Shown here: positions 1 through 25,181 of the stretch, in pieces
Layout of the letters: the number at the start of each line of letters is the position of its first letter
Position numbering within the stretch: position 1 is the first letter of the stretch
Source: a virus
Taxonomy: Duplodnaviria; Heunggongvirae; Uroviricota; Caudoviricetes
Reading direction: 5' to 3' (one strand)
Length of the DNA: 25,181 bases
Virus record (IMG/VR): IMGVR_UViG_2681813233_000010
Made by a program: the position numbers and the translations under genes
The notes under the pieces: model-generated
The model's input: only the letters and a program-made list of their open reading frames with translations
Database searches by the model: none
Told to the model about the DNA's origin: nothing

Positions 1-2254
<2,254 letters not shown>

Positions 2255-2280
<26 letters not shown>

Positions 2281-2605
2281 TCAGCAACCCCGGTATCAGT
2301 TCATCCAGCGCGGCTGCTTTGTTCATGGCTTTGATGATATCCCGTTTCAGGAAATCAACATGTCGGTTTTCCAGTTCCGGAAAACGCCGCTGCACCGACA
2401 GGGGGATCCCGTCGAGAATACTGGCAATTTCACCTGCGATCCGCGACAGCACGAAAGTACAGAATGCGGTTTCCACCACTTCAGCGGAGTCTCTGGCATT
2501 CTTCAGTTCCTGTGCGTCGGCCTGCGCACGCGTAAGTCGATGGCGTTCGTACTCAATAGTCCCTGGCTGGAGATCTGCCTCGCTGGCCTGCCGCAGTTCT
2601 TCAAC
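2255..2605 (-). CDS. Nu1: Terminase small subunit Nu1, C-terminal part visible; N-terminus lies inside the N-run
   Basis: Visible translation ...VETAFCTFVLSRIAGEIASILDGIPLSVQRRFPELENRHVDFLKRDIIKAMNKAAALDELIPGLLSEYIEQSG is the lambda Nu1 C-terminus; its stop overlaps the A start. Confidence 0.85.
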
Positions 2606-2843
2606 NNNNNNNNNNNNNNNNNNNNNNNNNNNNNNNNNNNNNNNNNNNNNNNNNNNNNNNNNNNNNNNNNNNNNNNNNNNNNNNNNNNNNNNNNNNNNNN
2701 NNNNNNNNNNNNNNNNNNNNNNNNNNNNNNNNNNNNNNNNNNNNNNNNNNNNNNNNNNNNNNNNNNNNNNNNNNNNNNNNNNNNNNNNNNNNNNNNNNNN
2801 NNNNNNNNNNNNNNNNNNNNNNNNNNNNNNNNNNNNNNNNNNN
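2606..2843. other. Run of 238 N (unresolved or masked bases)
   Basis: Literal n characters; expected to cover the Nu1 N-terminus and cosB. Confidence 1.
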
Positions 2844-2925
2844 CCTTAAACCGGAAAATTTTCATAAATAGCGAAAACCCGCGAGGTCGCCGCCCCGTAA
2901 CCTGTCGGATCGCCGGAAAGGACCC
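2844..2925 (-). other. cos site: cosN cohesive-end sequence AGGTCGCCGCCC at 2884-2895 (reverse complement of lambda GGGCGGCGACCT), with the cosQ side toward higher coordinates
   Basis: 2844-2895 is the exact reverse complement of the lambda left end GGGCGGCGACCTCGCGGGTTTTCGCTATTTATGAAAATTTTCCGGTTTAAGG as recalled. Confidence 0.85.
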
Positions 2926-3094
2926 GCAAAATGATAATAATTATCATCTGCATGTCACAACGTGCATCTACGCCATCAAACCACGTCAAATAATCAATTA
3001 TGACGCAGGTATCGTATTAATTGATCTGCATCAACTTAACGTAAAAACAACTTCAGACAATACAAATCAGCGACACTGAATACGGGACAACCTC

Positions 3095-3328
3095 ATGTCA
3101 ACGAAGAACAGAACCCGCAGAACAACAACCCGCAACATCCGCTTTCCTAACCAAATGATTGAACAAATTAACATCGCTCTTGATCAAAAAGGGTCCGGGA
3201 ATTTCTCAGCCTGGGTCATTGAAGCCTGCCGCCGGAGACTGTGCTCAGAAAAAAGAGTTTCGCCTGAAGCAAACAAAGAAAAGAGTGACATTACTGAATT
3301 GCTCAGAAAACAGGTCAGACCAGATTGA
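3095..3328 (+). CDS. ynfO: Small ribbon-helix-helix (CopG/Arc-like) DNA-binding protein, 77 aa
   Basis: ORF MSTKNRTRRTTTRNIRFPNQMIEQINIALDQKGSGNFSAWVIEACRRRL has a basic tail, beta-strand and two helices typical of RHH; length and position match K-12 ynfO as recalled. Confidence 0.6.
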   Translation: MSTKNRTRRTTTRNIRFPNQMIEQINIALDQKGSGNFSAWVIEACRRRLCSEKRVSPEANKEKSDITELLRKQVRPD

Positions 3329-3384
3329 AGCAATTTAGATAATCGTGCAGACTACGCCCCTCATATCACATGGAAGGTACTACA

Positions 3385-3795
3385 ATGGCTCAGGTTGCCA
3401 TTTTTAAACAAATATTCGATAAAGTGCGAAATAATTTAAACTATCACTGGTTTTATTCTGAACTAAAACGTCACAATGTCTCACATTACATTTACTATTT
3501 AGCCACAGAGAATATTCATCTTGTTCTTGAAAACGATAATACGGTTTTAATAAAAGGACAGGGTAAGGTTGTAAATGTAAGATTTTCAAAAAATAAATGC
3601 CTTATAGAAGCCACCTTAAAAGGATTCAAATCAGGAGAGTTATCATTTTACGAATACAGGAAAAATCTTGCTACAGCAGGGGTTTTCAGATGGATTACAA
3701 ATATCCACGAAAACAAAAGGTATTACTATACCTTTGATAATTCATTACTATTTACTGAAAGCATCCAGAAAACTACACAGATCTTACCACGCTAA
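3385..3795 (+). CDS. ydfO: DUF1398-family prophage protein (YdfO/YbcV-like), 136 aa
   Basis: [34 protein letters not shown]...; GGAAGG Shine-Dalgarno before ATG 3385; the longer track ORF begins at 3370. Confidence 0.65.
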
Positions 3796-3946
3796 ACCAT
3801 AACGTCCGGCTTCTCTCACTCCTGAGCCGGACTGCATTGGTTTAATAAAAACCATCAACAATTGTGATTTAGATATTCGGAACCATTCAAATATAACAAA
3901 ACCCCGTAAAAACGAGGTTTATGGATAAATTTTATTATTGAATACA

Positions 3947-4120
3947 TCAGATTAAATTAATCTTGACATCATAGCTTTCAAGACCCGTCATTTTTTCCCG
4001 TGCGGTAAACTGAATACTGGTAACTTCTTTCCCGGTCTTTTTCTTAAGTTCAATAATTTTTTTTGTTATATATTCAGAAATATCTGCTTCTGCTTTTGTT
4101 TTTAAGTTTTCAATATTCAT
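3947..4120 (-). CDS. gnsB: GnsA/GnsB-family protein, 57 aa (below the ORF-track size cutoff)
   Basis: Hand translation MNIENLKTKAEADISEYITKKIIELKKKTGKEVTSIQFTAREKMTGLESYDVKINLI resembles GnsB as recalled. Confidence 0.75.
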   Translation of the reverse strand: MNIENLKTKAEADISEYITKKIIELKKKTGKEVTSIQFTAREKMTGLESYDVKINLI

Positions 4121-4291
4121 CATTTCCTCTTTTAGTCTGTTATGACTTTCCAGTTACACAGTAAGTCGATTATATGGTGCAAACGTGTAAAAGATAAGAT
4201 GAAACATCGCAATAATCAACATACGATAGTCTAAATTTTACACAAACAGACAAAGAGAATTTTCCTGAATTATCAATGCAATAGCATCAAA

Positions 4292-4522
4292 TCAACTCAA
4301 GAGCCTTATTGCTGCTTCCAGAATTTCTTCTGAAGTAACATGTCGATCCGCGGCTACATAAATGACTTTATGATCTCCGGTCAGAGATGGAAACCCTGCG
4401 GCCATTACAGTAAGGTGTGTTTTTTCGCCATTTGGATATTCACGCATGATGGTGTTAACTCCAGTCATCGCTGGCACTACCACTGCTGGTTCAGAGTTAA
4501 AAAAAACTATGATTTTTTTCAT
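4292..4522 (-). CDS. Hypothetical small protein; possibly the ynfN equivalent
   Basis: ORF with start uncertain: ATG at 4522 (76 aa), or ATG at 4447 giving a 51-aa product MREYPNGEKTHLTVMAAGFPSLTGDHKVIYVAADRHVTSEEILEAAIRLLS; no strong SD for either. Confidence 0.4.
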   Translation of the reverse strand: MKKIIVFFNSEPAVVVPAMTGVNTIMREYPNGEKTHLTVMAAGFPSLTGDHKVIYVAADRHVTSEEILEAAIRLLS

Positions 4523-4793
4523 GATGTTACCGTAGTATGTGAGTATCCATCGAATAGACACCAAGCAAAAAAGCTCCCGAAGGAGCCTTCATTTTCACTT
4601 TTTCAAATCCAACGACAGACGGCTGGCATTTAAGTATTGTGAAATATTATCAAATGTAATCATCATTGATTTACAAAAGATACATTTTGCCCCGAAAGGA
4701 TTCATGTCAGAAACATCAAAAGATGATGTTCTATACTGGGAACCATGACAACACGGGCATCTAAAGTGAATATGGTTTGTAATATTGTCTACC

Positions 4794-5006
4794 TCAAAGC
4801 GCCACTACATGAACAGCGGCAGGACCTTTAGGTCCGTTCTCAATACCAAATTCAACTTCCTGATTCTCAGTTAATGTTTTGAAATCGTTGCTCTGAATTG
4901 CTGAGAAATGGACAAACACATCTTTGCTGCCATCTTTCGGCGTGATGAAACCAAAACCTTTTTCAGGGTTAAACCATTTCACTAAACCAGTCATTTTGTT
5001 AGACAT
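4794..5006 (-). CDS. cspI: Cold shock protein CspA-family paralogue, 70 aa
   Basis: [38 protein letters not shown]... carries the cold-shock RNP motifs; position next to the lysis genes matches Qin cspI. Confidence 0.85.
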
Positions 5007-5367
5007 AATTATTACCTTTTGAAGAAATTAGCCCTTGGGCAGAATGGTCCGAAAAAAATATCAGAGAGAAAAACCAACAAGGAAATCTCAAGAGGTACAA
5101 ATAATAAAATTATAACAATGACTGCTTCAGATAAATTTGTAACAAACCAGAACACCATTAACGCATGATTAACCACCCATAGCAAGGATTACTTTTGTAA
5201 AGAAAAACACAGCAATGAAAGAATAGCTTTATTTATTAATAAAACGTGTCATTCTGATTAAGACCTTTTATCTTACCCTTAAGATTTCAGGAATTTTGGC
5301 TCATGGAAGAGTCCTTTTTATTTAAATTTTACATTCCGCGATGTAAATGTTCCGATTTAATATTACC

Positions 5368-6391
<1,024 letters not shown>

Positions 6392-6395
<4 letters not shown>

Positions 6396-6703
6396 AGATA
6401 TTTATGATGAGGACGCTCGTGCTTATTGGCAGGATTTTCAATCTTAAAGGAGTACTGATGCTGCAGATAAGACTCAACTTTTTCTGACAATTTTTCTGCT
6501 ACTTCCAGGAAGACTTGCCGGACGCTCCTTCTGGCTGCTGCCTCATAAAACTCCAGCGCAGCTCCTTCAACACGGTCCATGGCGACATCCAGGTCAAAAA
6601 TTTCACCGTCAAAGCGTTCTTTGTCCTGTAAGGCTACAGTTACCGTAACTTTATTCTCAAAATTACGGACTCCTTTCACAACCAGTTCATAGTCTTGAGT
6701 CAT
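6392..6703 (-). CDS. ydfR: DUF1327-family protein located between holin and endolysin, 103 aa
   Basis: ORF with strong GAGGAG Shine-Dalgarno; 4-nt overlap with the endolysin start; position and length match ydfR. Confidence 0.7.
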
Positions 6704-6707
6704 TGGA

Positions 6708-6923
6708 TTACTCTCCTCTCGCAGCCTTACGCCTGTCTTCTTTAATCTTGAAATAAAGATTTGTCAGATACGTCAGCAGGCCAAAAACCAGGCTACCCAG
6801 CACACCGATTGCAGCCCACTGTGACGGAGTTACTTTATCGAGTAACTGCAATGCCCAGAAACCAGCATTACCCGCCGATGTGCCATAGGCAACACCTGTT
6901 GTTAACTTATCCATTGATTTCAT
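6708..6923 (-). CDS. essQ: Class II holin / pinholin (S21-like), 71 aa, with dual-start motif
   Basis: [71 protein letters not shown]; two TM segments; Met1-Lys-Ser-Met4 gives antiholin and holin starts; GGTGAGGA Shine-Dalgarno. Confidence 0.85.
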
Positions 6924-7142
6924 ATCCTCACCCCGATGTACACGGATGGTGCAATATGTTTGAAAAGATCGGAGTCTACGGGGTAGTTTTGACAGCACAC
7001 GTTGTTCTCAACGGCGCTAAAAAAACATACACATTAAAAATGTGGGTAATTATTTTGAAAGAAAGTCATATATAAAATAATAATACGAGAAATGTTTTCA
7101 TATTTAGTGTACTGTATACGGCCATTTATACAGGAAAAGCCT

Positions 7143-7313
7143 ATGTCAGAACGTAAAAACTCAAAATCACGCCGTAATTATCTCGTTAAATGTTCCTGCC
7201 CAAACTGCACCCAAGAGTCAGAACACAGTTTTTCAAGAGTACAAAAAGGTGCCCTTTTGATCTGCCCTCATTGCAACAAAGTATTCCAGACAAATCTTAA
7301 AGCTGTAGCCTGA
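7143..7313 (+). CDS. Small zinc-ribbon protein, 57 aa, two CxxC pairs
   Basis: MSERKNSKSRRNYLVKCSCPNCTQESEHSFSRVQKGALLICPHCNKVFQTNLKAVA; AGGAAAAG Shine-Dalgarno 5 nt before ATG 7143; opposite strand to the lysis genes. Confidence 0.5.
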   Translation: MSERKNSKSRRNYLVKCSCPNCTQESEHSFSRVQKGALLICPHCNKVFQTNLKAVA

Positions 7314-7338
7314 TTGATTTTATTAGTAACAAGTATTT

Positions 7339-7474
7339 NNNNNNNNNNNNNNNNNNNNNNNNNNNNNNNNNNNNNNNNNNNNNNNNNNNNNNNNNNNNNN
7401 NNNNNNNNNNNNNNNNNNNNNNNNNNNNNNNNNNNNNNNNNNNNNNNNNNNNNNNNNNNNNNNNNNNNNNNNNN
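7339..7474. other. Run of 136 N (unresolved or masked bases)
   Basis: Literal n characters. Confidence 1.
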
Positions 7475-7616
7475 ATTTTGCCAAATATGCTAGCCATTGT
7501 TTCATGTATTGGACCTCCTTACTTTTTATTAAAGAGATCCAATATTCACTACTCTGTCCGTATCTCTACTCAGGCATCAGCCTTCTTCGTTATCGTATAC
7601 AGACGAGCGATGAATT

Positions 7617-7832
7617 TTAATCAGTAATGATGACATTTGCTGCTGCAGGACCTTTAGCACCACTCTCTATAGAGAAGGTAACCTTTTGACCTTCAAATAA
7701 GGTTCGATAATTATCATTCTGAATCGCAGAAAAATGCACAAACACATCTTTACTACCATCAACAGGAGAAATAAAGCCGAAACCTTTATCAGCGTTAAAC
7801 CATTTTACTAAACCAGTCATTTTATTTGACAT
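7617..7832 (-). CDS. cspB: Cold shock protein, 71 aa
   Basis: [71 protein letters not shown]; divergent from cspF as in Qin. Confidence 0.85.
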
Positions 7833-8132
7833 TCTACATTCCTTAACTTGAGCCTTTCGGCATAAATGGTTTGCATAACAGAAACGACTTCGTACTTAAT
7901 TGGAGAGACTCAAAGAAGGAATAAGTGAATAACACCTGAAATGAGAACTGCTTTAGTAAACTACTTCGTATATCGTCTGTTCTTCAAACCGACGCAATCA
8001 TTAACGCATAGTTGAACATATGAAGCAATGTTTATTTTAGACATCCAGCCATCTTCAACCCCATCAAAAAACTATAGCTTTCTTCAGGAACGTGTGTATA
8101 GTGCGCCAAGTTATCAGTATTAAGGAATTTTT

Positions 8133-8345
8133 TTGTCCCGTAAAATGACAGGAATTGTCAAAACCTTTGACGGCAAAAGCGGCAAGGGTCTTATCACCCC
8201 ATCCGATGGTCGTATCGATGTCCAGCTTCATGTTTCAGCGCTCAATCTCCGCGATGCAGAAGAAATTACCACCGGATTACGCGTGGAATTTTGCCGGATA
8301 AATGGTCTGCGTGGCCCTTCAGCTGCCAATGTTTACCTTTCATGA
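8133..8345 (+). CDS. cspF: Cold shock protein homologue (CspF/CspH type), 70 aa, apparent TTG start
   Basis: [38 protein letters not shown]...; first codon at 8133 is TTG with AAGGA 6 nt upstream; in-frame ATG at 8145. Confidence 0.7.
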
Positions 8346-8399
8346 GCTATATTAAAGCTTTAATTTCAGGCCCCATCGGATCACACATGGAGAGTTTTT

Positions 8400-8489
8400 A
8401 TGAATAACCCCGTCTGTCTTGATGACTGGTTGATTGGCTTTAAAAGCTTATGCTGTACTTTGGCCGTAATAGCTCTGCTAATAATATAA
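8400..8489 (+). CDS. Candidate small hydrophobic peptide, 29 aa
   Basis: Hand-found [32 protein letters not shown] with GGAGAG 6 nt upstream of ATG 8400; very short, so speculative. Confidence 0.25.
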
Positions 8490-8633
8490 TAAGCAGACTC
8501 ATTGTGTTTAGGGACATTGTACTGGAAGAAAACATTTTAAACATCAGGCAAATAACCAAGTCACCAGCTAAATAATAAGTTAACAGACATGAGTCCCGGG
8601 ATGAGATTCAACATTACCATTGCCCCATTTAAA

Positions 8634-8665
8634 GCACAAAACCCGCTCATCAGCGGGTTTTCTAC
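8634..8665. terminator. Bidirectional intrinsic-terminator-like hairpin (7-bp stem ACCCGCT / AGCGGGT, loop CATC) flanked by A-tract and T-tract
   Basis: AAAACCCGCTCATCAGCGGGTTTTCTACTTTTT seen directly; T-run on plus strand and TTTTGTGCTTT on minus strand. Confidence 0.55.
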
Positions 8666-8691
8666 TTTTTCTTAACGTCGGGTATACAAAG

Positions 8692-8735
8692 CCCATCGTT
8701 GAAAAAATTTTATCCATATTTTTTGAAAAATGCAA
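8692..8735 (-). promoter_or_regulatory. Candidate Q-dependent late promoter PR-prime: -35 TTGCAT (8735-8730), 17-bp spacer, -10 TAAAAT (8712-8707), initial transcribed CAACGATGGG (8701-8692)
   Basis: Minus strand reads TTGCAT-N17-TAAAAT then TTTTTCAACGATGGGC; the CAACGATGGG motif matches the pause-inducing initial transcribed region of lambda PR-prime as recalled; lies immediately downstream of Q. Confidence 0.5.
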
Positions 8736-8766
8736 ACATCATGTCGCCATCTTCAGCAAAAATCAT

Positions 8767-9519
8767 TTATCTCGTCACCTTCCTCAATTGCGCTTCCGCG
8801 TATGCTTCTTCCTGCCAGCACTTTGTTACCAGTTTACCAATGACGTCCGCATACCCCTTATACCACTGATAATCGGTCAGGTCTGGTACCAGCTTCTGGA
8901 CATGACGTCGTGCCAGCGTGGTCGGTAAACGACTAAACCGGTTTCCATTACAACGCCCACAAATCTTATATACCGGTACGCCATGAAACCGGGTTCTTTT
9001 TTCATCCAGAACAATCCCTTTACCCTTACACCCTCTGCACGCTGTGCTGGCTTCGCCCTTACCATGGCAATGCTGACATAGTTCCTTCACCCATTCTTCC
9101 TTGATTACAGATTCCCCGCGTCTGTAGTGTTTCACCACTTCGCGCAATACATTATAAAATCCCGTACCTGAACAATGCTCACAGCGAGCCTTACTTGCCG
9201 CAGACCTGGAGTAATCAGCAAAGGCAAAACTCACGAGGTAAGGAATAATCTGTAACCGGATTTCTTCACTCAATTTGTTCAATGTCGGGTTATCCAGTGC
9301 CATCGCGTAATTTAGCAGGCCTTCAATCGCAAACTGAGGGTCCTGAACACCAACTTTTGCCAGAAATAAGGCCAACCCAAGTGGTGCTTTCGACTGCACC
9401 ATCCCCTGCGCTGCCATTACATCCGTAATTGTTAAACAACCGGTGCCTGTCGCTGGAGCGTCATCGCTCAATTTTGGAGATTTTGGGGAGTAATATTTTG
9501 GTAAGGCTTCAAGGTTCAT
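8767..9519 (-). CDS. quuQ: Late-gene antitermination protein Q (phage 21/82 type), 250 aa
   Basis: MNLEALPKYYSPKSPKLSDD... with Cys-rich zinc-binding region (CEHCSGTG, CQHCHGKG, CRGCKGKG, CGRCNG); GGAGAA Shine-Dalgarno before ATG 9519. Confidence 0.85.
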   Translation of the reverse strand: MNLEALPKYYSPKSPKLSDDAPATGTGCLTITDVMAAQGMVQSKAPLGLALFLAKVGVQDPQFAIEGLLNYAMALDNPTLNKLSEEIRLQIIPYLVSFAFADYSRSAASKARCEHCSGTGFYNVLREVVKHYRRGESVIKEEWVKELCQHCHGKGEASTACRGCKGKGIVLDEKRTRFHGVPVYKICGRCNGNRFSRLPTTLARRHVQKLVPDLTDYQWYKGYADVIGKLVTKCWQEEAYAEAQLRKVTR

Positions 9520-9532
9520 GCTCGTTCTCCAC

Positions 9533-10582
9533 TTACGCCAGTACGCCAATTGCCAGCGCGCGATCGATAAAACGAAATATCAGCTCCAGTTGGGAGCCAT
9601 ACTTATCTTCAAATGCCACTGTATCCGTATGCAGCTCGTTGTGATGCTTTCTGCACAAAGGCAACACAAAGAGATCATGTGCTTTTGTTCCCATTCCGCC
9701 CTGCCCGTGACCAATCAGATGATGCGGATCGTCGGCTGGCATACCGCAGCAAGCACACGGCTGTGTCTTAACCCAACGTGTGTATTTCTCCTTAACCCAG
9801 CGGCGACGTTTAGGCAGCTTCATGAAAGATTCCGGAGACTCTGGATCAACGGTGATGCTTACCACCGTCTTTTCCTGTGGTGATTTTTGTTGCTGGTGGG
9901 CGTAAGGCAACGGTGCAAGATTTTTTGTGCGTTGTTTCAATATGCTGGTGGCGGTCTGCTCTCCCGGTACGATGTCGCTTTCGCGGTACACCGAGCAGAT
10001 TTTTTCCGCTGGTAATCCCAGCGAACGACGCGATACAGCCTCAGGTAGTGCATCCACCACCTGATTGCAGACCGCCCACCAGGATAATTCAGCCAAAGAT
10101 AATTCCCGCTCCTGCGTACCGCTTATTGCGTGACGGATGACGTCAATCACCCATGCTGTCAGATTTTGTTGAGCAAGCAGCTCCAGTGATTCCGATGTCT
10201 GGTCACGCAGTTGGTTGTCGCAGTGCCAGCACAACACCATTGCGCCGGTACCATAACGGTGAATGACTGTTTCAGTGTGATGGTAATCGCCATTAGGCCA
10301 CTGGCAGGATGTAACATGACGTAATAGCCAGTCGGACAATGCGCCAACGCCGCCAGCAGCACGAATCACCCGTTCGTTACTAAAAAACGGCAGCAATGTT
10401 TTGTCTTCCGCCAGCGGCTGGCGAACGGCAGGAACGACTCCGGATGGCAGATTACGCATGCTTTTTGGTTCCGGTTCCACCAGCACTCGAGGATTATGAA
10501 ATATCTGTATGGATTCACGGCCCGGCTTAAGGACCACCAGCCCAAGCTCAGGCACCAGAACAGGTCTAAGTAATACCCGCAC
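9533..10582 (-). CDS. ydfU: DUF968-family prophage protein with C-terminal HNH-like zinc-finger motif, about 349 aa
   Basis: C-terminal CACCGMPADDPHHLIGHGQGG...CRKHHNELH; proposed GTG start at 10582, 1 nt after the upstream stop; the track ORF extends to a GTG at 10621. Confidence 0.7.
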   Translation of the reverse strand: MRVLLRPVLVPELGLVVLKPGRESIQIFHNPRVLVEPEPKSMRNLPSGVVPAVRQPLAEDKTLLPFFSNERVIRAAGGVGALSDWLLRHVTSCQWPNGDYHHTETVIHRYGTGAMVLCWHCDNQLRDQTSESLELLAQQNLTAWVIDVIRHAISGTQERELSLAELSWWAVCNQVVDALPEAVSRRSLGLPAEKICSVYRESDIVPGEQTATSILKQRTKNLAPLPYAHQQQKSPQEKTVVSITVDPESPESFMKLPKRRRWVKEKYTRWVKTQPCACCGMPADDPHHLIGHGQGGMGTKAHDLFVLPLCRKHHNELHTDTVAFEDKYGSQLELIFRFIDRALAIGVLA

Positions 10583-10583
10583 G

Positions 10584-10862
10584 TTACCTCCAGATCCGTT
10601 GCTGGAAAGTGCGGGACGCACGTGGTGGGCGTTCGGAATAAGGCAGCCTGACAGAGATTATCCAGTGCCGATAGTCGAGACTGAGAGCTTTCTTAACCTC
10701 GAACCCGCGCCTGCGGTAAGAATGAATCAGCCATTCGGCCTGTTCTGCAGTGCATGGAGGGTGCTGGAACCATTCAGACTTGAATGCGTGAGAATACCGC
10801 CCGTGCGTGCAGGCAAGAACGGGCGAATTATCAGAATTGTAATATTTTGCGTTGCGTGCCAT
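10584..10862 (-). CDS. Hypothetical protein, 92 aa, upstream of ydfU
   Basis: ORF MARNAKYYNSDNSPVLACTHGRYSHAFKSEWFQHPPCTAEQAEWLIHSYRRRGFEV... with GGAG Shine-Dalgarno 7 nt before ATG 10862; stop abuts the ydfU GTG. Confidence 0.6.
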   Translation of the reverse strand: MARNAKYYNSDNSPVLACTHGRYSHAFKSEWFQHPPCTAEQAEWLIHSYRRRGFEVKKALSLDYRHWIISVRLPYSERPPRASRTFQQRIWR

Positions 10863-10928
10863 CGGTTTTCTCCGGTGGCACGGTGTTACTCAGCGGGAGT
10901 TCAGCCCCGCGCAAGATTGTAGATGAGT

Positions 10929-11180
10929 TTATTCTCCTGAAAAAGCAGAAAAGCCAGCTTTTATTCCGATCTCTTTCAATGCCTGTAATGAAGTGACAAA
11001 CTCACCTTCGCGCAAGATAAATCCGTCCGTGACCCGAGCATCCACAAAATTAATTAACGCAGCCCCATTCTTTCGCAAACACATAATGCGGTAATGACTA
11101 ACAAGATTTCCATTTTCAACGCACACAGCATAGAGGCCATCTTCACAAAAAATTTTACGCAGTTCTTCGATGTTCATCAT
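10929..11180 (-). CDS. rem: Rem-like small prophage protein, 83 aa
   Basis: MMNIEELRKIFCEDGLYAVCVENGNLVSHYRIMCLRKNGAALINFVDARVTDGFILREGEFVTSLQALKEIGIKAGFSAFSGE; GGAAGGA Shine-Dalgarno. Confidence 0.7.
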   Translation of the reverse strand: MMNIEELRKIFCEDGLYAVCVENGNLVSHYRIMCLRKNGAALINFVDARVTDGFILREGEFVTSLQALKEIGIKAGFSAFSGE

Positions 11181-11295
11181 CAGAATCCTTCCGGATAATT
11201 AGCTCTCCCCTTTAAGGGACCATCCCTCTTATCCCTGCGCGCTACTTAAGTATTTTTGATTCTATTCCGGCACCGTCCAGAACTTCAAACGCGTT

Positions 11296-11328
11296 GAAAA
11301 TAAAAACAAAAACCCGCCGAAGCGGGTT
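11296..11328 (-). terminator. Rho-independent terminator downstream of hokD (stem AACCCGC / GCGGGTT, loop TTCG, then TTTTGTTTTTATTTT)
   Basis: Minus strand reads AACCCGCTTCGGCGGGTTTTTGTTTTTATTTT about 70 nt after the hokD stop. Confidence 0.65.
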
Positions 11329-11396
11329 AAGTGCGGGTGCGTTGAGGATGCCTGCCACATCAGAGGTGGCGAGGGATTTCTCCCCCGCCGGGTCTC

Positions 11397-11552
11397 TTAC
11401 TCCTCAGGTTCGTAAGCTGTGAAGACAGCGACCTCCGTCTGGCCGGTTCGGATTCGTACCTCGCAGAGGTCTTTCCTCGTTACCAGTGCCGTCACTATGA
11501 CGGTTAAACAGATGACGATCAGGGCGATTAACATCGCCTTTTGCTGCTTCAT
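11397..11552 (-). CDS. hokD: Hok/Gef-family type I membrane toxin, 51 aa
   Basis: Hand translation MKQQKAMLIALIVICLTVIVTALVTRKDLCEVRIRTGQTEVAVFTAYEPEE; AGGAGAAG Shine-Dalgarno; below the ORF-track size cutoff. Confidence 0.9.
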   Translation of the reverse strand: MKQQKAMLIALIVICLTVIVTALVTRKDLCEVRIRTGQTEVAVFTAYEPEE

Positions 11553-11623
11553 AGCCTGCTTCTCCTGTCAACGCAAAGCAGAAGTGTCACCTTCGGTGCG
11601 AAACAGAGATGTCATGCTTTGGT

Positions 11624-11911
11624 TCAGAGAATGCGTTTGACCGCCTCGCTATATACTTCCGAGCGTTCTCTTTTCCCAACAGAAATCACGAAAACGACAA
11701 CTTTCTCGTCTATAACCTGGTATACAAGGCGATAGCCTGAAGACCGGAGCTTAATCTTGTAACAATCAGGCATACCACGGAGCTTGTTTGCTTCAATCCG
11801 GGGTGACTCAAGTACTTCAACCAGCTTCTTTTTCAACTGTTCACGTACCGTCGAGCCCAGCTTTCGCCATTCCTTTAGTGCCCGCTCGTCAAAATCCAGA
11901 AAATACGCCAT
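11624..11911 (-). CDS. relE: RelE mRNA interferase toxin, 95 aa
   Basis: MAYFLDFDERALKEWRKLGSTVREQLKKKLVEVLESPRIEANKLRGMPDCYKIKLRSSGYRLVYQVIDEKVVVFVISVGKRERSEVYSEAVKRIL; TGATG overlap with relB. Confidence 0.95.
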   Translation of the reverse strand: MAYFLDFDERALKEWRKLGSTVREQLKKKLVEVLESPRIEANKLRGMPDCYKIKLRSSGYRLVYQVIDEKVVVFVISVGKRERSEVYSEAVKRIL

Positions 11912-12150
11912 CAGAGTTCATCCAGCGTCACACGTACTGGCTTAGGATTACGAAGCCGTTCTTTCACTATCTCCACAAGTTCAGCATCTTCATCACTCAG
12001 GAGTGTCTGTTTGAACGGCAAGCGTTCATTGTCAGCGATATACTCGAGCATGAGACGAAGCGCTTCAGAAGGAGTTACACCCATTTTTTCAAGCGCGGCG
12101 TAAGAACGCGCTTTAAGTTCATCGTCAATACGCAGGTTAATGCTACCCAT
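11911..12150 (-). CDS. relB: RelB antitoxin (RHH), 79 aa
   Basis: MGSINLRIDDELKARSYAALEKMGVTPSEALRLMLEYIADNERLPFKQTLLSDEDAELVEIVKERLRNPKPVRVTLDEL; GAGGTG Shine-Dalgarno. Confidence 0.95.
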   Translation of the reverse strand: MGSINLRIDDELKARSYAALEKMGVTPSEALRLMLEYIADNERLPFKQTLLSDEDAELVEIVKERLRNPKPVRVTLDEL

Positions 12151-12160
12151 GTCTTACACC

Positions 12161-12186
12161 TCTTGTAATTACAAATGTCATTACAA
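12161..12186 (-). promoter_or_regulatory. relBE operator/promoter region (relO-like repeats CTTGTAATTACAAATGTCATTACAAG)
   Basis: Repeated TTGTAAT / ATTACAA elements 10-35 nt upstream of the relB start codon. Confidence 0.55.
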
Positions 12187-12480
12187 GTATCGCACTACAA
12201 CATGCTTAGGGCAAGTCACGAAGGAAGTCAGAAAGTAGTCGTAAGAACGGTGATCACTGTCCGCTTTGTGCCAGGAGCAGCCATTGCTAAGTCCATCCTG
12301 TATTGTGCAGGTCAGCTCGTTTTTAAAGAGTCCGGCCATCATCTTACTGGTACAGACACCATATACTTTGTGACGGTCAGGCTACATATGCACAACTCAA
12401 CTTATTCATCTATTTTTTGCTTTAGCATGTCAGTGTTGCTTTCTCGTCGGCGGGTGAGCGGTGACCTGACCTGTCGATAA
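12175..12480 (+). CDS. Hypothetical ORF, 101 aa, possibly the ydfV equivalent; coding status doubtful
   Basis: ATG-initiated ORF of the same length as K-12 ydfV as recalled; starts inside the relBE operator and has no convincing RBS. Confidence 0.3.
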   Translation: MSLQVSHYNMLRASHEGSQKVVVRTVITVRFVPGAAIAKSILYCAGQLVFKESGHHLTGTDTIYFVTVRLHMHNSTYSSIFCFSMSVLLSRRRVSGDLTCR

Positions 12481-12632
12481 AGGAACGTAACACGTTTTAT
12501 GCAACACCCGCATGCGGCAGAAAATTATTGCCGAACGTTTACCCCTGTCAACAAGCTTTACTTTCTGAGGCGCGCCAGCCCGCGAGGAAAACAATCTGAA
12601 CATCAAACAATTAATGACACAAGAAATACGAT

Positions 12633-12659
12633 TAAAGATTTTTTTGTGCATGCCGATAG
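12633..12659 (+). promoter_or_regulatory. Sigma-28 (FliA) class 3 flagellar promoter: TAAAGATT-N11-GCCGATAG
   Basis: Near-consensus match to TAAAGTTT-N11-GCCGATAA about 25 nt upstream of the flxA Shine-Dalgarno. Confidence 0.75.
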
Positions 12660-12682
12660 TGCTTTTTTAAAAGGAGAAATCT

Positions 12683-13015
12683 ATGTCTGTCACAATTCAG
12701 GGAAATACCTCAACCGTTATTTCAAACAACTCCGCCCCGGAAGGAACATCAGAAATAGCCAAAATCACAAGACAAATTCAGGTGCTGACTGAAAAGCTTG
12801 GGAAAATCTCATCGGAAGAGGGGATGACGACACAGCAGAAAAAAGAAATGGCTGCATTGGTACAGAAGCAAATTGAAAGCCTCTGGGCTCAACTGGAGCA
12901 GTTGTTAAGGCAGCAGGCAGAGAAAAAGAATGAAGACGCGACAGTTCAGCCTGATAAAAAAGAAGAGAAAAAAGACGATACAAATACCGCTGGCACCATT
13001 GATATTTACGTCTAA
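12683..13015 (+). CDS. flxA: FlxA (FliA-regulated protein), 110 aa
   Basis: MSVTIQGNTSTVISNNSAPEGTSEIAKITRQIQVLTEKLGKISSEEGMTTQQKKEMAALVQKQIESLWAQLEQLLRQQAEKKNEDATVQPDKKEEKKDDTNTAGTIDIYV; AAGGAG Shine-Dalgarno. Confidence 0.9.
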   Translation: MSVTIQGNTSTVISNNSAPEGTSEIAKITRQIQVLTEKLGKISSEEGMTTQQKKEMAALVQKQIESLWAQLEQLLRQQAEKKNEDATVQPDKKEEKKDDTNTAGTIDIYV

Positions 13016-13029
13016 GTGACAGCCGTATT

Positions 13030-13054
13030 GTGGCCCTCATCGGGCCACTTTTCG
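13030..13054 (+). terminator. Rho-independent terminator of flxA (GTGGCCC-TCATC-GGGCCAC then TTTTCG)
   Basis: 7-bp GC-rich stem plus T-run 15 nt after the flxA stop. Confidence 0.65.
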
Positions 13055-13093
13055 CCATCAGCCTTTTCTTTAAAGACATATTATCTTTGTATC

Positions 13094-13143
13094 ATTTCTG
13101 ATAGTTAACATTACAAGAATTTCTGATAGTTAACATTACAAGA
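13094..13143. repeat. Perfect tandem direct repeat, 2 x 25 bp (ATTTCTGATAGTTAACATTACAAGA)
   Basis: Two identical adjacent copies read directly; core AGTTAACATTAC recurs inverted at 14965-14976. Confidence 0.9.
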
Positions 13144-13476
13144 TATAAGTAATGGACGCACTCCCAATTAGTCTATTTAAATCGCCACGAGTTTAACTGA
13201 CAACCCATGATCAATTATGAATTGCAACTATTTCTGTAGTCACTTTTGTGGGGACAGTCCACAAAACTGCCAACTTCCGCTTCTTGCTCTTAGCGGACAT
13301 TAGCATAGGCTATTTACCATAACGCCTCATTACGCGCACCGCCCAGACTGACTCAGCGCGTTTCTGGCATATCCCCGGTAAAACAAGTAACAAACCACCC
13401 GAAAATGAACACCAGAAACGCGACTTAAGAATCTACCCTATGAATGGATATGCACTCAACCGAATCGATCTTGGTT

Positions 13477-14790
13477 TCAATCTTTTTTATCGGGATCAGG
13501 CTTCTTTTTAGGTAACTTCGGGGGCTTAACTTGCTGATGACTTTGCGTTCGGCGCGTAAGCCAGGGATGGTCAGCTTTAGGTTTAACATAGTATTTTGAG
13601 CGTAAATCAATACGGGCATTATCCACTCGTTCATGGACACTCTTTTCATCATCCAGTGGTATAGGCTCCGGGCCATCAACATACTTTTCCCAGCCCAGCG
13701 CTTTCCCGTCATACAGAACGTTAATTTCACCGTCAAAGTTCTCGCATACAGTAACAACCGAATGCCTAAGTCGATATCCCCGGCCCTCACTGCGTACCTG
13801 AAACGCACTGCTTTTGTACTGGAAAGTGAGATTTTTAGACAGAACGCGCTTCGCCTGTAGGCTGAAGATATAACCCAGTTCCTCTTCAGAATGGTGCACA
13901 TCAAGATGAGCATTATCAGTAGTACGAGGCGACGTAGCGAACCGGTTGTTATAGGCTTCAATAAAGGTCGGCAACCATGCATTTGCTGTTTCAATATCAC
14001 TGATATTCTGAAGCCGCATTTCTTTGACCAGCCTGTCCTGTAGTGTCTGATTGGCGCGCTCTACCCGCCCTTTTGCCTGCGGGCTGTTGGCATGGATTGG
14101 CTCGATGCCCAGTGTCTTTATCGCACGAGTGAACTGGGTCAGCTCACCTTCCCGCTCTGGGTTATTTACCCTGAATATACTGTGTCTATCAGAGTAGAGA
14201 GCGAGCGGTACGCCATGATCATTAAGGTAACCCCGGAGGGTTTCCATGTAAGCCCGGGTTGTTTCAGCAGGCACAAAACGCAACGCCATCAACGCACTGG
14301 TGGCATCATCAATGAAAACGATCAGTGTACATCTGGGGCCTCGATTTTCAAACCAGTCATGAGGTGAGCCATCAATCTGGATCAGTTCACCGTAAGATGG
14401 TCGTCGCATGCGGCGTTGATATATACGGGCAATTTTACGACGGCGTTCACGCCATAACCCCTCTTCTATCATCCACTTTCTGAGAGTTTCAACGGATAAA
14501 GATAAACCGTGTATCTCGCGCAATTTTTCGCACGCAAACGTAGGTCCAAAATCAGCGTAACGGCCTTTGAGGAGTGAAATTACTGTTGCTCTGAATTCAG
14601 TAGAAAAGGAATTATTAGGACGCTTTCCACGTCGGTGGGAAACCAGACCAGAAGGCCCTTCATTTCTATACCGTTGCACCAGACGTTTAACCTGCCGAAT
14701 AGAAATGCCAATGCGTGCCGCAGCTTGTTCCTGAATAATCTGAAGTCGGTGGAGTTCCTTATGACTCATCGTAACAGTCTCTTTGATCAT
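13477..14790 (-). CDS. DDE transposase with N-terminal HTH and retroviral-integrase-like (rve) catalytic core, 437 aa; family unassigned (IS481/ISNCY-like)
   Basis: MIKETVTMSHKELHRLQIIQEQAAARIGISIRQVKRLVQRY (HTH) ... LIVFIDDATS ... LALYSDRHSIF ... SPQAKGRVERANQTLQDRL (D, D, E signature region). Confidence 0.85.
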   Translation of the reverse strand: MIKETVTMSHKELHRLQIIQEQAAARIGISIRQVKRLVQRYRNEGPSGLVSHRRGKRPNNSFSTEFRATVISLLKGRYADFGPTFACEKLREIHGLSLSVETLRKWMIEEGLWRERRRKIARIYQRRMRRPSYGELIQIDGSPHDWFENRGPRCTLIVFIDDATSALMALRFVPAETTRAYMETLRGYLNDHGVPLALYSDRHSIFRVNNPEREGELTQFTRAIKTLGIEPIHANSPQAKGRVERANQTLQDRLVKEMRLQNISDIETANAWLPTFIEAYNNRFATSPRTTDNAHLDVHHSEEELGYIFSLQAKRVLSKNLTFQYKSSAFQVRSEGRGYRLRHSVVTVCENFDGEINVLYDGKALGWEKYVDGPEPIPLDDEKSVHERVDNARIDLRSKYYVKPKADHPWLTRRTQSHQQVKPPKLPKKKPDPDKKD

Positions 14791-15124
14791 GAAAAATCCC
14801 CCAGAGAATTGTCTGGGGACATTTTAGAATGGTTCAAAGGGGACATTACAGCTTGGTGTTAACAATAGCCTGCTTCTCCGTGCCTTTCGGCACGTAAGAG
14901 GCTAACCTACATGTGTCTAGCATGAAATTGGCCTCAGATTAATGTTAAGCGTCTTGCAGGACGCGTAATGTTAACTGGGGCTTTTCTCTATCTGCCGTTG
15001 GTGTCCATGCCCGAGGCAGATAGCCTCAAGCACCCGCAGTCATTCTACTTAACTAAGATTTCCCCGCAAACCGTTTTTGTCCAGCACAGTAAATATCCAA
15101 CTAAACCAATGGAGTTCGCTGTAT

Positions 15125-15304
15125 TTACCGCCAGTATTCAATGCACATGACCGCCATGAACACCCCTAAAAAAAGGGCATTTATATATCCAAATATTAAT
15201 ATCAAAACATCAACTTTTTCCATATACCTTGCTGTGAAGATGATGGGCATACATGATGCGAACAACCAGAACGCAACAAACAAAAACTGCAATGCGTTTT
15301 TCAT
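15125..15304 (-). CDS. Small membrane protein, 59 aa, two predicted TM helices
   Basis: MKNALQFLFVAFWLFASCMPIIFTARYMEKVDVLILIFGYINALFLGVFMAVMCIEYWR from ATG 15304 with AGGAGG 5 nt upstream; the track ORF extends to a GTG at 15343. Confidence 0.5.
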   Translation of the reverse strand: MKNALQFLFVAFWLFASCMPIIFTARYMEKVDVLILIFGYINALFLGVFMAVMCIEYWR

Positions 15305-15908
15305 TATTCCTCCTACAATCAATGTGCAATTACATTTAAACACACCTCAATTTGGCCGGACATATAAATATCTAAACCAGAAAAAATCACTTACATAGCG
15401 TTACAAACTCTTTAGTCTAAAGGTTCATCGTAAAACATTCCCCATACTTATCAGTCCGTTCCGCGCCAGGTAGCTCATTGCCTTATCTGGCAACCTGTAA
15501 TCAGGTTTCCGCTTTTTCAGTTGGCTGGTCGTTTAACCGACATAGTTAATCCATTAATCTAGTTGCCGGATGTTGGTGGATTTTCGCGTTTTAGTTGTTC
15601 ATAAAAGTGCACAGCTTTAACCAGTTCTTCTGATGTAACTGGGACTGGTGAGGCAGTGAATAAGGCCTGAATTTGATAGTTCGGCCTGTCGTTACAATCC
15701 TCTTTTTTCGGTACATATTTCCAGTCACCAGACCACTACTTCCCCTGAAAGTCCGTAACGCCTTTTTTCACGTAGCGATATCGCCATGCCACTGGTTTTG
15801 CTTGCCCCGCCGTTTCATGCCCTTCCTGATAATTAATCTCGCTCATTCATCGCCCCACTCATCACAATATGCTTCGACCGGAGTTTTTCCCGCTTCATAG
15901 TCATCACG

Positions 15909-16034
15909 CTAGGATTCGACATCAGCAGCACTTCCACCGCGTAACTCACCATAGTCCATTAATAGTTCATCCCGCTCTTCAAAACTGATGTTATATTTAG
16001 CTGAACAAAAATCAGCCACTTTGTTCTTCCTCAT
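15909..16034 (-). CDS. Candidate small ORF, 41 aa
   Basis: Hand translation MRKNKVADFCSAKYNISFEERDELLMDYGELRGGSAADVES; weak RBS; same orientation as neighbours. Confidence 0.2.
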   Translation of the reverse strand: MRKNKVADFCSAKYNISFEERDELLMDYGELRGGSAADVES

Positions 16035-16083
16035 CGTCTTTTATTTCGTGGTATGAGTAATTGCAGTAGTTAAAGAAAATTTC

Positions 16084-16194
16084 TTATGCTCCGTCATGAA
16101 TTTCCTCAGGTGTTGCGTCATCGTCCACTTCGAATACATCCTCAAAATCTCCACCAGCTATTCCCGTTTCAATAATAATTTTGAACTTTCGCAT
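16084..16194 (-). CDS. Candidate small acidic ORF, 36 aa
   Basis: Hand translation MRKFKIIIETGIAGGDFEDVFEVDDDATPEEIHDGA; AGGAGG separated from the ATG by a GC hairpin. Confidence 0.3.
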   Translation of the reverse strand: MRKFKIIIETGIAGGDFEDVFEVDDDATPEEIHDGA

Positions 16195-16456
16195 TTCACT
16201 ACCGCCCTTTCGGGCGGCCTCCTGATGTTCTGAGGGTGCAGAAATCCATCCGGTTAAGGATTAAATTTTATTTACAGAACTGAATTTAATTATTCAGATA
16301 TACGTATCTGTAGCCTTACGAATCTACTCACTGGATGCCTCTTTCATAAAAATAATCCAGTGGGTTTTATCGTTTTTTCCCTGTTCGTTGACAGATAACA
16401 GGTTTTCTGTCTGTCAGTGCCAGAATCTGGCTTACCGGTATTTGCGTTTCATTCCA

Positions 16457-16813
16457 TTAAAAAATCAGAACGCCGTGCGGCCTCAACACCCGAAAGGCTT
16501 CTTTAAATCTCTGTCGCGAATCATCACGCCAGGCATCTTTATTCAGCCGTCCATATTTCTTTCCCATCCAGGCGTTATCACCAACACTCTCAAGATGCGG
16601 AGGGTCTAATACAACCATCGAAAAAGATGCGTCTGCAAATGATAATGCACGAAAATCTGCGATAATGTCAGGGCTGATAATCAAGCGTCTCCCATTGCGT
16701 AATGTGTATCCTTCTTTTCTGATATCGCTGAATATCGCCCGTTCGTCAGACTTATCGAACCAGAACATGCGGCTGCCACAGCACATATCAAGAATGGTTG
16801 CCGGTGCACTCAC
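16457..16813 (-). CDS. SAM-dependent DNA methyltransferase-like protein (motif I-like DMCCGSR, motif IV DPPH), 118 aa; possibly truncated
   Basis: MSAPATILDMCCGSRMFWFDKS...SFSMVVLDPPHLESVGD...VLRPHGVLIF; GTG start overlapping the stop of the upstream ORF (GTGA); too short for a target-recognition domain. Confidence 0.5.
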   Translation of the reverse strand: MSAPATILDMCCGSRMFWFDKSDERAIFSDIRKEGYTLRNGRRLIISPDIIADFRALSFADASFSMVVLDPPHLESVGDNAWMGKKYGRLNKDAWRDDSRQRFKEAFRVLRPHGVLIF

Positions 16814-17232
16814 TGCGCCACGTCCTGAAAATTACCCTGATAGAAAGCCAGTATGCGCTGCATAACTTCGCTCTTCCGGCACTCGCGACAGATTATGTTT
16901 AGGCGACTGTCGTAGCGACGTATTTCTCCGTCAGGTGATGACCAGATAAGGTCCGGATCAACCACAGCAGGTTTCTTCACCTTTGCCCTCGAGAGTTTTT
17001 TGCGGGCGTTTTGCCAGTCCTTACGCGCCTGTTCAGAGGGGAATAACCCGTAGCCGGAGTTGTATACATCGCCACTGGCTACCAGCTCTCTGGCAAGAAC
17101 GCTCATCAGATATCTAGTCGCACCTGTTTTAGCTTCCAGTTGCCGTAACGTCTCACGGCCGCTCTGGCGCACGAGTTCCACCACCTGCCATTTAATTTTT
17201 TCCCGCTCTTCTTGTGTAAAAACTTTTGCCAC
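16810..17232 (-). CDS. Hypothetical protein with predicted N-terminal winged-helix/HTH, 140 aa, GTG start
   Basis: MAKVFTQEEREKIKWQVVELVRQSGRETLRQLEAKTGATRYLMSVLARELVASGDV...; AAGGGGGA Shine-Dalgarno before GTG 17232; translationally coupled to the downstream MTase-like ORF. Confidence 0.5.
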   Translation of the reverse strand: MAKVFTQEEREKIKWQVVELVRQSGRETLRQLEAKTGATRYLMSVLARELVASGDVYNSGYGLFPSEQARKDWQNARKKLSRAKVKKPAVVDPDLIWSSPDGEIRRYDSRLNIICRECRKSEVMQRILAFYQGNFQDVAQ

Positions 17233-17272
17233 AAGTCCCCCTTAAAATTACCTCATGACCTGAAATCAACAC

Positions 17273-18238
17273 TTATCCTCTGAAACCAGGCGGAATTTCT
17301 GTATCCGGTTCAGAAATATGATTAACACAACGCTGTACAGGTGAACGTCCCAGGCGGATGACCAGTTCGTCCCATTTTTCGCGGAGCTTTGACGGGCTCA
17401 TGATGTTTTTTACCCAGAATGGATCTCGCTGAACCCGACCAAACATTTCGCAAATTTGTCTGTGGCTTCTGCCATCCAGCATCCGCATTGTGCGCACGTC
17501 ATTGGCCCAGGCAGTCCAGTTAGGCTCTTTTGGTCGCATGATCTCGCCATCATCACTGGCTGCCTGTTCGTAGAGACCCACGATCCGCCCCCAGATCCAC
17601 TGCGCACACGCCAAATCCTCCCTGCTACCCCACTGGCGTTTTTTCGCACTAAACACAACCGCGTCGGAGTTCCGGGTTAAAGAATCCTGTTCAGTCGTCT
17701 GCGGGTCCGGTTGCGAAGCTTCCGGACGAAAAGTGTTTTTATTCTCTGTAGTAATCTCTGTTGTATTCTCTGTAAGATCATCAGGCCATTTTGACCCGAT
17801 GACATTGGGTCGTTTTGAACCAATGGAGCGTTTCATTTTGACCTCTTCCATCGTGTCATTTTGACCTGATGGAGCGGCGCATTTTGAACCGATGGATTCG
17901 CTCAATTTGCCACCATCTAAAAGCTCGCTCCCATAGTTGATCGTGTAGAAATTGGTCATATCGCGCTTTGATTTATTGAGCTTTTCACAACGCAAAAGCC
18001 CCAGCGTTTTCAGACTTGCAAACGCGCGCTTTAACGTTGACTCTGACCAGAATGGGAACTGTTCCAGCCATTGTTCCGTTGTGTTATAAATCCAGCGAAC
18101 ACCATCACATTCCATGCCGGAGTTGGTATCTCTCAACCAGTAGTGCAGTTGTTGCAAAACAATGGCTTCGTTTAAGCCAATTTTCATTGCCAGCTGCGTG
18201 TTTATAACCAGTGGGCGTTCAGCAAAAAGAAGGCTCAT
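17273..18238 (-). CDS. Putative phage replication initiation protein, about 321 aa from ATG 18238
   Basis: Position downstream of the cro-like and cII-position genes; N-terminal winged-helix-like segment (WIYNTTEQWLEQFPFWSESTLKRAFASLKTLGLL); repeated IGSK motifs; track ORF begins at TTG 18292. Confidence 0.5.
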   Translation of the reverse strand: MSLLFAERPLVINTQLAMKIGLNEAIVLQQLHYWLRDTNSGMECDGVRWIYNTTEQWLEQFPFWSESTLKRAFASLKTLGLLRCEKLNKSKRDMTNFYTINYGSELLDGGKLSESIGSKCAAPSGQNDTMEEVKMKRSIGSKRPNVIGSKWPDDLTENTTEITTENKNTFRPEASQPDPQTTEQDSLTRNSDAVVFSAKKRQWGSREDLACAQWIWGRIVGLYEQAASDDGEIMRPKEPNWTAWANDVRTMRMLDGRSHRQICEMFGRVQRDPFWVKNIMSPSKLREKWDELVIRLGRSPVQRCVNHISEPDTEIPPGFRG

Positions 18239-18740
18239 AATTCCATCCAGCTTTTTGTTGGTATTGCTGTCGATACGCAAGCTTGAAAGCAATTGCTTTT
18301 TCTATAAGTTCGTCAGTTTCACGATCCACTACGGCAGGATCAGCAAAAAGCAGTCCGGACTCCACCACATCGCCATATTCTTTGTTTAACCCGGCGATCA
18401 TGCACGTGATGCTTTTTCCGTCAGTAATTTCACGATACAACCTGAAATCACTAATCCGGATAGCCTCCATAATCGCAGGCACTAGCGCCGTGAACTTTTC
18501 ACGCTTATCCCTGGTGTCGATAGCCTTCCAGCGTTCGAATATCTTCACTCGATTAACACCAAGCGCTCGCTGATCAACCGCGCCACCTTCATCTGTGACA
18601 CGCTGAACATCGATGTTCGGGCGCTCTTTCAAAGCCCAGAATGCTTCAGTGATTAATATCGTCGCCTGCTCCTGTGTCATTCCTGGTCGACATATCCAGG
18701 CATCCAGAGCCTCACGAGCCTGTTCAGGAGTGATTTTCAT
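18219..18740 (-). CDS. Hypothetical protein in the cII position (YdaT-like?), 173 aa
   Basis: ORF directly after the cro-like dicC, overlapping its stop by 17 nt; function not recognisable from sequence. Confidence 0.45.
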   Translation of the reverse strand: MKITPEQAREALDAWICRPGMTQEQATILITEAFWALKERPNIDVQRVTDEGGAVDQRALGVNRVKIFERWKAIDTRDKREKFTALVPAIMEAIRISDFRLYREITDGKSITCMIAGLNKEYGDVVESGLLFADPAVVDRETDELIEKAIAFKLAYRQQYQQKAGWNYEPSFC

Positions 18741-18954
18741 TGTTCAACCGCCCCGCCCGCTTCGTCTTACGATATTCATCATAAACTTTGGGATCATACT
18801 GAAGCTCCCCGCCAGATGCCTCCTGTAGACGCATCGCGCGACCTTCAGGAACCAGTATCCCCCAAGCAGCAACACTTGCCAGCCTCACTCCTGCGGCATT
18901 GGCAAGCTTTGTTTTGCTGCCAAAAAAAGTAATTGCGTCAACTTTAAGCATCAA
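18724..18954 (-). CDS. dicC: Cro-like regulator DicC, 75-76 aa
   Basis: MLKVDAITFFGSKTKLANAAGVRLASVAAWGILVPEGRAMRLQEASGGELQYDPKVYDEYRKTKRAGRLNNENHS; divergent from dicA; ATG at 18951, TTG at 18954. Confidence 0.75.
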   Translation of the reverse strand: MMLKVDAITFFGSKTKLANAAGVRLASVAAWGILVPEGRAMRLQEASGGELQYDPKVYDEYRKTKRAGRLNNENHS

Positions 18955-18964
18955 AGCCCCCTCT

Positions 18965-18982
18965 TGTTAGACTTTTCTAACA
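18965..18982. promoter_or_regulatory. Operator palindrome TGTTAGA-CTTT-TCTAACA in the dicC-dicA divergent promoter region
   Basis: Perfect 7-bp inverted repeat with 4-bp spacer between the divergent repressor genes. Confidence 0.6.
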
Positions 18983-19031
18983 TTATTGTGCGCGGGATAC
19001 CTAAGTCAAGAAAAATTAGAATTACCTAACT

Positions 19032-19439
19032 ATGGATACAAGAACCCTGGGCCAGCGAGTTCTGGCGCGACGAAAAGAATTACGCTTAACACAACGAGAA
19101 GCCGCGCGCCTCGCTGGAGTTGCTCACGTCACAATTTCACAATGGGAAAGAGACGAAACCCAGCCAGTCGGAAAACGATTGTTTGCTTTAGCGGATGCTC
19201 TGAAGTGCTCACCTACATGGCTAATGTTTGGTGACGAAGACAAGGCACCAGTGCCTGCACAAGAACTTCATGTGGAAACAGAGCTAACTCCCAACCACAA
19301 AGAATTGATCGAATTATTCGATGCTCTTCCATCTTCCGAGCAGGAAGCCTTGCTGTCTGAAATGCGCGCAAGAGTAGAAAACTTCAACAAACTCTTCGAA
19401 GAAATGCTTAAAGCGCGTAAAAATAAATCAATAAAATAA
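19032..19439 (+). CDS. dicA: XRE-family HTH repressor DicA (cI-like immunity repressor), 135 aa
   Basis: MDTRTLGQRVLARRKELRLTQREAARLAGVAHVTISQWERDETQPVGKRLFALADALKCSPTWLMFGDEDK...; HTH_XRE signature. Confidence 0.9.
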   Translation: MDTRTLGQRVLARRKELRLTQREAARLAGVAHVTISQWERDETQPVGKRLFALADALKCSPTWLMFGDEDKAPVPAQELHVETELTPNHKELIELFDALPSSEQEALLSEMRARVENFNKLFEEMLKARKNKSIK

Positions 19440-19475
19440 CATTCTTTTCAAGTGATTAGTTGCGCCCACCCTTTT

Positions 19476-19493
19476 TGTTAGATCAATCTAACA
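19476..19493. promoter_or_regulatory. Second operator palindrome TGTTAGA-TCAA-TCTAACA, upstream of the ydfA-dicB operon
   Basis: Same perfect half-sites as the 18965-18982 operator. Confidence 0.55.
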
Positions 19494-19511
19494 AAAAACA
19501 CTTGCCTCTCA

Positions 19512-19529
19512 TGTTAGGTTATTCTAAAT
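19512..19529. promoter_or_regulatory. Third, imperfect operator-like palindrome TGTTAGG-TTAT-TCTAAAT
   Basis: 6 of 7 half-site matches, 19 bp downstream of the second operator. Confidence 0.4.
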
Positions 19530-19607
19530 TATTTTCCATCAAGACACCGCACGGTGTTCTCAGCAAACAGTTCCGCTACCCCGGCGTTAAGGGGAAATGA
19601 GGTCAGC

Positions 19608-19763
19608 ATGGATACTATCGATCTTGGCAACAGCGAATCTCTGGTATGTGGCGTGTTCCCCAACCAGGACGGTACGTTCACCGCGATGACGTATACCAAA
19701 AGCAAAACGTTTAAAACCGAAAATGGTGCCCGTCGCTGGCTGGAAAGAAACCCAGGTGAGTGA
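19608..19763 (+). CDS. ydfA: YdfA (DUF1391) small protein, 51 aa
   Basis: MDTIDLGNSESLVCGVFPNQDGTFTAMTYTKSKTFKTENGARRWLERNPGE; GAGG Shine-Dalgarno 6 nt upstream. Confidence 0.75.
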   Translation: MDTIDLGNSESLVCGVFPNQDGTFTAMTYTKSKTFKTENGARRWLERNPGE

Positions 19764-19764
19764 T

Positions 19765-19893
19765 ATGGATTTCGACACAATCATGGAAAAGGCTTACGAA
19801 GAATACTTCGAAGGTCTTGCCGACGGCGAAGAAGCTCTCAGCTTCAACGAATTTAAACAGGCGCTTTCCAGTTCGGCAAAATCTAACGGCTGA
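19765..19893 (+). CDS. ydfB: YdfB small protein, 42 aa
   Basis: Hand translation MDFDTIMEKAYEEYFEGLADGEEALSFNEFKQALSSSAKSNG; starts 1 nt after the ydfA stop. Confidence 0.7.
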   Translation: MDFDTIMEKAYEEYFEGLADGEEALSFNEFKQALSSSAKSNG

Positions 19894-19922
19894 TAAGCGA
19901 AACAGCACCGCGAGGAATCAGT

Positions 19923-20141
19923 ATGCAGAAACGAGAACCCGTCATCATCGCGCCAGACTATACCGATGATGAACTTTATGAGTGGATGCGCCAGAAAATT
20001 AATGCAGCGCAGGATTTGAAATGGGCCAATGAAACCAGGGCTAAGCAGGCTGAAAATCTGTCCGCTCTGGAGCAGGATATCACCAATCTGGAAAAAGCAG
20101 CGGCATTAAGCATTGCCAGAATGATTACATACCCGCGTTAG
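19923..20141 (+). CDS. ydfC: YdfC, 72 aa
   Basis: MQKREPVIIAPDYTDDELYEWMRQKINAAQDLKWANETRAKQAENLSALEQDITNLEKAAALSIARMITYPR; GAGGAA Shine-Dalgarno. Confidence 0.8.
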   Translation: MQKREPVIIAPDYTDDELYEWMRQKINAAQDLKWANETRAKQAENLSALEQDITNLEKAAALSIARMITYPR

Positions 20142-20481
20142 TAGCTAATCAACAAAGCTAAGGTTAGTAATTAAGGAGTTCTCCACGGGTGAGGTGGAGT
20201 GCGTGCGCCGGACACGGGTGAGCATCCGGCACTGACAGTTTACTGAAAGGATATTTCCCTGAAAAGTCAGACCATAACGCGAAAGCGCACGGCGAGGTAG
20301 CTGGTTCATAGATAGCCTGTCGTTAAATTTTCGTCGACCGTGCGCTTCCGGTTGTGGCAACCCGCGAAATGGCGCGGCGGTAAGTATGGCGGGGTTATTC
20401 CTTCCCCGTTGAGGACACCGGGTTGTCAGGTTGACCATACGCTTAAGTGACAACCCCGCTGCAACGCCCTCTGTTATCAAT

Positions 20482-20539
20482 TTTCTGGTGACGTTTGGCG
20501 GTATCAGTTTTACTCCGTGACTGCTCTGCCGCCCTTTTT
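20482..20539 (+). ncRNA. dicF: DicF small regulatory RNA (Hfq-dependent sRNA that represses ftsZ) with intrinsic terminator
   Basis: TTTCTGGTGACGTTTGGCGGTATCAGTTTTACTCCGTGACTGCTCTGCCGCCCTTTTT matches the DicF sequence as recalled; GGCGG / CCGCC terminator stem then T-run. Confidence 0.85.
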
Positions 20540-20708
20540 AAAGTGAATTTTGTGATGTGGTGAATGCGGCTGAGCGCACGCGGAACAGTTAAAACCAAAA
20601 ACAGTGTTATGGGTGGATTCTCTGTATCCGGCGTTAATTGTTAACTGGTTAACGTCACCTGGAGGCACCAGGCACTGCATCACAAAATTCATTGTTGAGG
20701 ACGCGATA

Positions 20709-20897
20709 ATGAAAACGTTATTACCAAACGTTAATACGTCTGAAGGTTGTTTTGAAATTGGTGTCACTATCAGTAACCCAGTATTTACTGAAGATGCCAT
20801 TAACAAGAGAAAACAAGAACGGGAGCTATTAAATAAAATATGCATTGTTTCAATGCTGGCTCGTTTACGTCTGATGCCAAAAGGATGTGCACAATGA
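20709..20897 (+). CDS. dicB: Cell-division inhibitor DicB (MinC-activating), 62 aa
   Basis: MKTLLPNVNTSEGCFEIGVTISNPVFTEDAINKRKQERELLNKICIVSMLARLRLMPKGCAQ; GAGGA Shine-Dalgarno. Confidence 0.9.
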   Translation: MKTLLPNVNTSEGCFEIGVTISNPVFTEDAINKRKQERELLNKICIVSMLARLRLMPKGCAQ

Positions 20898-21085
20898 ATT
20901 CAGCATTTGTGCTTGTTCTGACAGTTTTTCTTGTTTCCGGAGAGCCAGTTGATATTGCAGTCAGTGTGCACAGGACAATGCAGGAGTGTATGACTGCAGC
21001 AACCGAACAGAAAATTCCCGGTAACTGTTACCCGGTCGATAAAGTTATTCACCAGGATAATATCGAAATCCCGGCAGGTCTTTAA
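20894..21085 (+). CDS. ydfD: YdfD (small membrane protein reported to cause lysis when overexpressed), 63 aa
   Basis: MNSAFVLVLTVFLVSGEPVDIAVSVHRTMQECMTAATEQKIPGNCYPVDKVIHQDNIEIPAGL; ATGA overlap with the dicB stop. Confidence 0.8.
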   Translation: MNSAFVLVLTVFLVSGEPVDIAVSVHRTMQECMTAATEQKIPGNCYPVDKVIHQDNIEIPAGL

Positions 21086-21178
21086 AACAGTTCCGTAATA
21101 AATATCCGGTTTCATTCTTATATGCCAGCAATGGCAGGGATTTGTTCATCCTTAAATCTGTCATGAGGTTAAAACAAA

Positions 21179-21790
21179 ATGAGTAAAGTCTTTATTTGCG
21201 CCGCTATTCCTGACGAACTGGCAACAAGGGAAGAAGGCGCTGTGGCTGTAGCCACAGCCATTGAAGCTGGCGACGAACGCCGTGCTCGAGCAAAATTTCA
21301 CTGGCAGTTCCTGGAACATTATCCGGCTGCTCAGGACTGCGCTTATAAATTTATTGTCTGCGAGGATAAACCTGGCATACCCCGCCCTGCCCTCGATTCA
21401 TGGGATGCTGAATATATGCAGGAAAACCGCTGGGATGAGGAGTCTGCTTCTTTTGTCCCGGTTGAGACTGAATCCGATCCGATGAACGTCACTTTTGACA
21501 AGCTGGCCCCTGAAGTACAGAACGCTGTCATGGTTAAGTTCGACACATGTGAAAACATCACCGTTGATATGGTTATTAGCGCACAGGAATTGTTGCAGGA
21601 AGACATGGCAACATTCGACGGACATATCGTTGAAGCGTTGATGAAAATGCCAGAAGTTAACGCCATGTATCCGGAGCTTAAGTTGCACGCCATTGGGTGG
21701 GTTAAGCATAAATGTATTCCTGGTGCTAAATGGCCCGAAATTCAGGCAGAGATGCGCATCTGGAAAAAACGTCGCGAAGGTGAACGCTAG
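21179..21790 (+). CDS. ydfE: YdfE-like protein, 203 aa, ending at an amber codon that is followed in frame by the next ORF
   Basis: MSKVFICAAIPDELATREEGAVAVATAIEAGDERRARAKFHWQFLEHYP...; TAG at 21788-21790. Confidence 0.7.
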   Translation: MSKVFICAAIPDELATREEGAVAVATAIEAGDERRARAKFHWQFLEHYPAAQDCAYKFIVCEDKPGIPRPALDSWDAEYMQENRWDEESASFVPVETESDPMNVTFDKLAPEVQNAVMVKFDTCENITVDMVISAQELLQEDMATFDGHIVEALMKMPEVNAMYPELKLHAIGWVKHKCIPGAKWPEIQAEMRIWKKRREGER

Positions 21791-21964
21791 GAAACCGGAA
21801 AATACACGTCTGTTGTTGATCTCGCCCGCGCCAGAACCAATCAACAGTACACTGAAAATTCAACAGGAAAAATCAGCCCGGTCATTGCTGCCATTCATCG
21901 CGAATACAAGCAGACATGGAAAACACTGGATGACGAACTGGCCTACGCTCTCTGGCCTGGTGAT

Positions 21965-23650
21965 GTGGATGCCGGAAACATTGACGGCAGCATCCATCGC
22001 TGGGCAAAAAAAGAAGTTATCGACAACGACCGCGAAGACTGGAAGCGTATCTCGGCATCAATGCGCAAACAGCCTGATGCCCTTCGCTACGACCGCCAGA
22101 CTATTTTTGGCCTTGTCCGTGAGCGTCCGATCGACATTCACAAAGATCCCATAGCACTGAACAAATATATCTGCGAATACCTGACGACAAAGGGCGTGTT
22201 TGAGAATGAAGAAACAGACCTGGGCACTGTTGATGTTCTCCAGTCATCAGAAACACAAACTGATGCAGTGGAAACTGAGGTATCTGATATCCCAAAAAAT
22301 GAAACCGCGCCGGAAGCTGAACCATCTGTAGAGCGTGAGGGGCCGTTCTATTTCCTCTTCGCAGATAAGGACGGAGAAAAATACGGTCGCGCAAACAAAC
22401 TTTCTGGTCTGGATAAGGCACTGGCTGCTGGCGCCACTGAAATCACAAAAGAAGAATATTTTGCCCGAAAAAATGGCACATACACGGGCTTACCGCAAAA
22501 TGTAGATACCGCTGAAGATTCAGAACAACCAGAGCCGATAAAAGTTACCGCTGACGAAGTAAACAAAATTATGCAGGCAGCCAATATCAGCCAGCCTGAC
22601 GCCGATAAGTTGCTTGCTGCATCACGTGGTGAATTTGTTGAAGGGATTAGTGACCCGAATGATCCGAAATGGGTTAAGGGGATCCAGACCCGCGATTCTG
22701 TGAACCAGAACCAGCATGAATCGGAACGGAACTACCAAAAAGCGGAACAAAACAGCACAAATGCGTTACAAAACGAGCCAGAAACGAAACAGCCTGAACC
22801 AGTGGCGCAACTGGAAGTGGAAAAAGTCTGCACCGCCTGCGGTCAGACCGGCGGCGGCAACTGCCCTGATTGTGGCGCGGTGATGGGCGACGCAACATAC
22901 CAGGAAACATTCGATGAAGAGTATCAGGTTGAAGTTCAGGAAGATGATCTGGAGGAAATGGAAGGCGCTGAACATCCACACAAGGAGAACACTGGCGGCA
23001 ATCAGCATCACAATAGCGATAATGAAACTGGCGAGACGGCAGATCACTCAATTAAGGTGAACGGTCATCACGAAATCACATCCACCAGCAGGACGTGTGA
23101 CCATCTAATGATCGACCTTGAAACCATGGGAAAAAATCCTGATGCCCCGATCATCTCAATAGGTGCAATATTTTTCGATCCGCAAACCGGAGATATGGGA
23201 CCGGAATTTAGTAAGACTATCGATCTGGAAACTGCTGGCGGAGTCATTGATCGGGACACCATTAAATGGTGGCTTAAGCAATCACGCGAAGCGCAATCTG
23301 CCATTATGACCGATGAAATCCCGTTAGATGATGCACTGTTACAATTGCGGGAATTTATCGACGAAAACTCCGGTGAATTTTTTGTTCAGGTTTGGGGAAA
23401 TGGAGCCAACTTCGACAACACGATTTTGCGCCGTTCATACGAACGGCAGGGGATCCCCTGCCCGTGGCGTTACTACAACGATCGCGATGTACGCACAATC
23501 GTTGAGCTGGGGAAAGCCATAGACTTCGATGCCAGAACGGCTATTCCATTCGAAGGTGAGCGCCATAATGCACTTGATGACGCCCGTTACCAGGCAAAAT
23601 ACGTTTCAGTTATCTGGCAAAAACTGATCCCGAGTCAGGCTGATTCTTAA
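21965..23650 (+). CDS. Acidic protein with CxxC...CxxC zinc ribbon and C-terminal DEDDh 3'-5' exonuclease domain, 561 aa as given by the track; likely the C-terminal part of an amber-interrupted ydfE gene
   Basis: DEDDh motifs MIDLETMG (Exo I), VWGNGANFDNTIL (Exo II), HNALDDARYQAKY (Exo III); zinc ribbon CTACGQTGGGNCPDCG; same frame as ydfE with 58 start-free sense codons between. Confidence 0.7.
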   Translation: MDAGNIDGSIHRWAKKEVIDNDREDWKRISASMRKQPDALRYDRQTIFGLVRERPIDIHKDPIALNKYICEYLTTKGVFENEETDLGTVDVLQSSETQTDAVETEVSDIPKNETAPEAEPSVEREGPFYFLFADKDGEKYGRANKLSGLDKALAAGATEITKEEYFARKNGTYTGLPQNVDTAEDSEQPEPIKVTADEVNKIMQAANISQPDADKLLAASRGEFVEGISDPNDPKWVKGIQTRDSVNQNQHESERNYQKAEQNSTNALQNEPETKQPEPVAQLEVEKVCTACGQTGGGNCPDCGAVMGDATYQETFDEEYQVEVQEDDLEEMEGAEHPHKENTGGNQHHNSDNETGETADHSIKVNGHHEITSTSRTCDHLMIDLETMGKNPDAPIISIGAIFFDPQTGDMGPEFSKTIDLETAGGVIDRDTIKWWLKQSREAQSAIMTDEIPLDDALLQLREFIDENSGEFFVQVWGNGANFDNTILRRSYERQGIPCPWRYYNDRDVRTIVELGKAIDFDARTAIPFEGERHNALDDARYQAKYVSVIWQKLIPSQADS

Positions 23651-23722
23651 TGTTCAACTGTCGCCGGTTGTGACTGGTATTCTGCAACCGGCGCTCGTCT
23701 AATGTAAGAGATAAAGAAATCG

Positions 23723-23974
23723 ATGAGCGAAGTAATCATGATTGTCTCTCCCGGCAAATGGGTATCCGAAGAGCAGTTAATTGCGCTGAAAGGAATAAAA
23801 AAAGGTACGTTAAAAAAGGCTCGGGAAAAATCGTTTATGGAAGGAAGGGAATATAAGCATGTCGCTCATGACGGTATGCCATGGGATAACAGCCCATGCT
23901 TTTACAACCTGGAAGAAATTGATCGCTGGATTGAGCGCCAGGCATCAGCGAGACCAAGACGTCATCTTACTTGA
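23723..23974 (+). CDS. xis: Excisionase-like protein (Xis), 83 aa
   Basis: MSEVIMIVSPGKWVSEEQLIALKGIKKGTLKKAREKSFMEGREYKHV...; immediately upstream of the integrase. Confidence 0.7.
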   Translation: MSEVIMIVSPGKWVSEEQLIALKGIKKGTLKKAREKSFMEGREYKHVAHDGMPWDNSPCFYNLEEIDRWIERQASARPRRHLT

Positions 23975-23993
23975 CTAAAAGCCACACTAACTA

Positions 23994-25172
23994 ATGAGAG
24001 AAGTTGAAATGAAATATCCGACAGGCGTGGAAAACCATGGAGGGAAATTACGTATCTGGTTTGTTTATAAAGGCGTAAGAGTCAGGGAAAATCTGGGGGT
24101 TCCTGACACAGCAAAAAACAGGCGCGTTGCAGGTGAACTACGCGCCTCTGTTTGTTACGCAATAAAAACTGGTGTTTTCGACTATGCAAAACAGTTTCCC
24201 TCCTCACGCAATCTGGAAAAATTTGGTGAGGCCCGACAAGATTTAACCATAAAAGAACTGGCTGAAAAATTTCTGGCACTGAAAGAAACTGAAGTCGCAA
24301 AAACATCACTCAACACATACCGTGCCGTCATCAAAAATATCCTGAGCATAATCGGTGAAAAAAATCTTGCCTCATCGATTAATAAAGAAAAATTACTGGA
24401 GGTTCGTAAAGAGCTACTGACTGGATACCAGATCCCCAAAAGTAACTATATTGTTACACAACCAGGGAGATCGGCTGTAACTGTAAATAATTACATGACA
24501 AATCTTAACGCCGTGTTCCAGTTTGGTGTTGATAACGGTTACTTGGCAGATAACCCGTTTAAGGGGATCTCGCCATTAAAGGAATCAAGAACCATTCCGG
24601 ATCCTCTTTCGCGGGAGGAATTCATCCGTCTTATCGATGCGTGCAGAAATCAGCAAGCCAAAAATTTATGGTGTGTTTCTGTTTATACTGGCGTTCGCCC
24701 TGGTGAGCTGTGTGCACTTGGATGGGAGGACATAGATCTGAAAAATGGAACAATGATGATCAGGAGAAATTTAGCAAAAGACCGTTTCACGGTACCAAAA
24801 ACACAGGCGGGAACCAATCGGGTCATTCATCTTATTAAGCCAGCAATCGACGCTCTCCGGAGTCAGATGACATTAACGAGACTGAGCAAAGAGCATATCA
24901 TTGATGTTCACCTCAGAGAGTATGGCAGAACAGAAAAACAAAAATGCACCTTTGTTTTTCAACCTGAAGTGTCAGCGAGAGTAAAAAATTATGGTGACCA
25001 TTTTACCGTTGACTCAATAAGGCAGATGTGGGACGCAGCGATAAAACGTGCCGGACTCCGCCATCGAAAATCATATCAGTCGAGACATACTTATGCCTGC
25101 TGGTCGCTGACAGCTGGTGCTAACCCGGCATTTATAGCAAACCAGATGGGCCATGCAGATGCGCCACCATAA
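23994..25172 (+). CDS. intQ: Phage tyrosine integrase, C-terminally truncated (defective IntQ-like), 392 aa
   Basis: N-terminal arm-binding-type domain and catalytic region ...SRHTYACWSLTAGANPAFIANQMGHADAPP then stop 6 residues after the LGH-type His, before the expected catalytic Tyr. Confidence 0.8.
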   Translation: MREVEMKYPTGVENHGGKLRIWFVYKGVRVRENLGVPDTAKNRRVAGELRASVCYAIKTGVFDYAKQFPSSRNLEKFGEARQDLTIKELAEKFLALKETEVAKTSLNTYRAVIKNILSIIGEKNLASSINKEKLLEVRKELLTGYQIPKSNYIVTQPGRSAVTVNNYMTNLNAVFQFGVDNGYLADNPFKGISPLKESRTIPDPLSREEFIRLIDACRNQQAKNLWCVSVYTGVRPGELCALGWEDIDLKNGTMMIRRNLAKDRFTVPKTQAGTNRVIHLIKPAIDALRSQMTLTRLSKEHIIDVHLREYGRTEKQKCTFVFQPEVSARVKNYGDHFTVDSIRQMWDAAIKRAGLRHRKSYQSRHTYACWSLTAGANPAFIANQMGHADAPP

Positions 25173-25181
25173 GCCGCGTAA

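What the first reader, a model, noticed from the sequence alone, without database searches (positions are those of the whole stretch)
15125..16230. Uncharacterised stretch between the IS and the methyltransferase-like gene: 2-TM mini-protein, small ORFs and a hairpin between SD and start codon
This interval matches no K-12 Qin gene I recognise. On the minus strand there is a 59-aa two-helix membrane protein with an AGGAGG site (15125-15304) and, upstream, tightly spaced small ORFs (16084-16194, 15909-16034, 15833-15904), two of which start MRK. At 16201-16224 the mRNA would read AGGAGG-CCGCCC-GAAA-GGGCGG-UAGUGAA-AUG: a GNRA-tetraloop hairpin sits exactly between the Shine-Dalgarno and the start codon, which would bring them to functional spacing only when folded (as in T4 genes 38 and 25). 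Nin-region islands like this often hold toxin-like, anti-defence or superinfection-exclusion functions, but here that is only an inference from position.
Basis: partly seen in the sequence, partly recalled or inferred. Interest (0 to 1): 0.55.

Follow-up and report, generated by a model that had tools for sequence, protein, structure and literature searches.

The report
Decayed prophage genes, hairpin RBS, hidden gene
This stretch of a cryptic E. coli prophage holds three dead phage genes, but also a widely reused RNA hairpin that probably brings a distant ribosome-binding site next to the start codon, and a real, never-annotated 59-residue membrane-protein gene that always sits just upstream of a hok toxin locus.

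Summary
All the sequence features exist at the stated coordinates, but they are three different things.

(1) The "tightly spaced small ORFs" are fragments of three overlapping lambdoid-phage genes (DUF7167/phrog_1997, phrog_519, phrog_660). Each carries a nonsense codon in this Qin-type lineage. The third ORF is out of frame, and the "MRK" starts are coincidence.

(2) The SD-hairpin-AUG is real. The stem forms with P≥0.97. It persists in 37 distinct leaders, precedes at least five unrelated genes in ≥120 phage contigs, and always lies 6-9 nt before a start with no other SD. It is most likely a T4 gene 38/25-type split ribosome-binding site. Covariation alone is not significant, and here it heads a dead gene.

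(3) The 59-aa ORF is a genuine gene that RefSeq never annotated. A paralog with 41% identity, the same length and no gaps gives dN/dS≈0.19. It is intact in 69 of 73 loci and is found only in Escherichia/Shigella. It always lies ~258 nt upstream of hok/sok. Its function is unknown.

In passing: the neighbouring "IS" is a 3.3-kb IS1202-family transposon carrying flxA-ydfV-relBE. It split an ancestral hok/sok locus, with a 15-bp duplication, and so created relBE-hokD.

The parts
16195..16262 (-). Conserved ~68-nt non-coding leader (AATCCTTAACCGGAKGGATT...), ending in the SD, the hairpin and the spacer
   Evidence: Conserved in 37 distinct versions and in 19 named phages, never annotated. An in-frame TAA and a 1-nt spacer length variant (L087) show it is not coding.
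16218..16223 (-). Shine-Dalgarno AGGAGG, 23 nt upstream of the AUG
   Evidence: Variants seen are AGGAGA and AGGGGG.
16201..16218 (-). G(CCGCCC)GAAA(GGGCGG)U hairpin: 6 G-C pairs, a closing G.U pair and a GNRA tetraloop
   Evidence: Delta-G is -12.4 kcal/mol for the 16-nt core and -15.5 with the closing pair. Stem pairing probability is 0.97-1.0 in four leader contexts. It is kept in all variants, -5.4 to -15.9 kcal/mol.
16012..16194 (-). DUF7167 / phrog_1997 pseudogene (60 codons), with TAA at 16086-16084 where intact phages have AAA
   Evidence: RefSeq 'internal stop'. Alignment to phage 640R1. 37 loci carry this stop and 49 are intact.
15843..16019 (-). phrog_519-like pseudogene (58 codons): GTG where intact phages have ATG, TAG at 15911-15909 where they have TGG. 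It overlaps gene 1 by 8 nt and gene 3 by 4 nt (ATGA).
15425..15846 (-). phrog_660-like pseudogene: TAG at 15738-15736 (CAG in intact relatives), plus downstream truncation/frameshift
   Evidence: RefSeq 'frameshifted; internal stop'. phrog_660 E=6e-29. Intact versions read ...FQGKQW....
15125..15304 (-). Intact, unannotated gene for a 59-aa two-helix membrane protein; its SD AGGAGG is at 15314-15309
   Evidence: Paralog with 41% identity, 59 codons and no gaps. dN/dS 0.19 and codon-position identity 0.58/0.71/0.48. Shuffle controls 8/20000 and 84/20000. 69 of 73 loci intact. AF2 model is a helical hairpin.
14864..15035 (-). 5' half of a hok/sok locus (hok mRNA leader, mok start and sok region), cut at the hok SD/ATG
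   Evidence: Rfam RF01794, 104 bits against a gathering score of 59. Alignment to intact hok loci.
14865..14879 (-). Left copy of the 15-bp target-site duplication GGAGAAGCAGGCTAT; the right copy is at 11551-11565, just before the hokD start codon
   Evidence: Exact direct repeat, spacing 3314. Junction sequences.
11566..14864 (-). 3.3-kb IS1202-family (ISEsa1-like) transposon carrying flxA, ydfV, relB and relE. It lies outside the finding's coordinates but defines its lower boundary.
   Evidence: Terminal repeats match at 22 of 30 positions, the best match in the window. An independent insertion with a different TSD sits in a plasmid hok locus.

Best explanation
The interval is the decayed accessory ('nin-like') segment of a Qin-type cryptic lambdoid prophage. 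It has three unrelated layers.

(A) A three-gene, translationally overlapped early operon (DUF7167/phrog_1997, phrog_519, phrog_660). Each gene has been killed by a nonsense codon in this vertically inherited lineage.

(B) At the head of that operon sits a conserved, portable translation-initiation cassette. A strong SD is followed at once by a very stable GC tetraloop hairpin, and then by 6-9 A/U-rich nucleotides and the start codon. I infer that the folded hairpin loops out 16-18 nt, so the SD, 23 nt away in the linear sequence, ends up about 6-7 nt from the AUG. This is a split ribosome-binding site of the kind demonstrated for T4 genes 38 and 25. In this window it is a relic attached to a dead gene.

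(C) An intact, unannotated gene encodes a 59-residue helical-hairpin inner-membrane protein, probably with both termini in the cytoplasm. [quoted passage not shown] It has stayed under purifying selection while its neighbours decayed. My best guess at its role is a membrane-acting prophage accessory protein that works alongside or modulates Hok (exclusion, abortive infection or maintenance).

Shown: the anatomy, the pseudogene status, the conservation and portability of the hairpin, the coding status of the 59-aa ORF and its linkage to hok. Inferred: that the hairpin enhances initiation, and any function of the 59-aa protein.
For: (A) RefSeq pseudogene flags. Base-by-base alignment to intact phage genes shows AAA>TAA and TGG>TAG, and CAG>TAG. 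Pfam and PHROG hits are found on the repaired products. 49 intact against 37 broken loci, with all broken copies in the window's lineage.

(B) The hairpin pairing probability is 0.97-1.0. 37 distinct leaders all keep a hairpin with the same boundaries. DUF7167 homologs at 72-78% identity keep SD, hairpin and a 6-7 nt spacer, while the spacer sequence is rewritten. There are two independent compensatory pairs (G-C>A-U, and C-G>A-U in L090). Loops are GAAA, GGCA, GAGA and GUCA. Most single changes in the stem are C>U, which keeps a U.G pair on this strand only. The unit precedes at least 5 unrelated genes in at least 120 viral contigs, with the start always 6-9 nt after the stem, no SD in the spacers, and no ORF covering the hairpin. 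The T4 precedent is 22 to 5 nt and 27 to 11 nt (PMC3014915).

(C) A diverged paralog of identical length. dN 0.45, dS 2.3, omega 0.19; second > first > third codon-position identity; all other frames closed. Shuffle controls. 0 differences in the ORF against 5 in the flanks within the paralog group. 69 of 73 loci intact, with the hok ATG 257-259 nt downstream in 26 loci and ~3.55 kb downstream, across the transposon, in 7. The paralog is also followed by a hok remnant. AF2 model with two helices.
Against: (B) Formal covariation is not significant. 94% of cells pair, but shuffles do as well, and A.C intermediates outnumber the compensated pair. Some variants have weak stems (-5.4 kcal/mol). Predicted SD accessibility differs between variants. 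Conservation could come from recombination at a shared 'linker' rather than from selection on translation. No expression data exist.

(C) Within the Qin-type group all four substitutions are non-synonymous (A16V, V31I, I37M, Y40H), and one lineage weakens the SD to AGGGGG. Several frameshifted or truncated versions are in the databases. There is no detectable promoter or terminator of its own. There are no homologs outside Escherichia/Shigella in 1.84 billion representatives and no family or fold match, so any functional statement is a guess.
Confidence: 0.72

Rival explanations
1. One reading: the small ORFs are functional mini-proteins, and with the 2-TM protein they form a toxin, anti-defence or exclusion island.
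For: Their position in a nin-like region. ORFs with ATG starts exist.
Against: The ORFs end at stop codons that interrupt conserved 58-60-codon and longer genes, which are intact in about half of related loci. RefSeq flags them as pseudogenes. One listed ORF is out of frame. There are no PADLOC hits.
Confidence: 0.04
2. The SD-hairpin unit is conserved for reasons other than bridging the SD and the AUG. Candidates are: a recombination 'linker' at module boundaries in mosaic lambdoid phages; an mRNA-stabilising or processing hairpin; or an operator for a translational repressor. In these cases the downstream genes would start SD-independently on A/U-rich spacers.
For: Mosaic joints fall immediately 5' of the SD (L080) and inside the loop (L070/L072). 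The unit joins different upstream and downstream modules. Covariation is not significant.
Against: The start codon lies 6-9 nt after the stem for five unrelated genes, which a linker or a stabiliser would not require. The SD is always kept directly against the stem. The loop sequence varies (GAAA, GGCA, GAGA, GUCA), which argues against a sequence-specific loop-binding repressor. C>U changes that preserve U.G pairing only in the sense RNA predominate.
Confidence: 0.25
3. The hairpin is a transcription signal: an intrinsic terminator, or a boxB/nut-like antitermination site at the start of the accessory region.
For: A GC-rich stem with a GNRA-type loop resembles lambda boxB. In lambda, terminators lie between the replication genes and the nin genes (my own knowledge).
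Against: There is no U-tract on either strand. The loop is a tetraloop, not a boxB pentaloop, and no boxA-like sequence lies upstream. It occurs twice within one operon in ArgO145, directly before start codons.
Confidence: 0.04
4. The 59-codon ORF is a chance open frame in T-rich DNA, not a gene. This is the implicit view of RefSeq, which leaves it unannotated, and of phage annotators, who call the opposite strand instead.
For: It is never annotated by PGAP in ~1,570 plus ~1,040 genomes. ORFs of this size are common by chance. Within the group, substitutions are 4 non-synonymous to 0 synonymous.
Against: Two copies at 59% nucleotide identity keep the same start, stop and length without gaps, with omega 0.19 and second > first > third codon-position identity. 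All five other frames, including the 85-codon opposite-strand ORF annotated as 'hornerin', carry stops in the paralog.
Confidence: 0.07

Closest known systems
Split (hairpin-bridged) translation-initiation regions of phage T4 genes 38 and 25 (Nivinskas et al. 1999; Malys & Nivinskas 2009; reviewed in PMC3014915)
   Same: The SD is too far from the AUG in the linear sequence (22 and 27 nt in T4, 23 nt here). A stable hairpin between them reduces the spacing to the functional range (5 and 11 nt in T4, ~6-7 nt here). The hairpin is conserved among related phages.
   Different: This one is in temperate lambdoid coliphages, not T-even phages. It is a portable cassette, reused before at least five unrelated genes and sometimes twice per genome, rather than a feature of one gene junction. 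It has no experimental support yet. In this window it heads a pseudogene.
[quoted passage not shown]
   Same: The leader downstream of the 59-aa gene matches Rfam sok (RF01794). Intact relatives carry mok/hok 258 nt after the 59-aa stop codon.
   Different: No described hok/sok locus includes an upstream 59-aa two-helix protein gene. Here the locus is split by a transposon, so the leader/sok half and the hok coding half (hokD) are 3.3 kb apart.
Small two-helix membrane toxins and phage membrane proteins, such as GhoT (57 aa, type V toxin), class II holins/pinholins and small superinfection-exclusion morons (my own knowledge)
   Same: Similar size, two hydrophobic helices, prophage location.
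   Different: No sequence or profile similarity. Not in a lysis cassette. No cognate antitoxin identified. Toxicity untested.
ISEsa1 / IS1202 family insertion sequences (Harmer & Hall 2023, PMC10132070)
   Same: A 437-aa transposase annotated as ISEsa1 family. Imperfect terminal repeats that begin TGT and end ACA.
   Different: ISEsa1 is listed as 1,609 bp with no detectable TSD. The element here is 3.3 kb, carries flxA-ydfV-relBE between the transposase gene and the right repeat, makes a 15-bp TSD, and sits at the same position of two different hok loci.

Membership tests
Split (hairpin-bridged) ribosome-binding site, T4 gene 38/25 type | A strong SD lies too far (more than ~15 nt) from the start codon in the linear sequence | tested here: met
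   AGGAGG is 23 nt before the AUG, and 22-25 nt in all other contexts.
Split (hairpin-bridged) ribosome-binding site, T4 gene 38/25 type | A stable intervening hairpin brings the effective spacing to ~5-11 nt | tested here: met
   Delta-G is -12.4 to -15.5 kcal/mol, stem probability is at least 0.97, and 6-7 nt remain.
Split (hairpin-bridged) ribosome-binding site, T4 gene 38/25 type | No alternative SD at canonical distance | tested here: met
   The spacers (UAGUGAA, UAAGAA, UAAUGA, UAAUGAAAA, UAACAAAUA and others) are A/U-rich. The only G-rich stretch is the paired 3' arm of the stem.
Split (hairpin-bridged) ribosome-binding site, T4 gene 38/25 type | The structure is conserved among relatives, with compensatory change | tested here: inconclusive
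   The structure is kept in all 37 leaders and before 5 gene families. Two compensatory pairs exist, but the covariation measures do not exceed the shuffles.
Split (hairpin-bridged) ribosome-binding site, T4 gene 38/25 type | Destabilising the stem lowers translation, and restoring it rescues translation | not testable with these tools
   This needs reporter fusions, toeprinting or structure probing.
DUF7167 (PF23768) / phrog_1997 | Profile match above the curated threshold | tested here: met
   51.6 bits against a cut-off of 24.4; phrog_1997 E=1.6e-29. Both were obtained on the sequence with the stop codon repaired.
DUF7167 (PF23768) / phrog_1997 | Intact reading frame of ~60 codons | tested here: not met
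   TAA at codon 37 in the window, so it is a pseudogene member.
[quoted passage not shown] | A hok mRNA leader/sok region recognisable by covariance model | tested here: met
   RF01794, 104.1 bits against a gathering score of 59, at 15035..14864.
[quoted passage not shown] | The leader is contiguous with the mok/hok coding sequence | tested here: not met
   The leader ends at 14865. The matching hok CDS is at 11552..11397, beyond a 3.3-kb insertion.
Type I toxin (considered for the 59-aa protein) | A small hydrophobic membrane peptide | tested here: met
   Two predicted helices, residues 2-26 and 28-58.
Type I toxin (considered for the 59-aa protein) | A cognate antisense or overlapping RNA antitoxin | tested here: inconclusive
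   No Rfam hit over the gene. The only + strand terminator-like site (15492-15517) is not conserved in relatives.
Type I toxin (considered for the 59-aa protein) | Toxicity on expression | not testable with these tools
   This needs an induction experiment.
Class II holin / pinholin (considered for the 59-aa protein) | Two TMDs, and a location in a lysis cassette next to an endolysin | tested here: not met
   Two helices are present, but the neighbours are accessory genes and hok, not lysis genes. There is no holin family hit.
IS1202-family transposable element (side observation) | Terminal inverted repeats (TGT...ACA), a family transposase, and flanking target duplication at independent sites | tested here: met
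   Repeats match at 22 of 30 positions. ISEsa1-family annotation. The TSDs are GGAGAAGCAGGCTAT (window) and GGAGAAGAAGGCCAT (plasmid).

The most novel reading that the evidence does not exclude
The 59-residue helical-hairpin protein is a previously unrecognised protein partner of prophage hok/sok modules, for example a modulator or immunity factor for Hok, or a second membrane effector. It has been kept by selection in two independently decayed prophage remnants (the Qin-type and the Rac att-site remnant), which together are present in roughly 2,600 of 5,426 complete E. coli genomes, including Nissle 1917. In parallel, the SD-hairpin unit would be a modular 'plug-in' ribosome-binding site that lambdoid phages reuse when they shuffle accessory genes.
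Probability: 0.2. Interest if true: 0.72.

Novelty: new member of a known kind. Interest (0 to 1): 0.52.

Why it matters
There are three modest but concrete gains.

1. The hairpin-bridged RBS is known experimentally from only a handful of T4 genes. Here it appears as a portable cassette in front of at least five unrelated genes in temperate coliphages, including Stx2a-converting phages. That would make it a general device rather than a curiosity. It also offers a simple natural test set for how the 30S subunit accommodates structured spacers.

2. A conserved small membrane-protein gene that automatic annotation consistently misses sits in about half of complete E. coli genomes, in one paralog or the other. 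Both well-used strains (ATCC 8739, E. coli W derivatives) and a probiotic (Nissle 1917) carry one. It is always next to hok, which makes a functional link directly testable.

3. The region documents how relBE-hokD arose. A cargo-carrying IS1202-family transposon landed in the hok SD/start region, and its 15-bp duplication regenerated the hok RBS. The literature I could read notes that relBE integrated into hokD, but gives neither the ends nor the TSD of the element, nor its recurrence in a plasmid hok locus.

For the window itself, the upstream genes are dead and nothing suggests an active toxin or defence island.

Tried and rejected
- The first alignment-based locus search failed because the alignment was too diverse. 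It was redone with five sequences.
- Covariation statistics on the hairpin are not significant. I do not use them as proof.
- An upstream UCCU:AGGA or CCCUC:GGAGG pairing that would sequester the SD is predicted inconsistently between variants, and its columns are invariant, so it could not be tested. I dropped it as a claim.
- N-terminally extended DUF7167 entries (84-93 aa) would put the hairpin inside coding sequence. They are artefacts of one sequence variant, or of copies whose ATG is mutated.
- An upstream ORF ending at the TAA/TAG after the hairpin (translational coupling): the frames are only 11-32 codons with no start codon in the consensus.
- Intrinsic terminator or boxB readings of the hairpin: no U-tract, a tetraloop, no boxA.
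- The within-group dN/dS test of the 59-aa ORF had too little divergence (at least 98% identity) and gave a misleading 4:0 non-synonymous result. The diverged paralog resolved the question.
- The + strand terminator-like site at 15492-15517, as a possible antisense-RNA end, is not conserved.
- Pfam, PHROGs, PADLOC and NCBIfam, the exhaustive profile search and a Foldseek search on the 59-aa protein found nothing beyond the two E. coli groups.
- A literal peptide search of the paper library gave no hits.
- Whether the shorter plasmid copies (ending at window 13272) are complete ISEsa1 or truncated elements was only partly resolved.
Full report
**Context**

The window is a Qin-type cryptic lambdoid prophage of E. 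coli. The queried stretch is 100% identical to E. coli ATCC 8739, where the gene order is dicA, dicC, ydaT-like, O-like, DUF977, methyltransferase, [this interval], ISNCY transposase, ydfW, flxA, ydfV, relBE, hokD, rem. About 1,200 of 5,426 complete E. coli genomes hold at least 80% of the interval.

**The small ORFs**

- RefSeq annotates window 16194..16012 as 'DUF7167 family protein, internal stop'. It annotates 15846..15425 as 'hypothetical protein, frameshifted; internal stop'.
- A related phage, vB_EcoS-640R1 (94.5% identity), has three intact overlapping genes of 60, 58 and 85 codons at this place.
- The base-by-base alignment shows what broke each gene. The window's 36-codon ORF is DUF7167 stopped by TAA at 16086-16084, where the phage has AAA. 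The 41-codon ORF is gene 2 stopped by TAG at 15911-15909, where the phage has TGG. Gene 3 carries TAG at 15738-15736, where intact relatives have CAG.
- Gene 2 starts in intact phages at an ATG that is GTG (16019) in the window. The ATG at 16034 that gives 'MRKNK' is a lineage-specific in-frame ATG inside the end of the DUF7167 frame.
- The repaired products match PF23768/phrog_1997, phrog_519 and phrog_660, all of unknown function.
- Among the fetched loci, 49 have an intact DUF7167 and 37 carry the same codon-37 stop. Gene 2 is intact in 45 and broken in 36. All broken copies belong to the window's lineage.
- These are therefore fixed pseudogenes of a vertically inherited cryptic prophage, not mini-proteins.

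**The hairpin between the SD and the start codon**

- The motif is exactly as described.
- The 16-nt core folds at -12.4 kcal/mol, or -15.5 with the closing G.U pair. It forms with probability 0.97-1.0 in four full leader contexts.
- The arrangement occurs once in the window, against 0.22 expected per simulated window. Its mere occurrence is therefore weak evidence.
- The comparative evidence is stronger. 37 distinct ~95-nt leaders from 80+ loci all keep a hairpin with identical outer boundaries, at -5.4 to -15.9 kcal/mol.
- DUF7167 homologs of only 72-78% identity keep the SD (AGGAGG, AGGGGG or AGGAGA), the stem and a 6-7 nt spacer. Meanwhile the spacer sequence is rewritten, and the loop is GAAA, GAGA, GGCA or GUCA.
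- Two compensatory changes occur: G-C>A-U in six loci, and C-G>A-U in L090. Most single changes are C>U, which keeps a U.G pair only in the sense RNA.
- Formal covariation is nevertheless not significant. 94% of cells pair, but shuffles match this, and A.C intermediates outnumber the compensated pair.
- Long database entries that would put the hairpin inside coding sequence are artefacts. An in-frame TAA and a 1-nt spacer length variant show that the leader is non-coding.
The unit precedes at least five unrelated genes: DUF7167; a 72-aa membrane protein; Ead/Ea22-like proteins; an MAELTK... family; and an MQEIKEN... family.
- It occurs in two different upstream contexts. The start codon always lies 6-9 nt after the stem, the spacers are A/U-rich with no SD of their own, and no ORF covers the hairpin.
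- ArgO145 carries it twice in one operon. Nineteen named phages have the leader, including Stx2a-converting phages, mEp460 and Rac-SA53, and none annotates it.
- This pattern is what a split ribosome-binding site predicts. [quoted passage not shown]
The main rival is that the unit is conserved as a recombination linker or stabiliser. In this window the device heads a dead gene.

**The 59-codon ORF**

- At first the evidence was against it. RefSeq never annotates it in ~1,570 genomes. All copies are at least 98% identical. The four substitutions seen are all non-synonymous. Truncated versions exist, and no Pfam or PHROG family matches.
- A translated search of plasmid records then found a full-length match of only 41% identity. 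It lies in a chromosomal segment between ttcA and uspF, a decayed prophage remnant at the Rac attachment site with integrase and DUF1627 fragments.
- That copy is again exactly 59 codons and aligns without gaps (71% positives). It ends in the same IE(Y/C)WR and is followed by a decayed hok fragment.
- It is present in ~1,040 genomes, including Nissle 1917, again unannotated.
- Between the two copies dN is 0.45, dS is 2.3 and omega is about 0.19. Identity by codon position is 0.58, 0.71 and 0.48. Every other frame, including the opposite-strand ORF that phage annotators call 'hornerin', has stops in one copy or the other.
- In column shuffles, both copies stay open in 8 of 20,000 trials, and the codon-position asymmetry is reached in 84 of 20,000.
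- Within the paralog group the ORF has no differences, against five in 300 nt of flank.
- In 73 fetched loci of the Qin type, 69 keep the intact ORF. The hok ATG lies 257-259 nt downstream in 26 of them, and ~3.55 kb downstream, across the transposon, in 7. The rest lack enough flanking sequence to tell.
- AlphaFold gives a helical hairpin, helices 2-26 and 28-58, with mean pLDDT 74.
- An exhaustive profile search of 1.84 billion representatives finds only these two E. coli groups. Defence, NCBIfam and fold libraries give nothing, and the peptide strings do not occur in the searchable literature.
- Conclusion: this is a real, lineage-restricted small membrane-protein gene, physically coupled to hok/sok, that outlives its prophage neighbours. 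Its function is unknown. I guess at a membrane-acting accessory role linked to Hok, with low confidence.

**The boundary with the 'IS'**

- Rfam places the hok mRNA leader/sok region at 15035..14864. It stops at GGAGAAGCAGGCTAT, where the transposase-bearing element begins.
- The hok coding half that follows this leader in intact phages matches window 11566..10812 at 97-98%. That is the relBE-linked hokD.
- The same 15 bp flank a 3,299-bp segment (14864..11566). Its ends are imperfect inverted repeats matching at 22 of 30 positions, the best match in the window.
- The same unit (97.8% identity), with a different 15-bp duplication (GGAGAAGAAGGCCAT), sits at the same position of a different hok locus on an Enterobacter IncF plasmid.
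- It is therefore an ISEsa1-like IS1202-family transposon with flxA, ydfV and relBE as passengers, and it targets the hok SD/start region. The duplication regenerates the hok RBS, which explains relBE-hokD (relF).
- Harmer & Hall list ISEsa1 as 1,609 bp with no TSD. Shorter plasmid copies end in a similar right repeat.
- That relBE integrated into hokD has been noted before (PMC6379469). I found no description of the element's ends, its TSD or the parallel plasmid insertion. The original 2016 paper was not readable here.

**Verdict**

- The small ORFs are ordinary pseudogene debris.
- The hairpin is a credible and unexpectedly modular new example of a known but rare translational device.
- The 59-aa ORF is a genuine new small-protein family of unknown function.
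- Nothing supports an active toxin or anti-defence island in this window.

Noticed in passing
window 11551-14879 (transposon 11566-14864; TSD copies 11551-11565 and 14865-14879); L095 3073-6373: The 'IS' is a 3.3-kb ISEsa1-like IS1202-family transposon carrying flxA, ydfV, relB and relE. It is flanked by a 15-bp target duplication and split an ancestral hok/sok locus at the hok SD/ATG, which created relBE-hokD. An independent copy with a different 15-bp TSD sits at the same position of a plasmid hok locus in Enterobacter roggenkampii. Published ISEsa1 is listed as 1,609 bp without a TSD.
   Followed up: partly
L097 3001-3180; L100 (E. coli Nissle 1917) 3122-3301: An unannotated 59-codon paralog of the window's 2-TM gene lies in a decayed prophage remnant between ttcA and uspF, followed by a hok fragment. 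It is present in ~1,040 complete E. coli genomes.
   Followed up: yes
window 16330-16813 (-): The 'class I SAM-dependent methyltransferase' (118 aa, 16813..16457) ends at a TAA after ...HGVLIF. The frame then continues plausibly (WNETQIPVSQILALT...) with a further in-frame stop, so this gene is probably also truncated by nonsense mutation in this lineage.
   Followed up: no
window 16280-16297 (-): A perfect 18-bp palindrome, CTGAATAATTAAATTCAG, lies at the point where homology to phage 640R1 and many other loci begins (a mosaic joint). Variants of it (…TTTAG…) recur upstream of the leader in many loci.
   Followed up: no
L188, L203, L205, L222 2568-2786 and others: A conserved 72-aa membrane protein (MKHYLEKNYPRKSRTTEFLFF... 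/ MVTLFRKKYPRK...) is one of the genes headed by the same SD-hairpin cassette. In ArgO145 it is annotated 'putative sugar acetyl transferase inhibitor'.
   Followed up: no
window 15141-15398 (+); L003 3843-4094; L002 5063-5314: Phage records annotate the opposite-strand 83-85-codon ORF over the 59-aa gene (as 'hornerin' or hypothetical). That frame has stops in the paralog and is almost certainly a mis-call.
   Followed up: yes
window 13094-13143 (+): An exact tandem duplication of a 25-mer (ATTTCTGATAGTTAACATTACAAGA x2) lies between the transposase gene and flxA, inside the transposon. Its origin is unknown.
   Followed up: no
window 15492-15517 (+): A terminator-like hairpin plus T-run on the + strand, upstream of the 59-aa gene. 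The T-run is deleted in 640R1 and L093, so it is probably not functional.
   Followed up: partly
window 7601-7993 (-), 4767-5151 (-), 20483-20534 (+): Rfam hits to two cspA-type thermoregulator leaders and to DicF, as expected for Qin.
   Followed up: no
L085 (MAG 'Collinsella sp.' JAIHTM010000290.1); phage record PP818812.1 'Actinobacillus phage vB_Apl-pPE4': Both carry E. coli lambdoid-prophage sequence nearly identical to this region (88% DUF7167 identity; a 100% identical leader). That suggests mis-binning or contamination, or a mislabelled host.
   Followed up: no

Follow-up and report, generated by a model that had tools for sequence, protein, structure and literature searches.

A Ren-like DUF977 gene followed by a methyltransferase pseudogene at the end of the early-right operon of the Qin prophage

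The Ren protein of bacteriophage lambda relieves Rex exclusion. The ren gene lies directly after O and P, overlaps the preceding gene by 4 nt, and encodes a protein of 96 residues (NP_040633.1) that belongs to PHROG 142 (E = 1.6e-41). The DUF977 proteins (PF06163) are found in prophages of E. coli and Salmonella (for example WP_001151262.1, 'LygF'), and a winged-helix fold has been assigned to them by profile comparison (PMC2686095). In some prophages the DUF977 gene is directly followed by an intact gene for a small methyltransferase of the PHROG 954 type. A representative of this methyltransferase family is WP_001275735.1, a protein of 157 residues that is a member of PHROG 954, PDLC03288 (MTase_II) and PDLC03730 (oMTase). 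No paper on the small methyltransferase family and no characterized member were found in a literature search.

In this report, we describe the corresponding gene pair in the window, which is the whole 25,181-nucleotide stretch of DNA that was analyzed. A preliminary description of this DNA had recorded a translationally coupled pair of reading frames of 140 and 118 codons. Both frames, their GTG starts, the AAGGGGGA site, the GTGA overlap, the DMCCGSR and DPPH motifs and the C-terminus ...PHGVLIF were found to be present on the minus strand. The 118-aa frame had been proposed to be either a truncated remnant of a phage orphan amino-methyltransferase or the catalytic part of a split enzyme. We conclude, with a probability of about 0.9, that the two frames are consecutive and functionally independent accessory genes at the end of the Qin early-right operon, an intact Ren-like DUF977 gene and a methyltransferase pseudogene. 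The first gene would encode a winged-helix protein in the position of lambda ren, and the second would be the remains of a gene for a small stand-alone phage class I SAM methyltransferase of about 155-162 residues. The latter would have been inactivated in the Qin lineage by a change of AAA to TAA at codon 119, together with a +1 insertion 26 codons further 3', after which substitutions would have accrued at conserved positions. The GTGA overlap would be a generic junction of the early-right operon, with nothing specific to this pair. The coordinates of the features are collected in Table 1.

Table 1. Positions of the features at the end of the early-right operon, numbered from the first nucleotide of the window.
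Feature	Position	Strand	Basis or remark
Promoter-like TTGACT-16-AATAAT	19009..18982	-	upstream of dicC; consensus match only
Rightward early-unit genes upstream: dicC (cro-like), YdaT/CII-like gene, O-like replication gene	17273..18954	-	Pfam, PHROG, annotation
Shine-Dalgarno-like AAGGGGGA	17236..17243	-	3 nt 5' of the DUF977 GTG; read directly from the sequence
DUF977/Ren-like winged-helix gene, intact, 140 aa	16810..17232	-	GTG start at 17232..17230; PF06163, PHROG 142
GTGA overlap (DUF977 stop TGA and methyltransferase start GTG)	16810..16813	-	read directly
118-aa ORF, covering the first 73% of a gene for a class I SAM methyltransferase	16457..16813	-	GTG start; PHROG 954, PADLOC, homologue alignment
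Nonsense codon TAA, inactivating	16457..16459	-	AAA (Lys119) in 6/6 intact alleles; DNA alignment column 358
Remainder of the methyltransferase pseudogene (WNETQIPVSQILALTDRKPVI...THWIIFMKE), recognizable past the stop	16324..16456	-	tblastn, translation
1-base insertion (GGG, GG in intact alleles), frameshift	16379..16381	-	DNA alignment column 436
DUF7167 pseudogene	16015..16194	-	in-alignment stop; tblastn with intact L097 homologue
Pseudogene of a 58-aa gene	15846..16019	-	internal stop; tblastn with intact L097 homologue
Pseudogene of a 171-aa gene	15428..15846	-	internal stop and frameshift; tblastn with intact L097 homologue

Prophage setting and the DUF977 gene

A 1.2-kb stretch around both reading frames was found to be 100% identical in many complete E. 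coli genomes, which include those of strains W and ATCC 8739, and the window is the Qin (dicA/dicB/relBE) cryptic, defective lambdoid prophage of E. coli. The gene order in the annotation of E. coli W is cspB, cspF, ydfT, ydfU, rem, hokD, relBE, ydfV, flxA, ydfW, a partial ISNCY transposase, two pseudogenes, the methyltransferase gene, the DUF977 gene, a replication gene, a YdaT-family gene, dicC, dicA, ydfABC, dicB, ydfD, an exonuclease gene, xis and int. Of the Rfam matches in the window, a DicF sRNA (20483..20534, plus strand) and two cspA-type thermoregulator leaders (4767..5151 and 7601..7993, minus strand), are those expected for Qin. The same decayed region is contained in GenBank PV340562.1 (L105), deposited as 'Escherichia phage PhiR42_1, complete genome' from ECOR13. 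This record carries the 118-aa methyltransferase fragment, transposase genes, flxA and ydfV, with the DUF977 protein labelled 'LygF', and it looks like a Qin-like cryptic element that is not obviously a viable phage.

The early unit consists, in order, of dicC, the YdaT/CII-like gene, the O-like replication gene (PHROG 391, E = 6e-91), the DUF977 gene and the methyltransferase gene, and the final two are its last readable genes. A promoter and terminator scan of the window was uninformative overall, with promoter counts that did not rise above the shuffled expectation. The last 20 residues of the O-like protein (QRCVNHISEPDTEIPPGFRG; 17276..17335, minus strand) are 95% identical to the tail of a replication protein of 356 residues from the E. 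coli locus that represents the commonest context of DUF977 (L097), and the two replication proteins are otherwise unrelated. The same tail weakly matches the C-terminus of the primosomal protein DnaT (NF002770, E = 0.006). It may be a host-interaction tail that the two proteins have in common, or it may mark a mosaic joint.

The 140-aa product is the RefSeq protein WP_001151262.1, which is annotated likewise there. It matches the Pfam model for DUF977 with E = 5e-29 and a score of 101.5 bits, against a gathering cutoff of 22.1, and residues 1-136 align to positions 1-134 of the 134 in the profile. The winged helix that had been proposed for it in the preliminary description agrees with the published analysis of DUF977. 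Homologues in E. coli prophages are 140-141 residues long and very numerous, with hundreds at 90-96% identity, and the gene in the window is therefore intact, an ordinary full-length member of its family. The GTG start positions of both reading frames are also used by the homologues that were compared. No specific NCBIfam model was found for either the DUF977 protein or the methyltransferase.

Like lambda Ren, the 140-aa protein is placed in PHROG 142, the 'Ren-like exclusion protein' family (E = 1.6e-47), and its gene holds the position that matches that of ren. Both proteins have a small winged-helix/MarR-like N-terminal part, and they share a C-terminal motif, N(I/L)..(R/K)ECR.S..M.R(I/V)LA.Y, which is 50% identical over 20 residues (E = 2e-6 in a single comparison). 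The pairwise similarity is confined to these C-terminal 20 residues, however, and lambda Ren is shorter (96 against 140 residues) and falls below the threshold of the PF06163 model, unlike the window protein. Because of its membership in PHROG 142 and its position, we call the 140-aa protein Ren-like, by family and by location. The Ren-like role is inferred from these two properties, and relief of Rex exclusion should not be assumed for the DUF977 protein of the window.

The methyltransferase family and the lesions in the window copy

The 118-aa frame belongs to a widespread family of small methyltransferases. It was matched by 1630 database proteins at E <= 1e-5, and the preliminary description had allowed for the absence of any match to a methyltransferase family, which is contradicted by the match to PHROG 954 at E = 6.7e-58. 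The intact family is large, with 2472 representative clusters (50% identity, E <= 0.001). It was found in 254 phage records, whose hosts include Streptococcus, Vibrio, Listeria and Gordonia, and phages of both Gram-positive and Gram-negative bacteria carry it. Its members consist of a core of about 155 residues that runs to the C-terminus of the protein, and the N-terminal extensions, where present, are heterogeneous. No recognition domain was found in the core of the family members, and a Pfam scan of the N-terminal extensions returned no DNA-binding domain. The earlier remark that the 118-aa frame leaves no room for a target-recognition domain is correct, but this is not a special property of the fragment, for the intact database homologues of 157-174 residues (fragments left out) also lack such a domain.

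The fragment carries LDMCCGSR at residues 8-15 and DPPH at residues 70-73, motifs that it has in common with WP_001275735.1. The SAM-binding motif I (LDMCCGS, residues 8-14) and the acidic residue D30 at the end of beta2 are retained in the window copy and are invariant in its homologues, and DPPH, which conforms to the motif IV pattern (D/N/S)PP(Y/F/W/H), is invariant in 75 diverse homologues. The REBASE-derived PADLOC models label the family as MTase_II or orphan methyltransferase, and PHROGs as DNA methyltransferase. The matches to Pfam are borderline and generic for the family (Methyltransf_11/25), and those of the 118-aa frame to the same two models are weak. The curated models for DNA methyltransferases (PF01555, PF02384, PF02086, PF05869 and PF05063) gave no match to the window ORF. 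Among the homologues, PF01555 was matched by one of the 31 aligned proteins with E = 0.027 and by one longer member with E = 0.003, and neither match reached the gathering score. The DPPH motif fits an exocyclic-amino methyltransferase acting on N6 of adenine or N4 of cytosine. The name amino-methyltransferase, which the preliminary description had used, has this motif as its sole basis, and it is not backed by any curated DNA-methyltransferase model of Pfam. DNA is the putative substrate of the intact family, which could also act on a substrate other than DNA.

None of the three family models was matched from end to end by the 118-aa frame. It covers positions 52-165 of 229 in PHROG 954, 3-122 of 169 in PDLC03288 and 5-116 of 153 in PDLC03730, and the corresponding ranges for the closest intact homologue (P0010, 87% identity) are 52-205, 3-163 and 5-152. 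The nearest intact E. coli alleles are 82-87% identical in amino acid sequence over residues 1-118. Homology to the family over the full length of the gene was recovered only when a stop codon and a frameshift were ignored in tblastn searches. In these searches residues 1-147 of P0010 were aligned in one frame from 16813 to 16373, across the stop, and residues 145-162 in another frame from 16380 to 16327. The missing C-terminal 44 codons thus lie directly 3' of the stop codon, in frame for 28 codons and then shifted by a 1-base insertion, and the window translates through the stop as ...GVLIF*WNETQIPVSQILALTDRKPVICQRTGKKR*. Alignment of the DNA with six intact alleles identified exactly two lesions, an A-to-T change that converts AAA to TAA and one inserted G. 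The truncation is therefore a point nonsense mutation and not a deletion. Of the two alternatives, between which the preliminary description could not decide, that of a truncated phage orphan methyltransferase is the right one, and the C-terminal rest of the gene, far from being absent in all frames as the preliminary description had envisaged for a pure pseudogene, is present downstream, across the stop and then in the shifted frame.

The possibility that the stop and the frameshift are sequencing or assembly errors, or that programmed recoding yields a full-length enzyme, was also considered. The frameshift adjoins a homopolymer (GGGAAAAAA), which is a typical site of such errors and also a slippery context. 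The identical sequence is present, however, in hundreds of complete genomes that were sequenced independently, a full-length product would require that each of the two lesions be bypassed, and the additional missense decay described below argues against a maintained product. We consider the probability of either explanation to be virtually nil.

The part of the protein that is cut off is strongly conserved. In the intact homologues ...GVLIF is followed by the highly conserved sequence KWNETQIPVSQILALTD.KP.I.QRTGK.DKTHWIIF.KE, and 17 of the positions missing from the 118-aa frame are invariant among 31 homologues. An AlphaFold2 model of the closest intact homologue, obtained with a diverse alignment of 75 sequences, had a pLDDT of 94.2; a prediction from a shallow alignment (31 sequences, at least 73% identity), with a pLDDT of 52.9, was discarded in favor of it. 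This model places beta5 at residues 110-121, a helix at residues 127-131, beta6 at residues 138-144 and beta7 at residues 150-156. The chain of the 118-aa frame stops after residue 118 and does not complete the seven-stranded sheet (beta1-beta7). A product of 118 residues would have a Rossmann-like sheet without strands beta6 and beta7 and with the end of beta5 cut off. From these losses in the model, and because the missing part is conserved, we infer that such a product would be inactive. Motifs I and IV are untouched in the fragment, and its sequence, taken by itself, would be compatible with the binding of SAM.

When the PDB sequences were searched with the family profiles, the only match was 1VE3, a weak one to a generic methyltransferase. 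The closest solved structures among the structural matches listed are PH0226 of Pyrococcus horikoshii (1VE3) and generic class I methyltransferases, at 13-24% identity. Trm11, TrmN and RsmC are among the top matches, and no solved DNA methyltransferase is present among the 60 matches listed. It is the widespread intact DPPH family of about 155 residues, rather than the copy in the window, that merits experiment.

Gene contexts of DUF977 and the methyltransferase

In the split enzyme that had been suggested for this locus, the 118-aa protein would be the catalytic core and the DUF977 protein the DNA-recognition subunit, with translational coupling providing the stoichiometry. The 4-nt GTGA overlap, the winged-helix fold of DUF977 and the lack of a recognition domain in the methyltransferase family would all suit such an arrangement. 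We compared the contexts of the two genes. With an iterated profile, a few of whose matches may be false (weak matches to DUF1627, for example), a DUF977-like ORF was found within the flank (up to 6 kb) of 34 of the 94 methyltransferase loci and was absent from the flanks of the other 60. Single-sequence tblastn under-counts DUF977 in this comparison and found it at 6 loci. In approximately 10 of the 94 loci the DUF977 gene directly abuts the methyltransferase gene, lying immediately upstream and overlapping it. This frequency speaks for a partnership and is above that of random placement; we attribute the excess to the common location of the two genes in the post-replication accessory region. 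Intact pairs of this kind, arranged as in the window, are found in E. coli 2014C-3599 and at loci L016, L017, L020 and L022, and probably resemble the ancestor of Qin.

The two genes are also found apart. Intact copies of one methyltransferase (P0017) occur in lambdoid and P22-like prophages, where they lie in the PL/ea region with recombination genes on one side and Ead/Ea22 genes on the other, and no DUF977 gene is near them in 8 distinct contexts. In Salmonella the methyltransferase P0059 is encoded two genes after the DUF977 gene. In the opposite direction, DUF977 most often precedes an unrelated ORF of 66 codons. The gene for the commonest DUF977 protein of E. coli (P0276) is followed by this ORF (L097, 2923-3123), and the DNA flanking it in L097 is about 90% identical to the window on both sides (compared with 16327..16813). 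The same 4-nt stop/start overlap is found with the intact methyltransferase alleles and with the 66-aa ORF in the slot. Judged from these alignments, the slot after DUF977 appears to be a swappable cassette at a fixed junction. Since the cassettes are exchanged with the overlap retained, the overlap is a property of the junction and not of the DUF977-methyltransferase pair.

These contexts, with intact methyltransferases encoded without DUF977 and DUF977 encoded ahead of the 66-aa ORF, show that the pairing is not obligatory, and we reject the split enzyme for this reason. Neither consistent co-occurrence nor complementary domains, as would be expected of two subunits, were found. The part that the 118-aa frame lacks is not a recognition domain but the conserved beta6-beta7 portion of the same fold, which is encoded in the same gene behind the stop codon. 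The intact homologues are each the product of a single gene and are 157-162 residues long. Lambda Ren, which is grouped with DUF977, has no methyltransferase partner. We regard a split enzyme with DUF977 as its recognition subunit as extremely unlikely. The stop and the frameshift kill the methyltransferase gene, so that what had been described as a minimal enzyme is an ordinary decaying pseudogene. There is a slight chance that, at the roughly 10% of loci where the genes are coupled, a Ren-like protein targets or regulates a DPPH methyltransferase, and that the 118-aa fragment of Qin is still made and binds SAM or a partner.

Decay of the locus, prevalence and annotation

Apart from the nonsense codon at 119 and the frameshift, the window copy differs from the intact methyltransferases of the PHROG 954 type by six substitutions at near-invariant positions. 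At 60 columns that are conserved in at least 95% of 93 full-length homologues, it departs from the consensus at six (C39R, D40N, P58S, F69L, R76S and G102R), whereas the intact proteins have a mean of 0.94 departures at the same columns. Two of the six, F69L and R76S, adjoin motif IV. The dN/dS values for the window copy against intact alleles were determined to be 0.20-0.29, and those among the intact alleles were mostly 0.05-0.20, so that the rise is only about two-fold; one near-identical intact pair, with only 3 differences, gave 0.55. The 118-aa alleles form a graded series of decay that extends from a nearly intact-like form (P0008) to the form in the window.

The three genes downstream of the methyltransferase gene are pseudogenes as well (Table 1), and in E. 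coli strains W and C11 PGAP flags them likewise. Decay is affecting the distal part of the operon as a block, and it has left dicC, the ydaT-like gene, the O-like gene and the DUF977 gene intact. A partial ISNCY transposase is located after the three pseudogenes, at about 13747..14790. A sok antitoxin RNA match (Rfam, 104 bits; 14864..15035, minus strand) adjoins this transposase remnant, and the annotation of E. coli W has no hok/sok feature at these positions. Since hok follows the 171-aa gene in related prophages, the match may represent a disrupted hok/sok locus.

Of 5426 complete E. coli genomes, 901 contain a homologue of the methyltransferase gene. The homologue is at least 99% identical to the window pseudogene in 382 of these genomes, 95-99% identical in 98 and 80-95% identical in 422, and every member of the last band that was examined is an intact allele in another prophage. 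The truncated allele is carried by about 9% of complete E. coli genomes, a high frequency that is explained by the vertical inheritance of Qin, a cryptic prophage fixed in the chromosome. This prevalence could in principle mean that the 118-aa fragment has been retained under selection as a neo-protein with a function of its own, such as SAM binding or a dominant-negative effect, and the start, the overlap and motifs I and IV have been kept and the frame is annotated as a CDS. The substitutions at six near-invariant positions, two of them beside motif IV, the raised dN/dS, the incomplete beta-sheet and the like decay of the neighboring genes all argue against selection for such a product, and vertical inheritance suffices to explain the prevalence. 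We consider a retained neo-protein highly unlikely and favor the pseudogene.

Both genes have previously been annotated, and the pseudogene state of the second has already been recognized by PGAP in some genomes. From a biological point of view the finding is minor, as it adds one more decaying gene to a well-known cryptic prophage. It has a practical consequence, which is that WP_001310834.1, the RefSeq entry for the 118-aa product, should be left out when methyltransferases are counted for inventories of methylomes or of restriction-modification systems. The treatment of the locus at 16457..16813 in RefSeq is inconsistent. In E. coli W and hundreds of other E. coli genomes WP_001310834.1 is an ordinary CDS named 'class I SAM-dependent methyltransferase', and a copy of 98.8% identity in E. 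coli C11 (L106) is flagged by PGAP as 'SAM-dependent methyltransferase; frameshifted; internal stop'.

Follow-up and report, generated by a model that had tools for sequence, protein, structure and literature searches.

The region between positions 21179 and 23650 very probably holds a single gene, that of the 823-aa exonuclease of Qin-type prophages, in which a recent A-to-T nonsense mutation has turned the Lys204 codon (AAG) into TAG in this lineage; to judge from the DNA, the allele would be nuclease-null through neutral decay. All coordinates refer to the window, the 25,181-nt stretch of caudoviricete DNA that we analyzed (IMG/VR record IMGVR_UViG_2681813233_000010). This copy is an ordinary pseudogene of recent origin, carried by a prophage that is itself decaying, and the exonuclease family to which it belongs is already known and annotated, though experimentally uncharacterized.

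Results

One amber codon in a single reading frame

Read in one frame on the + strand, 21179-23650 comprises 823 sense codons broken by exactly one internal stop. The 5' fragment of the gene (21179..21790) opens at ATG 21179 and runs for 203 codons, the YdfE N module, to the premature amber codon TAG at 21788..21790. There follow 58 in-frame codons (aa 205-262, 21791..21964) with no stop and no ATG, GTG or TTG, and then the 3' remainder (21965..23650), mechanically listed as a 561-aa ORF from GTG 21965. Translation and the ORF list bear out the split frame, the position of the TAG and the startless 58 codons described in an earlier note on this DNA. Direct comparison of the 2472 nt with the intact coding sequence of WP_001515375.1 reveals one differing base, an A-to-T transversion at 21788 that converts the ancestral AAG; with an annotated intact gene one base away over this length, a chance alignment of two ORFs was ruled out. 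The stretch of aa 205-262 is ordinary internal coding sequence, through which intact homologues read without a break. Since those homologues are single ORFs of 811-831 aa with Lys at codon 204, the proposal of one large early-left gene carrying a nonsense mutation holds. The related statement that ydfE ends at the TAG does not describe its usual extent, as the annotation of the K-12 pseudogene covers 921 nt, with Lys at codon 204.

The initiation signals point the same way. A Shine-Dalgarno-like GAGG (21165..21168, + strand) lies 10 nt 5' of the true ATG at 21179 (TGTCATGAGGTTAAAACAAA). Candidate restarts downstream of the TAG are GTG 21965, preceded by GGTGAT, and ATG 22061 (M295), at which the shorter annotated family phrog_20376 begins; no comparable Shine-Dalgarno sequence was found at the internal candidate starts, and no promoter-like site on the + strand between the TAG and the downstream ORF. 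The window also contains no tRNA or suppressor tRNA gene. Homologues that end at the TAG position and provide a separate start and ribosome-binding site for a downstream gene were sought, and none turned up.

These observations bear on whether the split could be functional, either through read-through or suppression of the amber codon or through the action of two separate proteins, the N module and a C-terminal nuclease made by re-initiation. Of the stop codons in E. coli, UAG is the leakiest, both Pfam YdfE domains fall within the 203-aa product (precomputed matches to PF27430 YdfE_N and PF27432 YdfE_C), and the shorter annotated phrog_20376 starts at M295. Programmed read-through would call for a conserved stop, however, and this one is not conserved: all representatives, like the complete genomes, have Lys at codon 204. 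The 58 codons without a start, the missing signals for the downstream part, the lack of a tRNA gene in the window and the rarity of the allele, which is confined to one lineage, also speak against a functional split, and we regard it as very improbable.

The TAG allele belongs to a small lineage

Codon 204 of aligned intact copies is AAG where TAG stands here, and this is the sole mismatch. We searched 5426 complete E. coli genomes with a 101-base query centered on codon 204. Matches were obtained in 3883 of them, 590 records having a best match one base off the query, and TAG in this context occurred in none of the 5426. An exact scan for the 39-mer with TAG likewise returned nothing from GTDB representative genomes, IMG/VR or JGI metagenomes; its AAG version, scanned as a control, was present at no fewer than 120 IMG/VR loci (at least that number).

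This absence, and the single base that separates the allele from a very common intact one, would be compatible with a sequencing or assembly error in a gene that is really intact, an alternative that the earlier note had raised. A look-up of the exact products, however, recovered the TAG allele from one lineage, in about seven assemblies that are drafts or derive from SRA. The two products, of 203 and 561 aa, lie side by side in the NCBI draft GCA_002519745.1, which is identical to the window over 6612 of 6612 nt and probably represents the source isolate or its sister, and the independently assembled Logan assembly of SRR5336215 carries the TAG allele with one other difference from the window in 6.6 kb. 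About five further similar places have both products in the same gene neighborhood, with the same truncated 387-aa integrase. Because the TAG recurs in about seven independent assemblies that share this integrase, it appears to be a real, inherited mutation of a small lineage and not an assembly artifact, and an error is extremely unlikely.

Many other contigs that yielded a 203-aa product end at codon 203, and we considered whether they mark a hot spot at the amber site. This was rejected: the look-up can recover a product only if it is exactly 203 aa long, and breaks at codon 203 are thereby selected by construction.

The intact gene is the norm

Full-length copies occur in about 65% of complete E. 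coli genomes (3489 of 5426 with a 2601-base query, 3537 of 5426 with the gene alone), often several per genome, and these genomes hold some 10,600 copies in all. The best megablast matches to the region have one mismatch, and the matching records annotate one 2472-nt coding sequence as "exonuclease" or "3'-5' exonuclease" (WP_001515375.1, 823 aa). A protein search gave 7999 matches, of which the best 120 clusters are all 811-831 aa long save one of 739 aa; the largest cluster holds 23,183 sequences, and K204 is invariant across 27 cluster representatives. Intact copies, 88-94% identical and in the same operon position, are also found in the sequenced phages Tritos, HannyBb, PhiR42_1, mEp460_ev081 and Evi. 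The alignment to prophage homologues that the earlier note had recommended thus recovers intact single-ORF versions, and as the majority form.

Among 59 intact alleles, dN/dS is about 0.24 overall, 0.14 in the N module and 0.16 in the DEDDh domain, and 67 of 71 end-to-end IMG/VR copies (94%) are intact. Judged by these alignments, the intact single-ORF form is the norm and is under purifying selection.

Architecture of the encoded protein

The full-length protein has three parts: the YdfE N module, a RecE-like center with a zinc ribbon and an acidic linker, and a DEDDh 3'-5' exonuclease. It is colinear with phrog_2082 over its full length (aa 1-822 against profile positions 1-822 of 823, 1822 bits), and phrog_5943 covers aa 1-257. 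An exhaustive search with the N module returned only 83 representative clusters, most of them the N-terminal part of larger proteins (500-980 aa); at the other end these have a DEDDh domain, a RecE-type PDDEXK nuclease (DUF3799) or no recognizable nuclease.

The RecE-like central region (21962..23053, + strand) aligns aa 262-625 with RecE 278-591 (BLASTP E 1e-59). Within it lies a zinc-ribbon-like CxxC-N7-CxxC motif (aa 551-565, 22829..22873, + strand; CTACGQTGGGNCPDC), followed by the acidic linker and also present in RecE; its four Cys residues are invariant in 27 representatives. The ribbon had been described as CxxC-N10-CxxC, a spacing that these coordinates correct to N7.

The DEDDh 3'-5' exonuclease domain (aa 642-813, 23102..23617, + strand) is of the Rv2179c-like or T4 DexA type. 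It matches PF16473 completely, over profile positions 2-177 of 177 (E 2.3e-67; 226.5 bits against a gathering threshold of 27), which is the outcome of the HMM comparison of the C-terminus with DEDDh families that had been suggested. The three motifs are present where they had been placed, namely DLETMG at 23114-23131 (D646, E648), NGANFD at 23399-23416 (D746) and HNALDD at 23564-23581 (H796, D801), and the domain bounds are now set at 23102-23617. The catalytic residues of Exo I, II and III are all present, and most are invariant in homologues. PF16473 bears the Pfam name "3'-5' exoribonuclease Rv2179c-like domain", and the only relative by sequence with a solved structure is PDB 8kel, cited by a structural study of T4 DexA. 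The combination of domains, which the earlier note did not assign to a characterized protein, can thus be placed as the annotated prophage family phrog_2082, a RecE-like scaffold joined to a DexA-type DEDDh domain.

Structure prediction by AlphaFold2 gave poor models for the 203-aa N module (mean pLDDT 50) and for a full-length homologue (pLDDT 37, with only aa 385-437 near 80), both because the alignments, with members 88-99% identical, are too shallow. PADLOC returned no defense-system match, and a literature search on ydfE, or on "Rv2179c-like" together with prophage, found nothing on function.

Prophage context and a truncated integrase

The exonuclease is the last large gene of an early-left operon ordered dicA, ydfABC, dicF, dicB, ydfD, exo, xis, int. 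It is followed there by an excisionase gene (23723..23974, + strand), assigned from the annotation of homologous loci, and by a gene for a truncated integrase of 387 aa (24009..25172, + strand). The latter departs from the intact 426-aa integrase at 25165, where its sequence changes from ...MGHADA to PP and a stop, and it is without the C-terminal segment bearing the YGKW tyrosine. This truncation is a second lesion of the same prophage. With its integrase truncated, the prophage would therefore already be locked in, a state that fits relaxed selection on its early-left genes. On the contigs that carry the TAG, the same 387-aa integrase is followed by a ynfA-like gene.

Other lesions and the question of selection

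The gene has been hit in several other ways. The IS2 disruption of K-12 ydfE, which the earlier note had mentioned, is real: gene nt 1-767 are kept, with Lys204, and a partial IS2 follows. GCA_009900505.1 has an opal codon (TGG247 to TGA), and IS1 ends abut positions equivalent to about 21897 and 21936. An IS3-family insertion of 1263 nt is accompanied by a CTG duplication at 21938-21940. A deletion joins truncated ydfU to gene nt 766, keeping nt 766-2472, and other partial copies retain nt 489-2472 only or nt 1-495 only. Frameshifts elsewhere lead to stops at codons 102, 166, 325 and 335. Two variants, P0121 and P0169, represent an in-frame deletion by which the Exo I motif is lost and a fusion of exo with int. 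The idea that P0121 (527 aa) is a mosaic joined at codon 204 was dropped, since that codon is Lys in P0121 and the internal in-frame deletion lies elsewhere.

The events just past the N module comprise the amber codon at 204, the opal codon at 247, the two IS1 ends, the IS3-family insertion, the endpoint of a 9-kb deletion and the point where the K-12 copy meets its partial IS2. Four of the junctions are packed into 10 bp (21936-21946), exactly at the boundary between the N module and the RecE-like region.

So many independent lesions (the IS2 remnant, IS1, the IS3-family element, opal, frameshifts, deletions and the fusion), several with junctions no more than 10 bp apart at the N-module boundary, could suggest that the nonsense mutation was selected, the nuclease being costly or toxic. 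Several of these lesions came from the look-up with the 561-aa product, however, which was able to return only lesions between 21791 and 21964. Nonsense and frameshift lesions amount to 0.023 per kb of the exonuclease gene among the 71 end-to-end IMG/VR copies, and to 0.1-0.37 per kb in the small neighbors ydfA, ydfC, dicB, ydfD and xis, which serve as a crude control. Counter-selection is unsupported because lesions per kb are no higher in the gene than in its neighbors. The low dN/dS, the high share of intact end-to-end copies, the full-length copies in most complete genomes and the intact gene in viable phages such as mEp460 count against it as well, and we consider it unlikely. The earlier suggestion that the locus is hit independently in different ways thus stands, and its hint of counter-selection does not. 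From the sequence comparisons we conclude that decay is probably sporadic and neutral among very many copies.

The cluster of events just past the N module prompts a narrower proposal, in which alleles that lose the nuclease but keep the YdfE N module arise repeatedly and are selected instead of neutral. We think this quite unlikely; if true, it would suggest that the N module has a function on its own, that the DEDDh nuclease carries a cost, or both.

Discussion

Our preferred reading is neutral decay of one gene. Translation of the mutant allele would stop after the 203-aa N module, leaving the remaining 620 codons, which specify the RecE-like scaffold, the ribbon and the DEDDh nuclease, untranslated apart from trace read-through or weak re-initiation. 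Because these nuclease-side codons would go untranslated, the allele is predicted to be a nuclease-null pseudogene, and it would have arisen by neutral decay of a locked-in cryptic prophage. The catalytic residues downstream of the stop are intact, presumably only because the mutation is recent.

The intact protein, by its family membership, is expected to be a T4 DexA-type exonuclease that degrades DNA 3'-5' and depends on Mg2+; it would be attached to a RecE-like scaffold and presumably made upon prophage derepression. It might act on intermediates of recombination or replication, or else on foreign DNA.

In annotation, the ORFs of 203 and 561 aa are best treated as one pseudogene of the prophage exonuclease. 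The module make-up of this very common E. coli prophage protein also leads to hypotheses about its role, namely that it degrades DNA 3'-5' and may also exclude phages whose DNA is modified.

Comparison with known systems

The closest known system is the exonuclease of Qin and CP-933-type lambdoid prophages (WP_001515375.1, phrog_2082), which has the same DNA bar one base and occupies the same operon slot, from ydfD to xis-int. The copy in the window differs in that its frame is interrupted, and because of the TAG at codon 204 it is best classed as a pseudogene allele of this Qin-type 823-aa family. The K-12 remnant, pseudogene ydfE (b1577), is interrupted at gene nt 767 by part of an IS2 and not by an amber codon.

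T4 DexA also matches PF16473, and is 28% identical across the catalytic core, where Exo I and Exo II line up. The position of the tetramer-forming DexA D90 is Asp718 here and Ala in EcD ("HREX"); the 5hmC-recognition residues, a Trp and an Asp, do not come within the alignment, which ends before DexA D169. DexA (227 aa) and EcD are stand-alone proteins, whereas the domain studied here forms the C-terminal end of a protein of 823 aa. T4 DexA and its E. coli homologue EcD degrade DNA 3'-5', and EcD protects against T4 (PMC12153337). A 2025 survey of lambdoid phages (PMC12315714) described nucleases of the DnaQ type close to int, as well as "RecE-2" proteins that lack a nuclease; these lambdoid early-left genes, whose proteins are uncharacterized in that paper, can be likened to the N-module relatives found here.

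RecE (exonuclease VIII of the Rac prophage, b1350) has a homologous center, ribbon and acidic linker. The two proteins differ little over about 140 aa, with near identity running from DKLLAASRGEF across the ribbon and linker; the alignment ends at RecE 591, before the nuclease domain. RecE is likewise encoded by a large early-left gene next to xis-int, with its ribbon region just before the nuclease domain. The first 260 or so aa of the present protein are unrelated to RecE, no recT follows the gene, and the C-terminal nuclease of RecE is a 5'-3' PD-(D/E)XK enzyme in contrast to the 3'-5' DEDDh domain here. Consistently, the NCBIfam RecE model NF007259 matches aa 246-625 only (positions 271-602 of 877), scoring 280 bits against an equivalog cut-off of 1269, with the C-terminal PD-(D/E)XK domain unmatched, which places the protein outside RecE proper. 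The comparison leads us to view the protein as a mosaic of phage modules, built on a RecE-like plan and fitted with a nuclease of opposite polarity.

Results

Four RNA elements were recovered by Rfam match in the window, namely the DicF sRNA (20483-20534, plus strand), the sok antitoxin RNA of the hokD locus (14864-15035, minus strand), and two cspA-type thermoregulator leaders (7601-7993 and 4767-5151, both on the minus strand), which together are the usual RNA set for a Qin-type prophage. At the far end, the integrase (24009-25172) is truncated, with a junction at 25165; it is 387 aa long and ends ...MGHADA|PP*, whereas its intact relatives have 426 aa, and it has lost the C-terminal part that contains the YGKW tyrosine. 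In the sister contig L131 the integrase is followed by a UPF0060 (ynfA-like) gene, which suggests that attR and rspAB have been deleted and that the prophage is locked in.

Two more natural lesions affect the exonuclease gene itself. In protein P0121 an in-frame deletion joins aa 367 to aa 665, with loss of the Exo I motif, and in P0169 the reading frame runs, across a deletion, from exonuclease aa ~335 into the middle of the integrase. Four distinct rearrangement junctions from unrelated genomes (L082, L129, L132 and L003) also fall inside 10 bp of this gene, at window 21936-21946, or codons 253-256; two came from a look-up biased to that stretch, and the other two did not. They comprise an IS1 end (~21936), an IS3-family insertion at 21938-21940 that duplicated CTG, a fusion of ydfU to nt 766 of the gene by deletion (21943/4), and the K-12 junction with a partial IS2 (21945/6). 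The cluster lies where the YdfE N module meets the RecE-like region.

Among relatives of the YdfE N module (P0125-P0178), the module stands at the N-terminus of proteins of 500-980 aa. At the C-terminus these proteins have PF16473 (DEDDh) or PF12684 (RecE-type PDDEXK), or lack any recognisable nuclease domain. In one of them, P0135, the YdfE module occurs together with an N-terminal Exonuc_VIII piece and a DEDDh domain. In an otherwise poor full-length AlphaFold2 model, the sole confident stretch (pLDDT ~80) corresponds to aa 385-437 of the joined protein (window ~22331-22489), predicted as a small domain of two hairpins and a helix (GPFYFLFADKDGEKYGRANKLSGL...).

Discussion

When window positions 21962-23053 were compared with K-12 recE (L134, 4790-7387, minus strand), near-identity extended over the zinc ribbon and acidic linker together with ~140 aa upstream of them; in RecE this segment is the part that precedes the nuclease domain. 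It follows that the module has been exchanged between Rac-type and Qin-type genes, whose nucleases, judged by family, are of opposite polarity.
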